Assembly (NCBI GenBank): GCA_040222015.1
Contig: JAVJWO010000178.1
Span: forward strand, 80,390-144,389
Direction: 5' to 3'
Source of the DNA: Coleofasciculus chthonoplastes F2-STO-03
GTDB taxonomy: Bacteria > Cyanobacteriota > Cyanobacteriia > Cyanobacteriales > Coleofasciculaceae
DNA length: 64,000 nt
Shown here: positions 1 through 64,000 of the stretch, one piece after another
Layout: each line of letters opens with the position of its first letter
How positions within the stretch are numbered: the first letter of the stretch is position 1
The notes under the pieces: model-generated
Told to the model about the DNA's origin: nothing
The model's input: only the letters and a program-made list of their open reading frames with translations
The model's database searches: none
Program-made: the position numbers and the translations under genes

Positions 1-43
1 GATTGGGTTCATCGTCAATGACTAGGATACATTTGGTAGACAT
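1..43 (-). CDS. Response regulator receiver domain, 5' end only (continues off window)
   Basis: Minus strand reads MSTKCILVIDDEPN, a typical CheY-like beta1/DD motif. Confidence 0.8.
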   Translation of the reverse strand, partial: MSTKCILVIDDEPN

Positions 44-116
44 AAAGGGAACAGGAAATGGGAAACTGCTTAACAGGGAATAATCAATTTAAATGCACAT
101 CAGCTTACTTGTAAAA

Positions 117-197
117 GAGGGCGGGTTTTGTTGTTCATTTAGGGGAGGGCGGGTTTTGTTGTTCATTTAGGGGAGGGCGGGTTTTGTTGTTCATTTA
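117..197. repeat. Tandem 28-bp repeat, about 3 copies (GAGGGCGGGTTTTGTTGTTCATTTAGGG)
   Basis: Read directly; corresponds to the left arm of the GGGCGGGTTT...AAACCCGCCCCTAC REP doublet. Confidence 0.9.
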
Positions 198-220
198 TCA
201 GTGAATAGCTGACTTTAGTC

Positions 221-350
221 CCTAAACCCGCCCCTACAGATTTCCTAAACCCGCCCCTACAGATTTCCTAAACCCGCCCCTACAGATTTCCTAAACCCGC
301 CCCTACAGATTTCCTAAACCCGCCCCTACAGATTTCCTAAACTCACCCTG
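221..350. repeat. Tandem 23-bp repeat, 5 copies plus a partial one (CCTAAACCCGCCCCTACAGATTT)
   Basis: Read directly; no spacers; right arm of the same REP doublet. Confidence 0.95.
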
Positions 351-386
351 ATCACTGACTGTTCACGCTCTTCGAGGGCAGATTTC

Positions 387-1619
387 TTACGGATTACTTG
401 TTTCCTCCTGATTAACTTTCTCGATTTGACGGGCAAAATGGGTTTCTCGATACTGCAGTGATCGCGCTAATTCTAGACCTTTTTGAAAAGCGTCTAAGGC
501 TTGATCATAGTTGTTTTGGGTGAGATAAATCTGACCCATTTGATCGTAAGCCTGCATCAACCCATAATAATTGTAGGACTGTTGTTCAACAATAATCAAT
601 ATTTCGTAAACCTGGAGAGCGTAGTCGGGTTGGTCATAAGATAAATAGAGTTGGGCTAATTTTTCGAGTGCATCACTGGCATAAGCCAACTGTTGTGATG
701 ACCAAGCGAGTGCATAAGCTTCCTGGTAGCTTTGAGAGGCTTGATCGGGTTGATTTAGGGCTTCGTAGTCGGCACCAATCCCAATTTTTAGGGCGGGGAT
801 TTGAGTATAATTGTCTTGGTTGAGATAACTGTCCACTAACCGTTCCTTGATCCGCAGGGCGTTTTCGGGTTCCTGGGATTGCTTATAAATGTTGAGCAAT
901 TCTTGTAGATAGTTAACCTCCGCCACGCGATCGCGCTTTGCTTGAGCTATTGCTAGTAATTCTTCATAAATGGCGGCGGCTTGGGGATAATCAAACCAAG
1001 CTAAGTGGAGTTGGGCGATTGTCTCTAAGGTTTCGGCTTGAGTTTGCCGATCACCTTGTTGACGGGCATCGGCTAAAATTTGCTCATAGATAGCTAAGGC
1101 TTTTCTGGGAACTCGTATCTGTTGATAAGCTTGACCTAATGCACCTAAAAGTTCGGGATCTAAATCTCCTTCTTCCTCAGCGTTTTGCTGAATCGTTTCT
1201 AAGCGTTTAGTAATTAACTGTACCTGGGATTTCGCATTCCTACTCCAAGCAATTTCACCCACGCGCCCTAGGGTTTTAACTTCTTCTAATCGTCCACCCA
1301 GAACTCGCCGTAAGCGAATTTCTCGATACCAGATATCAAACGCCTCTTCTGGATTTCCCGCCCTCAGTTCGGCGGCGGCTTGATTATTCAATTGATCCAG
1401 GGCTTCACCCAGTCGGCGGCGTTCTAAGGGGCTTAAGGGGCGTTCTACCGGGGGATTGGGAAGCAGGGGATCACCAGTGGTATCCAGTTCTAGGGGATTG
1501 GGTGGATTTGTTTCAGCGGGTTGGGCTAATGTTCCACCACTTAACCCTAACCAGAGCGTCGCTATGCAAAAGAGTAGTTGAACTTTTCTCATTAATTTAA
1601 GCTGTATAAGATGCAACAC
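387..1619 (-). CDS. Secreted TPR-repeat protein
   Basis: Signal-peptide-like N-terminus followed by multiple TPR motifs; true start may be the second Met. Confidence 0.85.
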   Translation of the reverse strand: MLHLIQLKLMRKVQLLFCIATLWLGLSGGTLAQPAETNPPNPLELDTTGDPLLPNPPVERPLSPLERRRLGEALDQLNNQAAAELRAGNPEEAFDIWYREIRLRRVLGGRLEEVKTLGRVGEIAWSRNAKSQVQLITKRLETIQQNAEEEGDLDPELLGALGQAYQQIRVPRKALAIYEQILADARQQGDRQTQAETLETIAQLHLAWFDYPQAAAIYEELLAIAQAKRDRVAEVNYLQELLNIYKQSQEPENALRIKERLVDSYLNQDNYTQIPALKIGIGADYEALNQPDQASQSYQEAYALAWSSQQLAYASDALEKLAQLYLSYDQPDYALQVYEILIIVEQQSYNYYGLMQAYDQMGQIYLTQNNYDQALDAFQKGLELARSLQYRETHFARQIEKVNQEETSNP

Positions 1620-1699
1620 TGTTTTAAGGAGAATGGCACTGATTCGTATAGCCGGGAAATAAATTTCTGATCTTTAAGCTAAAGTAAGCTAAAGCTTAC

Positions 1700-1830
1700 T
1701 AAGTAGGTTGGTGGAAATAAACTTAACTAGATTAAGTTATGTAAACAAGTCTCAAACCCTTACTGTTCCCTGTTCCCTGTTAAGAGTTCCCTAATCTCCA
1801 CCGCTAACTTTAATTGTGTCCACCTACTTA
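1700..1830. mobile_element. MITE with TAAGTAGG...CCTACTTA ends
   Basis: Terminal inverted repeat; related copy at 26036-26267 shares the internal ATTAAGTTATGTAAA...CTCAAACC segment. Confidence 0.7.
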
Positions 1831-1951
1831 CATTAAAGGCTTTTAACCCGTTTTAATGGGGTTTAGCTTTTCGCTCAAACTTTAGTTCAGGGCTTAAGTT
1901 TCGATTTCATCAACTGATTAACTATCATCTTATCTGCCAACGTAATGACCA

Positions 1952-3247
1952 TTGACGCTTAAAATCAACTTAGAGTTTCTCAAGGAAACCCCTACCCTAA
2001 GACTTTTGACATTTCTTATGATTCAGCCATTAACACAAAAGCTATTAAAAGTCAATAGATTTCGCCCCCTATTATCTCGACTCTTAGTCGTGGCGATCGC
2101 GCTGTTGACTCTGTTGACGACAAGCTGTAGTCCCTCAACCGCCAGAACCGCCGAACAGCGCACGTTTCTGGATTTATCCTTGGACTTTTTGGCGGAGTAT
2201 CAACTACCCAAACCGATGAGGTTTGAGGATACTCCCGTTGGCGGCTTATCAGCTCTCTCCTATGATCGCGATCGCGATCGTTTTCTTGCACTATCCGATG
2301 ATCGATCAAATCTCGCACCCGCCCGATTTTACACCCTGGCGCTGACGATTAACCGCAACTCGGCAGGAGAAATTGGGATTGAATCCGTCACCGTGGAGGA
2401 TGTAACCATTCTCAAAGACGAAAACGGCAAACCCTATCCGGCGGGAACCATTGACCCCGAAGGCATCGCCCTATCCGGTAAAGGTGGCGTATTTATTTCC
2501 ACTGAAGGGGTTCCTAGTCAGGGAATTGAACCCTTTATTCAAGAATTTGACCGCCAAACGGGACAACCGTTGCAACGCTTGCGAATTCCTGACCGTTTTC
2601 TCCCGAATAATACGACAGAAGAGGAACAAGTTCCCCGTGGCGTACAAGAAAACCTAGGCTTTGAAGCATTAACCTTAGAACCAATTACGTTAGCGGCGGC
2701 TAGTGGCGATCCTTTTCGCCTATTTACAGCAACGGAATCTGCGTTAATTCAAGATAGTTTACCCCCAGATTCAGACGAGGTTCCCCGAATTCGGCTGCTG
2801 CATTATTTAATCAGCGACATTGCGCCACCCATGCTAGTAGCGGAACATTTGTATCCACTGGCTCCCGCCCCCAAAGGGACAATTGATTATGGCTTATCGG
2901 AATTAGTGGCATTAGATACAGAAGGTCACTTTCTTGGTTTAGAACGTAGTTATGGGTTGTTTGGACTCAGCGCCCAAATTTATCAACTAACCCTGGGTGG
3001 GGCGACGGATACATCTAATATTGCTACTCTCAAGGGGAATATTTCTCGCCTTGAGCCGGTGAAGAAAAAATTGCTCCTTGATTTGAGTACTTTGGGAATT
3101 TATTTAGATAATTTGGAAGGGATGACCCTAGGTTCACGGTTGCCAGATGGGAGTCAGAGTTTGGTATTAGTCAGTGATGATAATTTTAATCAAGCACAGA
3201 TTACGCAGTTTCTTTTGTTTCGGTTAAACCTGAATAAGTCGAATTGA
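1952..3247 (+). CDS. Esterase-like activity of phytase family lipoprotein
   Basis: GGLSAL, LSDDR, DPEGI, FEAL, DNLEGM, LVSDDNF motifs; lipobox-like TTSC; start more likely ATG 2018. Confidence 0.85.
   Translation: MTLKINLEFLKETPTLRLLTFLMIQPLTQKLLKVNRFRPLLSRLLVVAIALLTLLTTSCSPSTARTAEQRTFLDLSLDFLAEYQLPKPMRFEDTPVGGLSALSYDRDRDRFLALSDDRSNLAPARFYTLALTINRNSAGEIGIESVTVEDVTILKDENGKPYPAGTIDPEGIALSGKGGVFISTEGVPSQGIEPFIQEFDRQTGQPLQRLRIPDRFLPNNTTEEEQVPRGVQENLGFEALTLEPITLAAASGDPFRLFTATESALIQDSLPPDSDEVPRIRLLHYLISDIAPPMLVAEHLYPLAPAPKGTIDYGLSELVALDTEGHFLGLERSYGLFGLSAQIYQLTLGGATDTSNIATLKGNISRLEPVKKKLLLDLSTLGIYLDNLEGMTLGSRLPDGSQSLVLVSDDNFNQAQITQFLLFRLNLNKSN
2093..2100. repeat. HIP1 octamer GCGATCGC (example; dozens of copies across the window)
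   Basis: Also at 3664, 8706, 20522, 26008 and many others; characteristic of many cyanobacteria. Confidence 0.95.
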
Positions 3248-3462
3248 GCTAAATTGTAGTGGTGTGACACAGCTAATTGGCTCTATTCCTCTCTCCCCTT
3301 CTTCTTGTCAACCTCAATTATAAAATTAAAGCCATAGCAGGTTGACAATTTAAAATAAATGTGTATTTTACCCAATCCTCCCCCACTGCCGACAAACCTC
3401 TTAAAATGAAAAGACAGCTAATTGTTTAGATTTGTATAGCCAACTCAGGTATAGAACGATAT

Positions 3463-4485
3463 ATGGCTGCTGCCGTTTTAATCGAGAACCTAAAAAAATA
3501 CTACGGGGATGTCGAAGCCGTGAAGGACATCTCCCTGAACGTCGAACCGGGTGAGATTTTTGGCTTACTTGGTCCGAATGGGGCGGGGAAAACCACAACG
3601 ATTCGCTGTCTGTGTACCTTAAGTAAACCAGACGCGGGTAAGATTGAGGTATCGGGAATTTCTGCGATCGCGAATCCTAGAGCCGTCCGCCGTCGCATCG
3701 GTTATGTCGCCCAGGAAGTGGCATTAGACAAAGTGTTGACAGGGCGCGAGTTACTGCAACTACAAGCGGATTTATATCACCTACCCAGCAACGTTGGCAA
3801 AGAGCGGGTCAATACCATGATAGAGGTGTTGGGCTTGCAGGACTATGCCGATAAAAAGACGGGAACCTACTCCGGCGGAATCCGCAAGCGCCTGGATTTA
3901 GCCTCCGGCTTACTCCACAAACCCGATGTTTTAGTTCTGGATGAACCCACCGTGGGACTTGATATCGAGAGTCGGGTGGTAGTGTGGAATTTCCTGCGTC
4001 AATTGCAAAACGCTGGCACGACCATATTTATTACCAGCCACTATTTGGAAGAAGTAGATATTCTAGCCGATCGCGTGGCAATTATCGACAAAGGCGTGGT
4101 CATTGCCGAAGGTACGCCCTCTCAGTTAAAGGATAACGTGGGTGGCGATCGCATAACTCTCCGCATCCGGGAATTCTCGCCCATGGAAGAAGCCCAAAAT
4201 GCTAAGGAAAAGCTGGAGGTGTTACCCTTTGTCCAAGAAGTGATTATTAATACGGCGCAAGGAAATTCCCTCAACTTGGTTGTCAAACCCCAAAGTGACG
4301 CATTAACCAACATTCAGCAATCCTTAAAAGACGCCGGATTACCCATCTTTGGCATTGCCCAATCTCGACCTAGTTTAGATGATGTCTACTTAGCCGCCAC
4401 CGGTCAAACCTTAATGGATGCTGAACTCGCGGCGGCGGGAACACGAGATGTGAAAGCGGAGAAAAAGCAACGGATGAAGGAATGA
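3463..4485 (+). CDS. ABC-2/DrrA-type ABC transporter ATP-binding protein
   Basis: Walker A GPNGAGKT, signature YSGG, Walker B LVLDEP. Confidence 0.95.
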   Translation: MAAAVLIENLKKYYGDVEAVKDISLNVEPGEIFGLLGPNGAGKTTTIRCLCTLSKPDAGKIEVSGISAIANPRAVRRRIGYVAQEVALDKVLTGRELLQLQADLYHLPSNVGKERVNTMIEVLGLQDYADKKTGTYSGGIRKRLDLASGLLHKPDVLVLDEPTVGLDIESRVVVWNFLRQLQNAGTTIFITSHYLEEVDILADRVAIIDKGVVIAEGTPSQLKDNVGGDRITLRIREFSPMEEAQNAKEKLEVLPFVQEVIINTAQGNSLNLVVKPQSDALTNIQQSLKDAGLPIFGIAQSRPSLDDVYLAATGQTLMDAELAAAGTRDVKAEKKQRMKE

Positions 4486-4491
4486 TGAGAG

Positions 4492-4715
4492 AGCAGGGGG
4501 AGCTGGGGGAGCTGGGGGAGCTGGGGAACACCTCGACTTACCTCGACTTCGCTCGGTAACACGCTCGGTGTGTCAGATAGGGGAGATTATGTAGGGGCGG
4601 GTTTCACTACTATCGTTTGAAATGGTGCGTTACGCTACGCTAACGCACCCTACACCCGCCCCGACTGTACATAAGGCGAATGACCAATGACCAATGACCA
4701 ATGACAAATGACCAA
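4492..4715. repeat. Compound intergenic repeat: GGGGGAGCT 9-mers, nested CTCGACTTCGCTC mini-element, GTAG REP, AATGACC heptamers
   Basis: Read directly; REP part nearly repeated at 8908-8988. Confidence 0.85.
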
Positions 4716-4729
4716 TAACAAATAACATT

Positions 4730-5623
4730 ATGAGTGGAACTGTAACACCATCAAAACCGGAAATTAATTGGCAACCTGACGTAGTAAGTCAAGTCCCCAT
4801 CAGCGATAAAGCGGGTGTGGGTGAATTTGTCCAAGAAACATTGGCACTTACTAAGCGCCTGTTTATCCAACTAAAACGACGCCCATCTACCTTAATTGCT
4901 GGCGTGATTCAGCCGTTGATGTGGCTGATTCTGTTTGGGGCGTTATTTCAAAATGCGCCAAAAGGACTCTTCGGTGAAAGCTTATCATACGCCCAATTCT
5001 TGAGTGCTGGCGTAATTGTATTTACCGCCTTCGCTGGTGCGCTCAATGCTGGCTTACCGGTGATGTTTGACCGGGAATTTGGCTTTCTGAATCGTTTACT
5101 TGTTGCACCTTTGGCGTCTCGCTTCTCCATTGTTGCTGCATCCGCTATCTATATCGTCGCCCTCAGCTTTATCCAAGCCGTGGTGATTGTCGCCGCCAGT
5201 GCAGTGATGGGTGCGGGTGTTCCCAATATAGCTGGACTGGGTGCGATCGCGCTGATTGTTTTCTTGCTGGTAATCGGGATGACAGCATTAAGTTTAGGAC
5301 TCGCTTTTGTGCTTCCGGGTCATATTGAACTAATTGCTGTCATTTTTGTCACCAACTTACCGCTACTATTTGCCAGCACTGCCCTAGCGCCGCTATCCTT
5401 TATGCCAAAATGGTTACAGCTTGTCGCCAGTCTCAATCCCTTGAGTTATGCGATTGAACCAATTCGCTATCTCTACCTCCATGGAGATTGGTCTTTAGGT
5501 AGTGTTGTCATGGAAGCACCTTGGGCTTCAATTACATTTGGTGGGGCTATTTTAGTCCTGTTTGCCTTTGCCGCCGCCGCGTTAGTTCTGATTAGTCCAT
5601 TGCTACGGCGTCGATTTGCCTAA
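4730..5623 (+). CDS. ABC-2 type transporter permease
   Basis: Multiple TM helices, DREFGFLNRLLVAP and NPLSYAIE motifs; follows the ATPase gene. Confidence 0.95.
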   Translation: MSGTVTPSKPEINWQPDVVSQVPISDKAGVGEFVQETLALTKRLFIQLKRRPSTLIAGVIQPLMWLILFGALFQNAPKGLFGESLSYAQFLSAGVIVFTAFAGALNAGLPVMFDREFGFLNRLLVAPLASRFSIVAASAIYIVALSFIQAVVIVAASAVMGAGVPNIAGLGAIALIVFLLVIGMTALSLGLAFVLPGHIELIAVIFVTNLPLLFASTALAPLSFMPKWLQLVASLNPLSYAIEPIRYLYLHGDWSLGSVVMEAPWASITFGGAILVLFAFAAAALVLISPLLRRRFA

Positions 5624-5637
5624 TGGCATTAAAACTT

Positions 5638-5758
5638 GTAGGGTGGGCATTGCCCACCCACTTTAATAGGACTTACGCAAAGGCTCGATATGTAGGGTGC
5701 GTTAGCGAAGCGTAACGCACCGCAAGCCACCATCTGTGGTGTAGCTGCGTAAGTCCTG
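5638..5758. repeat. GTAG REP plus AGGACTTACGCA...TGCGTAAGTCCT MITE containing another REP
   Basis: GTAGGGTGGGCATTGCCCACC hairpin; 12-bp terminal inverted repeat. Confidence 0.75.
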
Positions 5759-5806
5759 TTTAATTGAAATGTTAAACATACGTTTTCTAGAGGAATTAGC
5801 AGCATC

Positions 5807-8800
5807 GTGGAACTTTGGACAGCGCTAGGCGTTTCTATCCTCAACGACTTACTTTTAAAAGACATCCTCCTGAAACTGGGGAAAGAAGCATTAGAAGACT
5901 ATGTAAAAGATTTTTTCAAAGACTGCATTAAAACCGGGGTACAATCTGCCCAACCCGATATCCTGAAAAAAGCCCTCGGTGAGGCTTTACAGCAATTTCT
6001 CAAACTCATCGAATATGAATTACTCTTCTATGTAACCGAAGCCGAAGTTCGAGACAACTATCAAATAGTAATTGAACGGTTTATCAAAGACGATGACGTT
6101 AAACCCCTGTTAGGAAAAGCCTTTGAAAAAGATTGTCGCGCCATCGACGCCAATCAATTAAGTACAATTTGGGTGCAGCGCTATTCACCTGATATGCCAA
6201 CTGGGTTTAACTGGGAGGAGATTACCAAACCCTATCTCAAAGAAGTTAAAAGCATTGTCCGCAATTCGCCAGAGTTAAAAGAACTGTTAAAATTAGAGAT
6301 TCTGGAATCCATTGAACAACAGGTTCGAGACAATGCCAAAATTAATCCTGATTTTAATATCACTAAATATCAAGAAGGCTTACGGGAACGCTACAGCAAC
6401 TTAAACCTATCCAGTTTAGATACAACAGGCTGCGCCTATAACCAACTGAAACTCTGGCGACTCTTCATCCCGCAAAATGTGCGACAAGTTCATCAGGGAT
6501 TACCCCAAGTCTATGAACTCCCCAAAGAACATCAACGGCGACTGCGAGAGAGTCATCTACTTGACGCGGATGTGTCTCTGGAAGAGTTAACCGAATATAA
6601 ACAGGTTTATTCTCAACAGCCAATCCGCCCCATCAATGAAATTATTAACGATAAAGATAACTATCCCTATCTGGTGATTCTCGGTGATCCGGGTTCTGGC
6701 AAGTCTACCTTGTTGCAATATTTGGCATTAGATTGGGCAAATTCTACACCGAATGATGCCAATTTTCATCCGATTCCCCTGCTGATTGAATTACGCACCT
6801 ATATGCGAAATCGCGACGCGGGACAATGTAAGAATTTCCTGGAATTTTTCCATGATAGCAGTGGAATTGTCTGTCATCTGAATCAGCATCAACTGGTGGA
6901 ACAGTTACAAGCCGGAAATGCTTTAGTCATGTTTGATGGCTTGGATGAGGTATTTGATCCGGGAAAACGGGAGGATGTGATTACCGATATTCATTGCTTC
7001 ACTAATGACTATCCTGATGTGCGGGTAATTGTCACCTCTCGCGTGATTGGCTATAAACCGCAGCGGTTACGAGATGCCCAATTTTATCATTTTATGCTGC
7101 AAGATTTAGAGGCAGATCAGATTCAGGAGTTTATTACCCGTTGGCATGATTTAACCTTTACCGATAAAGTAGATAAACAGAGGAAGTGGGAACGACTCCA
7201 ACGGGCAATTGATACCTCAAAAGCGATTCGCGAACTGGCTGGAAATCCGCTGCTATTGACAATGATGGCAATATTAAATCGCAATCAGGAATTACCCAGA
7301 GATAGACCCGAATTATACAACCAAGCGTCGCGGGTATTGCTGCATCAATGGGATGTGGAACGGGCGTTAGTCGAACATCAGCAGTTAGAGATTCAAACGA
7401 TTGATTATAAAGATAAGCAGGCGATGTTGCGTCAGGTGGCTTATCAGATGCAAGCAGCAGAGAAAGGTTTAGCGGGTAATCTGATTGCGGCGGATGAGTT
7501 AGAAAGAATTTTGACGGATTATCTGAAAACGCTAGATATCACTAATTCCAGGGCGGTGGCTAGGGTGATGATTAAGCAACTGCGGGAACGGAATTTTATC
7601 TTATGTTTCATGGGGGCAGATTATTATGCCTTTGTGCATCGGACATTTTTGGAGTATTTTTGTGCTTGGGAATATGTTTGGCAGTTTGAGAAGGAACGAA
7701 CAATTTCTCTGGAGGGGTTGAAAAGCGAGGTTTTTGGCAAGCATTGGCAGGATGAGTCTTGGCATGAAGTGTTACGGCTGATTGTGGGGATGATTGAGCC
7801 AAAGCTGGCTGGGGAGATTATAGATTATTTGATGAATCAGTCGGGGGAAGCGGAAAAGTTTATTAATGTGTTTCTAGCGGCGGATTGCCTGTCTGAGGCG
7901 AGGAATCGTTCGGTTATCATATCGACAGCGAATCAATTACTGAACCAGATTAAGGGGTTAATTCAGTATGACTTACCTTACCATTATGAATTTTATGAAG
8001 AGGAAGCAACGTTAGTTCGGGAAATTCGCACTCAAGCGGTTGCGGCAATTGCGACAACCTGGCATGATTCTCCAGACACCTTACCTTGGCTGAAACAAAA
8101 AGCTCAATTTGATAACGATTCTGCTGTGCGACAAGCAGCGATGCAAGAATTAGCCAGAGGATGGAAAGATGACCCCGACACCTTACCTATCCTCAAACAA
8201 AAAGCCCAATCTGATGACCATCCGGCTGTGCGAAGTGCAGCGGTGGAAGAAATAGCCAAAGGCTGGAAAGATGACCCAGATACCTTACCTTGGCTGAAAC
8301 AAAAAGCCCAATCTGATGACAATAGGTTTGTGCGACGTGCAGCGGTACAAGAATTAGCCAAAGGCTGGAAAGATGACCCAGACACCTTACCTTGGTTGAA
8401 ACAAAAAGCTCAATTTGATGACGATGAGGATGTGCGATATGCAGCGGTGGAAGAAATAGCCAAAGGCTGGAAAGATGACCCAGATACCTTACCTATACTC
8501 AAACAAAAAGCCCAATCTGATGACAATTGGGCTGTGCGAAGTGCAGCGGTGGAAGAATTAGCCAAAGGCTGGAAAGATGACCCAGATACCTTACCTTGGC
8601 TGAAACAAAAAGCCCAATCTGATGACCATTGGGATGTGCGACGTGCAGCGGTGCAAGAATTAGCCAAAGGCTGGAAGGATGAGCCATGGCTATTTGAATT
8701 ATTACGCGATCGCGCTCTCAATGATCCCTTTGTGCGCGAGGAAGACTGGCAAGACAATCCTCGGCAATTAGCTATTGAAATCATTATCAAACAATATCCT

Positions 8801-8911
8801 GATCATCCCCAGACTCTACCCTTACTGCGCGACAGAGACGAAAATGATCCTGATGAAAAAGTTAGAGAGTTTGCCCAGAAAAAATTGGCACAATTAAAGT
8901 TAAGTCTGTAG
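5807..8911 (+). CDS. NACHT (STAND) NTPase with N-terminal helical domain and C-terminal HEAT repeats
   Basis: Walker A GDPGSGKST, Walker B FDGLDE, VTSR, NPLLL, FVHRTFLEYF; six 34-aa HEAT-like repeats. Confidence 0.92.
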   Translation: MELWTALGVSILNDLLLKDILLKLGKEALEDYVKDFFKDCIKTGVQSAQPDILKKALGEALQQFLKLIEYELLFYVTEAEVRDNYQIVIERFIKDDDVKPLLGKAFEKDCRAIDANQLSTIWVQRYSPDMPTGFNWEEITKPYLKEVKSIVRNSPELKELLKLEILESIEQQVRDNAKINPDFNITKYQEGLRERYSNLNLSSLDTTGCAYNQLKLWRLFIPQNVRQVHQGLPQVYELPKEHQRRLRESHLLDADVSLEELTEYKQVYSQQPIRPINEIINDKDNYPYLVILGDPGSGKSTLLQYLALDWANSTPNDANFHPIPLLIELRTYMRNRDAGQCKNFLEFFHDSSGIVCHLNQHQLVEQLQAGNALVMFDGLDEVFDPGKREDVITDIHCFTNDYPDVRVIVTSRVIGYKPQRLRDAQFYHFMLQDLEADQIQEFITRWHDLTFTDKVDKQRKWERLQRAIDTSKAIRELAGNPLLLTMMAILNRNQELPRDRPELYNQASRVLLHQWDVERALVEHQQLEIQTIDYKDKQAMLRQVAYQMQAAEKGLAGNLIAADELERILTDYLKTLDITNSRAVARVMIKQLRERNFILCFMGADYYAFVHRTFLEYFCAWEYVWQFEKERTISLEGLKSEVFGKHWQDESWHEVLRLIVGMIEPKLAGEIIDYLMNQSGEAEKFINVFLAADCLSEARNRSVIISTANQLLNQIKGLIQYDLPYHYEFYEEEATLVREIRTQAVAAIATTWHDSPDTLPWLKQKAQFDNDSAVRQAAMQELARGWKDDPDTLPILKQKAQSDDHPAVRSAAVEEIAKGWKDDPDTLPWLKQKAQSDDNRFVRRAAVQELAKGWKDDPDTLPWLKQKAQFDDDEDVRYAAVEEIAKGWKDDPDTLPILKQKAQSDDNWAVRSAAVEELAKGWKDDPDTLPWLKQKAQSDDHWDVRRAAVQELAKGWKDEPWLFELLRDRALNDPFVREEDWQDNPRQLAIEIIIKQYPDHPQTLPLLRDRDENDPDEKVREFAQKKLAQLKLSL
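8072..8683 (+). repeat. Six tandem 102-bp coding repeats (HEAT units)
   Basis: Units start at 8072, 8174, 8276, 8378, 8480, 8582. Confidence 0.95.
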
Positions 8912-9272
8912 GGGCGGGTTTCACGACTATGTTTTGGGTTGCAAAGGTGCGTTAGCGAAGCGTAACGCACCCTACACCCGCCCCGACTCAGGTGTCTAGA
9001 CTTCCTGTTAAAAGAAAGGGCGATCCGATAAAATTAAATTGACACAGTTGTCAATTTGTGCAAGCGGGTCGCCCCTACCGGGAATTAAAAGGGCGATCGC
9101 TCTCGAAACGTGTTAAGAAAGATGGGTAATGATAGCGATCGGGAAAAAATCCCAGATAAAAATAATTAGAGACGCTATAGTAGGGTCACGGCACTGCCGT
9201 GACCTTATCGGTAGAACTACCGTATCCTGATGGAAATCTAATTATAATTTCTAAATAAACAGGTTAATTGCC

Positions 9273-9485
9273 TTCAACAACCCCACGCTACTGACGTGGA
9301 GCATGGGGATTGCAAGACAAATTGCATTTTAAACCGTTGAATACCGCGTAGAGTCTCAGTTTGGTACAGACATCCGGATACTTCCCTAGTCCGGATTACC
9401 TCTAAAACCTTTTGTCGGGTTGTTGTTAAGTCAAGACATCTTAACTGAGATGGCGGGAAGGGACTACACACTCTTACTCGGAGGT
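9273..9485 (+). ncRNA. omegaRNA (HEARO-like) scaffold upstream of isrB
   Basis: About 210-nt noncoding leader with TCAAC...GTTGAA pairing, TCCGGATACTTCCCTAGTCCGGA hairpin and downstream GGGAAGGGAC complementary to its loop, as in IscB/IsrB omegaRNAs. Confidence 0.8.
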
Positions 9486-10715
9486 TTATCACCATGTTGC
9501 GAGTACCAGTTTTATCGAAATCAGGTAAGCCATTAATGCCCACAAAACCTAGCCGTGCTAGACGTTGGCTTAAAGAAGGTAAAGCTAAAGTATTGTATAA
9601 CTACTTAGAATGTTTTGCTATTCAGCTAACATTTGAAACGGAAGAAAATACTCAGTCTGTAGCCGTGGGGATAGACCCTGGCAAGCGATATTCCGGGATT
9701 GGGGTTCAATCAAGTTTAGTTACCCTTTGGATGGGACACTTAGTTCTACCGTTCAAAACAGTCAAGGAACGGATGGAATTACGGCGAGTGATGCGTCGAG
9801 CAAGGCGGGGTAGACGAATTAACCGGAAGTTACCTTATTCTGAACGTTGCCATCGTCAAGCTCGGTTTGATAATCGCAAACAAGGTAAACTGCCGCCGTC
9901 AATTCGAGCTAATAAACAGCTTGAGTTACGGGTAGTCAAAGAGTTGTTCAAGCTATTCCCAATTAGTGCCATCCATTATGAATTAGTTATGGCGGATGTA
10001 GACAAGACGTGCGGACGTAAATCGGCTCGGTCTGGCGTTGGCTTTTCTCCAGTCATGGTAGGTCAGAGACAAATGCTAACTTGGTTATCTGAGTTAGCCC
10101 CTATTATCACCCATAAAGGATGGCACAGGGATGGTAACGGAACCAGTCAACTTAGGCAATGGTTAGGATTAGCCAAAGACAAAAAGAACAAGGCTAATCA
10201 GACGCCTGCAACTCATGCCGTTGACGGTGTAACCTTAGCCGCGTTCGAGTTCATCCAATGGCGTGAATGGCATTCCGATCATGCTAAACATGGTAGCTGG
10301 GTAGGTAATGTTCAAGTTACCCCCGCGCCGTTTGCGGTAATCCGTAGACCACCCGTTAGTCGTAGACAATTGCATCTATGTATTCCCTCTAAAGGTGGAC
10401 TACGGCGTAAGTATGGCGGCACAGTCACCCGTCATGGGTTTAGAAAAGGTGACAAAGTTATAGCCGAAAAAGCTGGAAAAACTTACATCGGTTGGTGTTC
10501 TGGAGACACCGATAAACTGGTTTCGGTTAGTGATATTAACTGGAAACGTTTAGGACAATTTAGTGTCAAAAAAGTCCAGTTGTTGCAGCGAAGCACGGGG
10601 TTAATTGTCGTGCCTGCAACTGGACCCTTCAAACCTCACCGCATCGAGCGGCGCGGTTTGACCTCTATCCCTCTCCACCCTGCTTCGCTGAGGGTGGAGT
10701 CTCACGAGAAATACG
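9273..10715 (+). mobile_element. IS200/IS605-superfamily IsrB-type element (non-autonomous, no TnpA)
   Basis: Left end TTCAACAACCCCACGCT...GCATGGGG hairpin; right-end hairpin CTCCACCCT...AGGGTGGAG followed by ATGA; encloses omegaRNA and ORF. Confidence 0.8.
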
Positions 10716-10792
10716 ATGAAGATCAGCACCCTATTGACTCCGGCACTCACCTCAACCCTGTTCGCTTCCCTAGGGTTAGGAGTGGTTGTTAG
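9494..10792 (+). CDS. isrB: IsrB-like RNA-guided nickase (PLMP/RRXRR family, split RuvC, no HNH)
   Basis: KPLMPTKPSRARR, RuvC-I GIDPG, Arg-rich bridge helix RRVMRRARRGRR, RuvC-II YE, RuvC-III THAVDG; no CxxC/HNH; tail after about 10625 probably frameshifted. Confidence 0.8.
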   Translation: MLRVPVLSKSGKPLMPTKPSRARRWLKEGKAKVLYNYLECFAIQLTFETEENTQSVAVGIDPGKRYSGIGVQSSLVTLWMGHLVLPFKTVKERMELRRVMRRARRGRRINRKLPYSERCHRQARFDNRKQGKLPPSIRANKQLELRVVKELFKLFPISAIHYELVMADVDKTCGRKSARSGVGFSPVMVGQRQMLTWLSELAPIITHKGWHRDGNGTSQLRQWLGLAKDKKNKANQTPATHAVDGVTLAAFEFIQWREWHSDHAKHGSWVGNVQVTPAPFAVIRRPPVSRRQLHLCIPSKGGLRRKYGGTVTRHGFRKGDKVIAEKAGKTYIGWCSGDTDKLVSVSDINWKRLGQFSVKKVQLLQRSTGLIVVPATGPFKPHRIERRGLTSIPLHPASLRVESHEKYDEDQHPIDSGTHLNPVRFPRVRSGC

Positions 10793-11105
10793 CATATCAG
10801 CCATTATCCCTGAATCCGCGATCGCACAAACCACTGAACGGGTGAATCCCCTAGAAGATCTCGATAGTCGCCAAAATGAGCGAGATTCACTCACGGGAAC
10901 CCCGGGTAACGGTGGCTGGAATGTCTTTGATTTTATCCATCGCTCCCGTTTAGGAGTTGATTCGGAAGCATTTAACAGCGAACTCGATCAAAAGCTAGAC
11001 AATGCGACAGAGGAGTTCCGGCGGCTACAACGGGAACGGTTAAGAAATCAACAGCAAGTTCAACCGAATTCCCCCTCTACTCCGGCTGGGGGAGGCATTA
11101 GATAA
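10716..11105 (+). CDS. Hypothetical secreted protein
   Basis: Signal-peptide-like N-terminus ending in AIAQ; low-complexity C-terminus. Confidence 0.75.
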   Translation: MKISTLLTPALTSTLFASLGLGVVVSISAIIPESAIAQTTERVNPLEDLDSRQNERDSLTGTPGNGGWNVFDFIHRSRLGVDSEAFNSELDQKLDNATEEFRRLQRERLRNQQQVQPNSPSTPAGGGIR

Positions 11106-11143
11106 GTGAAACCATTCCCAGGCAAAGCCTGGGAACAAGGCGG

Positions 11144-11578
11144 CTAGCTCATGCTAGCTAGGATATCCTTAGCATGGGAATCGGTTTTCACCTTCTCATC
11201 AACATAGGTGATCGTACCTTCACCATTAATCACATACGTGACGCGCTTGGAGTAACCGCCGCCTTCAACATCATAAGCTTTGGTAAGCGTGCCATCCGGA
11301 TCAGCGAGCAATTGGAAAGGCAACCCATACTTCTCCTTAAATTGCTTATGGGATGTCTCATCATCCATGCTCACACCGAGAACAACCATATCTTTGCCTT
11401 GATATTCAGCATAGTTGTCCCGGAAGCTTTGGGCTTCCTTGGTGCAACCTGGAGTATCATCTTTGGGATAAAAATAGAGAACTACTGTTTTTCCCGCCAA
11501 GTCGGACAGGGAAACGGTATTCCCTGCATCATCTTTAGCAGTAAATGCCGGAGCTTTATCGCCAACGCTTAAAGCCAT
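11144..11578 (-). CDS. bcp: Peroxiredoxin Q / BCP
   Basis: YFYPKDDTPGCTKEA motif. Confidence 0.93.
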   Translation of the reverse strand: MALSVGDKAPAFTAKDDAGNTVSLSDLAGKTVVLYFYPKDDTPGCTKEAQSFRDNYAEYQGKDMVVLGVSMDDETSHKQFKEKYGLPFQLLADPDGTLTKAYDVEGGGYSKRVTYVINGEGTITYVDEKVKTDSHAKDILASMS

Positions 11579-11951
11579 AAGTCTTTTTCCCTGTGTGTAC
11601 TACTTAACTATTCTTCATCCTACTACGGATAATCGGTGGATTCGATTGAAAAAGTTGGTGTGTAAGGGAAGGGAAGTTTGATGAGAAATTCCTTCAGGAC
11701 TTACACACAAACGCCATTTATGGTAGGGGCACGGCATTGCCGTGCCCCTACAGGTAGCGCATGTGCTCAGGTCGCCCTCTCCTTTGAGGTTAAGATAAAA
11801 AGAAGCGTGACAGACATTTTATCAATTCACTGGCGAAGAATCCCAGCGCCAGATCAATGGTGTGGGGCTTCTCACGGATTAAGCTAATCCAGTTGCAGTC
11901 AACTACCCCACCCATACACAACATGGAGGAGGTATCCAGCAGCGAATCACG

Positions 11952-12362
11952 ATGACATCCATTTCCTCTGAAAAAGCCCAAACGGTTCACTATCCAGAGC
12001 GCACCATTAAACGCGCAGAACTTGCGTTGCGCTGTTTGCCCTTCCAGTTAACCTTGTATAAGAAGATGCGTTCAACCAGCGTTTCCCTACTCGCGATCGC
12101 GACGCAAAAAGGGATAGAACAGGGCTATACTAAAAGTCCCTTATCCGAGTTAGCCGCCCAACGTGATTTAATGTGGTTGATTCAAGTCGGTGTTTTGCGA
12201 CGAGAAGTTGATGGTCAAGGCATTACCGACAGTTTTCGTCTTACCCCCTTGGGTCGTCAACTGGTGGAAAAATGGGCAAGCCGAGGCGAGTCATTGCCCC
12301 CGCCATCCCTTTGGGATCGCATCGCTCACGCTTGGAACCGTTGGTTACGATTACCAATCTAA
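11952..12362 (+). CDS. Conserved cyanobacterial protein (Npun_F0494-like)
   Basis: WLIQVGVLRREVDGQGITDSFRLTPLG motif; usually adjacent to cobQ. Confidence 0.75.
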   Translation: MTSISSEKAQTVHYPERTIKRAELALRCLPFQLTLYKKMRSTSVSLLAIATQKGIEQGYTKSPLSELAAQRDLMWLIQVGVLRREVDGQGITDSFRLTPLGRQLVEKWASRGESLPPPSLWDRIAHAWNRWLRLPI

Positions 12363-12423
12363 ATTCATAGTCTGAGGGTTGCTTCTATTCGTTCTGATTA
12401 CCCGATAACTCTTAACCCGCTTT

Positions 12424-13920
12424 ATGAAATCGCTGATGGTGGTGGGAACAACCTCCCACGCAGGAAAATCGTTTATTGTTACCGCCTTGTGCCGTATTCT
12501 TTCCCGGCGCGGTTGGCGCGTGGCTCCCTTTAAGGGACAAAATATGGCGCTCAACGCCTATGTCACCCCCAATGGCGGCGAAATTGGACATGCTCAAGCT
12601 GTGCAAGCTTGGGCAGCTAATGTGAAGCCCTGTGTCGAAATGAACCCGATTTTACTTAAACCCCAGGGGGATATGACGTCTCAAGTCATTCTCATGGGTC
12701 AAGTGGCGGGTAAAGTCGGCGCGGCGGATTATTATGAACAGTACTTTGATCGGGGTTGGCAAGCGATTCAAGAGTCGCTGCGGCGTTTGAGTCATGAGTT
12801 TGATTTTGTCGTGTGTGAGGGTGCAGGGAGTCCAGCAGAAATTAATTTGAAGCACCGTGACTTAACCAATATGCGGGTAGCGAAGCATTTAAATGCACCA
12901 ACGTTACTCGTAGTAGATATTGATCGCGGTGGCGCATTTGCTCATATTATCGGGACTCTAGAACTCTTGGAACCGGATGAGCGAGCTTTAATTAAGGGTG
13001 TGGTGATTAATAAATTTAGAGGACAGCGATCACTGTTGGAATCGGGAATTACTTGGCTCGAAGAACGCACCGGAATTCCTGTTATTGGGGTGATTCCCTG
13101 GATTAATGAGATCTTTCCTGCCGAAGACTCTTTGGCATTACTAGATCGCTACAATAAGAGAAAAAGGGATAGTGAATTAACGGTGGCGGTAATTCGTTTT
13201 CCCCGCATCTCTAACTTTACCGACTTTGACGCTCTAGAAGCTGAATCGACGGTCAGTGTCAAATATTTAACACCGAATCAATCCCTCGGCTATCCCGACG
13301 CCCTGATTTTGCCGGGGACAAAAACCACCATTAGCGACTTACTCATTTTGCACAAAACAGGCATGCTCGAAGAGATTAAAAACTATGCCGCTGCTGGGGG
13401 TACCGTTTTAGGGATTTGTGGTGGGTTTCAAATGCTGGGTCAAACCCTGCTTGATCCTGATGGTATTGAAGATGAACCGGGACAATATCAAGGATTAGGA
13501 TTATTACCGATCAAAACCATAATTACCGCCAGAAAAGTGGCACGTCAGCGCCTAGTCACCTCCAACTATCCTCAAGTCGGTTTACCTGTCGCTGGTTACG
13601 AAATCCATCAAGGGCGTTCTCGGCTGATTGACTCAGAAACTACGGATAATAAGTCTGCCTATCAACCCCTATTTGATGACCCCGGTTTAGGGTTAGTCGA
13701 TATCACTCAATCGATTTGGGGAACCTATCTCCATGGTTTATTTGATAATGGTCCCTGGCGACGGGCGTGGTTGAATCAACTGCGACATCAACGTGGACTT
13801 GCGTCTTTGCCAACGGGTATTCCGGACTATCGAGAGCAGCTCGAAGTGGTTTTGAATTCCTTAGCCGATAGCGTCGAGGCTCATTTAGATTTAAGCACTA
13901 TTATTCCTAAGTTGGGGTGA
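12424..13920 (+). CDS. cobQ: Cobyric acid synthase
   Basis: GTTSHAGKS, PFKGQNMALN, EGAGSPAEINL, ISNFTDFD, GICGGFQMLG, GYEIHQG. Confidence 0.97.
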   Translation: MKSLMVVGTTSHAGKSFIVTALCRILSRRGWRVAPFKGQNMALNAYVTPNGGEIGHAQAVQAWAANVKPCVEMNPILLKPQGDMTSQVILMGQVAGKVGAADYYEQYFDRGWQAIQESLRRLSHEFDFVVCEGAGSPAEINLKHRDLTNMRVAKHLNAPTLLVVDIDRGGAFAHIIGTLELLEPDERALIKGVVINKFRGQRSLLESGITWLEERTGIPVIGVIPWINEIFPAEDSLALLDRYNKRKRDSELTVAVIRFPRISNFTDFDALEAESTVSVKYLTPNQSLGYPDALILPGTKTTISDLLILHKTGMLEEIKNYAAAGGTVLGICGGFQMLGQTLLDPDGIEDEPGQYQGLGLLPIKTIITARKVARQRLVTSNYPQVGLPVAGYEIHQGRSRLIDSETTDNKSAYQPLFDDPGLGLVDITQSIWGTYLHGLFDNGPWRRAWLNQLRHQRGLASLPTGIPDYREQLEVVLNSLADSVEAHLDLSTIIPKLG

Positions 13921-13941
13921 GTTAATCACTAAAACCTGTTC

Positions 13942-14181
13942 ATGAGTGTTACCATTCGATTTTTACCCGATGATGTCACCATTAATGCAGAAGTAGGAGA
14001 ACCTCTACTGCAAGTGGCTCAACGCGCTGGCGTTTTCATTCCCACAGGATGCCTCATGGGTTCCTGTCACGCTTGCGAGGTTGAAATTAACGACGGAGAA
14101 ACGATTTGTGCCTGTATCTCGGCTGTCCCACCGGGTCAGGAACAGCTTACGATTAATCTCTATAGTGATCCATTTTGGTAA
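13942..14181 (+). CDS. 2Fe-2S ferredoxin-like protein
   Basis: CLMGSCHAC...C cluster motif. Confidence 0.9.
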   Translation: MSVTIRFLPDDVTINAEVGEPLLQVAQRAGVFIPTGCLMGSCHACEVEINDGETICACISAVPPGQEQLTINLYSDPFW

Positions 14182-14273
14182 GTTTTTGTCATTGGTCATT
14201 TGTCATTGGTCATTTGTCATACTCAAGGTGTCATACTCAAGGTAACGAGAACTAATCTACGTCATTTGTTGGA

Positions 14274-17200
14274 TTAAGGACAAGCTGTTAGAGTTGTCAG
14301 ATTGTCTAAAGAAAAAGAAGAAGATGACAACATAACCGAATTATTTGGGGTATTGTTGATATTAAGGTTTGCCAAATCGACAACCAAAAATGTCCCACCG
14401 GAATTATTTAACTGGTACTTCGTACTGGATAAATCCTCTAAACTTGTATTATCCTGCAAGTTCAAGCAGAATGTGCTAGGAGGCGTTACAGTTACCTCTA
14501 AATCAATCGGGTTGCTGTTGGCTAGGGTGTTTCGTTGGATATCAGCGATTGTCCGGCTATCGTCAACAGCCAAGATGTAAATTCCTCGATCACCGCTATT
14601 TTCAATCGTATTTTCAATTACCGTCAACTCAGAGTTGTTGTTATCATCCGCTGTCAGAAACAAGACTCCCTCTAAACCACTGTCTTTGATAATGTTCTGA
14701 CTGAGGGTAATCTGTTGAGTGCTACCGACAGCCGCTAAGATGTTAATCCCTTGCTGACCACTATTCGTAATCCTATTCTGTGTAACGGTTAACTGTTGCG
14801 TGCCACCATTGGCTGTCGCTAGATTAATACCCATTTGATTATTATCGTCGATCAGGTTGTTGCTAATCGTCCCATTTTCCAGTCGGGCATTGTTCTCCCC
14901 AAAGAAGCCAATACGCAGGTCAATTCCTTCATCGCCATTCCCCCGGATAGTATTCTCTGAAATGAGCAGAGTATCAACAATTGCAGTATTATCCAAAGCC
15001 ATAGCAATGCCATCCCCTCGAACGGGTGAAACACCGCCATTATTTTCCAAGGTATTTCCGGTAATTGTCACAGTGTTAGCTACGGCATCTCCACTAAAGC
15101 TTAAGAGAATAGCATCGTTAAAATTATCGCTAATTTGATTATTATTAGAAATGCTTAGATCAACTTGTCCGGTTGTGTTGACAACCGCAATACCTTGTCC
15201 AGTTGGTACAAGATCACCATTGGGTAATTCAATGTCCCGATCTGAACCCGTATTGGTAATTGTATTATTTGCGATCGCGACGGTTCCAGTCACATTATTT
15301 AAGGCTATGCCTTGATTGGTTGCTTGACGAATTGTATTTCCCTGAAACGTCAAACCACCCAGATTTTGCCCAAAAATACCACTGTCTTGGGCATCGATAA
15401 TCGTGAATCCGGAAATTGTGAATTGTCCGCTGGGTGAATCTGTCAGTTCAATGCCAAAATTTGGAGTAGTAATTTCACTGCCTTGATTCGCGGCAATTGT
15501 CACCGTCCCTGTGACATCATTTATTGAGATACCATGGGTATCATTAACGGGATCAAGAATTGTAATAGTGCTATCGGTTATCTCCACTGTACCCGTTACA
15601 GTGTCCAGAGAAATGCCTCCTGTCGTCGAATTAGAACTGATCAGCGTACTATTCGCGATCGCAACATTATTTACCTGATTTCCCTGGAACGCAGAACCCC
15701 CAGCGCTGCTAACTTCCAGTCCCGAAAGCATTACAGTATCTGTCGCATTTTCTAACAAAATTCCGGCGACGCCATTAGTAGCCGTAGTAATCAGACTCCC
15801 TTCATTAGCGTTAATATTGAGCTTGCCACTAATATCTGTGGCTGAAATACCATTTTGAGTCGGATTCGTCACTGTAATCGTGCTATCGCTAATATTGACC
15901 AGTCCACTCACTTCATTGAAACTAAGTCCATGCTGGTTAGAATCAATACTGGTTAAAGTACTATCCACAATCTCTAGATTATTAATCCGATTCCCTTGAA
16001 TCACTGCTCCTACGGTACTACTAATCGTGAATCCAGACAGTCGTACTGAACCCATCGTATCCTCAACTAACACACCTGAAGTTCCTGCTGAAATCGTCGT
16101 GATTTCACTCCCTTGATTAGCGGCAATCGTCAGCTCACCTGTTACATTTCTCAGTGCAATCCCTTGTTCAATAGGATTCACCACGGTAATTGGACTATCA
16201 CTAATATTAACCACGCCGCTGACTCCATCAAATGTAATGCCACTGGTGTCAGAATTACGGCTCGTTATACTACTATCCATTACCTCGATCCTGTTAACAG
16301 TCGTACCCTGAATAGCGGCTGAACCTGTACTACTCATATCAAGCCTAGCCAGCGTCACAGAACCGGGAATATCCTCTAGAAAAACTCCGGCGTTTCTCGT
16401 CGAAGCTGTGGTAATTTCACTCCCCTCATTCGCCATAATAGTGAGACTGCCATTAACGTTAGTTGCAGCAATACCATGTTGACTAGGATTGGTCACCGTA
16501 ATGGTACTATCGCTAATATTAACGACACCATTGACTCCATCGAATTTAATTCCATCAGTGTCGGACTCTCGGCTAATTAAGCTTCCATCTGTGACTGTAA
16601 TATTATTAACGTTTGTGCCAATAATAGACGCTACTCTATCCCCGGTAATCACACTATTGGTTAGAGTAATTGTCCCGGTTATATTTTCTAACCAGACACC
16701 CGCTTGTGTCGAACTTGTAATCTGAGTATCTCGAATCTCAGCATTACTAATATTGGTTGCTTCAATACCGGAACCCTGAGCATTAGTAATGGCAAACCCG
16801 GATAACACCGTATCATTACCCATCGTTACCGTACCCCCAATCTGGGGAACTGTTCCACTCCCTGACTGAGGTAACGGAATGCGACCAAATGTTACCGTTT
16901 CAATCTCTTGTACTGGCGCTGTAGACAAAACCGACACACCATCAGGAATCGTAAATCCAGGAATTTCAGGCGGCGTTGTTCCTTGCACATATACAATCTG
17001 ATTCGCCTGGGCTGCATTCAGCGCTTCTGCGAGGGTACCAAAAGGATTTTCAGCCGTTCCATTCCCCCCAGTTGCTTGTAAGTTTACCTGTTGGAAAAAA
17101 TAAGGTTCACCTGTTAATGGGTTCGTCGCCTGAATCGTCGTGGAGTCCTCGAACGGTTCCCCAATTTCAGTTTGTCCATCGACGGTAATACTTGCAGTAC

Positions 17201-18101
17201 GCATCACCGATTCCCCCATTCGCGCCCAAACTGCATTTCCTTCCAGTTTCCCAGCCGCCGGAGTTCCGCCCCAACTTGCTCCCAGATTAAACAGAACATT
17301 TGTACCAAATAACTCATCTTCTTGAAATGCCACACCCAAATTCAGATAATTGGTGGGACGAATATCCAGGCGAAGTCGCCACCCCAAACTCCCCTCTGTA
17401 CCCGCAGCATCATAATAATAAAGTCCTGCATATCCTCGTAACTCACCCGTTGTCCCCCATTGCGCCAATCTCGCCCCAGCTTCCAGATCAACCCCAGTCA
17501 TCGCCGCTTCTAAATGACGCACTTCCTGACGTTCTCGTCGGGCTTGTTGGACTAAAAAGTGATCCTGGAAGAAAATATCTGTCAGTTGTAATCCTGTATC
17601 AACAATTCGTTCTTCAACAACTTGGCGAGTATCTCCAATTGGCAGATAACCATTCACCCGAACATCCCAAATTGAGCCTAACGTTTCCAATCCGATGCCC
17701 AATTGATGAAAAGTAGTGTTACCTGTATGACGATTATCATACGCCAGATACCCACCAAAAATACGGTTAGCTTCTGGGGTGTAAAAACGATGTCCCAAGA
17801 GAATATTACCGCCCCAGTTTGCCGTATTATCGAGCAGCAACTGTCCTTGAATAAACGTCAGTGTCCGACCCGGAGTTTGTAGCAAGGGAACAAAGCCCTC
17901 AAAGCGGGTAAAGCCGTCGTAGCCAGCACCTGAGGTGTTATAACCAACGCCTAGGCGGGGGGTAATTCTCAAATCAGACGCAGAGCCTAGTGGGGTGTCC
18001 GAATCACTGTTTAATTCTTGGGCTTGGGTCGTTGTTGATGTAATACTTAAAGTGAGGAATAATGTATACCATAAAAAATACAGTTTGCCTAGTTTATTCA
18101 T
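14274..18101 (-). CDS. Outer-membrane protein: N-terminal inverse-autotransporter-like beta-barrel plus long right-handed beta-helix
   Basis: Signal peptide, GGNILLGHRFY/FGGYLAYD/NGYLPIG barrel strands, GNGTAENPF linker, then Asn/Ile/Thr-rich beta-helix repeats. Confidence 0.8.
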   Translation of the reverse strand: MNKLGKLYFLWYTLFLTLSITSTTTQAQELNSDSDTPLGSASDLRITPRLGVGYNTSGAGYDGFTRFEGFVPLLQTPGRTLTFIQGQLLLDNTANWGGNILLGHRFYTPEANRIFGGYLAYDNRHTGNTTFHQLGIGLETLGSIWDVRVNGYLPIGDTRQVVEERIVDTGLQLTDIFFQDHFLVQQARRERQEVRHLEAAMTGVDLEAGARLAQWGTTGELRGYAGLYYYDAAGTEGSLGWRLRLDIRPTNYLNLGVAFQEDELFGTNVLFNLGASWGGTPAAGKLEGNAVWARMGESVMRTASITVDGQTEIGEPFEDSTTIQATNPLTGEPYFFQQVNLQATGGNGTAENPFGTLAEALNAAQANQIVYVQGTTPPEIPGFTIPDGVSVLSTAPVQEIETVTFGRIPLPQSGSGTVPQIGGTVTMGNDTVLSGFAITNAQGSGIEATNISNAEIRDTQITSSTQAGVWLENITGTITLTNSVITGDRVASIIGTNVNNITVTDGSLISRESDTDGIKFDGVNGVVNISDSTITVTNPSQHGIAATNVNGSLTIMANEGSEITTASTRNAGVFLEDIPGSVTLARLDMSSTGSAAIQGTTVNRIEVMDSSITSRNSDTSGITFDGVSGVVNISDSPITVVNPIEQGIALRNVTGELTIAANQGSEITTISAGTSGVLVEDTMGSVRLSGFTISSTVGAVIQGNRINNLEIVDSTLTSIDSNQHGLSFNEVSGLVNISDSTITVTNPTQNGISATDISGKLNINANEGSLITTATNGVAGILLENATDTVMLSGLEVSSAGGSAFQGNQVNNVAIANSTLISSNSTTGGISLDTVTGTVEITDSTITILDPVNDTHGISINDVTGTVTIAANQGSEITTPNFGIELTDSPSGQFTISGFTIIDAQDSGIFGQNLGGLTFQGNTIRQATNQGIALNNVTGTVAIANNTITNTGSDRDIELPNGDLVPTGQGIAVVNTTGQVDLSISNNNQISDNFNDAILLSFSGDAVANTVTITGNTLENNGGVSPVRGDGIAMALDNTAIVDTLLISENTIRGNGDEGIDLRIGFFGENNARLENGTISNNLIDDNNQMGINLATANGGTQQLTVTQNRITNSGQQGINILAAVGSTQQITLSQNIIKDSGLEGVLFLTADDNNNSELTVIENTIENSGDRGIYILAVDDSRTIADIQRNTLANSNPIDLEVTVTPPSTFCLNLQDNTSLEDLSSTKYQLNNSGGTFLVVDLANLNINNTPNNSVMLSSSSFSLDNLTTLTACP

Positions 18102-18385
18102 CAGTGGTGACTCTCAACGCCTGATATTAAATCGACCCCTTTCTTAGCACAAATTTGCTTAAGTTAGGGTGATCGATATCTGGCATGACGAGGCTTGGGG
18201 ATTAAATGTAGTAATAAAGGTGCGTGGGTGCATGTCAACGCAAGTAGGTTAGACCCTTGGAACGAAACCAAACGAGAGCGGGTGAGCGCTTCCAGGTGCG
18301 TTACGCTTTGCTCTCCGCACGATGGCGGCGTGACCCAGCTAAAATGATGGAATAGATTTTACAGTAATCAATACCTCACATCATC

Positions 18386-19237
18386 ATGATTCGTCTGCCC
18401 ACCCAATCCAATCCCCCCGATTCTCCCCGGCAAACCTTGCCGACTATGTATGATTTACCTAGTGATAATCCGGAGGACCCTGGATTGCCCGATGAGTTTC
18501 ACTTTTTTCAACCCCTTTTACTGCTTTTAACTTTTCAACCAACGAATTGGAATTGGGAGCAGGTGTTTTCTGCCTGCGATTTGAATCTTTATTACGATGT
18601 TAATCACACTCACTGGTACAAGCGTCCCGATTGGTTTGGCGTTGTGGGGATTCCTCGCTTGTATGAACAGCGAGATTTGCGCTTAAGTTATGTGATTTGG
18701 CAAGAAGAAATTAGTCCTTTTGTGGTGGTGGAGTTATTATCTCCGGGGACGGAGGATGAGGATTTTGGACGGACAATACCCCAAGCCGGAAGTCCACCGA
18801 CAAAATGGCAGGTGTATGAACAGATTTTGCGGGTACCCTACTATGTGATTTTTAGCCGCTATACCTTGGAATTGCAAATCTTCCATTTAGTGGAGGGGAA
18901 TTATCAACGGGTGAATTTAACAGATAATCGGTTGGTCATACCCGAATTAGGGTTAAGCTTGGGATTATGGTCAGGACGGTTTCGTGAGATTAACGGACGT
19001 TGGTTGCGATGGATGACGCCTTCCGGCGAGTTGATTCCCACGGATAATGAGCAGGCTGTATTTGCTGAACAACGGGCTATCGCCGCCGAAGAACGCGCCC
19101 AACAGGAAGCTGAACTCGCTCGATTAGCTGAAGAACGCGCCCAACAGGAAGCCCAACGCGCACAATTAGCTGAAGAACGCGCCCAGCAATTGGCGCAACG
19201 GTTGCGAGAATTAGGTATTGATCCAGATAATGTATAG
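18386..19237 (+). CDS. Uma2 (DUF820) family endonuclease-like protein with coiled-coil tail
   Basis: LPTMYDLPS, RPDWF, VVELLSPGT; EERAQQEA repeats. Confidence 0.9.
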   Translation: MIRLPTQSNPPDSPRQTLPTMYDLPSDNPEDPGLPDEFHFFQPLLLLLTFQPTNWNWEQVFSACDLNLYYDVNHTHWYKRPDWFGVVGIPRLYEQRDLRLSYVIWQEEISPFVVVELLSPGTEDEDFGRTIPQAGSPPTKWQVYEQILRVPYYVIFSRYTLELQIFHLVEGNYQRVNLTDNRLVIPELGLSLGLWSGRFREINGRWLRWMTPSGELIPTDNEQAVFAEQRAIAAEERAQQEAELARLAEERAQQEAQRAQLAEERAQQLAQRLRELGIDPDNV

Positions 19238-19334
19238 CAGTAGACACATCGATTAGGACAAACGAACTGTTGTAGAGACGTTGCATGCAACGTCTCTACT
19301 AAATGATGCGTCCTAACCGCTATGGCGATTGCTA
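19235..19334. mobile_element. About 100-bp TA-flanked MITE (TAGCA...TGCTA) with central GTAGAGACG REP
   Basis: Related copies at 57394-57496 and 63760-63861, each flanked by TA. Confidence 0.8.
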
Positions 19335-19534
19335 TATAGGGCAAGATTAGCTGTCGTGCATTTAAATTGGGTATGAGTAGCGAGCAAGATGCAAAGCCTG
19401 CGGCATGGCTTCGCTTAACGCACACCAATGATTTCGCCATTGATGAATGTTATGCTCCTCGTATTCTGGTGGGCAATGCCCACCCTACGGGATATCAATG
19501 GTGTCATTGCTGCTAAAAGGCTTCATGAAAATCC

Positions 19535-20242
19535 ATGTTCTTGGTGAACACTGGTAAGTTAGTTATTATCGTTTGCTTTCGTTACTGCACTATGTCATCG
19601 ACTGTATCCTCTACTCCTAGCCCCGTGATTCCGGTTGAGAAAATCCGTTATAACGATCAGGGGCTTGTCCCCGCCATTGTCCAGGATTATCTGGATGGTA
19701 CGGTATTGATGATGGCGTGGATGAATCGGGAATCATTGCAGCAAACCCTGGAAACCGGGGAAACCTGGTTCTGGAGTCGATCGCGTCAGGAATTATGGCA
19801 CAAAGGCGCAACATCGGGTCATTTGCAACATGTGCGATCGCTCCGTTATGACTGTGATAGTGATACGCTGCTGATTGGTGTGGAACAGGTGGGGGATATT
19901 GCCTGTCATACGGGGGAACGCAGTTGTTTTCATCAGGTGGATGGGATAAAGGCTGCACCGCCTGCGGATACCTTGTCTCAGGTGTTTGAGGTGATTTGCG
20001 ATCGCAGAGATAATCCTACTGCTGAATCCTATACCTGTAAGCTATTTAATGGTGGGGATAATAAGATTCTTAAAAAGATTGGCGAAGAAGCCGCCGAGGT
20101 GGTAATGGCGTGTAAGGATGATGAGAAAGATGCGATCGCGTCAGAAGCGGCTGATTTGTTTTATCACACGTTGGTGGCGTTAGCGCATCACCAGGTTGAT
20201 GTGCGAGATGTTTATCGCAAGTTACAAGATAGACGGCGATAG
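19535..20242 (+). CDS. hisIE: Phosphoribosyl-AMP cyclohydrolase / phosphoribosyl-ATP pyrophosphatase
   Basis: [32 protein letters not shown]; start probably ATG 19592. Confidence 0.97.
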
Positions 20243-20586
20243 CATCTGCCCGGAGTTCAAACTCCGGGCTAAGAACTCAAGTCCATTAAAATGGACTAAC
20301 ATCTCTTGGGTTTCACGACTCATTTAAAATAGCTACAGAATCTGGGTTTTCTGAATATTTAATGTACCCAAGGTTTGGGAATTGCAACAGGAACCGACGC
20401 AATCGAACGCATCGGTACAGATGTCAGGCGTCAGAAACCCAGATAGGGTGTTAGGTAACGCTTACGCTCTACCCAACCTACAAGAACATTTTGTGTTCTG
20501 ACATGCTCCCGTCGTAATCGTGCGATCGCGCCAATCCTAAACCACAGCATAACCTGTATAGGGTCTGATATCGATGACTGCTATCG

Positions 20587-20739
20587 GTTACGCTACCAAA
20601 AGAGCTAGATGAAGCTTAGGGATGGGATTGAGGAGTGCGATCGCGCTTTTGGCGGCTGAGTCTCCTTGCGGGTATCAGCTATGCTATGTAAAGAGCGAGA
20701 TGAAGTTTAGGGTGGGATTGAGGAGTGCGATCGCGCTTT
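20587..20739 (+). repeat. Imperfect direct repeat of about 63 bp, period 90, each copy ending in HIP1
   Basis: AAAGAGC.AGATGAAG.TTAGGG...TGGGATTGAGGAGTGCGATCGCGCTTT occurs twice. Confidence 0.85.
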
Positions 20740-20809
20740 AACACCAGCGAGTCATTAGTTAGGCTTGCTGCCATCAGTCGCAGTAATAACTTTAGTATTA
20801 TAAGGAAAA

Positions 20810-22909
20810 ATGGCAGATGTTACTGTAAACCCGGAATGCCCCTTTTCAGAAGAAACCTTTAACCTTCTTGCACAACTGGATCAAGATTTTTATATAGCGC
20901 ATGAAGCAGAATTTAAAAAGTATGTCGAACAGCCATTTCAAAAGCTTTGTCGTCAAGTAGCGGCTCAACTACCAAATGAGATTATCAAGCGTCTAGAACT
21001 GAAACTTGATACATCCCCTACTTTAGTACATAAATACTATGAAAGCAATTTTTATAAGAAAGGAACAATTTTTGATACAAAAACTGCTAACACTAGCTTG
21101 TTTGTCCATGTTGTTCCGACGACACTCTGCTTCGGATTGTTCATTATTGATGAAACCAATGATAAAGAGCGATTCATTGAAAATGTAAAAACAAATTTTA
21201 ACAAAGAAATTATTTTTCAGAATACTTTTCTACCTGATAACTGTGAGTTACACTTTTCATCTTCTGGTAAAAGTCTTGATGCCATTAATCCTTTGGGGGA
21301 TTGGTTAAAGCTTCTGGCTCGACAGAACAGTCGTACAAAGAATATTCAAGCTAGTGTGCATCTCGAACCCAATGAAGTTTTACTTTATTCTAGTGAACAA
21401 TTAACGACTCAGATTAAGAAGACTTTTGAATCTCTTTTTGTTCTATTTTTAATGGCAACTTTTGATTCTCCTATTCAAGAGATAAGACAATACTTAAATC
21501 CCTTTCAAAAACCAAGACATTTAAACCTAGGAATCAGAAATTATCAAAAAGGCAAATACCAAATATCAATTGAAGAACTTAATAAGGCTTTAGAAGAAGC
21601 TCCCAATTTAGCTGATGCTTATAGCTACCGGGGACAAGCTAAAGCTGAACTGGGAGACATTGAGGGAGCTATATCAGACTATAACCAATTACTACTCATT
21701 CAGCCTAAAAATTCTGAAGCTTACTATAACCGAGGCAATGCCTACCATAAGCTCAAAGATTATGATACAGCTATTCAGGATTACAATCAAGCTCTGAATA
21801 TTAATCCTAACTTTGCTTTAGCTCATTACCAGAGAGGGCTTACCTACTTAGCACTGGAGAATCACGAGAGAGCAATTGAGGATTTATGCCGAGCTGTAGA
21901 ACTCTTTGAGCAGGAAAAAGACATGGATAAATCCGAAGAAGCGCAGAGTATTCTTAAAACAATTCAGCTAGACTACTCTGAACCTTCATTTACGGAGATT
22001 TGCCAGAAGGTTCACTCTAGAGGTTTACGTATCTCCGATAGTACTCTGCGCCGCTATCACTTAGCTCTTAAAAGCCGCAAATTTGTAATTCTCTCTGGAA
22101 TTAGCGGCACGGGTAAGACTTGGCTTACCAAAGCTTATGCTAATGCAGTAGAGGCTGAATATCTTTTAGTTCCAGTCGCTCCTAATTGGATGACTAATGA
22201 AGATTTGCTAGGTTATCTCAGTCCAATTGACAACAAATACCACGACACTGACTTTAGCACATTTCTAGAGAAGGCGGAAGAGGAGTATCAGCAAGCCCAA
22301 GTTGAAAAACGTACTCCTCAACCCTATCATCTAGTCTTAGACGAGATGAACTTAGCACGGGTAGAGTATTATTTCGCGAAATTCCTATCTGTAATGGAAG
22401 TGCGGATGCGCGAAGGAGTAGCTCAAATTCAGCTTGCGCCAGATAAACAAGTCTTACTTACCCCAAATCTCTACTTCATTGGTACAGTCAATGTAGATGA
22501 AACAACTCATAGCTTTGCTGACAAGGTTTATGATCGAGCGCAACTCATTGAGCTTGAAGCCCATCGTCAGGCTTTATACGAGCATTTGGGTGATGTTCCC
22601 TATCGTGAAATCCTGATGAAAATTTGGGATGAAGTACACACTGTTGCTCCCTTTGCTTTCCGGGTTATAGATGAAATCAAGACTTATGTAGAAGAGGCTG
22701 AAGCGTTGAATGTATCTTGGCAAAATGCTTTAGATGAACAACTTTTGCAGAAGATTCTCCCAAAAGTTAAAGGTACAGATGATCGAGTGGGAGTAGCTCT
22801 CCAAGCGTTTGTAGATATTGCTAATGATAAGGGTTTTACCTTAAGCCATAAAAAAGCGACTAAGATGCTGGAAACATTCAATCAACATGGATTTACCTCC
22901 TACTTCTAA
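20810..22909 (+). CDS. McrB-like AAA+ GTPase with N-terminal domain and internal TPR repeats
   Basis: Walker A GISGTGKT, LVLDEMNLAR, McrB signature GTVNVDET; TPR motifs such as AYYNRGNAYHKLKDYDTAIQDYNQALNINP. Confidence 0.88.
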   Translation: MADVTVNPECPFSEETFNLLAQLDQDFYIAHEAEFKKYVEQPFQKLCRQVAAQLPNEIIKRLELKLDTSPTLVHKYYESNFYKKGTIFDTKTANTSLFVHVVPTTLCFGLFIIDETNDKERFIENVKTNFNKEIIFQNTFLPDNCELHFSSSGKSLDAINPLGDWLKLLARQNSRTKNIQASVHLEPNEVLLYSSEQLTTQIKKTFESLFVLFLMATFDSPIQEIRQYLNPFQKPRHLNLGIRNYQKGKYQISIEELNKALEEAPNLADAYSYRGQAKAELGDIEGAISDYNQLLLIQPKNSEAYYNRGNAYHKLKDYDTAIQDYNQALNINPNFALAHYQRGLTYLALENHERAIEDLCRAVELFEQEKDMDKSEEAQSILKTIQLDYSEPSFTEICQKVHSRGLRISDSTLRRYHLALKSRKFVILSGISGTGKTWLTKAYANAVEAEYLLVPVAPNWMTNEDLLGYLSPIDNKYHDTDFSTFLEKAEEEYQQAQVEKRTPQPYHLVLDEMNLARVEYYFAKFLSVMEVRMREGVAQIQLAPDKQVLLTPNLYFIGTVNVDETTHSFADKVYDRAQLIELEAHRQALYEHLGDVPYREILMKIWDEVHTVAPFAFRVIDEIKTYVEEAEALNVSWQNALDEQLLQKILPKVKGTDDRVGVALQAFVDIANDKGFTLSHKKATKMLETFNQHGFTSYF

Positions 22910-24470
22910 GCTTAGATTTCTTAACCCTAAAGGTGAAGCATTGCAGGCTCCGTTAGAGTGGCAGCCCGGTTTTATAGAAATTCAAGTCCCTAAAAATAAA
23001 TGGGAAGAGGTGCGGCTTTGGCGGCAGGGTGAAGAACTCTCAATCTCCCTAAAACGTTTGGCTAACAAGGCTCGAATCCTGGCTGATTGGCATCGCTCAA
23101 ATACGGGTTACTATCGTCTGCGACTTGAATATCAGGGTGAAATTGAGGAGCAGATTATCACAGTTTGGTCTCAAAAGATTAGCCGCACAGCTTTTGCTCA
23201 GATGCTAGAGGATTTGGATGCTAGTCTCCCAACCGCAGTAGCCATAGGATTACAACGGATTGGTGCTTTAGCTAGTCTCAAATTGCCACAACCAGGTGAG
23301 ACGACTTTAGCACAGGAAATAGTTCGCCTGCGTCGAGCTATCAATGGCACAGAAAACCGACCCGGGCTTATTAATATTCTGCGTCAAATTGCTGATAACC
23401 CTTACCAAATTCTCAACACTAATGAGATTTGGGTTAGGCAAGAGCAAGTTCGCCGACCTTCTATTAGTGGGCTAGTTCAGGCTTTTAGTCGAGGACATAA
23501 CCTAGATGCTAATGGGCGACCTATTCGCGTACCTGATACACGAGTAGAACATACTATTGATGTTTATGAAAATCAGGTAGTTAAGTTGTTTTTTGAGCTA
23601 GTCAATCAAAGACTGCGACGAGTTCGATATGTCTTTGACGCTGACCCAAGAGGTAAGCCTCTGGATGAATTAAATTCTCTGTTTGCACAACTGAAAAAGG
23701 CTCGACAGCAAGCTGCTTTTCTCGACCAGGTAAGTCAGCTTAAACGGCAACCCAATCAAATCACGATGGTTCTCTTAAAGCGCCCACCTTACCATGCCGC
23801 TTTAGAAGGGTATCTAGAATTTATCAGAAGTCTGACAGTGCGATTGGAAGAATCACACCTCGATGCCCCTTTAAAGAATCTTCCTCATCTCTATCAGGTT
23901 TGGGGGACGCTTTGGGTAATAGAAACACTGCTGAAAGTCGCTCACCAAGAAGGATACCAGGTAGAAAAACAGTGCTTGGTGGGTCGGGATAAAAGCGGCA
24001 TCTATGTACGGGTTCTACCTAATAATCAGCCAGCATTAGTTTTAATTCACCCTCAGCACCAAAGGAGAGTAAAGTTAATTCCAGAACGAACCTATGGACA
24101 AGATGGTGAACTACGCAGCGCCAGTGTTAAACTTCGTCCTGATATAGCAGTAGAAATCGAGCGACTTGATGGTTCTCAACAGGTTTACCTTTTTGACCCT
24201 AAGTATAAACTCGATAGTGAAACACAGGACAATCTAGGTAATCAAGGAAAGCCGAAGACAGCAGATATCCAAAAAATGCATACCTATCATGACGCCATCC
24301 ACGATAGAACGGGTAATCAAGTTGTGCAATATGCGGCGATTCTTTACCCGGGTTCCTATAAGTCATATTCCGGAGGAGAAATTGAGGCGCTTCCAGCCTA
24401 TCCTGGAAATGAGGCTAAACTACAGCAGCACCTGTATCCTGTGTTAGAGAACGCCCTCACGGTTGTGTAA
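22887..24470 (+). CDS. McrC-like nuclease (DUF2357 plus PD-(D/E)XK)
   Basis: TIDVYENQVVK (DUF2357-type), LRPDI...FDPKYK, DIQKMHTYHDAI; overlaps the mcrB stop. Confidence 0.88.
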   Translation: MDLPPTSKLRFLNPKGEALQAPLEWQPGFIEIQVPKNKWEEVRLWRQGEELSISLKRLANKARILADWHRSNTGYYRLRLEYQGEIEEQIITVWSQKISRTAFAQMLEDLDASLPTAVAIGLQRIGALASLKLPQPGETTLAQEIVRLRRAINGTENRPGLINILRQIADNPYQILNTNEIWVRQEQVRRPSISGLVQAFSRGHNLDANGRPIRVPDTRVEHTIDVYENQVVKLFFELVNQRLRRVRYVFDADPRGKPLDELNSLFAQLKKARQQAAFLDQVSQLKRQPNQITMVLLKRPPYHAALEGYLEFIRSLTVRLEESHLDAPLKNLPHLYQVWGTLWVIETLLKVAHQEGYQVEKQCLVGRDKSGIYVRVLPNNQPALVLIHPQHQRRVKLIPERTYGQDGELRSASVKLRPDIAVEIERLDGSQQVYLFDPKYKLDSETQDNLGNQGKPKTADIQKMHTYHDAIHDRTGNQVVQYAAILYPGSYKSYSGGEIEALPAYPGNEAKLQQHLYPVLENALTVV

Positions 24471-24482
24471 TCGCGTGAATTC

Positions 24483-26003
24483 ATGAGTCTGGATGTAATT
24501 GTTATCGGTAGCGGAATTGGTGGATTGACGGCGGGTGCTTTACTCGCCCGTTATGGCAAACGGGTGCTAGTTTGTGAAAGCCATGGGATTCCCGGCGGTG
24601 CGGCGCATAGTTTCCACAGACGGGGGTTTGAGTTTGATTCGGGTCCTTCGTTTTATTGTGGATTAAGTCAGCAACGCCCCAGTCTTAACCCCTTACGGCA
24701 AGTTTTGGATGTGCTGGGTGAGTCGTTACAAACGGTTGGTTATGACCCCCTCGGACATTACCATTTTCCGGAAGCAACATTACCTGTGTACAGTGATACT
24801 CAAAGGTATCGAGAAGCGGTAGCCGAGATTACACCTCAAGGTGCGAAAGAATTAGCAGAGTTTGAAAAACGCCTGCTGTCTCTCTATGAAGGGTTGCGAG
24901 AGATTCCGACAATTGCATTGCGATCGGATTGGCAGGTGATTCCTGTTTTAGTCGGACGGTATTTACCCTCCCTATTAAAATTACTGCCCCATCTGGGACT
25001 TGTCCAGAATTCTGTGGGCAAAGTCATGGATGAAACCGTGGGTGATCCCTGGGTGCGGCGGCTGATTGATGTGGAATGTTTTCTGTTATCGGGATTAAAG
25101 GCACAGGGAACGATCGCGCCTGAGGTAGCTTTTATGTTAGGGGAACGTTCTCGTGCGGGTGTGGAGTATCCTGTTGGGGGAAGTCGGGCGATTGTGGATG
25201 CGTTGGTGCGGGGGTTAGAACGCTGGGGCGGTGAGTTACGCCTAAATGCCCATGTTGACCAAATTGTAGTCCAAGCAGGGAAAGCCGTTGGGGTACAGTT
25301 GCAACGGGGAGAGGTGGTAAACGCCCCGGTGGTGATTTCTAATGCCACAATTTGGGATACCTACAGTCAGTTATTGCGCCCAGAGGATTTACCTGCGGCG
25401 TACCGGAAACAGTCCCTAGAAACCCCAGCCGTCGAGAGTTTCATGCACCTACATTTAGGGATTCGGGCGGAGGGGTTAGACGGGTTGACGGGACATCATG
25501 TGGTGGTTCACGATGCCAATCGGGATATTAGCGAACCGGGTAATACTTGCATGATTTCCATTCCTTCGGTATGGGATGCTAATCTCGCCCCCATCGGTCA
25601 TCATGTTATTCATGCCTATACCTTAGAACCATACCAGGGTTGGCAGCGCGATGATCAATATAAGGAGAAGAAAAAAGCGCGATCGCAATCTTTATTCCGG
25701 GCGTTAGAACGGGTGATTCCCGATATTCGAGAACGGATTACCTTAGAACTGATTGGTACGCCGTTAACTCATTCCTATTATTTACGTCGCTATCAAGGCA
25801 CCTATGGTCCTGGGATTCCGGCTGGTAAAGCTATGTTTCCCAGTTGTCACACGCCGATTCCGGGATTGTATCGGGTGGGGGATAGTACAATGCCTGGAAT
25901 TGGGGTTCCAGCCGTGGCGGGTTCGGGTATTCTTTGCGCGAATACCTTGGTGACACCCTCACAAACCGCTGAGTTATTGGCAGATCTGGGTAAGCAGGGG
26001 TAA
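24483..26003 (+). CDS. Phytoene desaturase / carotenoid isomerase-like FAD oxidoreductase
   Basis: VIVIGSGIGGL dinucleotide fold, FDSGPS, GDSTMPGIGVPAV. Confidence 0.88.
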   Translation: MSLDVIVIGSGIGGLTAGALLARYGKRVLVCESHGIPGGAAHSFHRRGFEFDSGPSFYCGLSQQRPSLNPLRQVLDVLGESLQTVGYDPLGHYHFPEATLPVYSDTQRYREAVAEITPQGAKELAEFEKRLLSLYEGLREIPTIALRSDWQVIPVLVGRYLPSLLKLLPHLGLVQNSVGKVMDETVGDPWVRRLIDVECFLLSGLKAQGTIAPEVAFMLGERSRAGVEYPVGGSRAIVDALVRGLERWGGELRLNAHVDQIVVQAGKAVGVQLQRGEVVNAPVVISNATIWDTYSQLLRPEDLPAAYRKQSLETPAVESFMHLHLGIRAEGLDGLTGHHVVVHDANRDISEPGNTCMISIPSVWDANLAPIGHHVIHAYTLEPYQGWQRDDQYKEKKKARSQSLFRALERVIPDIRERITLELIGTPLTHSYYLRRYQGTYGPGIPAGKAMFPSCHTPIPGLYRVGDSTMPGIGVPAVAGSGILCANTLVTPSQTAELLADLGKQG

Positions 26004-26035
26004 TCGTGCGATCGCCCAATTGACTAACAGTATTC

Positions 26036-26267
26036 TAAGTAGGTTGGTGTCAATAAAGCTATCTATAGTAAGTTTAATGGCACTGACTTAAGCTGGGTTC
26101 GTAGTAGGCACTTTAGTGCCAGAAGCGCTAAAGCGCTTACTACAAACTCTAAAGTCAGTGGCATTCATATTAAGTTATGTAAATAAACCTCAAACCGTTA
26201 CAAAGGACGAATGACAAATGACGAATGACGATCTCGACCGTTAACTTTAACTATCCCTACCTACTTA
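26036..26267. mobile_element. TAAGTAGG...CCTACTTA MITE with nested ~100-bp inverted-repeat insert
   Basis: Homologous to 1700-1830 but with ATGGCACTGACTT...AAGTCAGTGGCAT insert containing a GTAG REP pair. Confidence 0.75.
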
Positions 26268-27539
26268 TACTAAATGACCAGATGAGATAAAAAACCCAAG
26301 CAGAAATCCTAAAATTGTCGAAAAAACAACAGAACTGCCTCCCAGTTCATAAGCTTCCGGCATCATTGTACTCGCAACCATGGCTAAGATTGCGCCGCCA
26401 GAAATAGCCTGTGCGATCGCGACAACGACCTCAGATGTATTATTTTGTAAAAAATAACCCCCAATGGCACATAAACCACTGAGAATCACCACACCTATCC
26501 ATAATCCTAAAATCTGACTCGTTTTCGTTCCCGCTTGTTTCATTCCTGTGGCGCTGGATAAGGCTTCGGGAAAATTAGAAATAAATACCGCCAATAAAAA
26601 AGACCAGCCCAAATCGCTATTGCCGGAATTCATGCCAATCACCGCCGCTTCTGGGATATTATCAATTAATGTACCCACCAGAATAGCAAACGATGTAGAC
26701 TGTTTCACTAAATTTTCTAGGGTCATTTGATCGTCCCGGAGTAACAGATCCAGTTCAACTTGATCCATAAGCTGCTGTCGCCACCGATCTAAACGATGTT
26801 CCACAACCATGCGTGACTCTGTTGCCACTTGGAGTCGTCGGGCTAAGGCGCGACTCAGTGACCAAGCCAGATGAGGCGACCAGGTTAGCATGGTGTTGAA
26901 ATGTTCCTGGTGTAACTGATACAATTCCATTTGGGTGCGAGCAACCACGGTGGCAGATCGCGGTTCTCCAGTCAGGAGTGCCATCTCACCAAATACTTCT
27001 CCAGGTCCCATCGTACTGAGAACTTTTCTACCCTTGCGGACTTCGGCTTCACCGTCAACAATCATATAGAAATAGTCACCAGGGGTTCCGTCTTCACAGA
27101 GTACGTCTCCAGGGTTGGCGTGAATGGGATTCAGAAACAGGGCAACTCTCTGCCGTTCCTTGGGAGGTAAGTTTTGCATCACCTCAATATGGGCGATGCG
27201 ATTGAGGGTATCCGTCACCTGATCAGCACCATGTTCAACCAGGTAGCGGCGACTGGATGCTGGTTTACGCAAGAATCCGCCATGTTGGTCAATATAGGAT
27301 GTCAGTCCGGTAAATAACATCCCTCCTGCCATAAACCCAATTAACAGGGGGACAAAGCCACTGTGACGATAGACCGGAATCGTAATTTCAAACGCGATCG
27401 CAGACAGTAGTGTACCACTGCCAAATGCCATAATCGTCGCGGATAAGTGGCGACTCGGTTGCCAAAAGACTCCCACTGACGCGCCCAAGGCTAAACTAGA
27501 CGCGCCCAGAATTCCTTGAAAAAAGGCTGCCGTTGGCAT
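26265..27539 (-). CDS. ZIP-family metal transporter with inserted cyclic-nucleotide-binding domain
   Basis: MAFGSGTLLSA, DNIPE, SNFPE ZIP motifs; central FGEMALLTGEPRSATV cNMP motif. Confidence 0.88.
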   Translation of the reverse strand: MPTAAFFQGILGASSLALGASVGVFWQPSRHLSATIMAFGSGTLLSAIAFEITIPVYRHSGFVPLLIGFMAGGMLFTGLTSYIDQHGGFLRKPASSRRYLVEHGADQVTDTLNRIAHIEVMQNLPPKERQRVALFLNPIHANPGDVLCEDGTPGDYFYMIVDGEAEVRKGRKVLSTMGPGEVFGEMALLTGEPRSATVVARTQMELYQLHQEHFNTMLTWSPHLAWSLSRALARRLQVATESRMVVEHRLDRWRQQLMDQVELDLLLRDDQMTLENLVKQSTSFAILVGTLIDNIPEAAVIGMNSGNSDLGWSFLLAVFISNFPEALSSATGMKQAGTKTSQILGLWIGVVILSGLCAIGGYFLQNNTSEVVVAIAQAISGGAILAMVASTMMPEAYELGGSSVVFSTILGFLLGFFISSGHLV

Positions 27540-27649
27540 AGGTGGCTTACGTTTTTAGGTCAGTTTTCATCCTATCGGAGAAAGGGCATCAAAGGATGTG
27601 GGATTGTCTACAAACGTTAAACTGAGGACAGGGGTTCTGAACTGTTGCT

Positions 27650-28975
27650 TCTTAAATTGTAGAAAATTGTAGATATATAGTAAAATATTCAAAGGCTTCT
27701 TGGGATATTGTCGGGGGCGGCATCGTCATGAAATTGGTAGAAAGACACGTCATCAACCGAAATCATGCCTACTGGCAGGAAGCCGATGAATTGGCGTTTA
27801 AGTCAAAGAATCTGTACAATCGGGCTAACTATTTGTGCCGTCAACACTTCTTTGAAACGGGGAATCGGTATACGCTACCAACGCTCTACCATTTAGTCAA
27901 AGACAGTGAGTCTTATCGAGCAATGCCGACCAAAGTCTCGAAACAAATTATTAAAAAACTGGTGGAGAGTTGGAAATCTTATCTGGCGGCTCACCAAGAC
28001 TGGTTAAAGCACCGAGACAAATACAAGAGTGAACCCCGCATTCCTAGATACAAGGACAAAGTGAAAGGACGAAACATCGTCATTTACCATCACGAGTCCA
28101 TATACAAGGCAGACCTAAAACAGGGACGCTGCCACTTATCAATGAGTAACATCAGCGTCCCCACCCAGATTCCTAACATTGCCGAGGCACGGATTGTTCC
28201 CAGTTGTAACTGCTATATTTTGGAGATTGTTTATGAGTCACCCGAAGTTTCTTTAATTAAGTCGGAGTGGGTAGCAGGGATTGATTTAGGTGTCGATAAT
28301 CTGGTGGCTTTAACGTCAAACCAACCCGGTTTTCAGCCAATGTTGGTTAATGGAAGACCACTAAAGAGTCGAAACCAATACTACAACAAGCTCAAATCCC
28401 AACTCCAAAGCTATCTGAGGGGTGAAAGACGAACCAGCCAACGGATACAGGCTCTCACCTATCACCGCAATCGATTTGTGGAAAACTATCTGCACAATAC
28501 TAGCCGACTAATTGTCAACCGACTTAAACAGCAAGGTATTGGCACTCTAGTGATTGGCAAGAATGAAGGATGGAAGCAGAAGGTGAACTTAGGCAAAAGG
28601 AATAATCAAACCTTTGTCAATATCCCTCATGCTCTTTTAATCGACCAGCTTACCTACAAGTGTGAACTGGCAGGTATCAAAGTAGTTATAATAGAGGAAA
28701 GTTACACATCCATTACATCAGCTATTGACTTAGAGTTCCCTTGCAAGCAATCAAAATATACTGGCAGACGTGTCAAGAGAGGATTATTTAAGTCAAGTAA
28801 TGGACGTGTAATTAATGCAGACATCAATGGCAGCATCCAAATTATCCGCAAGTATCTTCCAGAGGCGTTCACCGTCGAGGGAGTAGTGAGCTGCGCCGTG
28901 GAGCCGATACTGGTCAATCCAGTGTGAAAGACTGAACCCATAAGTTTCTATAAGTTTAGTCTACACGGTATAACC
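27650..28975 (+). mobile_element. Stand-alone TnpB insertion element (boundaries approximate)
   Basis: AATTGTAGA x2 upstream and ATAAGTTT x2 downstream of tnpB; no tnpA. Confidence 0.6.
27728..28927 (+). CDS. tnpB: TnpB family RNA-guided endonuclease (rearranged RuvC-II type, no Zn finger)
   Basis: GIDLG, LVIGKNEGWKQ, EESYTS, NADINGS. Confidence 0.9.
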   Translation: MKLVERHVINRNHAYWQEADELAFKSKNLYNRANYLCRQHFFETGNRYTLPTLYHLVKDSESYRAMPTKVSKQIIKKLVESWKSYLAAHQDWLKHRDKYKSEPRIPRYKDKVKGRNIVIYHHESIYKADLKQGRCHLSMSNISVPTQIPNIAEARIVPSCNCYILEIVYESPEVSLIKSEWVAGIDLGVDNLVALTSNQPGFQPMLVNGRPLKSRNQYYNKLKSQLQSYLRGERRTSQRIQALTYHRNRFVENYLHNTSRLIVNRLKQQGIGTLVIGKNEGWKQKVNLGKRNNQTFVNIPHALLIDQLTYKCELAGIKVVIIEESYTSITSAIDLEFPCKQSKYTGRRVKRGLFKSSNGRVINADINGSIQIIRKYLPEAFTVEGVVSCAVEPILVNPV

Positions 28976-29006
28976 AATTGATTTCTCTTTCAGGCATCAG
29001 ATAACA

Positions 29007-29582
29007 ATGATTGAACTCCTAGCCGTACTTTCGGTAGCAGCAGCAGTAGGAATGAGGATTGCTTTGCCTTTATTGGTGATTGGCTTGTTGCAAAGCGATA
29101 ACCTCTGGAATGAAATTCCCCTGCTGTCTCGCATTCATCCTTCGGTTTTAGTCGGTATTTTGACCACCTTCTCGTTATTTGAATTATTTGCCTCAAAGAA
29201 GTTGCTGGGACAGCGAATCTTGCAAATCGTCCAACTCTTGTTCAGTCCTGGGGTTGGGGCGATTCTGGGTATTGCTGTCGCCCAGTTTGTTAACGCCCCT
29301 GTGGAAATTATTTGGATTGCTGGGATAGTTAGTGGGTTATTGGCTTTTGTCCTGCAATTGGTACAAGTTGGCTGGTTTTTTCGATTGCGAGGTTTACCGT
29401 TATGGTTGGTTTTTAGCCAAGATGTTTTATGTGTGGCGTTGGTTATTTTTGCCTTTGATGCGCCTCAACAAGGGGGATTAATTGCGCTGATTCTGTTGTG
29501 GTTAGCGATTCGCAGTTCTCAACAATGGTATCGTTTATATGGGAGAAAAAATCGTTCACGGCGATATCGGCAAGTTTTGTAG
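29007..29582 (+). CDS. DUF4126-like membrane protein
   Basis: AAVGMRIALPLL N-terminus and multiple TM segments. Confidence 0.7.
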   Translation: MIELLAVLSVAAAVGMRIALPLLVIGLLQSDNLWNEIPLLSRIHPSVLVGILTTFSLFELFASKKLLGQRILQIVQLLFSPGVGAILGIAVAQFVNAPVEIIWIAGIVSGLLAFVLQLVQVGWFFRLRGLPLWLVFSQDVLCVALVIFAFDAPQQGGLIALILLWLAIRSSQQWYRLYGRKNRSRRYRQVL

Positions 29583-29719
29583 TTTGATTTGGGGTTATAT
29601 TATATCTTTTGGTATCGGAGTTATTTTTTTAACGCAGAGGTACGCAGAGGTTAACGCAGAGGGCGCAGAGGGATTAGCAGGATTTGGATGACACTGATTG
29701 GGGTTTGAGGATGGGTTGT

Positions 29720-31162
29720 TCATGGCGGAGTTTGCGATCGCAGATGATCAGGCTTGACTCTATCCAGAATTATAGAGACTGTTTTAGCTTCAGGAGATTG
29801 CAGGCGCTGCAAGATATCTAGGGCTTGCTGTAAGTAGTTGAGGGCGATTTCAATTTCTCCTTTTTTATCCGCGAATAACTGTCCTAGCATTGCCAAGGTG
29901 ACGGCTTGATTTTGAACATCACCAATGCGTTGAGTTAAGTCTTTAGACTGCTGATAAAGGGTGATCGCTTCTTCGATTTCCCCCTGTTGGACGTGAATCA
30001 ATGCCAGATTGTGTAATATCGCTGCTTCTCCTTGCATATGCCCTGTGCGCCGTGCGATGTTTAAGGATTGTTGATAAAGAGTGATCGCTTCTTCCATTTC
30101 CCCCTGTTTAGCGTAGATATCTGCTAATTGGTTTAATGTTGCTGCTTCTCCTTGCATATGCCCTATACGGCGTGCAATGTTTAAGGATTGTTGATAAAGA
30201 GCGATCGCTTGTTCGATTTTCCCCTGTTTGACGTAGATAGTGGCTAAAGCATGCAACGTTGCCGCTTCTGCTTGCACGTCGCCTAAGTGCTTGGCTATGT
30301 TTAAGGATTCTTGAAAAAGAGCGATCCCTTCCTGAAATATTCCCTGGTTAAGTTGAATTATTCCTAATTCATATAATGCTGTTGCGTGAAGGGATGCTAA
30401 ATTCTCATTATCGTTGGCTAATTCTAAGGCTTGTTCCAAATGTTCCCTAGCTTTGGCAACCTCTCCCTGACTAGAATAGGCTTGTCCTAACTGAATCAAA
30501 ATATTAATGCGTGTCTTAAGATGCGCCCCTGTGTCTGAATAACCCGAAGGACAATATTCCATTAACAAACGCTGGAGTAAATCAATCCGTTCTTGCTTTT
30601 CCGATAATTCCAAACTTCCCAGCATTCTATCTGAACCGATAGTTTGCTGAATCGCTTCCTCTCTGGTTAATTGTCCCGTTTCAAAATGAAACACTTTTCT
30701 ACCCCACGCCCAAAAATCCGGGGCATATTTCGCCAGTCGAGTTATCGCATAATCGGGTAAAACGAACAAAATAGGATGAGGTACACTAGCTGTAAAGGCA
30801 TCACGCACAAAATTCAGGTCTTGCAGTACGTGCGGATAGTCCCCCGACATACCAATTGATTTCTCTAGACCAATAATAATTAGAACTAATTTTTTATCTT
30901 TATCTTTGGGAATTTTATTTAATTCCTCAACAATTGCATCCCGCACAAACCGCAAATTGGGATCAGATAATTTCACTACCTCAAACTGAATTTCCTGACA
31001 TTGAGGATGAGTCTTGATAATCTCAATTAAATTATCTCTATCTTTAGCAAAGTTCACCTCAACAAAGCCAATAGTTAATTTATAATCCGCAAAATCCATA
31101 AACATCACCAGTTCAGCCAATGACTGCTGATTCCGGGCAATAAAGACCTCTCGTTCTGACAT
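29720..31162 (-). CDS. TPR protein with N-terminal degenerate P-loop-like domain (APDFWxW type)
   Basis: LNFVRDAF...APDFWAW; 40-aa TPR repeats such as EAATLNQLADIYAKQGEMEEAITLYQQSL. Confidence 0.85.
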   Translation of the reverse strand: MSEREVFIARNQQSLAELVMFMDFADYKLTIGFVEVNFAKDRDNLIEIIKTHPQCQEIQFEVVKLSDPNLRFVRDAIVEELNKIPKDKDKKLVLIIIGLEKSIGMSGDYPHVLQDLNFVRDAFTASVPHPILFVLPDYAITRLAKYAPDFWAWGRKVFHFETGQLTREEAIQQTIGSDRMLGSLELSEKQERIDLLQRLLMEYCPSGYSDTGAHLKTRINILIQLGQAYSSQGEVAKAREHLEQALELANDNENLASLHATALYELGIIQLNQGIFQEGIALFQESLNIAKHLGDVQAEAATLHALATIYVKQGKIEQAIALYQQSLNIARRIGHMQGEAATLNQLADIYAKQGEMEEAITLYQQSLNIARRTGHMQGEAAILHNLALIHVQQGEIEEAITLYQQSKDLTQRIGDVQNQAVTLAMLGQLFADKKGEIEIALNYLQQALDILQRLQSPEAKTVSIILDRVKPDHLRSQTPP

Positions 31163-31166
31163 CTCT

Positions 31167-31494
31167 TTAGGGAGTGCTAGACGTTCGTTGGGCGAGTTGA
31201 AGGGCGTCTTGGAATGGATTGCTGTGTTTCAATACAGGATTAATATAATTCCAGCGATTCGTACCGTTATATTCCAATACTGAGGTATTGAATAACATTA
31301 ACTGTCCCGTTTCATCTTTCTCAATATCCTTGGTTAAACAAACTTGCGCTAACTCCTTCAATCGCTTCCGTATTCCGTACTGCTGACAAATCCACATAAT
31401 ATCGTTCCACATCTGGACCCAGCAGGGGACCCACATCACAAGCCCGAAAAGCTGTTTTCAGGGTGGTAGCGCGGTTGGGAGGGAGTGAAGTCAT
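31167..31494 (-). pseudogene. Internally deleted ATPase partner of the TPR gene
   Basis: From ATG 31494 reads MTSLPPNRATTLKTAFRACDVGPL...RYYVDLSAVR, then switches frame near 31350 into LAQVCLTK...LFNTSVLEYNG..WNYINPVL; both resemble ends of cyanobacterial ATPases paired with such TPR genes. Confidence 0.7.
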
Positions 31495-31736
31495 TGGGTG
31501 AATTGAATGGCGATGCCGATTAGGGAAAATAGCGACACCTACATTTTACTCACATCTTGCACCAGGGGTAAGACTGTAAATCCCAAGTTACCTTATGGTG
31601 GACAAGAATAACAAACGATACTATTAGAGTATTTTAGTTTATCCTTCTTACCACCCTACATAACTACGGATGTGAAAACCCGCGCAGGCGGGTTTCGTTT
31701 GTGTAGCTGCGGTTTCAACCGCTTAATAAATTCTCC

Positions 31737-33293
31737 CTAAAACCTAGCAACCGCACCACCCCGACGGTTGTCGCCAGCGCCGACAATTAAGCCATCAGCA
31801 GTTTTTATCACCGTATGAACTCCGCCAAAAAACAAATTCTTTTCGCGCCAACGCACAACCTGTTGGTTTGTCAATAATGGATTAAGTATTTCCGCTTCAG
31901 TTAAACCTGGTTCGATATGAAACCGACCATTTTCTCCATGGGTTCTCGGACTATTCACGGCTTGCTCAACCGTCATGTTAAAATCTAAAATATTAGAAAT
32001 AACTTGTAAAATAGCCGTCCTAATTCGATTAGAACCTCCTGACCCTAAAACAACTTCTGCCTGATTAGGCTGCAAAACAATCGAGGGAGACATCATCGAC
32101 GAAATCCGCACATTTTCTTGCCACTGATGAAAGCCTTGGGGATTTAAGTCTTCCTCTCCTAACATATTATTCACCATAATCCCTGTCCCGGGAATCACAT
32201 AACCTGACCCTTCCCCGTTAGATGTGGTAACACTAGCGGCATTTCCAGCCTCGTCGATGACACTAATATGGGTGGTACTGCCCCATTTATTTACCGTTTC
32301 GGCTAAGTCTTGTTGATACTGGGCAATAGAATCGTCAGCTAAAAATTGTTCAACAATATTCTGTTGATACAAATAATTATTTAACCCCGTCTGTCTGGCT
32401 GCATTTGTCAATTGCATAACCTGTGCCAAAATTTCTAAATGACGCGCACTGCCAAAGCTCAGATTCGCTAAATCAACGGTAGATAATAATTTTAATGCCC
32501 AAGCTATCAATATTCCACCGGAACTGGGAGGCGGGTTGGTGAATAAGGTATTGCCTCGATAATTAATCGTTAAAGGTTGCCGTTCGATGACCTGATAATG
32601 CTTTAAATCTTCTAAGGTTAAATATCCCCCGAATTCCTGACAATCGTTGACTAATTGATGAGCAATATCTCCTTGATAAAATTCCCGAACTCCATTTTTC
32701 GCCAAATACGCTAATGTATCGGCAAAATCTGGCATGATTATTGTTCCATTGGGTTCGATGGGTTCACCTGTGAGAATAAACACATTTTTTTCGTTTTGAT
32801 GCGCTATAAGGATTGGTGCCAAAATTGAAGTTAAACAATAATATTGAAATCGATTTAATTGAACCCCATGTTTGGCATAGTGAATCGCGGGTTCGGCTAT
32901 AACGTGGAAGGGTAAACTACCCAATCGTTGGTGAACGTGAAACACGCCAGCTATATTTCCGGGAACCGCCATAGAACCTAGTCCGATATGAAACTCTTGG
33001 ATAGCACCACCAAAATTAACATCAACGGGATAAAAATTAATTTCATTCTCAGGACGTTTTTGACGTGGAGTTTGGCTAAAAAAATCAAAGAGAATATTTT
33101 GATTCGTTTGGGTATGGGCTAAGAGGAAACCGCCTCCCGCCCCTGAGGTGAGTCCCGGTTCCGTAACAAAGGAGGCGAGAATCGCTGCAACCGCCGCATC
33201 AAAGGCATTACCACCAAGGCGAAACATTTCCCTGCCCGCCTCAGCCGTTTTGTCATGTCCAGCCGCGATCGCGCCGCGTGTTTTTTGTGTCAT
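31737..33293 (-). CDS. ggt: Gamma-glutamyltransferase
   Basis: GGNAFDAAVA, PPPSSGG, TTHISVID, SMMSP, GSGGSNRI. Confidence 0.95.
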   Translation of the reverse strand: MTQKTRGAIAAGHDKTAEAGREMFRLGGNAFDAAVAAILASFVTEPGLTSGAGGGFLLAHTQTNQNILFDFFSQTPRQKRPENEINFYPVDVNFGGAIQEFHIGLGSMAVPGNIAGVFHVHQRLGSLPFHVIAEPAIHYAKHGVQLNRFQYYCLTSILAPILIAHQNEKNVFILTGEPIEPNGTIIMPDFADTLAYLAKNGVREFYQGDIAHQLVNDCQEFGGYLTLEDLKHYQVIERQPLTINYRGNTLFTNPPPSSGGILIAWALKLLSTVDLANLSFGSARHLEILAQVMQLTNAARQTGLNNYLYQQNIVEQFLADDSIAQYQQDLAETVNKWGSTTHISVIDEAGNAASVTTSNGEGSGYVIPGTGIMVNNMLGEEDLNPQGFHQWQENVRISSMMSPSIVLQPNQAEVVLGSGGSNRIRTAILQVISNILDFNMTVEQAVNSPRTHGENGRFHIEPGLTEAEILNPLLTNQQVVRWREKNLFFGGVHTVIKTADGLIVGAGDNRRGGAVARF

Positions 33294-33628
33294 AACAGTT
33301 AATGTCTAGTCCGAATAACCACCAGAAGCTTTTGAGTTATAGCAGTTATTCACATGATCATAACTAGCATCAGGATCAGCATGCGGTTGTGACAGTTACC
33401 AAATTGTCTCGTTGTTTAGCCATCAGAGTGAGGGTTCGCGGCGCGATGTATAGGACACTGTTATCCTTTAACTACTTATCCCACAATGATTTAGACAGTC
33501 TATCTCAGATAAGGAATTGATGCAGTAACTTTTGACAATTAATAAAAGTGGCACATCTCTTGTTCGGTGAATTCCATTCAAACCTTTAGCGTTGAATACA
33601 ACATAAACTTAGCGCCACAAATGGTCAA

Positions 33629-34321
33629 ATGCTAACTACTCATCCCCGTAAAAAAGCACTTTTGGCGTTGCTACTGCTTGTATCTGCTGCCAGCTTCGGA
33701 GTAACCATGGCATTATATATTGCGCCAGGTTCTCTAGGACAGAGGATATTTTCCCTGTGCAAAGTCTGGTTATTGGCACTCCCCCTAGTCTGGTTTGTTT
33801 GGGTGGATCATGGCAAATTTAGACTATGCCTACCGAAAAAACATGAATTGTTAGCAGGTACAATATTAGGAATGTTAATGTTTGCTATAATTCTCAGTGC
33901 CTATTGGCTGTTGGGTCAGCAGTGGATTGATGTGATGGATGTCCGGACTAAGGCAAAGCAAGCAGGTATTACTAGCCCAAAGATTTATCTGGGTGGCGCA
34001 TTATATTTTACCTTTATTAATGCGCTAATTGAAGAGTATATCTGGCGTTGGTTTGTGTATAAAAAATGTGAGGTATTGGTATCTGGGACAAAAGCCGTAT
34101 TCTTGGCGGCGATGCTATTCACTCTCCATCACATTATTGCCTTAGCCGCTTATACTGCTGATTGGGGCGTCGTCCTATTAGGTTCCGTGGGCGTATTCAT
34201 CGCTGGAGCAGTATGGTCATGGTGTTATCTCACCTATCGTACCTTATGGTCAAGTTACATCAGCCACATTCTCGCCGATTTAGCGATCGCAATTGTGGGT
34301 TGGCATCTGCTATTTGGGTAG
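33629..34321 (+). CDS. CPBP (CAAX/Abi) intramembrane glutamic endopeptidase
   Basis: EEYIWR, FTLHH, SHILAD motifs. Confidence 0.9.
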   Translation: MLTTHPRKKALLALLLLVSAASFGVTMALYIAPGSLGQRIFSLCKVWLLALPLVWFVWVDHGKFRLCLPKKHELLAGTILGMLMFAIILSAYWLLGQQWIDVMDVRTKAKQAGITSPKIYLGGALYFTFINALIEEYIWRWFVYKKCEVLVSGTKAVFLAAMLFTLHHIIALAAYTADWGVVLLGSVGVFIAGAVWSWCYLTYRTLWSSYISHILADLAIAIVGWHLLFG

Positions 34322-34490
34322 CTAAGATGATAATCATGAAATTTCTAAGTGTAAATTATGCCTAGTTTCATCTCTTTATGCCATTGAAATTGTAGGAGAT
34401 TAACGGAGTCAGGCAAATGCGGCATAAAATACTGTTCGATTCATTCTAATTTTTAGACGAGAAGCAAAGGAGTTACGATGAGGAGTTACG

Positions 34491-34592
34491 ATGAATAGAT
34501 ATCTGGATCAAATCTTGAAGCGGCGTCGCTGGTTACTGCTGAGTCTGTTTGTTGCTCTAGCTATTCTCACCTATTTTAGTCAACCCGTTTAA
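34491..34592 (+). CDS. Putative 33-aa single-TM small protein
   Basis: AGGAG 5 nt before ATG; MNRYLDQILKRRRWLLLSLFVALAILTYFSQPV. Confidence 0.5.
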   Translation: MNRYLDQILKRRRWLLLSLFVALAILTYFSQPV

Positions 34593-34685
34593 CAGAACTA
34601 TTTTCCTTGTCTCTTCTCAGAACGACTTGGGCAAGTAAGGGATGCACCCATTCCTTATTTTATTGCCTATTGCCGTAACCACTAC

Positions 34686-35450
34686 TTATCGAGTTTGGCG
34701 CTTGAGGATAGAAGTCGTACCCAAAACAGCCGTTATCAGTAGACCTAACACCGAAGTAGGTTCAGGAACAGATTCCGACCTCGTGTCGTCCGACCTCGTG
34801 TCGGTCAAAAGAGGCATTGGTTCACCTCTATTATTCTCTGTCTCTGAGTCAGTTAGTGACTCTGGGAAACTTACAGCATCTCTATCAGCCAGGTTGCTGG
34901 CAAAGCTGAAATTATCCATTTGAAACGCTTCATTTGCCGCCGAGACAGCCAGTGGAGGTGACTGCATCGCAAACGATAGGGAATTAAATGCTGTATCCGC
35001 AACGATTCCCAGGAAACCAGTACCTTGTCTCTGAAGATACTCCGAGAAGACCACCGTATCTACACCTGGTATTTCATCGAACAAACCCGAAACCGTTAAT
35101 CCTCCATTACTGGTTGTTGAGCTAAAGTCAGCGCCGAATCCGAGTATTTGAGACGGAAACTCAAACTCGACACTCTCAGAACGACTCGGTGTAGAGGTAT
35201 CAAATTGACCCGAACTCCAGACTGATGACATCCCTGTAACCTGAATGCCACTCTCCAGGAGTAAGTTTTCACTTTGGTTTTGAGGTGTCGAGAAGGTTTC
35301 AGTCGTAATGTTAGAAACTGTTTCCTCCCAAGCCGTCCGGTCAGTAAACACAGTCACTGCTTCAGCCGGAGTCACACCTGTTCCCAAAGCCATCAAAGTC
35401 GCGCTAGCTGCTGTCATTGATAAGGTTTTCATGGCAGTTGATGTAAACAT
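34686..35450 (-). CDS. PEP-CTERM sorting domain protein
   Basis: Signal peptide (AEA) and C-terminal VPEPTSVLGLL...LKRQ. Confidence 0.92.
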   Translation of the reverse strand: MFTSTAMKTLSMTAASATLMALGTGVTPAEAVTVFTDRTAWEETVSNITTETFSTPQNQSENLLLESGIQVTGMSSVWSSGQFDTSTPSRSESVEFEFPSQILGFGADFSSTTSNGGLTVSGLFDEIPGVDTVVFSEYLQRQGTGFLGIVADTAFNSLSFAMQSPPLAVSAANEAFQMDNFSFASNLADRDAVSFPESLTDSETENNRGEPMPLLTDTRSDDTRSESVPEPTSVLGLLITAVLGTTSILKRQTR

Positions 35451-36028
35451 GGTTGCTTGAAAGTAAAGGTTTACGAGGACTCTTCTTTGAAGAAAAAATC
35501 GGGACGATGTAATTTGACGGAATCTGGATGGTTTACATTACATGTTTTTGGCGTTGTTTCTGAGCGGTGATTGAATTTGCTTGATTAATTAAATCCTGTC
35601 ATATACGTATTTTCACTGTCCAGCAAAACCACTCAACTTTACAAAAACTTTGATGTTTGTAAATTACATTAAGTCAGGTTTACATCTCTGTGGTCTTTTA
35701 ATGGTAAGGGTTTAGGTGATTTACGTCAGATACCAAATGTAAAAACTTTACAAAGTAAATAGTGTAGAAAATAAAAATATTGATTTATGAAAAATTTATG
35801 GAATTTGTAAAGGCTTTATGAGGTCTTCACAAAAGACCAGGATAAAAAAGACATCCGTAAAATTCCGGAATACTGAAGTGGGGATAGATGAGGTTCTTGA
35901 TCAAAACTTGGTAAATTGCAACTATTTTTTATCCGAAGAAAATTTAAGTGAAGTTAAGCGTTCTATTTTTGGCGCAACGCAGCAGGTCTTGTAGCTGATT
36001 TAATGGAAACAGCGAACATATTTCACCC

Positions 36029-36817
36029 ATGACCCGCTCCTCTATGTATCACCTTGGCTTTGGGCAAGATGACCTCGGTTCACCGCCGCCTACCCTGGCG
36101 CTGTTATCTGGTGATCCGCAACGCGCTTCTCAGATTGCTCAAGACTATTTGCAGGAGGGACGTCTGCTCTTGGAAAATCGGGGATTAAACAGTTATCTGG
36201 GCAAATTGTCCAATAATTGCCCGATTTTATCAGCAACGAGTGGGATGGGCGCACCGTCTCTGAGTATCGTGGTGAATGAGTTGGTGCAATTGGGGATTGA
36301 GACAATTATTCGGGTGGGGACTTGTGGGTCAATTCAAGAGTATGTCCCGGTGGGTAGTATTGTGATTACTCGTGCGGCATTATGTCGCCAAGGTGCAGCT
36401 AATGATATTGCTCCAATTGAATATCCGGCGGCGGCTGATCCGTTTCTCACGGTGAGATTAGTGGAGGCGGCGCGGGAGTTAGGGATTGAGCATTATCTGG
36501 GGATTACGGCGTCGGTGGATACATTTTATGAAGGGCAAGAACGCACCGATTCGGCGAATCCTTATTTAATCCGTCGGCTTCAAGGGATTACTCAAGAATA
36601 TCGTCGTTTGAATATTCTTAATTATGAGATGGAATGTGGCACATTATTGAAAATGGCAGGGGTGTATGGATTTGCCGCCGCTTGTGTTTGTGGTGTTATT
36701 GCCCAGCGAACGGCTGGAGAGGGGGTTATTGTCGGGGAGAAAGAGGTAGCTGTGCAGCGTGCGATCGCAGTGGCAGTACGTGCAGCAGAAAATGTTGACA
36801 TAGGGCTTGCTGAATAA
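36029..36817 (+). CDS. udp: Nucleoside (uridine) phosphorylase
   Basis: GDPQRA, GMGAPS, IRVGTCGS, DTFYEGQER, NYEME. Confidence 0.88.
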   Translation: MTRSSMYHLGFGQDDLGSPPPTLALLSGDPQRASQIAQDYLQEGRLLLENRGLNSYLGKLSNNCPILSATSGMGAPSLSIVVNELVQLGIETIIRVGTCGSIQEYVPVGSIVITRAALCRQGAANDIAPIEYPAAADPFLTVRLVEAARELGIEHYLGITASVDTFYEGQERTDSANPYLIRRLQGITQEYRRLNILNYEMECGTLLKMAGVYGFAAACVCGVIAQRTAGEGVIVGEKEVAVQRAIAVAVRAAENVDIGLAE

Positions 36818-37047
36818 GTGTGGGTAGGGAACCGGGAATGGGCAACACAGAACAGTTGTAGTGGGAGCGTATCGCTCGCTACAATAAACCAGCCGACTGA
36901 TAAAGTCGTCTCGATCGCACGTTGGAATTACTCCAGCATACCGCCGTTTGAACAGTTGAGGGCGTCGTCTGAGGCAATTTAGCATAACAGGTACGGAAGA
37001 ACCGTTAGGGTTTGCTGCAGGGAGTTTCCCGTTTGTGCAGCAAGCCC
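36803..37047. mobile_element. MITE with GGGCTTGCTG...CAGCAAGCCC terminal inverted repeats
   Basis: 10-bp perfect inverted repeat; the same end motif occurs at about 63341. Confidence 0.7.
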
Positions 37048-37049
37048 CA

Positions 37050-37877
37050 CTAGCCGAGCATTTCCGGGTCAATTCCTAAGGTTTGAAGTTGTTCCGGAGT
37101 GAGGGATTTAAGCTGCTGTGCTAACTGCTGTCTTTTCTGTCGCTCTTGTTCTAACTGCTGCAGCGCTTGTTGCTTCTCTAGTCGCTCCTGTTGGGCTTGT
37201 TCTTGTCCGGTTAACCATAAGTTCCCCTGTTCATCCCACCAACGTAGCCAGCATTGTTCTGGCTGATTCAAAATAACTCCTCGCCATACCCCTAACTCAA
37301 CCTCCATTGGCTTAATCGGATAATGTCCCCGTTGATTCGGAGTCATCGGCTCATAATCCGTACCGACAAGGTGATACATCTCCAACCTATCGTTGCTGAT
37401 TTGATAGATGCCATAATAGGGAACTCTCATCACCCGTTCATAGACCCAAAATTTACCCGGTTTGGTGACGACTCCGGTTTCAGTACGAGATAAGGGAGTA
37501 TCATCACGTTCCTCACTCCCATCTCCAGAGGCAAACTCTAAGACGATGGTGGGTGTAATATATTCCCGCCACAACACATAAGAGCGACGGATGACTCCAT
37601 CTAATCGAGGCGGTACATTTGGCACATAAAACCAGTCTGGCGCTTCTGCTCCCTTCTCCGGTGGGTCAGTTTCGCGCCAGTAAATCCCACAATCTTGTCC
37701 AATACAATATTGCCCGTCTGGATGCAGTCGCCGCAAGGTTGAATCAAGGGAATCAGTGAGAATTAGGCTTTGGGGATGCTCCTGGAAATTTTTCACGAAT
37801 GTACCATCTGATTCAGGTAACTGGGTATGGTCAGGAAATTGAGGCGGTAGATTAATCTCTGTTAGTATTTCAGGCAT
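37050..37877 (-). CDS. Uma2 (DUF820) family protein
   Basis: PDHTQLPESDG, APDWFYVP, LEFASGDGSEE. Confidence 0.9.
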   Translation of the reverse strand: MPEILTEINLPPQFPDHTQLPESDGTFVKNFQEHPQSLILTDSLDSTLRRLHPDGQYCIGQDCGIYWRETDPPEKGAEAPDWFYVPNVPPRLDGVIRRSYVLWREYITPTIVLEFASGDGSEERDDTPLSRTETGVVTKPGKFWVYERVMRVPYYGIYQISNDRLEMYHLVGTDYEPMTPNQRGHYPIKPMEVELGVWRGVILNQPEQCWLRWWDEQGNLWLTGQEQAQQERLEKQQALQQLEQERQKRQQLAQQLKSLTPEQLQTLGIDPEMLG

Positions 37878-37918
37878 AGTCGAATGAGTGTGGCAACAAA
37901 TATAGCGCTACGCGCCGG

Positions 37919-37980
37919 GCAATGGGCAATAGGCAATGGGCAATGGGCAATAGGCAATAGGCAATAGGCAATAGGCAATA
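37919..37980. repeat. Heptamer tandem repeat (GCAATAG/GCAATGG)
   Basis: About 9 copies; similar heptamer tracts at 4679-4715, 14186-14220 and 63286-63333. Confidence 0.9.
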
Positions 37981-38044
37981 GTGAAGAAAAACACTTACTC
38001 ATCAAGGGATTGAGAAATTTGAATTTTTCTTCCTTTGTCCTAAT

Positions 38045-38147
38045 TAAGCTGTTCGGCATTTAAACCTTAATGTCAATAATGGCGAAAGGATGGTAGTGCG
38101 AGCATCTTGCTCGCTACTAATACCCAATTTAAATGCATGACAGCTTA
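38045..38147. mobile_element. MITE with TAAGCTG...CAGCTTA ends and internal GCGAGCATCTTGCTCGC hairpin
   Basis: Inverted ends with CATTTAAA/TTTAAATG; related copies at 19348-19445 and 52609-52699. Confidence 0.75.
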
Positions 38148-38326
38148 GAGTGCGTAGTGCTATAACTGCTCCTATTGTCCCGCATCGATGAGGTTAACTG
38201 AACAGTATTGATCCGGCTTCCTCCTCCCTCATCGGAATTTTAGTAGAAAATGTTACTCAACTCGTTTCCGCTACTTTCTCCATTAGACGAAAATAGAGAT
38301 ATTAAGAGAAGAACGGGAACTCTTGA

Positions 38327-41300
38327 ATGTACATCTATCGCACCTCTGGGTTTAATGAGAAAGCAGAACGCTATGGAATTGGCGATCGCATCGATGATCT
38401 GTGTACTCAACTGCAAACTCAACGACTCGATGAAGTGCAATCCCGGTTTGAGCGGGTTTATCCCTACCTAAAGCGCCGCATCCTCAACCAACGCCTGATT
38501 GGTCGTATCCTGCATCTGGATCATCAGCAACTCTTGTGCTTCATTGATATCTTTAAACGGGGTGATCACGACTATGAACAGTTTCTGGAATCCCCCCTTG
38601 ATTATGGTTGCACCCATCTGGAACCCCAACTCGATCGGCAACAGATTCGCGATTGCTTAACCCAAGCTCAATCTCAGCAACAGGCGGTTGCACCCTTACC
38701 TGAACTCCCGGAACGCTTGCGCCCTTGGCTTGATCCGCCGGGATGGGAACGAGATATTGTCCCAGACGATTGGGTGATCTATGAAAGTGAAGAATGGGTG
38801 AGACAGTTGACCACGGTTAAACTGCAAGAGGCGTGGAAAACTTACTATCAGATTATTTCCCAGATTAATACCCATACCGCCCCATCTACGGGAAATGGTA
38901 ATGGTAATCGTGCAGCCATCCCCACCGATAGCTTCGCCGAAACTCTGATTATTTCCCGTGAACCCCAGCTTCCCGAAAATGTCAACCTCTGGAGTGAAAA
39001 CAATTGTTACGTTCTCTACAGCCAGATTGAAACCACGGATACGAGTGTTCGCGGAGTCTTGTTTCTCTTAGCCGCCTTTGATCATCCCCCCTCCAGCGCC
39101 GAGATTACGGAAGTGGGACACCGCACTACCCTATTTAATGGTGCAAACACCCCCAACCGCTTATCCCAACCCCTAACCATCCACGAATTAACGCCCTTCG
39201 CCCGTCGTTCCTATCCCGCTTACCTCTTAGCCGATGCCGAAAGTTGGCTGGCGATTGAACGGGGGAGAGAGGCAAATCTCGCCCTTTCCCCGGAAGAAGA
39301 GGAGATTCTGCAATCGGTATCTTGTCCTACCCCCCAAACCGATTCACTCCCCCTATTTATTAATGGACGGGCGGGTAGTGGCAAGTCCACGATGCTGATT
39401 TATCTGTTTGCCGACTACTGCTACCGTAAATATTACACCCCCCAAGGACATCGCCGTCCCGAACCGCTTCCGGGTAAACCCCTGTTTCTCACCTACAATG
39501 AACGGTTATTAGACATTGCCCGAGATGGAGTGAATCGACTCCTGCGTTCCCACCATCGCTTTGTCGCTGAACGCAGTCCCGGTGATCACATTCCTAATTG
39601 CGATCGCTATTTTCAACCCTTCGGTAAATTTCTGTTAAGCTTACTTCCCCCCCAGGAACGACAACGGTTTAATCCAGACCACTATATTTCCTTCCATCGG
39701 TTCAAACAATTGTATCAGGGAACCCGTCCCGAACCCGCCCTTGCCAAACTGATCCTGCATCTTCCCCAATCCCGCCGCTATTCTCCAGAAATTTGTTGGC
39801 ACATTATTCGCAGTTTTATTAAAGGCTATGGTCAATCGGACGACATGACGCCGGAAGATTATCAAGAGGAAGTTCCTCGCAAAGAACGCACGATTGATGT
39901 AGATAAATTTCAGGGAATCTATGACACGATTTGGCAACACTGGTATAAACATCTAACCACGGAACTGGATTACTGGGATGACCAAGATTTAATTGCCAGA
40001 GTCTTGGAATTGAAGTGTTATCATCCCCACTATACCGCTATCTTTTGCGATGAAGCCCAAGACTTTACCCGCCTAGAGTTACAGCTTATTATGCGGTTGT
40101 CGCTGTTTTCCCAATACCATTTGGGATACCAACCGATTCCTAGTTTACCCTTTGCCTTTGCTGGTGATCCCTTTCAAACCTTAAACCCCACCGGATTCCA
40201 TTGGTCTAGCACCCAATCGGCTTTTGATGCGGAAGTGATTACCGCCCTTGATCCGGCGGATCAGTTAAAGTTGACGGTTAATTTTCAGGAACTATCCTAT
40301 AACTATCGGTCTAGTCTATCTATTGTTCAATTCACCAATTTAATTCAGCTTTGGCGTCACGTCCTCTTTGACATTCCCGAACTCCAACCCCAAACCGCAT
40401 GGCATCCAGGTGATTTTCCTGAACCGCAAATGTTTATTCTAAATCAGACGATTAGTGCGGAGGAATTAATCACCTATATCAAAGACACGATTATCATTGT
40501 TCCCTGTGAAGAAGGAGAGGAACTGGCGTATGCCCAAACGGATCAAGTATTATCTCAAATCTTTGGGCAGTTGAATCCGAGGGAACTCTTAACAGGGAAC
40601 AGGAAACAGGGAACAGAGGAGATGAGGGAATTAACTCAACACTCCACACTATCACCAGAACCCTTAAAAAATGTTTTAAGCGCCATTTCTGCCAAAGGAT
40701 TGGAATTTAAACGGGTGATTCTGTATAAATTTGGTGAAGAGTGTAGCGATAATGTCTGGAACCTACAAGGCGTTGACCAAAAAGTTAAGGTTGAATACTT
40801 TTTCAATAAACTCTATGTCGCCGCTAGTCGAGCAACAGATTATTTATTTATTGTCGATTCAGACACAGGAAACCGTCAACTGTGGAACTATGCCAGTGAT
40901 GAAGCCTTGTTACAGGCAATGTTAGGATATGCTAAACACAAAAGCCGTTGGCAAGATAATGTGAAAACCCTAGCACCGGGTATGCCAAATATGGTAGAGA
41001 CAATGCGTGAAGATGACCCGGGTGCGATCGCGCAAGAATTTCAGCTTAAAGGTTTACATGCAGAGAATCCCAGTTTACTACGCCGAGCCAAACAATTCTA
41101 TCGGGATTTAGGAGATATCACTCAAGCCAACTATTGTCAGGCTTGGGCGCTAAAATTTGAACGGCAGTATCGAGACGCGGGTCACTGTTTCCTGGATTTG
41201 GGGGAATCGGATCAGGCGTGGGATTGCTTCTGGCAGGGGCTGTGCTGGTCAGAATTAGTCGCTTGGGATGATTCGCACCCCCACCATCAATCAGCGCCTG

Positions 41301-42916
41301 AGGGCATCCTGGCGCGGTTTATGGTGACACCTGCTGATGATGTAGCCGCGCTGGATAATTTTACTCGGTATATTATCAGTCATGAATCCGTGGTTATTCA
41401 GGGAAATCAACAGGTTAATCAGCAAAAACAATGGCAGCAAGGAATTAAGGATTATGCCCGTCGAATTGAAACCATTTCCCATGATTCCTTAATAGACTCA
41501 TCACAATGGCGGCAGTTTGGCGAAATTCTAGCTATCTTAGCCTCAGCAGGTTATCCCGAACTAAACCTGCAAGCTGGGACGTGTTTTTATCGCGCCCAAA
41601 ATTATGCTCAAGCGATACAGTATTGGGACGAAAGTAATGCAACTCAACTCCCAGACTATCATCGGGCAAAAGCCTTTACTGTGGGTATGCCAGAAGGATT
41701 AGCGTATTTGGCACAAGCAGGCGAAGCTGATCAGATTATCCACCAATGGCGGCAAGCTGGCAAACCGCGCGATCGCAGATGGCTGCGTTATGTCGCCCAG
41801 GCGTTGGAAATGAAGCAGGAATACCAGCAAGCCTGCGTGGTTTATGTGGGGTTAGATGACTTGGCTAAAGTCAAAGACTGTTTTCAACTGGCGACGCGGG
41901 ATGGGATCAGAATCAAGCTACTACGACTACTGTTCCGTTATTGCTTCCGCCAGAAATACTGGCAAGATGCCCTCGAATTGCTAGACACCGATTTGCCGAA
42001 TGTCATCGGTTCAACTGAGGAAAAAAACGCGCTGAATTTCGACATTGTTTATGAACTGGCAGGGTCAGAATTCAATCCCAAAGACTTGAGCAAAGACCAA
42101 CGCCAGGACTATGCACAATTTATAAAAGAGCAGGTTTTATCCAATTGTGACTGGCAAGATTACCTGTTGATGCCACAGATAGGAATTGCCTTGGAAAAAA
42201 TTGGAACACTGGTCGAAACGCTAGCATTTTACGAGCAATTTGTCAACGATACGAACCTGCAACAGCGTCAATTTGCCCGGGAACGTTGGATAGGAACGAA
42301 GAAAAAACAAGTGGATTATGTGACAAATCAGGGGAAGCTGAGGAAAGCGGCAAAATTGCAGTCTAATTTGATTAAAAAAGCGCAGCAGTGGGCAATAAAT
42401 CCCGATAGTATCTCGGTGATTCCTCCATTAGCGCCAAGAGAACGTCCTTTGAGAGATAAGGGAGTTAACTCAAAACTTAGTCAGGGCAGGTTTGGCACAA
42501 ACGTTATTATCGATAGCGAAAAGCAAGTTCCTCAACCCGCCCCTACACACTCAAAACTTCCCCAATCCCCTGAAACTGAGCAACTGACGATTACTGGATT
42601 ACCCTCGGACGTAATAATAGAGGAATTTGAGAATGGGGTGATAGGATTCACGGTGCGTCACTTAGCAATTAAGGTAATGAAATCAATCCATCACGTCTTA
42701 ATTACCGATATTCTTAGTAATCGAGAGGTACGTGTGGATTGGGCAAAATGTCAGGTGAATCTAGGAGACGCGACGGTGGAAGCTGGGGAGAGTCAACAGT
42801 TATCTTTTACGCTGGTTTCTAGTGGTTATCGGGGTGTTCTATGCTGTAATCAGCCAGAACTGCGACTGGAATTGGAGATTCAGGGGTGTGAGAATCGGAT
42901 TGCTATTTGTTCGTAG
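38327..42916 (+). CDS. Large SF1 (UvrD-like) helicase with N-terminal extension and C-terminal TPR-like region
   Basis: GRAGSGKST, LTYN, DEAQD, AGDPFQT, NYRS, SAKGLEF, LYVAASRA. Confidence 0.88.
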   Translation: MYIYRTSGFNEKAERYGIGDRIDDLCTQLQTQRLDEVQSRFERVYPYLKRRILNQRLIGRILHLDHQQLLCFIDIFKRGDHDYEQFLESPLDYGCTHLEPQLDRQQIRDCLTQAQSQQQAVAPLPELPERLRPWLDPPGWERDIVPDDWVIYESEEWVRQLTTVKLQEAWKTYYQIISQINTHTAPSTGNGNGNRAAIPTDSFAETLIISREPQLPENVNLWSENNCYVLYSQIETTDTSVRGVLFLLAAFDHPPSSAEITEVGHRTTLFNGANTPNRLSQPLTIHELTPFARRSYPAYLLADAESWLAIERGREANLALSPEEEEILQSVSCPTPQTDSLPLFINGRAGSGKSTMLIYLFADYCYRKYYTPQGHRRPEPLPGKPLFLTYNERLLDIARDGVNRLLRSHHRFVAERSPGDHIPNCDRYFQPFGKFLLSLLPPQERQRFNPDHYISFHRFKQLYQGTRPEPALAKLILHLPQSRRYSPEICWHIIRSFIKGYGQSDDMTPEDYQEEVPRKERTIDVDKFQGIYDTIWQHWYKHLTTELDYWDDQDLIARVLELKCYHPHYTAIFCDEAQDFTRLELQLIMRLSLFSQYHLGYQPIPSLPFAFAGDPFQTLNPTGFHWSSTQSAFDAEVITALDPADQLKLTVNFQELSYNYRSSLSIVQFTNLIQLWRHVLFDIPELQPQTAWHPGDFPEPQMFILNQTISAEELITYIKDTIIIVPCEEGEELAYAQTDQVLSQIFGQLNPRELLTGNRKQGTEEMRELTQHSTLSPEPLKNVLSAISAKGLEFKRVILYKFGEECSDNVWNLQGVDQKVKVEYFFNKLYVAASRATDYLFIVDSDTGNRQLWNYASDEALLQAMLGYAKHKSRWQDNVKTLAPGMPNMVETMREDDPGAIAQEFQLKGLHAENPSLLRRAKQFYRDLGDITQANYCQAWALKFERQYRDAGHCFLDLGESDQAWDCFWQGLCWSELVAWDDSHPHHQSAPEGILARFMVTPADDVAALDNFTRYIISHESVVIQGNQQVNQQKQWQQGIKDYARRIETISHDSLIDSSQWRQFGEILAILASAGYPELNLQAGTCFYRAQNYAQAIQYWDESNATQLPDYHRAKAFTVGMPEGLAYLAQAGEADQIIHQWRQAGKPRDRRWLRYVAQALEMKQEYQQACVVYVGLDDLAKVKDCFQLATRDGIRIKLLRLLFRYCFRQKYWQDALELLDTDLPNVIGSTEEKNALNFDIVYELAGSEFNPKDLSKDQRQDYAQFIKEQVLSNCDWQDYLLMPQIGIALEKIGTLVETLAFYEQFVNDTNLQQRQFARERWIGTKKKQVDYVTNQGKLRKAAKLQSNLIKKAQQWAINPDSISVIPPLAPRERPLRDKGVNSKLSQGRFGTNVIIDSEKQVPQPAPTHSKLPQSPETEQLTITGLPSDVIIEEFENGVIGFTVRHLAIKVMKSIHHVLITDILSNREVRVDWAKCQVNLGDATVEAGESQQLSFTLVSSGYRGVLCCNQPELRLELEIQGCENRIAICS

Positions 42917-43017
42917 TCAGCACTTTAGTGCTGGAAAATAGAGCATCTGAAGCCACTAAAGTGGTTACTACAAACGGACTGGGTTATAACGGGGGTAGCA
43001 AATTAGCGGCAGTTTTT

Positions 43018-43587
43018 TTAAAATCGCAACCCTACGCCACCCTGCACCGAAACCGCTGTTCCGCCTCCTTTACGATAGGCATCAAAGGCAATAATTGCAT
43101 TCCCAAAAAGCACTGTAGTACCCCCAGGAACAACATAATCAATCCCCGGTTGCAAAGCGAAGCTAGTTTTATCTCCCACCGGTGAGGGCGTATCACCACT
43201 CGCAAACGCCGCACCCGCCCCCAGATACACATCCGTTTGCCAGTTCAGGGGAAAATCATAAGAAATAGTTGGCACCACCGCCGTACCTGCACCAATCAGG
43301 GCTTGCGCTCGCAGAGAGACAGGAAGTTCTAAGAGTTTGTATCGTACCGCCAAAACTCCCCCAAATTGCCGCCCTTCACCGCGATCATCTTCTTCAATAC
43401 CGAATGTACCACCCACTCCCACATAACTGCCGTAAGCGGCTTGAGCTGATGCTGATGTGGGGGTAAACGCCAGACTCGCGAGTACCCCTGTGGCAAGGGT
43501 TACGCTGATGCCAATAAAATGTCGCATATTCGGACTCCTCAGTACTGATGTCGCTGATTTTAGCTTGTGATCTACCTGACTTTCCAT
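43018..43587 (-). CDS. Small outer-membrane beta-barrel protein
   Basis: Signal peptide, amphipathic beta strands, C-terminal GVGLRF; start probably MRHFIG. Confidence 0.75.
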   Translation of the reverse strand: MESQVDHKLKSATSVLRSPNMRHFIGISVTLATGVLASLAFTPTSASAQAAYGSYVGVGGTFGIEEDDRGEGRQFGGVLAVRYKLLELPVSLRAQALIGAGTAVVPTISYDFPLNWQTDVYLGAGAAFASGDTPSPVGDKTSFALQPGIDYVVPGGTTVLFGNAIIAFDAYRKGGGTAVSVQGGVGLRF

Positions 43588-43783
43588 GGGGCGTCTTGAA
43601 ACGCGAGCAGATCAAGGAGATTAAGGAATCTGATTCAAGCGTTTGAATCAATCAAAACCCCACTAGGAGCATATCAGAGAAAGTCGGGGCGGCTTTAATT
43701 CATTGGGGTGAGAGAAACAACGAGAGTCGTAAAACCCGCTTCTATATCAGGTATATGGGAGAATGAAAAAATCCGAGAAGAGA

Positions 43784-44995
43784 TTATTTTGCAGAGGATG
43801 AGTTAACATCAATGGTTATCCAAAACTTTGACTTTTTGAACTTAAGTAGGAACGGAGACCATAAACTCCCGCCACGCCTAAAAGCTCGCCTGTTGTGTGC
43901 CGCGTTGTGGTCAGCATGGGCAAGGTAGCCACAATGAACACACCTAAACCTGTCACCTTTTCGGTTTCGTCTATCCCATCTGTTGCAGTTCGAGCAGAAC
44001 TGCGAGGTCTTGAAGGGGCCTTTCACCACAAGCTGAATCCCCTCCTCCTCACACAACATTTCCAAAAACTGCACCAAAGTACGATAAAGCCAATGAGACA
44101 GCCGCCTGTTAAACAGGCGAGAGAACGTCCCTCGTTTTCCCTGTTTAACCTTCTTCAAATCCTCAATACTGAGAATCTTTATAGAAGACCAATCAACTTT
44201 CTTCAGAACCTGACCCAACATCGATTTAATTTCGGCGTGGGTATGCTTTTGACGCTTTTGAAACCCCTGAATTCGTTGATAAATATCTTCTCCAACTACC
44301 TGGGAGTCACTGAATACGACGCCGTTTTTGTAGTTAGAATCCATCCCAACTACCTGACCTGATGTTCTCAAGGGAGGTCTAACTTTCTCAAAGATCAAAT
44401 CAACACCTCGGCTTATCTCGACTCCGCTCGATACAAGTCGCTCGGTGTTGACCCTGAGCGAAGTCGAAGGGTCAATCCACAATCGCCCTTTCTTCAATCC
44501 CATGCGGATCGTTTTAGAGAGTTGCCATCCCTGAGCTAACCGTTGATTGATTACTGAGGTGGACTTGAGCGGGATAACTAACTTGGGCGCCCCCGATCCA
44601 ATCAGTTTGACGCACCAATCAAAGCCCTTTTTTTCAAAGGGTTCGATGGTGGCGAAGTGATAGAACAATGTAACTGTGTGCCATTTTAGCTGGGGTTTCC
44701 GTTTTCTATCTTTCTTGTGTTGAGAAAAAACACACTCACTCGCTTGTTTTGCAAGTGCTTGCCCTAAACGGGTTGTGATCCCAAACTTTTTCTTGGCTCG
44801 GTGCACTGTTGGCAGGTCAGCCAGTTTCCCCGAAAAATCTTGACGTTGCCAAAACAAGTCAACAAAATACTGCATAACATCGTGGCATTGACCCAAAAAT
44901 TCGCGCACAATTTTCGACTTACCCACATTCAAATCATTCAGGTAAACCCTAGCTGTACGCCTCATCAAATTTTTGTTTCTTAGAAATGCCATCAT
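43784..44995 (-). CDS. tnpB: TnpB family RNA-guided endonuclease with 24-aa repeat-derived insertion
   Basis: RuvC VVGMD, SIEDL, TSQFCSNC...CVHC Zn finger, HADHNAA. Confidence 0.85.
   Translation of the reverse strand: MMAFLRNKNLMRRTARVYLNDLNVGKSKIVREFLGQCHDVMQYFVDLFWQRQDFSGKLADLPTVHRAKKKFGITTRLGQALAKQASECVFSQHKKDRKRKPQLKWHTVTLFYHFATIEPFEKKGFDWCVKLIGSGAPKLVIPLKSTSVINQRLAQGWQLSKTIRMGLKKGRLWIDPSTSLRVNTERLVSSGVEISRGVDLIFEKVRPPLRTSGQVVGMDSNYKNGVVFSDSQVVGEDIYQRIQGFQKRQKHTHAEIKSMLGQVLKKVDWSSIKILSIEDLKKVKQGKRGTFSRLFNRRLSHWLYRTLVQFLEMLCEEEGIQLVVKGPFKTSQFCSNCNRWDRRNRKGDRFRCVHCGYLAHADHNAAHNRRAFRRGGSLWSPFLLKFKKSKFWITIDVNSSSAK
44400..44475. repeat. 72-bp nested small dispersed repeat insertion flanked by a TCAA duplication
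   Basis: Three 24-nt modules built on a TCG(A/G)CT.CGCTC core. Confidence 0.8.
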
Positions 44996-45154
44996 GCCGT
45001 TGTCATGTATGGGTAAGGGTCTTTGTACACCTGAGGGAGAGATTGTTCAAGGGTTCACCCCCCCAAGAGCCGCTTCGGTTATTTTATGTCATCTTAGCTC
45101 GACCCAATATAAAATAATAGCAAATAAAGTCAAAATATTGGAGAATTATTTACA

Positions 45155-45556
45155 ATGCCTGATATTGTCGATATTGCCGTTAGTGCGGATTCATTCCAAA
45201 CCCTGGTAGCTGCTGTACAAGCGGCTGGTTTAGTGGACACTCTTAAAAGTCCTGGTCCTTTTACAGTTTTTGCACCCAATGATGCTGCTTTTGCCAAGTT
45301 GCCACCAGGAACCATACAAACGTTGCTCCAGAATATTCCCCAGCTTACGCGAATTCTGACGTATCATGTCGTTTCCGGGAAATTGACTCAAGCTGATTTA
45401 GCCAAGGTCGATTCGGTAACTTCTGTTGAGGGTTCGTCTATCCGAATTGACTGTTCTGATGGTTTTGAAGTCAAAAATGCCACAGTTGTTGCCCCTGACA
45501 TCGAAGCAGATAATGGTATTATCCATGTTATTGACACGGTAATTCTCATGGGGTAA
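45155..45556 (+). CDS. Fasciclin (FAS1) domain protein
   Basis: [28 protein letters not shown]. Confidence 0.95.
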
Positions 45557-46059
45557 AGTCACCATCAAAAGGAGGATCAGACCCCATTGAGTAAAGGGCG
45601 ACCCGACCCGATTGAGTGGGCGGGTGTGGTTAATTGATGTAAACGGGTCGCCCCTACAGGTTGTTAATTGATGTCCTATCGAATCAGGTTGATTGCACAC
45701 AGCGGTAATCACCTCATAATGAGCGTTCCAGCCATGTTTCGTGAGGTTGTTTAACCCGATTTGATGTCAGATTTAAATTTCAGGTGGGCAGTATTCAATT
45801 GACTATGTTAACCTGTTGGTTTTGATGCTAGTTTAGAGTCTAGTTTAGAGTATTGAGCGCCTGTAAATCCGGCAACGTCAGAAGATATTGAGAAAAATTC
45901 TATTTTGGCAGCAGCCTGTTGAATTATACCAGAATTTTGTGGACTAGACGACCCCCACGTTTCATTGGCGAAATGAAAATAAAAGTTAACGGTCATCCGG
46001 ATTGTGCCGTTTCCCTAATGAAGACAAAAGGAAAGCCAACTTGTAAGGTTGAAGCAGTC

Positions 46060-46383
46060 ATGACAATGAAGAACGGTCAATGCCACTCCTGTGGATCTTA
46101 TCAGATCAGAAGTAACAAAAACCGAAAATTTCCCGCACTGAATACGATGACGCTAGGACTAGGAAACTCCAGCGCTCGTTATGCTTCACTGGATACGTAT
46201 GTTTGTGTCAATTGTGGCTATGTTGAAAGCTATGTGGCATCAGCCGATGATCTAAACTACATTCAAGAGAACTGGGCAAAAGTTGAAGCGCCCTGTGAGA
46301 ATGGAAAGCGATCGCCCAAAAAAGTTGAATCGCTTCCTTCTAGAGCGCACGAGGAGTTCAAGCGCAGAGCCATGCACGGTTAA
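46060..46383 (+). CDS. Hypothetical zinc-ribbon protein
   Basis: CHSC...CVNCGYVE; start placed at ATG 46060/46066. Confidence 0.65.
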   Translation: MTMKNGQCHSCGSYQIRSNKNRKFPALNTMTLGLGNSSARYASLDTYVCVNCGYVESYVASADDLNYIQENWAKVEAPCENGKRSPKKVESLPSRAHEEFKRRAMHG

Positions 46384-46410
46384 TCCTGTAGATGGCATAA
46401 TTTGAGCCGA

Positions 46411-47505
46411 TCATTCTTGCCAATACCCTAGATGCTTACGAGCCGCGTCTGTAGCAACCCGCCCGCGAGGGGTTCGATGTAAGTAACCAATCTGCAATAA
46501 ATACGGTTCATACACTTCCTCAATGGTTTGAGCGTCTTCTCCGGTGGCGGCGGCTACGGCTTCTAAACCCACAGGTCCCCCTTGGAATTGTTCAATCATC
46601 ACACTTAACACCAGCCGATCCGTCCAATCCAAACCCGCCGGATCAACATTGAAGACTTCCAAGGCAACGGCGGCGACGTCTGGATTAATAACACCCATCT
46701 TTTTCACCTGAGCATAATCCCGCACTCGCCTCAGTAAACGATTGGCGATGCGGGGAGTTCCCCGCGAACGACGGGCAATTTCTATCGCTCCCTCTTCGCT
46801 CATCGGCGTTTGTAATAATTGGGCGGTGCGTTGCACAATTAGACTCAATTCCTCGGGTTCGTAGAATCGTAAGCGCTGGATCAAACCGAAGCGATCGCGT
46901 AAGGGGGAGGTGAGTGATCCTACCCTTGTCGTCGCGCCAACCAGGGTAAACTGGGGCAAAGGAATACTCCGAGTTCGCGCTGATTGCCCTTTGCCAATCG
47001 TAATATCTAAACGGTAATCCTCCATCGCCGGATACAACAGTTCCTCACTCATACGTGTGAGGCGATGAATCTCATCGATAAATAAAATATCCCCCGGTTT
47101 CAGATTCACTAAAATCCCCACAATATCCCGGGGACGTTCCAACGCTGGCGCCGCTGTAATTTTACAATTCGTCCCCATCTCCGTCGCCAAAATTAGCGAC
47201 ATCGTGGTTTTCCCCAATCCTGGCGGTCCATACAAGAGCAAATGATCTAAAGCCTCATTTCGCGCCTTCGCCGCCGCGATCGCAATTTCTAAAACATCTT
47301 TGAGTTCTTTTTGCCCAATATAGTCGGCTAACCGATGGGGACGAATCCCCTCCTCTTGGTTCTCTGTTTCATCGGCTGTCGCCGTCGCCAGTAACAAGTC
47401 TGCTTCCAAGTCTTGCTGACGTTTCTTACGGCGACCCTTTTTTTTCTGGCGAGATTGGGGTTGTGGGTCGGGTTCTTGAGATTGTCTAAAGGAGGTTATA
47501 GCCAT
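46411..47505 (-). CDS. ruvB: Holliday junction branch migration helicase RuvB
   Basis: [44 protein letters not shown]. Confidence 0.98.
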
Positions 47506-47611
47506 GATTTCAGCCTATCATTTCATCGGCGACCAAGACACTCAGGCGCAAAAGGTTTAGATTAGTTAAGGAACTAAGTATTATCGCATCACACAGCGTA
47601 AGACATCTGAC

Positions 47612-48382
47612 ATGCTAGCTAAACGAATCTTACCGTGCCTGGACGTAAAGGCGGGGCGGGTGGTCAAGGGCGTCAACTTTGTAAATTTGCAAGATGCGGG
47701 TGATCCCGTGGAATTGGCACAAGCTTATAACCAAGCCGGTGCCGATGAACTGGTGTTTTTGGATATCACTGCCACTCATGAAGACAGGGATATTATTATC
47801 GATGTTGTCTACCGTACCGCAGAACAGGTGTTTATTCCTTTAACCGTTGGCGGCGGTATCCAATCCTTAGAGACTGTTAAGTTATTGTTAAGGGCTGGTG
47901 CCGATAAAGTCAGTATTAATTCGGCGGCTGTCCGTAATCCAGATTTTATCAATCAAGCTAGCGAGCGCTTTGGCAATCAATGTATTGTGGTGGCGATAGA
48001 TGCCCGTCGCCGTGTTGATCCCAGCCATCCGGGTTGGGATGTTTTCGTGCGCGGCGGACGAGAAAATACCGGACTTGATGCGATCGCCTGGGCAAAAGAG
48101 GTGGAACGACGCGGTGCGGGAGAATTACTGGTGACCAGTATGGATGCGGATGGAACTCAAGCTGGGTATGACTTAGAGCTAACCCGCACCATTGCTGACC
48201 AGGTGGAAATTCCGGTGATTGCCTCAGGGGGGGCGGGAACCTGTGATCACATTTATCAAGCCCTGAGTGAGGGGAAAGCCGAAGCCGCCCTCTTAGCCTC
48301 TCTACTGCATTACGGGCAACTCAGCGTATCGGAAATTAAGCACTATTTGCAGAACCATCAGGTTCCTGTCCGGATGTCATGA
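47612..48382 (+). CDS. hisF: Imidazole glycerol phosphate synthase subunit HisF
   Basis: [35 protein letters not shown]. Confidence 0.98.
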
Positions 48383-48500
48383 GGGGTCTCAAATCCTTGC
48401 CGCTCTGCCGTAAACTTTTGTGACCCATATCACACAATTGGATCGTTTGCAGCTACATAGACCACTGCTAAAATAGATTCGATGTTACATTTCGTAAATT

Positions 48501-48710
48501 ATGTTGATTGCTATTTTAATATTCGATATTGCTCTAGTTGCTTGGTCACTGCACTTAATGCAACAGGCGTTTGACACACGAGAGTTTTCCTTTATGCTGG
48601 CTGGCACATTGGTGGCGATGTCAGCCGCTGCCATGTTGGTCGTGTATTTCTTGATGGACAGCTATTTGGGCTACTTGAGTCGGATTGCGGCGGTGTCGGG
48701 TTCGTTTTAG
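48501..48710 (+). CDS. Small hypothetical membrane protein
   Basis: Two hydrophobic helices. Confidence 0.6.
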   Translation: MLIAILIFDIALVAWSLHLMQQAFDTREFSFMLAGTLVAMSAAAMLVVYFLMDSYLGYLSRIAAVSGSF

Positions 48711-48770
48711 TGAGGCTTGGGTTGCGTAACTCGATAATCTCTCACGAGGCAATATTTTAATTCATAAGAC

Positions 48771-48799
48771 TTGACGAAAGGACAGAATCAAGGCATGAT
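48771..48799 (+). promoter_or_regulatory. Putative sigma70 promoter of tRNA-Ala
   Basis: TTGACG-N17-CATGAT ending 14 nt upstream of the tRNA. Confidence 0.55.
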
Positions 48800-48813
48800 G
48801 GAAGATGCTGCAC

Positions 48814-48886
48814 GGGGCTATAGCTCAGCTGGTAGAGCACCTCAATGGCATTGAGGGGGTCAGCGGTTCGAGCCCGCTTAGCTCCA
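48814..48886 (+). tRNA. tRNA-Ala (GGC)
   Basis: GGGGCTA/TAGCTCC acceptor stem with G3:U70, CCTCA/TGAGG anticodon stem with loop ATGGCAT, GGTTCGA T-loop. Confidence 0.97.
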
Positions 48887-49174
48887 TTAACACAGAATCA
48901 GAATTAGGAGTTGCTGAATAACTCTTATGGTGAGGTTAGGAAATTGTTAACAGGGAACAGTTTTGATAACTTCAACCTCTCCACAAAGGGTATATCCGTT
49001 CAAAAACTGCATTCATTTTATAAACCTTTAATTGTTCTGGAAACCTTTATTTTTCATGGTTTTGCGAGTTTTCCAGCCCGCCCAATTTGGGGTGTTGGTG
49101 ACGCGATCATCGGAGGACTCATCGTGAGTGAGTACAATTAATGTGTTCATCCTTTGAATGTTAACCCAACAGCT

Positions 49175-49396
49175 ATGAATGCCACTGAACAAGCTCCTCT
49201 AGACGAACAAACCTTGAGCCGATGCTGTTTGGCACCACTATTTGCTGACATTATGTGTAAGGGTCAGATCAGTTTGTCTGACTGGCGTGAATTGATGACA
49301 GCGCCTTGGGACAATTCTTTCACCAGTAATGATGAAGCTATCTTAATGCGGCTGATCTATGGGGTGCATCGTGGACTCGTGAAAGTTGTCGATTGA
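49175..49396 (+). CDS. Small hypothetical protein
   Basis: ORF with LFAD...G.IS...RLIYGVHRG pattern typical of small cyanobacterial proteins. Confidence 0.55.
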   Translation: MNATEQAPLDEQTLSRCCLAPLFADIMCKGQISLSDWRELMTAPWDNSFTSNDEAILMRLIYGVHRGLVKVVD

Positions 49397-49571
49397 ACTT
49401 CCTACACTGAACCTAAGATGAATGGCACGCTCAGATGAGCATGGTGGGCAATGCCCACCCTACGGTATATTAAAGGTTTTGGTGCTCCCTTGAGTATGAC
49501 AAATTACAGAAGACGTAGCTTGCTTCTTTTCGGGCAGCGAGTTCTCCACCTTTAACTTTAATGTCCACCTA

Positions 49572-50246
49572 TCATAAATTTCGTTTGGCTTCCTGAGCCA
49601 CTTGCTCAACCGAGTCGTTGGCTAAGGCTTCTAAGGCGGCTTGAGCCTCTGAAGTATCGAAGGGTTTGAGCGCCTGGGCAACTCGGTAACGTACTTGCCA
49701 GTCCGAATCGGTGGCAAAGGGAACTAATAGTGGCACAGCACGGGGATCACCCAGTTCTCCTAATGAACTAATCGCGGCGGTTTGAATCAAGCTGGTTTCG
49801 GAGGAAAGTGCTTCTTTTAAGAGGGGAAAAGCACGGGAGTCGCCTAGTTCACCTAATGCGGCAACAATACTAAACTGTAATAACCATTCCGATGATTGGT
49901 GATATAACTGTTGCATCTCCTCAAACGCCTCGGTCATCTTCAGGGCACCCAAAGCGTCAGCGGCGGCGGCTTGGACATCGGGTTCTGAGTCGTTCAAGAG
50001 GCGATCGCGCAACAGGGTTAAGGTGAGTGATAAATCCTGATCTCCAAGGGTATCAAGCTGGCTAACAGCGGCGTACCGAACCCGAGCATTGGCATCAGTC
50101 AAAATAGGCTGGATTAATTCATAAGCTACCGATGGTTCTAGCTGGCGTAGTAGATTTACCCCACTCAGGCGGTTGCCAAAATCCTCGGAACTCAGCAACT
50201 GTTGAACAGACTCACGAGAAACAGTCATGTATTCGTTATTAATCAA
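49572..50246 (-). CDS. nblB: PBS-lyase HEAT-repeat protein, NblB-like
   Basis: ESVQQLLSSEDFGNRL N-terminus and HEAT repeats; start likely MTVSRE. Confidence 0.8.
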   Translation of the reverse strand: MINNEYMTVSRESVQQLLSSEDFGNRLSGVNLLRQLEPSVAYELIQPILTDANARVRYAAVSQLDTLGDQDLSLTLTLLRDRLLNDSEPDVQAAAADALGALKMTEAFEEMQQLYHQSSEWLLQFSIVAALGELGDSRAFPLLKEALSSETSLIQTAAISSLGELGDPRAVPLLVPFATDSDWQVRYRVAQALKPFDTSEAQAALEALANDSVEQVAQEAKRNL

Positions 50247-50309
50247 TGATGTATCTTGAATCGTGGCATTATACTGTCTGTATGTCCACGCTTTTAAGCG
50301 GTGGGTTGA

Positions 50310-50801
50310 TTATGACTCTTCGAGTTCAGCAATCATTGCCCGCACAATATCTCCCGCTGTGAGGACACCAATCACTTTTCCTTGGTTGTCAGTCACCGCT
50401 AAACGGCGTAGGGATTTGTCCTGCATCAGTTTCGCGGCTTTGCGTAAGGGTTGATCGGGCTTGACAACCACGGGGTTCTGGGTCATGACTTCTCCAACGG
50501 TTTGCCCTAGAGCCTTGTGCAGTTCTTCTTCGTACCGGGCTGGGTTTTCCAGATAAATCACACTGTCTAGAAATACGATATAAACTGGGGGTTCGACTCC
50601 TGTCTGTTGCCACAACAAATCTGTTTCTGAAATAATGCCCACCAATTTGCCTGCATCATTGACCACCAGCAAACCACTGATACGTCGTTCGGCAAGAATT
50701 TTCATCGCCTCTTTAATCGGCGTTTGGGGGGAAACCGCGATCGGGTCACGGCTCATGACTTCGGCAACGGTTTTGGGCATACTCAGGCTTGGTGTCTTCA
50801 A
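50310..50801 (-). CDS. CBS domain protein
   Basis: Two CBS repeats (TVAEVMSRDP, TVGEVMTQNP). Confidence 0.92.
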   Translation of the reverse strand: MKTPSLSMPKTVAEVMSRDPIAVSPQTPIKEAMKILAERRISGLLVVNDAGKLVGIISETDLLWQQTGVEPPVYIVFLDSVIYLENPARYEEELHKALGQTVGEVMTQNPVVVKPDQPLRKAAKLMQDKSLRRLAVTDNQGKVIGVLTAGDIVRAMIAELEES

Positions 50802-50965
50802 AGGAATTACTCATCTTATTGTAGGGGTTTCGGGAATGATGGGGATTAATTTCTCTGGAATGGGGAACTCTTAACAGGGAACAGGGAACGGGACAAGGGA
50901 TTGAGGGTTTTTACAATTCTTAACTCCGCCCGACAGAAGTTATATTCAGGGACTTAGCGATAGGG

Positions 50966-51340
50966 ATGAAATTTCACTTGCATAGGGCTTGGGTTACCAT
51001 TGCGGCTACGAATATCGAGCCACTGGTTGAATTTTATAGTCAATTACTCGCTGAATCTCCCCATTGCCATAGTCCCAACAGCTATGCTGAGTTTCAGCTA
51101 CCTGGATTGCGACTCGGATTATTTAAGCCTAGGGATAATCATCGACAGGAATTTGAGCAGTCTGAGCAAAGTGGGTTGAGTTTGTGTTTAGACGTGGATG
51201 ACTTAGACGCCGCGATCGCACAGTTGAGCAACATGGGATATCCGCCACCGGGCGAAATCATCGTCGCGTCCCATGGGCGGGAAATCTACGCTTACGACCC
51301 CAACGGCAATCGTTTAATTTTACACCAACCGCAGCGTTAA
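50966..51340 (+). CDS. VOC/glyoxalase family protein
   Basis: FYSQLL, VDDLDAA, YDPNGNRL. Confidence 0.88.
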   Translation: MKFHLHRAWVTIAATNIEPLVEFYSQLLAESPHCHSPNSYAEFQLPGLRLGLFKPRDNHRQEFEQSEQSGLSLCLDVDDLDAAIAQLSNMGYPPPGEIIVASHGREIYAYDPNGNRLILHQPQR

Positions 51341-51657
51341 CTGATTGCTACGTCATAAGCAACATTGGCAAAGGCATAGACGCTATAGAGAAGCAAAACC
51401 GTAATCGCGACAACCATAACCAAACGCGGACGCGGTGACGGGACAAATGCTTCCCTCACCCACATGGATGCGGCTGCACCAATCGCGAAGCTAGAACTGA
51501 GGACAAGGTATTGCCAGTCCGGTTGAAAGACCCAATTTAACCCCAAAGCCAGGGTTAACAATACCATCAAATGTTCGATCGACTCCGGTGGATTTTGCTG
51601 CGTGGAAAGCACCAAGGTGCGCCAACAGAATTGCAAATGTCTCATGAAAAAATTCAT
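51337..51657 (-). CDS. Hypothetical membrane protein
   Basis: Three hydrophobic segments. Confidence 0.65.
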   Translation of the reverse strand: MNFFMRHLQFCWRTLVLSTQQNPPESIEHLMVLLTLALGLNWVFQPDWQYLVLSSSFAIGAAASMWVREAFVPSPRPRLVMVVAITVLLLYSVYAFANVAYDVAIS

Positions 51658-51691
51658 CAGCTAGAACTATTGATTAAGATAAGGAATTGGG

Positions 51692-52378
51692 CTACTGTTG
51701 GTAGGGAAGATGATTGTAGTCTTTTAGATAAGCCAGCGCCTCATCTGTGTTGACCTGCGGAAATTCCCCGTAGAAACGGCTGACACTGAGAAAGTCATCC
51801 GGTGTTTCCAGGATAACTAAGCGATCGCAAAAACCACCGAGACATTTGATTAGTCCAGCTGGGGCGACGGGTGTACAAATCCAGATCTGGTGAGGATGAT
51901 GCTCTTTCAACGCTTGAGTCGCCGCGATTATAGTCATCCCCGTAGCAATTCCATCATCAACCAAAAGGGCTAATTTGCCTTGGGGATTAGCCTGAGGACA
52001 ACCTTGGGTAAATTCGGCAAGTTGAGCTTGAGCTTTATCTTGAGCATGACGCAGGGCGGTTTCTCGCAGATTCGCCTTCAGTCGCCTCCATAGTCGTTGT
52101 TGCGCCCACAACACTTGTCCGTCTGAGGTGACAGCACCAATGGCTAATTCCGGATTTTGGGGAGTGGTAATTTTTTTAGCCACCACGATATCCAGAGGAC
52201 AATTTAACCGATGAGCAACCGGTACGGCGACAGGAATACCACCACGGGGGAGTGCATACACCACCGGTGATACAGTCTCACCCGTCGTCATTTCCAGTTC
52301 CGTAATTTGGGTGAGCAGAACTTGAGCTAGTTTCTCACCGGCATGAGCGCGATCGCTAAATAGCGGAGCCGATGACAT
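51692..52378 (-). CDS. Phosphoribosyltransferase
   Basis: ALPRGG and LVDDGIATG PRPP-binding motif. Confidence 0.92.
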   Translation of the reverse strand: MSSAPLFSDRAHAGEKLAQVLLTQITELEMTTGETVSPVVYALPRGGIPVAVPVAHRLNCPLDIVVAKKITTPQNPELAIGAVTSDGQVLWAQQRLWRRLKANLRETALRHAQDKAQAQLAEFTQGCPQANPQGKLALLVDDGIATGMTIIAATQALKEHHPHQIWICTPVAPAGLIKCLGGFCDRLVILETPDDFLSVSRFYGEFPQVNTDEALAYLKDYNHLPYQQ

Positions 52379-52698
52379 AGGTTCCTCCAGCTTTTAACGG
52401 GGCTGCCCTTATCATGCCTGATTTTTATCATGCTTTTAGATCAATCAAGCATGATTCTTAACATCAATTGCCTCCACCCTGGATATACCGTAGGGTGGGT
52501 CCTTGCGAAGTCGAAACCCACCAGCATACCAGTCAGTACCATTCTTCTTAACATAAGTTATATCCTACCGTTATTGTTTTTCAAGTACCTTTGTGATAAA
52601 ATATCACTCATTTAAATTGGGAATGGGTAGCGAGCAAGATGCTCACACTACAAGGATTTCGCTATCCTGGACATTAAGATTTAAATGCCGAACAGCTT

Positions 52699-52826
52699 AC
52701 CTGGGACGAAGAACGCGATCGCATGATTGAGGAGTACGGTGAAGCCTTTGCTGATGAACACCGTTTTACGATTCCGCCGGGTAACCGATGGATGAGGTGG
52801 TTGAAATGTTAGATCAGATCATTTAA
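52699..52826 (+). pseudogene. hsdM: Type I R-M methyltransferase remnant
   Basis: TWDEERDRMIEEYGEAFADEHRFTIPPGNRW resembles the HsdM N-terminal domain; joined out of frame to MDEVVEMLDQII-stop. Confidence 0.65.
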
Positions 52827-52827
52827 C

Positions 52828-52861
52828 TTGAAAAAGTTTACCAAATTGGTAAACTTATAAT
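52828..52861 (+). promoter_or_regulatory. TA operon promoter with perfect palindromic operator
   Basis: AAGTTTACCAA-A-TTGGTAAACTT (52834-52856) between TTGAAA and TATAAT. Confidence 0.75.
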
Positions 52862-52873
52862 AGAGAAGTCAAT

Positions 52874-53239
52874 ATGGATGTAAATTTTGCCGATGAGAAA
52901 ATTAAAAAACTCTGCGAACAATCATCCTTAGCTCAAAAGAAGCTGGGAGCGAAAGCAGCACGGAAGCTCAAAAGACGATTAGCTGATTTACTCGCAGCTC
53001 GATGTGTTGTTGAGTTGGTTGCCGGACGACCTCATCCTGTGCAGCCTCATAAACTCGGCAAACGCTTTTATCAAAAATTTTCTGATGTTGAAGAACTCTT
53101 TGCCCTTGACCTTGATGGTGGTGTTCGTTTAGTCTTCCAAGCTAATGTTGAACCACTCCCTTTGAAGGAAGACATAAGCCTGGATTGGGCAAAGGTTTCT
53201 CAGGTTTGTATTGTATTTATAGGGGATTATCATGACTAA
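52874..53239 (+). CDS. higB: HigB/RelE-family toxin
   Basis: AQKKLG...KLKRRLADL...GRPH...LDLDGGVRLVF...IGDYHD. Confidence 0.85.
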   Translation: MDVNFADEKIKKLCEQSSLAQKKLGAKAARKLKRRLADLLAARCVVELVAGRPHPVQPHKLGKRFYQKFSDVEELFALDLDGGVRLVFQANVEPLPLKEDISLDWAKVSQVCIVFIGDYHD

Positions 53240-54494
53240 TTGCACTCATCCCTTCAATCCCGATTGGATATCTCCCCCAGGAGAAACAATTGCTGATTTG
53301 CTGGAAGAACTAGACTGGACGCAAGCGCAGTTAGCAAAGCGTTTGGGCTATACCACCAAGCACGTTAGTCAGCTTGTCAATGGGAAAGCACCAATCACTG
53401 AAGACACAGCCTTGAAGCTGGCGCGGGTGTTAGGTAGTACGGAGGAGTTTTGGCTAGAACGCGAAGCTCAATATCGTGCTGCTTTAGCGAAAGTTGAAGA
53501 AACCGAATGTCTTGAAAACTGGGTTGATTGGCTTGATGAAATTCCTGTAAAGGCATTGCAAAAAGCCCGCAAAATTACCGACTGTCGTTTGGATGCAAAA
53601 AACAAGCTTGGGATTGTGAGAGAGTTGCTTGAGTTTTTTGGAGTGGCTTCTCCTGATGAATGGCGAGCTTGTTATGCCCAACTTGAGGGGCAGTTCCGAC
53701 GTTCTTATACTGGACAGGATAATACGAATGTAATTACGACTTGGATGCGCCTGGGTGAACTTGAAGTTGAGAAGCAAAGCTGTCCCCGTTTCAACCGGAT
53801 CAAGTTTGAGAAGGCGATTCAGGAAATTCGGACACTCACGGTGCTACCACCGGAAGACTCCATACCCCGTCTGCGACAGCTTTGTTTGGAAGCAGGGGTG
53901 TTGTGGGTATTAGTCCCAAAAATCCCAGGCGCACGGGTGAGTGGGTTAGCACGGTGGTTAAATCGCCATCGACCTCTGATTCAGATGTCTCTCTATGGCA
54001 AGTATAATGACCGCTTCTGGTTTACGTTTTTCCATGAAGCTGCTCATATTCTCCTGCATGAAAAGGAAAATAAGGATGTTGTTTTCTTAGATGACTGGGA
54101 GCAGGGAGAAAAAATAGAGTCAGACCAAGAAAATGAAGCCAATGAACAGGCGCGAGATTGGTTGATTCCTCCTGAATATGAAGCGGAACTCTATTCTCTT
54201 CGGTCTGAGGAAGAAGTCACCACTTTTGCCGAGAAGATAGGGATTCATCCTGGGATTGTTGTTGGTCGTTTACAGTATGAAGGAAATTTCCCTTGGGGCT
54301 GGATGAATGGTTTAAAGGAGAGAATGACGATGGATGTAATTGAGAAAATATCTCAACCGACTGACAAAGCAGAACAAGAGGATGAGCAGAGTGCTTATAA
54401 TTTAGCGGTAAAGCTAGGAGTTATTGGTGCTGCCAAAAATCTACCGCCTGACCTCAGCAGTAACAAAGAGTATATGAGTGGGTTTGGGGGTTAA
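53232..54494 (+). CDS. higA: HigA-type HTH antitoxin fused to ImmA/IrrE metallopeptidase, with extra C-terminal antitoxin-like tail
   Basis: PPGETIADLL...HTH; FWFTFFHEAAH (HExxH); tail LGVIGAAKNLPPDLSSNKEYMSGFG. Confidence 0.85.
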   Translation: MTNCTHPFNPDWISPPGETIADLLEELDWTQAQLAKRLGYTTKHVSQLVNGKAPITEDTALKLARVLGSTEEFWLEREAQYRAALAKVEETECLENWVDWLDEIPVKALQKARKITDCRLDAKNKLGIVRELLEFFGVASPDEWRACYAQLEGQFRRSYTGQDNTNVITTWMRLGELEVEKQSCPRFNRIKFEKAIQEIRTLTVLPPEDSIPRLRQLCLEAGVLWVLVPKIPGARVSGLARWLNRHRPLIQMSLYGKYNDRFWFTFFHEAAHILLHEKENKDVVFLDDWEQGEKIESDQENEANEQARDWLIPPEYEAELYSLRSEEEVTTFAEKIGIHPGIVVGRLQYEGNFPWGWMNGLKERMTMDVIEKISQPTDKAEQEDEQSAYNLAVKLGVIGAAKNLPPDLSSNKEYMSGFGG

Positions 54495-54934
54495 TGGGGA
54501 TTCGCGTGATTGCTGATACGGGGCCGTTGGTAGCGATTGTTTCTGAGCAGGACGACTATCATCAAGTTTGCGTAAAAGCCTTAGAGAATATCAATTTTCC
54601 CCTATTTACTTGCTGGTCAGTTGTAACGGAAGCACAGTTTCGCTTGAAACAGGATAGGGAGGCGGTGAAAAAGTTATTCGAGATGGTTGAAGGAGGTCTT
54701 GTAGAGATAGTGGATTTACCCGAAGACGCTGTAACTTGGCTGAAGGATTTCCTTTATAGGTACTACGTTAGTAATCCTCACAGCCGGAGACAAGTAGAGC
54801 TTGCTGATTCGTCTGTTTGTTATTTGGCTGAGTCGATGGGAATTGATACTGTTTTTACGATAGACAGAGAAGATTTTGCTATCTATCGAATCAATAAGAA
54901 TCAGTCTCTAAATATTATTCCTGGATTCAATTAA
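54494..54934 (+). CDS. vapC: VapC/PIN domain toxin
   Basis: ADTG, TEA, LADS, TIDREDF acidic residues; TAATG coupling to the upstream gene. Confidence 0.88.
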   Translation: MGIRVIADTGPLVAIVSEQDDYHQVCVKALENINFPLFTCWSVVTEAQFRLKQDREAVKKLFEMVEGGLVEIVDLPEDAVTWLKDFLYRYYVSNPHSRRQVELADSSVCYLAESMGIDTVFTIDREDFAIYRINKNQSLNIIPGFN

Positions 54935-54938
54935 AGAT

Positions 54939-55172
54939 ATGAAGCCACAACCTAATTCTAATGCGAAAGAACCTGTAAACTCTGAGATAGAAGATTATGA
55001 ACATTTGTTGCAATATATTGCTGAAACTAAGAACACAGAATGTAGAAGACCTTTACAAGAGTTTCGTGGGATTGCACCCAATTTATTAGAAGGTCAAGAT
55101 GCTCAGGAATGGGTTAGTCAGATGCGGGATGAATGGGAGGAGCGCGATCGCGCCTGGAGGAAGTCAGAGTGA
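54939..55172 (+). CDS. Putative VapB-type antitoxin
   Basis: FRGIAPNLLEGQDAQEWVSQMRDEW motif typical of antitoxins upstream of PIN genes. Confidence 0.65.
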   Translation: MKPQPNSNAKEPVNSEIEDYEHLLQYIAETKNTECRRPLQEFRGIAPNLLEGQDAQEWVSQMRDEWEERDRAWRKSE

Positions 55173-55273
55173 CTTTAGATGAGGCTTTGTTAACCAATGA
55201 TGACCAATTCCGACGGGTTTCTGAGTTAAAGGTGTTGATGGTTGAGGATTTTGTGGAAGGGGATGTTTCCTAA
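55169..55273 (+). pseudogene. Internally deleted PIN toxin
   Basis: GTG start overlapping the upstream stop; MTLDEAL joined directly to PIN C-terminal LTNDDQFRRVSELKVLMVEDF. Confidence 0.65.
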
Positions 55274-55485
55274 TGGCTGAGGAGAAGAAGTTAAAATCTG
55301 GGTGGAAATGGGTTAAGTTTGGTGATGTGGTTCGCCTGAGTAAAGAACGCAGTAAAGACCCTGAAGCAGACGGTATTGATCGTTATATTAGACTTGAACA
55401 TATTGACCCCGATGATTTAAAGATTCGCCGTTGGGGATTGGTTTGTGAGGGAATCACCTGTTGCACCGCCTCACCGCCTCGATAG
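55273..55485 (+). pseudogene. hsdS: Type I R-M specificity subunit, N-terminal fragment
   Basis: GWKWVKFGDVV...RYIRLEHIDP..LKIRRWG, then truncated. Confidence 0.8.
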
Positions 55486-55534
55486 AATGAAAAGCAAAGA
55501 AACATGAATAAACGTAAGGAGTCTGTAATCAGCT

Positions 55535-55966
55535 ATGCGAATGCTACATACAATGCTGCGCGTCGGTGACTTAGATGAGTCACTCAAATTCTACTGTGAT
55601 GTGCTAGGCATGAAGTTACTGCGGAAAAAAGACTATCCCGGCGGGAAATTCACCTTAGCGTTTGTCGGCTATGGCGATGAATCTGACCATACCGTGTTAG
55701 AACTAACCTACAACTGGGGTGTTGACCAATACGAGTTGGGTGATGCCTATGGTCACATTGCGATTGGCGTTGATGATATTTACGGCACCTGTGAACAAAT
55801 CAAGGAACGGGGTGGTAAAGTTGTGCGGGAACCTGGTCCAATGAAACATGGTTCCACCGTCATCGCTTTTGTCCAAGACCCGACTGGTTATAAGATTGAG
55901 CTGATACAATTGGGAACTCAAAGCTCAGCCAAACCTCAAGAAAAAGCCGCAGCCGCTAGTCACTAA
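55535..55966 (+). CDS. gloA: Lactoylglutathione lyase (glyoxalase I)
   Basis: [36 protein letters not shown]. Confidence 0.97.
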
Positions 55967-56126
55967 ATAAATGACTTTAGCATCTGGGGAAGAGGGGGAA
56001 ATTTTGATTGTGTAGGGGCGGGTTTATGGGCTTTCATTTCGCGATTTGAATGATAACCTGACATCAAACCCGCCCCGATGTAGAGACGTAGCATGCTACG
56101 TCTCTACATTCCCTGTTCCCTGTTCC

Positions 56127-57317
56127 CTACAAATTCTGGGACAATTGAGCGATAATCTGATCCTGCTTCCCCATAACCCATTGGGCAAAGCGTTGGGCTA
56201 ACGGTGGCACATATACCAGAGGATTGGTAAATCCAGAGAAAATATAGACACCCTCTACGCCCTCAATTGCTCCCACCACAGGTAAATTATTACCACCAAA
56301 CGCCACTAAACAGTGATGCCAAGTTCCCGGTAGGCTAGCTAAAGCAGGTAGGACATTCCCCACCTGAGTGCGAATGGCAGACTCACTCGCGGCTGAGTTT
56401 ATGGCGGCGAAGGGTTGAGTCAGAACACGACTAATTTGACCCATCCGTAAACTGCCATCTAGAAACTGAATCGCCCCGGCGTCTAGAATTGGTGGCACGG
56501 GTTCGTAACCCGGCTTATCCCACAAAGGTTCTACCTCCGCAGCGCTGGCTTGAGCTTCAAGTTGAAAGCGTTGGGTGTTTGCGGGCATGACTAATGTTCG
56601 CAATTTCAGGTCAACTGGTGGCGTTTCAATCATCTCCGCGTGGGTGAAGTATACGTGAACCTGAATACCCGCCGCTTTGAGCAAGGCGCGGCTGAATCCA
56701 CCAGCACAAATAACCGTATTGGCAGCATGATAGGTTTGATTATCCGAGGTTTTCACCCCCTGCACCCTATCCCCCTGGCGCAGGAGTTCCACCACTTGAG
56801 CCATCTGCTGTTCACCCCCAGCACGACAAAAGGCTTGGCGATAGCCTTGGGTAAGGTGTTCCGGATGAATATGACCATGACGAACGGTAAGAACGCCCGC
56901 GATCGCATTAGGATTGAGTAGGGGTTCTAACTCACAAGCGTCCTCGACGGAGAGTAATTGGGGGGGAATGGCAAAATGCTTATAAGCCGTCGCCATTGTT
57001 TCTGGGTTTTGGTCTGTAGAAATTGTCAGGACTAAATCCAATTCCCGAAACTGGGTATCATGGTCTAATTCTGCTGATAAATGCCTGTGGCGTTCAATTC
57101 CCTCAGTGCACAACACTCTAGTTAGGTCAGATGTCCCTGACCAATAGGCTAGACTCCCATAACTGTAGCGAGTCGCGCCTTGAATGGCTGTATCTGAATC
57201 AACTAAAAGAACCCTTAACCCTACTTGGGCAAGTTCATAGGCGAGTGACGCCCCAGTAATACCCCCACCAACAACAATCCAATCGTAGGTTTTCATGATG
57301 TTTTGCTCATGGTTCAC
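56127..57317 (-). CDS. FAD-dependent oxidoreductase (DAO family)
   Basis: IVVGGGITG motif; start likely MKTYD. Confidence 0.88.
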   Translation of the reverse strand: MNHEQNIMKTYDWIVVGGGITGASLAYELAQVGLRVLLVDSDTAIQGATRYSYGSLAYWSGTSDLTRVLCTEGIERHRHLSAELDHDTQFRELDLVLTISTDQNPETMATAYKHFAIPPQLLSVEDACELEPLLNPNAIAGVLTVRHGHIHPEHLTQGYRQAFCRAGGEQQMAQVVELLRQGDRVQGVKTSDNQTYHAANTVICAGGFSRALLKAAGIQVHVYFTHAEMIETPPVDLKLRTLVMPANTQRFQLEAQASAAEVEPLWDKPGYEPVPPILDAGAIQFLDGSLRMGQISRVLTQPFAAINSAASESAIRTQVGNVLPALASLPGTWHHCLVAFGGNNLPVVGAIEGVEGVYIFSGFTNPLVYVPPLAQRFAQWVMGKQDQIIAQLSQNL

Positions 57318-57393
57318 TCTTCCATTTTTATCGGAATTAACCTCTTAGCTAAGGTAATCTGTAACGACGGATGGCTGCATGATTGTCCAGATA

Positions 57394-57496
57394 TAGCAAT
57401 AGACACATCGATTAGGACGTTCGGCATCATTGTAGAGACGCGCCATGGCGCGTCTGGAACATAAATGATGTGTCCTAACAGCCATGGCGGTTGCTA
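57394..57496. mobile_element. TA-flanked MITE (same family as 19235-19334)
   Basis: TAGCAATAGACACATCGATTAGGAC...GTCCTAACAGCCATGGCGGTTGCTA. Confidence 0.8.
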
Positions 57497-57538
57497 TATA
57501 TCGATACAGTGGGTACAGTAAGACTTCTCGTTTAGTTT

Positions 57539-58720
57539 ATGCTTAGTCGAATCAAAGACATTGCCCAAAACCTTGCACCGCGTCTGATTGAAATTCGCCG
57601 CCATATCCATGGTCATCCGGAATTGAGCGGTCAGGAATACCAAACGGCGGCTTATGTCGCGGGTGTTCTGTCGTCCTGTGGCATTGTTGTCCAAGAAGGG
57701 ATTGGCAAAACTGGCGTGATTGGGGAGTTAGTCGGGGGAACGGATGAACGCTTAGTGGCGATTCGCACGGATATGGATGCGTTACCGATTACCGAAGCCG
57801 CCCCTCTCGAATTTGCCTCCCGGAAGATGGGGATAATGCACGCCTGTGGTCATGATGTTCACACCACCGTTGGTTTAGGTACGGCGATGGTGTTGTCCGG
57901 ATTGGGCGAACAATTACCGGGAAATGTGCGCTTCTTGTTTCAACCGGCTGAAGAAATTGCCCAAGGTGCGAACTGGATGGTGCAGGATGGGGCGATGAAT
58001 GATGTCAGTGCCATTTTTGGGGTTCATGTGTTTCCATCGATTCCAGGGGGTTCCATTGGTGTCCGGTATGGCGCACTCACGGCGGCGGCGGATGATTTGG
58101 AAATTTTTATCACGGGGGAATCGGGTCATGGTGCCCGTCCCCATGAAGCGGTGGATGCGATTTGGATTGCGGCTCAGGTGATTACCACTCTACAACAAGC
58201 CATCAGCCGCACTCAGAATCCTTTACGTCCGATGGTCTTGACAATTGGACAGATTAATGGTGGACGCGCCCCGAATGTGATCGCGGATCAAGTCCACTTA
58301 GCCGGAACCGTGCGATCGCTCCACCCCGAAACTCACGCGAATCTGCCAGAATGGATTGAGTCGATTGTGGCAAATGTCTGCCAGATGTATGGCGCTCGCT
58401 ATGAGGTGAGTTATCGCCGGGGTGTGCCTTCGGTGCAAAATGATTTAGCTTTAACTCAACTTTTAGAAGGATGTGCCAAGGAAGCTTGGGGAAGTGATCA
58501 CGTGCAAATTTTACCCGAATCCTCTATGGGAGCAGAAGATTTTTCCATGTATCTTGAACATGCTCCGGGTACAATGTTCCGTCTCGGTGTCGGATTTAAG
58601 GATAAACCCAATCATCCGTTACATCACCCCCAATTTGAAGTGAATGAATCGGCGATTATTACAGGTGTGGTGACGCTGGCTTATTCTGTCTATCAATATT
58701 GGCAACAGTCTGTTTTGTAG
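57539..58720 (+). CDS. M20 family amidohydrolase
   Basis: RTDMDALP, MHACGHD, FQPAEE, GAEDF. Confidence 0.93.
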   Translation: MLSRIKDIAQNLAPRLIEIRRHIHGHPELSGQEYQTAAYVAGVLSSCGIVVQEGIGKTGVIGELVGGTDERLVAIRTDMDALPITEAAPLEFASRKMGIMHACGHDVHTTVGLGTAMVLSGLGEQLPGNVRFLFQPAEEIAQGANWMVQDGAMNDVSAIFGVHVFPSIPGGSIGVRYGALTAAADDLEIFITGESGHGARPHEAVDAIWIAAQVITTLQQAISRTQNPLRPMVLTIGQINGGRAPNVIADQVHLAGTVRSLHPETHANLPEWIESIVANVCQMYGARYEVSYRRGVPSVQNDLALTQLLEGCAKEAWGSDHVQILPESSMGAEDFSMYLEHAPGTMFRLGVGFKDKPNHPLHHPQFEVNESAIITGVVTLAYSVYQYWQQSVL

Positions 58721-58746
58721 ATAAGGGAGTTTTAAGTTTTGCCGGT

Positions 58747-58892
58747 TGTAGGGGCGGGTTTGACTATTACCGTTTATTGTTGCTCCAGATGCGACTAAAC
58801 CCGCCCCATCCCAGTGGCATAATTTATCGGTTGTAGGGGCGGGTTTTACAATTATCGTTTATTGTTCACCCAGATGCGACTCAACCCGCCCT
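58747..58892. repeat. Two tandem GTAGGGGCGGGTTT...AACCCGCCC REP doublets
   Basis: Near-duplicate units; same family at 56012-56076. Confidence 0.85.
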
Positions 58893-58921
58893 GACCAAGT
58901 AGGAGAATAGAGAATAAGATT

Positions 58922-59560
58922 ATGAGTTTAACTTGTCAACAGCTTCTGCAAAAGCACAATCATGTCTGGCACAATGCCACCATACATCCATTTCTCAAAC
59001 AGTGTAAATTAGGCACGATTAAACCTGAACAATTTAACACCTGGCTGGTGCAAGATTATTTATTTGTGCTAGAATTCACCCGCCTAATCGGACAAGTCTT
59101 AGCCGCCGCCCCTACCGCCCATTTTGATACTCTCCTGAGTGGAGCAAGTGCGATCAAAGATGAACTAACTTGGTTTCGAGAAAAGGCGACAGAGCGATCG
59201 CTAAATCTGAATACTCAGAAACAACCCGCCTGTAACCAATACTGTCACTTCATGCAAACGCTTTGGGATATGCCTTATCCGGTTCAAGCCACTGCGTTTT
59301 GGGCGATTGAATTGGCATATAATCAAGGCTGGCAATTGCCAGGTCAGATGAGTGGGTCTTACAATGAATTTGCACAACGCTGGGGAAATCCTGGATTTAC
59401 TGAGTATGTCGCTTTGTTGGAAAACCAAGCGAATCAGGTATTATCAGAGGGGTCAGAATCCATTCAACAGCAAGCCGAGTCTGCCTTTTTGCAAGTTGCT
59501 CAATTAGAAGCAGAGTTTTGGCAAATGGCGTTTAATGCTGAAACGGATCGTACCGAATAA
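58922..59560 (+). CDS. tenA: TenA/Thi-4 family protein
   Basis: HPFL, WLVQDYLF, LEAEFWQMA. Confidence 0.85.
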   Translation: MSLTCQQLLQKHNHVWHNATIHPFLKQCKLGTIKPEQFNTWLVQDYLFVLEFTRLIGQVLAAAPTAHFDTLLSGASAIKDELTWFREKATERSLNLNTQKQPACNQYCHFMQTLWDMPYPVQATAFWAIELAYNQGWQLPGQMSGSYNEFAQRWGNPGFTEYVALLENQANQVLSEGSESIQQQAESAFLQVAQLEAEFWQMAFNAETDRTE

Positions 59561-59619
59561 TGTGAACATTCCCCAGTTTCACTGAACCCTAACAACATAT
59601 CACACGCAAGGAAAAAACT

Positions 59620-60039
59620 ATGACCCGCGCCATTATGGAAACGGAAAAAGGTACAATTCATCTGGACTTATTCGACAAAGATGCTCCGAATACGGTGAAA
59701 AATTTTGTCGATCTCAGTGAAAAAGGATTCTATGATGGATTGACTTTTCATCGCGTTATTCCCAGTTTTATGATTCAAGGTGGCTGTCCTCTGGGAACGG
59801 GAAGGGGAGGTCCTGGTTATACGATTAACTGTGAAATTAACCCCAATAAGCATTTAGCTGGGTCGTTATCTATGGCACATGCGGGTCGCAATACTGGCGG
59901 AAGTCAATTTTTTATTTGCCACTCGCCTCAACCCCATTTAGATGGTGTTCATACTGTTTTTGGCAAGACAGAAGATATAAATGTGGTGAATGCGATTCAG
60001 AAAGGGGATAAAATTCTTTCGGTAAAGATTGAACAGTAA
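59620..60039 (+). CDS. Cyclophilin-type peptidyl-prolyl isomerase
   Basis: [34 protein letters not shown]. Confidence 0.96.
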
Positions 60040-60363
60040 TTTTATCTGCTCATTAAATTAGAGGGCAAGACCGATTTAGAAAGGGGATTGATTGGGTGAA
60101 TTATGTATGATAGCATTTTCATCCTGATCATCCCCAATATCGTACAGATAGTCAAGTAGATGCGCTCACAAAAACAAGGCACTTCAACGAGCGATAATAG
60201 TTCCTGTGGCTATATCTTGGTCTAATGGAGGTCTAAAGAAAAGCAAAGAAAGGTTAAAACATGATAGTTTTTTTGGGCGCAAGCCTTGCGCCCCTACAGT
60301 GAAACACTGCAATAAATAATTGAAGGTTAAAATTTAATGCCTTCTACCTTTGGCGATATCAGC

Positions 60364-60750
60364 TTAACCTACGGTAACTTGATTTGTATCAACTGATTTT
60401 GCACCATTGACACCTTTAGCAACCTTGACCATCTTATCCAAAATAGCTTGATTCGGAACTTGACCTTTCAAAACTACAGTGGTACTCGTTTGGGCGACAT
60501 AAAGAGTATCGATGTCATCTAAATCCGGGTCTTCATCAAAAGCTAAAGCGACGCGCTTGGCTAAACCACTTTGGTCATATTCTCCATGTAATCCCTGGCG
60601 TTCTGGAGGAATGGTGGATTGTTGCGTGGTTGCTGGAGCTTGACTTGTTTTGGGGCGACTAGCTGCAGATGTAGGCGGCTGTTGTGTCGGAGGGTTTACC
60701 TTCGCTTCTTTGGGCTTGTCCATGCCAAATAATCGTTTTAACCAACCCAT
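60364..60750 (-). CDS. BON-like (phospholipid-binding) domain protein
   Basis: GEYDQSGLAKRVALAF...VVLKGQV...GVNGAKSV. Confidence 0.8.
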   Translation of the reverse strand: MGWLKRLFGMDKPKEAKVNPPTQQPPTSAASRPKTSQAPATTQQSTIPPERQGLHGEYDQSGLAKRVALAFDEDPDLDDIDTLYVAQTSTTVVLKGQVPNQAILDKMVKVAKGVNGAKSVDTNQVTVG

Positions 60751-60942
60751 AGTCTGTTGAACTCCTATTATATTTGCCTATTGAGCTAATCATTATCGGC
60801 TAAAGCTAGGCGTTCAAACATCTATCAATCGGGGTAGTTTGGTATTATTATGGCGTTCGCCATAATCTGTCACGCACTATTCCCCATTCCCCATTCCCGA
60901 AAATTATCAGATTTTTGGACAGGACTCAAATAGGAATGCTAT

Positions 60943-61923
60943 ATGACTGAAAAAAATAAGCCGTCTGAATCTCTCAGTAGCGGGAATGCTCAGAAGGGTA
61001 ATCAATCTTCACTTAGACTATCTACACTAACTCAGGCTCAACTCAAAACCTTAATCGTTCAGGCAAAGGTACAGTGTAAAGGGGGAGAATTACCAACCTA
61101 TATCCCCTTACTCGCCAAGGCAGATCCAAGCTGGATAGCGGTACAGGTACAGAGGATTCAAGGAGAGAAAATAGCGGTGGGCGATATTGGCTGTTCTTTT
61201 CCCTTGATGAGTGTGATTAAGCCATTTGTTCTGCTATTTTTGCTGGAGAAATTGGGAAGCGAGGCGGTATTTTATCGGGTAGGAAGGGAAGCCTCAGATC
61301 AGCCCTTTAATTCTTTAGCGCAATTACAAGCAGATCGGGGAAAACCGCGCAACCCGATGATTAATAGTGGCGCGATCGCACTCGCTGGGCGTTTACCGGG
61401 TAAGGATGGGGCGTCTCGTTGTGAAACCTTACGCCAGTGGCTGAATCAGCGATCGCACTCTCAGTTAGTTTTAGATGAAGCGATGTTACAGTCGGTGCGT
61501 TCTCTCCCCAATGAACGGAACCACGCGATCGCGAATCTATTAGCCGCCTCGGGTTATCTGGATCATCCAGAAATTGCCCTGGATACCTACAATCACGTCT
61601 GCTGTCTATCGGGAACGGTGAGGGATTTAGCTTCTCTAGGTATGCTGCTGGTGCAGGGTAGTAACATGATATCACCTCAACACCGTTGCACCGTTAACGA
61701 CATTCTGATTACTTGTGGATTGTATCAAGCCTCTAGTCGCTTTGCGGTAGAGGTGGGATTGCCAACTAAGTCTGGGGTGAGTGGAGCGATGTTGTCTATT
61801 GTACCGTCTCAGGGTGCGATCGCTTGTTATTCTCCGGCGTTAGATGAGATGGGTAATTCTCTAGCTGGGTTGTTTATTGTTCAGCAATTGGCGCAGGGTT
61901 TAGAGTTGAGTGGTTTGGGTTAA
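60943..61923 (+). CDS. glsA: Glutaminase
   Basis: YIPLLA, SVIK, NPMINSGAI, PTKSGVSG. Confidence 0.93.
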   Translation: MTEKNKPSESLSSGNAQKGNQSSLRLSTLTQAQLKTLIVQAKVQCKGGELPTYIPLLAKADPSWIAVQVQRIQGEKIAVGDIGCSFPLMSVIKPFVLLFLLEKLGSEAVFYRVGREASDQPFNSLAQLQADRGKPRNPMINSGAIALAGRLPGKDGASRCETLRQWLNQRSHSQLVLDEAMLQSVRSLPNERNHAIANLLAASGYLDHPEIALDTYNHVCCLSGTVRDLASLGMLLVQGSNMISPQHRCTVNDILITCGLYQASSRFAVEVGLPTKSGVSGAMLSIVPSQGAIACYSPALDEMGNSLAGLFIVQQLAQGLELSGLG

Positions 61924-62120
61924 TTTTCAGCATCGGAATTATATTTTTTTAACGCAGAGGTTCGCAGAGGTTCGCGCAGAGGTTCGCAGAGGGGTTGTAA
62001 TATCATGTCCGGTTGAATACCCATAATTATGGTGATGGGGAGTAGGGGTGATTTGCCTTTGGCTTTTAGCCTTGGGTTTTAACCTAAGGCGGGTTAATGG
62101 AACAGTGCAAAAAGTAATTA

Positions 62121-63266
62121 TTAATACAGTTCATATTTCAGAAAAGTGCAAGGAATGGAACCGTTATAGACCGGAATCCGCCGCGATGCTTTGAGTCCGA
62201 CTCGCTTGGCTAACTGCTTATTCCCGGTTAAAATAAATGCTGTCCAGCCTTTAAATCGTTGTTTGAAAATATCCCCTAGTAATTTATATAAATCTCCCAA
62301 TTCCTGGGCATTTCCCAATCGTTCTCCATAGGGAGGATTGCAGATAATTATCCCGCGATCGGCTGGCGGTTCTAGTTGGGAAAGGTCTTGTTGAATAAAG
62401 GTGATCTGATCTAAAATGCCACAGTGCAGGGCATTACTCCGAGCTTGGTTGAGGATATCCGCCGCGCGATCGCACCCGGTAATCGGTGCAGCTAATTCCT
62501 GGTGCTGACAGGCTTTCGCCTGGTTGAGCAGGTGTTGCCAAAGGGTGGGATCAAAGTCTAACCAACGTTCAAATGCAAACTGTTCTCGAAACAATCCAGG
62601 GGCAATAGTTAAGCTGATTAAACTGGCTTCTAAGGGTAATGTTCCGGAACCACACATTGGGTCTAATAATGGTAACGTTGGCTGCCATTCTGCTAATTCT
62701 AAGAGTGCGGCGGCTAAGGTTTCTTTCAGGGGAGCAAGTCCCATGGCGGGTCGATATCCGCGCCGATGTAGACTGGTTCCTGAACTATCTAAACTAAGAA
62801 TACAACGGTTTTGATGAATGTGAACATTGACGAATAGGTCAGGCTTTTCTATATTGACACTCGACCGTTTACCAAATTGGTTCCGTTGTTGATCAACGAT
62901 CGCGTTTTTTACTTGCAGGGCGGTAAAGTGGCTATGGTTAAGCTGTTTAGTCTTTCCGGTTGCATTTACGGCTAAGGTGTGCTGCGGTTTCAGGTATTGC
63001 GCCCAGGGGATGGTTTGGACTCCTTGATAAAGCTGTTTCGCATTTGCACAAGGAAATTCGGCTAAAACAACGAGTACCCGGAAAATCGTTCTCGCCCACA
63101 GATTCACCCGATACATTAACGCTGTATCCCCCTGAAAATGCACCCCCGTAAAATCAGGATGCACCTCCTGCGCCCCTAGGCGTTCAAGTTCTTGCGCCGC
63201 AATGGGTTCTAATCCACGGGCGACTGTGGCAAAGTAGTGGTTCACGTTTTGTGCAGGTGGGGACAA
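62121..63266 (-). CDS. THUMP-domain RNA methyltransferase (RlmL-like)
   Basis: SLHRRGYR, LKETLAA, DPMCGSGT, NPPYGER. Confidence 0.93.
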   Translation of the reverse strand: MSPPAQNVNHYFATVARGLEPIAAQELERLGAQEVHPDFTGVHFQGDTALMYRVNLWARTIFRVLVVLAEFPCANAKQLYQGVQTIPWAQYLKPQHTLAVNATGKTKQLNHSHFTALQVKNAIVDQQRNQFGKRSSVNIEKPDLFVNVHIHQNRCILSLDSSGTSLHRRGYRPAMGLAPLKETLAAALLELAEWQPTLPLLDPMCGSGTLPLEASLISLTIAPGLFREQFAFERWLDFDPTLWQHLLNQAKACQHQELAAPITGCDRAADILNQARSNALHCGILDQITFIQQDLSQLEPPADRGIIICNPPYGERLGNAQELGDLYKLLGDIFKQRFKGWTAFILTGNKQLAKRVGLKASRRIPVYNGSIPCTFLKYELY

Positions 63267-63589
63267 TAAAAGTTAAAGGCGGGGGTTGTCATTTGTCATT
63301 CGTCATTTGTCATTCGTCATTTGTCATTTGTCATAGAGTAGGGCTTGCTGCACAAAGTTCATACCAAGTTGCGTTCTATCATGTCATTGGAGAGCGAAGC
63401 GAAGAATCTGGACAGATGCGCGAGCTTCATTCCGTTTCACTGCATTCTGCTCAGCATGACAAATTCTACCTTAGACTGCAACTTGGTATCAAACCTTAAT
63501 AAATAAAGGTGATTAGATATACCGTAGGGTGGGCAATGCCCACCAGCATACCAGTCAGTGTCATTCTTACGAAATCCTTGTAGTGCGAG

Positions 63590-64000
63590 CATCTTGCTCG
63601 CTTAATACCATCTTGCTCGCTTAATACCGTCTTGCTCGCTTAATACCATCTTGCTCGCTTAATACCATCTTGCTCGCTTAATACCATCTTGCTCGCTTAA
63701 TACCATCTTGCTCGCTTAATACCATCTTGCTCGCTTAATACCATCTTGCTCGCTTAATATAGCAACCGCCATGGCTGTTAGGACACATCATTTATGTAGA
63801 GACGCGCCATGGCGCGTCTCTACAATGGTGCCGAACGTCCTAATCGATGTGTCTATTGCTATACCATCTTGCTCGCTTAATACCATCTTGCTCGCTTAAT
63901 ACCATCTTGCTCGCTTAATACCATCTTGCTCTCTTAATACAATCTTGCTCGCTTAAAACAATCTTTCTCTCTTAATAACATCTTACTCTCTTAATACCAA
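63590..64000. repeat. 19-bp tandem array (CATCTTGCTCGCTTAATAC), about 16 copies, interrupted by a MITE and running off the window
   Basis: Nine units from 63590, MITE at 63760-63861 inserted at a TA, then about 7 increasingly degenerate units. Confidence 0.95.

Follow-up and report, generated by a model that had tools for sequence, protein, structure and literature searches.

An IsrB element between the leader and the ATGA start of a cyanobacterial gene: landing sites, predicted target recognition and a possible route of spread

The closest described relatives of the element analysed here come from two bodies of work. For the cyanobacterial element ISC1-1_MA, an N/ATGA target (the slash marks the insertion point) and a CG-3' end have been reported (Kapitonov 2016, PMC4810608), and IS200/IS605 elements recognise their target through four bases located at the 5' foot of an end hairpin (He 2011; Meers 2023, 10.1101/2023.03.14.532601). 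For the nickase DtIsrB, the wild-type protein cuts ATGA and not ATGG, the Q326R variant cuts both, and the cyanobacterial IsrBs that were assayed use an NTG TAM, not ATGA (Hirano 2022, PMC9581776). Two further observations concern spread. Donor-joint cutting restores ISGst elements (Meers 2023), and a 2026 review (PMC13565253), which also relates the IS605 plasmid gene drive of Mears et al., regards homing into orthologous empty sites as theoretically possible and supported for TnpB on plasmids. In the literature that we searched, no title or abstract states homing by IsrB or IscB, none of the texts consulted describes it for IsrB, and no title or abstract states landing on start codons by such elements. 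The main text of Kapitonov 2016 lacks the words 'codon', 'initiation', 'ribosom' and 'intergenic', and start-codon landing is not discussed there.

The element studied here lies in a window of 64,000 nt, the whole stretch of Coleofasciculus chthonoplastes F2-STO-03 DNA that was analysed (Table 1). It is an ordinary member of the ISC1/IsrB family with an already published target, and the named records of its family are from Coleofasciculus. Its left flank, AACAGGTTAATTGCC (9258-9272), gives way at 9273 to the first element bases, TTCAAC, and its last bases, TACG, end at 10715; the preliminary description had placed ATGA directly against this right end, and all its coordinates hold. Six genomes of the genus have the host gene. 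Two are filled, the focal genome and that of another species representative (G005), in which the element is inserted at the same base, and four are empty (G001, G007, G002 and G008). Three of the empty alleles (G001, G007 and G002) read AACAGGTTAATTGCC/ATGAA, letter for letter the leader-ATG junction that excision of 9273-10715 had been predicted to restore, and G008 has that junction with substitutions; the search for empty alleles proposed earlier thus found what it sought. Contigs from two of the four sequencing runs compared (X16 and X19) likewise join 9272 to 10716 and skip 1443 nt; the runs X15-X19 are contigs with shares under 0.1, and bear on sequence joints, not on expression. No further filled allele of the focal site was present in the metagenome contigs searched. 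Insertion was precise, beside a 4-nt target and without duplication of it, as in ISC1 and IS200/IS605 elements. Between 8900 and 9230 the window also contains several short palindromic repeats, of which related genomes and the runs have very many, and similar short inserts occur inside element ends.

Table 1. Features of the element and its host gene, in window positions
Feature	Position	Strand	Remarks
IsrB (ISC1) insertion sequence, non-autonomous	9273-10715	+	1443 nt; ends TTCA...CG; no target duplication; based on empty alleles, the 9272-10716 joint and paralog ends
Predicted 20-nt guide, equal to the native leader of the host gene	9253-9272	+	Host DNA outside the element; adjoins its 5' end, and the ATG in empty alleles
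Predicted omegaRNA scaffold	9273-9493	+	HEARO match and covariation; lone strand folds at shuffle level
Subterminal hairpin (9281-9308) and predicted TnpA DNA guide CAAT (9309-9312)	9281-9312	-	Cleavage site TGAA; IS605 'right end'; DNA fold
isrB ORF	9494-10792	+	432 aa; PLMP 13-16; RuvC D61/E163/H241/D244; R352/Q355; ~45 extra C-terminal residues
Subterminal hairpin (10673-10699) and predicted TnpA DNA guide GAGA (10700-10703)	10673-10703	-	Target TCAT; IS605 'left end'; covarying stem
ATGA: transposition target, predicted TAM and host-gene start codon	10716-10719	+	Junction, Q/R covariation, target in Kapitonov 2016
Intact host gene, 129-aa cyanobacterial hypothetical protein	10716-11105	+	Signal-peptide-like N-terminus (by eye); matches in 52 of 61 genomes

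The encoded protein bears out the earlier assignment to an OMEGA element with a PLMP/RuvC ORF and no HNH domain. It matches the Pfam RRXRR model (E 3.6e-51) and aligns continuously with DtIsrB (8DMB) over residues 2-370 (E 2.6e-47), without an HNH insert; it has the PLMP domain and a split RuvC domain with bridge helix, and it keeps the RuvC catalytic residues as well as the TAM-reading pair, R352 and Q355 of a WKRLGQF motif at 350 corresponding to R323 and Q326 of DtIsrB. The phosphate-lock residue Asn265 of DtIsrB is aligned with an Ile. An HNH-bearing IscB was rejected as an identity, the NCBIfam guided_IscB model scoring 124.8 bits, below its cut-off of 175, over the N-terminal part only; IscB chains align mainly to residues 4-119. 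Values of dN/dS of 0.04-0.09 against copies of the same clade indicate purifying selection. The focal isrB lacks the usual stop, which in most copies lies ~55 nt before the element's end, and continues for 77 nt within the host gene, in a different frame. Such reading past the ATG is found in 12 of 35 isrB copies, including the closest sibling, which is itself at a non-start site.

A structured omegaRNA upstream of the ORF is indicated by covariation beyond both controls. Two-sided changes are seen in 23 of 48 pairs (17 copies aligned, 16 distinct, with 11 further 5' ends left out that lack the end motif used for cutting), a level reached by none of 500 shuffles, and slid controls give 3-8 pairs. 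The covariance-model search suggested in the preliminary description returned an Rfam HEARO match at 9273-9469 with an E-value of 1.9e-4, although its 34.4 bits stay below the gathering score of 83, and folding of the single strand was no better than for shuffles (z -1.3). The guide position, read from the known IsrB layout (Hirano 2022, PMC9581776), is predicted to be the one assigned earlier. That this guide coincides with a translation-initiation region, as claimed earlier, is a by-product of the landing position, and no regulatory role was found. Promoter and terminator scans of 8880-11200 gave counts at shuffle level, with no plus-strand terminator in the element.

What directs such an element to ATGA? 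On the minus strand, one end of the focal element reads TCAT/...GAGA-hairpin and the other CAAT-hairpin...TGAA/, subterminal hairpins with guides matching the cleavage sites, in the layout of He 2011. Of the ends collected in the genus, 63 of the 64 that border ATGA have GAGA as the guide, and 15 of the 16 that border ATGG have GGGA or GGAA. Both focal ends fit the position-by-position pairing rule that we take to be that of IS608, on which the exact matching rests, and so, judged by eye, do the TTGA, GTGG and TTCA ends of other IS605-type families. Since the element ends carry these guides and an N/ATGA target has been published, ATGA is first of all the transposase target, with a matching DNA guide within the end of the element. 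The genome has 17 Y1_Tnp matches, 16 of them over the cut-off, as candidates for a transposase that would mobilise the focal element in trans. Gene-less miniatures with both ends and ATGA flanks were also seen (C57 near 12835 and C208 near 23520-23900, both in G000, L134 and L117), of 31, 391, 218 and 402 nt, that of 31 nt having no hairpin.

The same four bases are the predicted TAM. The residue matching Q326 of DtIsrB is Q in all 55 ATGA copies and R in all 12 ATGG copies, among the 67 of 86 distinct sites that kept the TI motif. In a tree of 39 intact proteins, a single 15-row clade of poor resolution contains Q/ATGA and R/ATGG copies intermixed, so that the link between flank and residue is not only a deep split. 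This covariation of the TAM-reading residue with the flank gives good indirect support to ATGA as the probable TAM of the focal IsrB, as proposed earlier; the NTG TAM of the assayed cyanobacterial IsrBs speaks against it. More distant IsrB copies (52-56% identity; contigs C162, C170 and C179 of G000) have TTGA flanks and the same Q residue.

Our preferred reading, to which we give a probability of about 0.68, is that a non-autonomous IsrB element sits between the leader and the ATG of an intact gene; that a Y1 transposase supplied in trans, with ATGA as its target, likely inserted it there; and that it likely maintains and spreads itself by nicking empty copies of the site with the old leader as guide. 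GAGA, the minus-strand DNA guide of the element end, would fix the target as ATGA, and insertions would survive where no coding sequence is broken and the region is transcribed in the sense direction, the latter since a guide made of host DNA would have to be transcribed from upstream. Host transcription would then read the leader, the omegaRNA, isrB and finally the host gene, whose translation presumably starts from the final bases of the element. IsrB with its omegaRNA would recognise leader plus ATGA, a combination present only in empty alleles, and nick it, and repair from a filled copy would follow. Such conversion would take place within a cell, occasionally on DNA exchanged between species.

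The part of this reading that concerns spread draws on sites shared between genomes. At the focal site the G005 element shows 3 differences in 1443 nt; there are none from 9187 to 9640, and divergence is ~10 per 100 nt from 10830. Of the neighbouring genes, bcp is 97.2% identical and the NACHT gene 86-89%. Of 357 1-kb windows of G005 (~360 kb), 201 could be aligned, with a median identity of 93.6%, and the element window alone reached at least 99%, the next best being 98.8%. At a pdxH site shared by G005 and G002 the common 3' 721 nt are identical between flanks of 95.2 and 93.9%, and at a site shared by G007 and G001 (L219/L188) the element is 99.1-100% identical between flanks of 92.8 and 95.0%; the first flank differences lie 30 and 27 nt from the junctions in the former and 99 and 52 nt in the latter. 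Three of the six sites shared between genomes show a clean contrast of element and flank, the murQ site offers 4 differences in the 50 nt available, and the other two are uninformative or mixed. At the focal site the downstream tract has no measurable length, since empty alleles too are near-identical over the host gene's first 100 nt. The signal-peptide-coding stretch 10716-10800 has 0-1 differences among G000, G001, G005 and G007, the rest being ~10% different, and has possibly been homogenised by earlier conversion events.

Near-identity at shared sites could instead have arisen without any part played by IsrB, through ordinary exchange of DNA, independent insertions repeated at one site, or chimeric assembly. 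Near-identical pieces of the focal subfamily do occur in other populations, at a TnpB site common to G006 and G007 the identity of 99-100% extends over 2 kb of flank, so that some pairs of genomes share recent DNA for other reasons, one metagenome site gives mixed signals, and several relatives are metagenome-assembled. No other window of the 201 is at 99%, however, and the tracts end within ~30-100 nt of the junctions, which is short for plain recombination. Independent insertion is opposed by the expectation of ~0.26 coincident pairs, against six seen, and by the copies at different sites, which are mostly only 82-89% alike. We consider this explanation unlikely, although it is the most serious of the alternatives. 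From the near-identity at shared sites we infer a homing-like spread across species. The wider proposal, which makes IsrB elements homing parasites of translation starts, driven by their nickase and entering the corresponding start codon of neighbouring species with co-conversion tracts of less than 100 nt, is tentative, and we would put it at somewhat worse than even odds.

Why should a start codon be the landing site at all? We gathered 3' ends throughout the genus and in other records with patterns, an HMM and a covariance model, all stopping before the target; left out were five weak or partial HMM matches, model matches below 55 bits, a strong end that no ATG follows (L220) and an end at a contig edge. 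The resulting 86 sites comprise 64 ATGA and 16 ATGG sites in the genus and 6 ATGA sites in other records. By a rule applied mechanically (an ORF of at least 60 aa with a coding score >5), a gene is opened at 21, 4 and 3 of these, respectively. The tabulation of flanks proposed earlier therefore finds ATGA at a start in a third of cases, the remaining 43 of the 64 lying elsewhere. Among the genes opened are folD, ftsH, pyrF-pyrE, murE, sepF, pdxH, murQ, ndhK/nuoB and those for an acyl carrier protein and Rubisco activase, and 18 of the 24 ORFs scanned have a family. Compared with the bases immediately preceding the orthologous ATGA of G000, the left flank agrees at 16 or more of 20 positions in 13 of 18 testable copies and fails to do so in 5.

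Expectations were taken from a self-trained gene caller on one genome, G000 (6771 genes; 67,767 ATGA), the element contexts being called slightly differently. Of all ATGA, 4.3% pass the start rule outside coding sequence, so that 21 of 64 is a 7.6-fold excess (p 1e-13); the share at starts is 15.8% among non-disruptive ATGA (p 6e-4), 20.3% when contexts against both neighbours are removed (p 0.013) and 24.2% among non-disruptive sense-transcribed sites (p 0.07, not significant), all these p values being somewhat overstated because sites share element and host ancestry. A conservative count of 17 of 63, from which three doubtful starts and one degenerate remnant are dropped, gives p 0.016, 0.13 and 0.35 against the last three. 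Insertions are nearly absent from coding sequence, none of the 20 non-start sites is against both neighbours (expected 28.5%, p 0.001), and a same-strand gene lies downstream of 42 of 53 sites (expected 55%). An upstream orientation bias has been reported for iscB (Meers 2023, 10.1101/2023.03.14.532601).

The simplest reading is that two filters operate, no broken gene and sense transcription, and that a start codon passes both. As start codons meet both conditions for survival, about one third of the surviving copies would lie there with no start-seeking mechanism, and the census shows none beyond the non-disruptive sense-transcribed null (p 0.07; 0.35 conservative). The idea that start codons are safe landing sites holds in so far as insertion there is tolerated: 21 of 64 ATGA copies are at starts, and murE, sepF and folD, genes required for growth, are single-copy in the filled genomes. 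A preference for start codons is not shown, two thirds of the copies being elsewhere and the excess over the sense null not significant; selection and orientation bias explain most of the pattern.

Other sources add a few cases. The metagenome set holds mostly the same sites, its new ones being at starts in 1 of 5 ATGA and 1 of 1 ATGG cases. Seven full-length plasmid IsrB records include three whose element, judged by eye, ends before ATGA, and in two cases this ATG is the start of the following gene. In plasmid alpha of Nostoc PCC 7120 (L302:2658) the IsrB end abuts an ATG in frame with dpdE, seven codons (21 nt) before the annotated GTG, and this ATG is likely the true start; in a Dolichospermum plasmid the ATG after the element is the annotated start of an HTH gene. 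A control TnpB family with the same end and ATGA target was not found in numbers, TnpB ends having GTGG, TTGA or TTCA flanks. Nine TnpB-like elements (L226-L234), eight of them in G002, lie antisense with a related end and a GTGG flank.

Active targeting, in which the transposase or IsrB prefers ATGA at starts, for example in single-stranded or ribosome-linked DNA, and the element end has evolved to supply a ribosome-binding site, would account for the 33% at starts, which is above every null (20%, p 0.013; 24%, p 0.07). It would also account for the many ends with GAGG 6-8 nt before the ATG and for a median anti-SD energy of -6.2 at starts against -3.0 elsewhere. The conservative count of 17 of 63 takes the p values to 0.13 and 0.35, however, and GAGG is not significantly associated with starts (Fisher p 0.15). 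The GAG of element ends covaries with an upstream CTC and is therefore likely structural, the focal end has no GAGG (-3.0), and only one of four recent identical ATGG copies in G002 is at a start. We regard active targeting as distinctly improbable. The four G002 copies (L210-L213) are intact ATGG-family IsrB elements at different sites, a recent burst and a good candidate for an active element.

The ATG at 10716 is the conserved start of the 129-aa protein, for which no family was found in Pfam or NCBIfam and whose Atlas neighbours are unnamed. In family-level relatives the gene lies directly 3' of an ABC permease gene, and is thus likely an operon gene; in the focal genome a NACHT/HEAT-repeat gene (5807-8911; NNH2, NACHT, HEAT_2) lies between them, is missing there in those relatives and matches an anti-phage model weakly, far below the cut-off. 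A database entry begins the protein at residue 23, probably owing to the isrB overlap. The earlier statement that the host ORF stays intact and gains a new leader is right for the ORF and the leader, but isrB overlaps its first 77 nt. With an assumed anti-SD motif, the energies are -3.7 kcal/mol for the native leader, about the same (-3.0) for the new one and -2.3 for the genome median; no 16S 3' end was found in the assembly. The restored leader, once described as a plausible RBS-spacer-ATG, is supported by the junction, but its native RBS is weak. Donation of a Shine-Dalgarno sequence by the element end was rejected, as it shows no significant link with starts (Fisher p 0.15; paired native and new leaders p 0.64, n=15), and so was mimicry of the native leader by that end (permutation p 0.052 over 35 pairs, one case driving the result).

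At the pyrF-pyrE start (L100, minus strand; also L269 and L282) the usual element end is replaced: the 12 nt preceding the ATG agree in 11 of 12 positions with the final 12 nt of the left flank. The new junction thus comes close to reproducing the native leader. As IsrB nicks 8-11 nt upstream of the TAM (Hirano 2022, PMC9581776), the restored leader may be a repair scar.

A domesticated regulator, IsrB and omegaRNA binding the translation-initiation region of the host gene in the manner of the TnpB-derived TldR repressors, would make sense of a guide that equals the leader and of an isrB that reads across the host ATG. The filled allele, however, parts the guide from ATGA by 1443 nt and hence offers no target; of 28 other genomic guide matches (3-4 mismatches), none is followed by ATGA and two by another NTGA. 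The catalytic residues are intact, the insertion is missing from four of the six congeners with the gene, and the read-through is common to the sibling copy at a non-start site. A TldR-like repressor, a dead nuclease with a guide-matched, TAM-flanked genomic target, is thus not what we find, and this explanation is very improbable. Mere coincidence, with ATGA containing ATG, the motif set by transposition chemistry, 43 of 64 sites not at starts and landing there without consequence for survival, is scarcely credible given the 7.6-fold excess over all ATGA (p 1e-13) and the near-absence from coding sequence, and is contradicted by the census.

With the target already known from Kapitonov 2016 (PMC4810608), what is new here is the landing-site census with its nulls, which puts numbers on selection versus targeting in start-codon 'safe landing', a naturally occurring Q/R switch in step with the target base, and a homing-like signature across species. 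If the homing reading is true, docking between the leader and the ATG of conserved genes would provide a host promoter, a conserved guide, a conserved TAM and near-harmlessness, and would play for these elements the role that splicing has for homing introns and inteins. In the literature consulted, only TnpB and IscB have a demonstrated part in retention and drive. With its filled and empty allele pairs, Q/R switch and cross-species signature, the focal family makes nick-driven homing directly testable.

Finally, how does the focal element compare with its relatives? Like ISC1-1_MA of Microcystis aeruginosa NIES-843 (Kapitonov, Makarova, Koonin 2016, PMC4810608), it is cyanobacterial and non-autonomous and encodes an HNH-less IscB1 (= IsrB); it shares the N/ATGA target, the CG-3' end and the lack of target duplication, and differs in a 5' end of TT rather than GT. 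With DtIsrB of Desulfovirgula thermocuniculi (8DMB; PMC9581776) it shares the PLMP domain, split RuvC, bridge helix, TI domain and R323/Q326, whereas its omegaRNA is shorter (a scaffold of ~220 nt, against 284 nt with guide in DtIsrB), Asn265 is replaced by Ile, a read-through tail of ~45 residues is added, and its activity is predicted. The IscB and TnpB of ISGst elements (Meers 2023, 10.1101/2023.03.14.532601) likewise have a TAM that is the transposon-adjacent target and show an upstream orientation bias, and the GstIscB TAM, TTCAT, is ATGAA on the other strand. The enzymes of ISGst and of the IS605 drive make double-strand breaks (PMC13565253; 10.1101/2023.03.14.532601), whereas IsrB is a nickase, and the sign of spread seen for the focal element is chromosomal and between species, compared with the plasmid gene drive of IS605 (PMC13565253).
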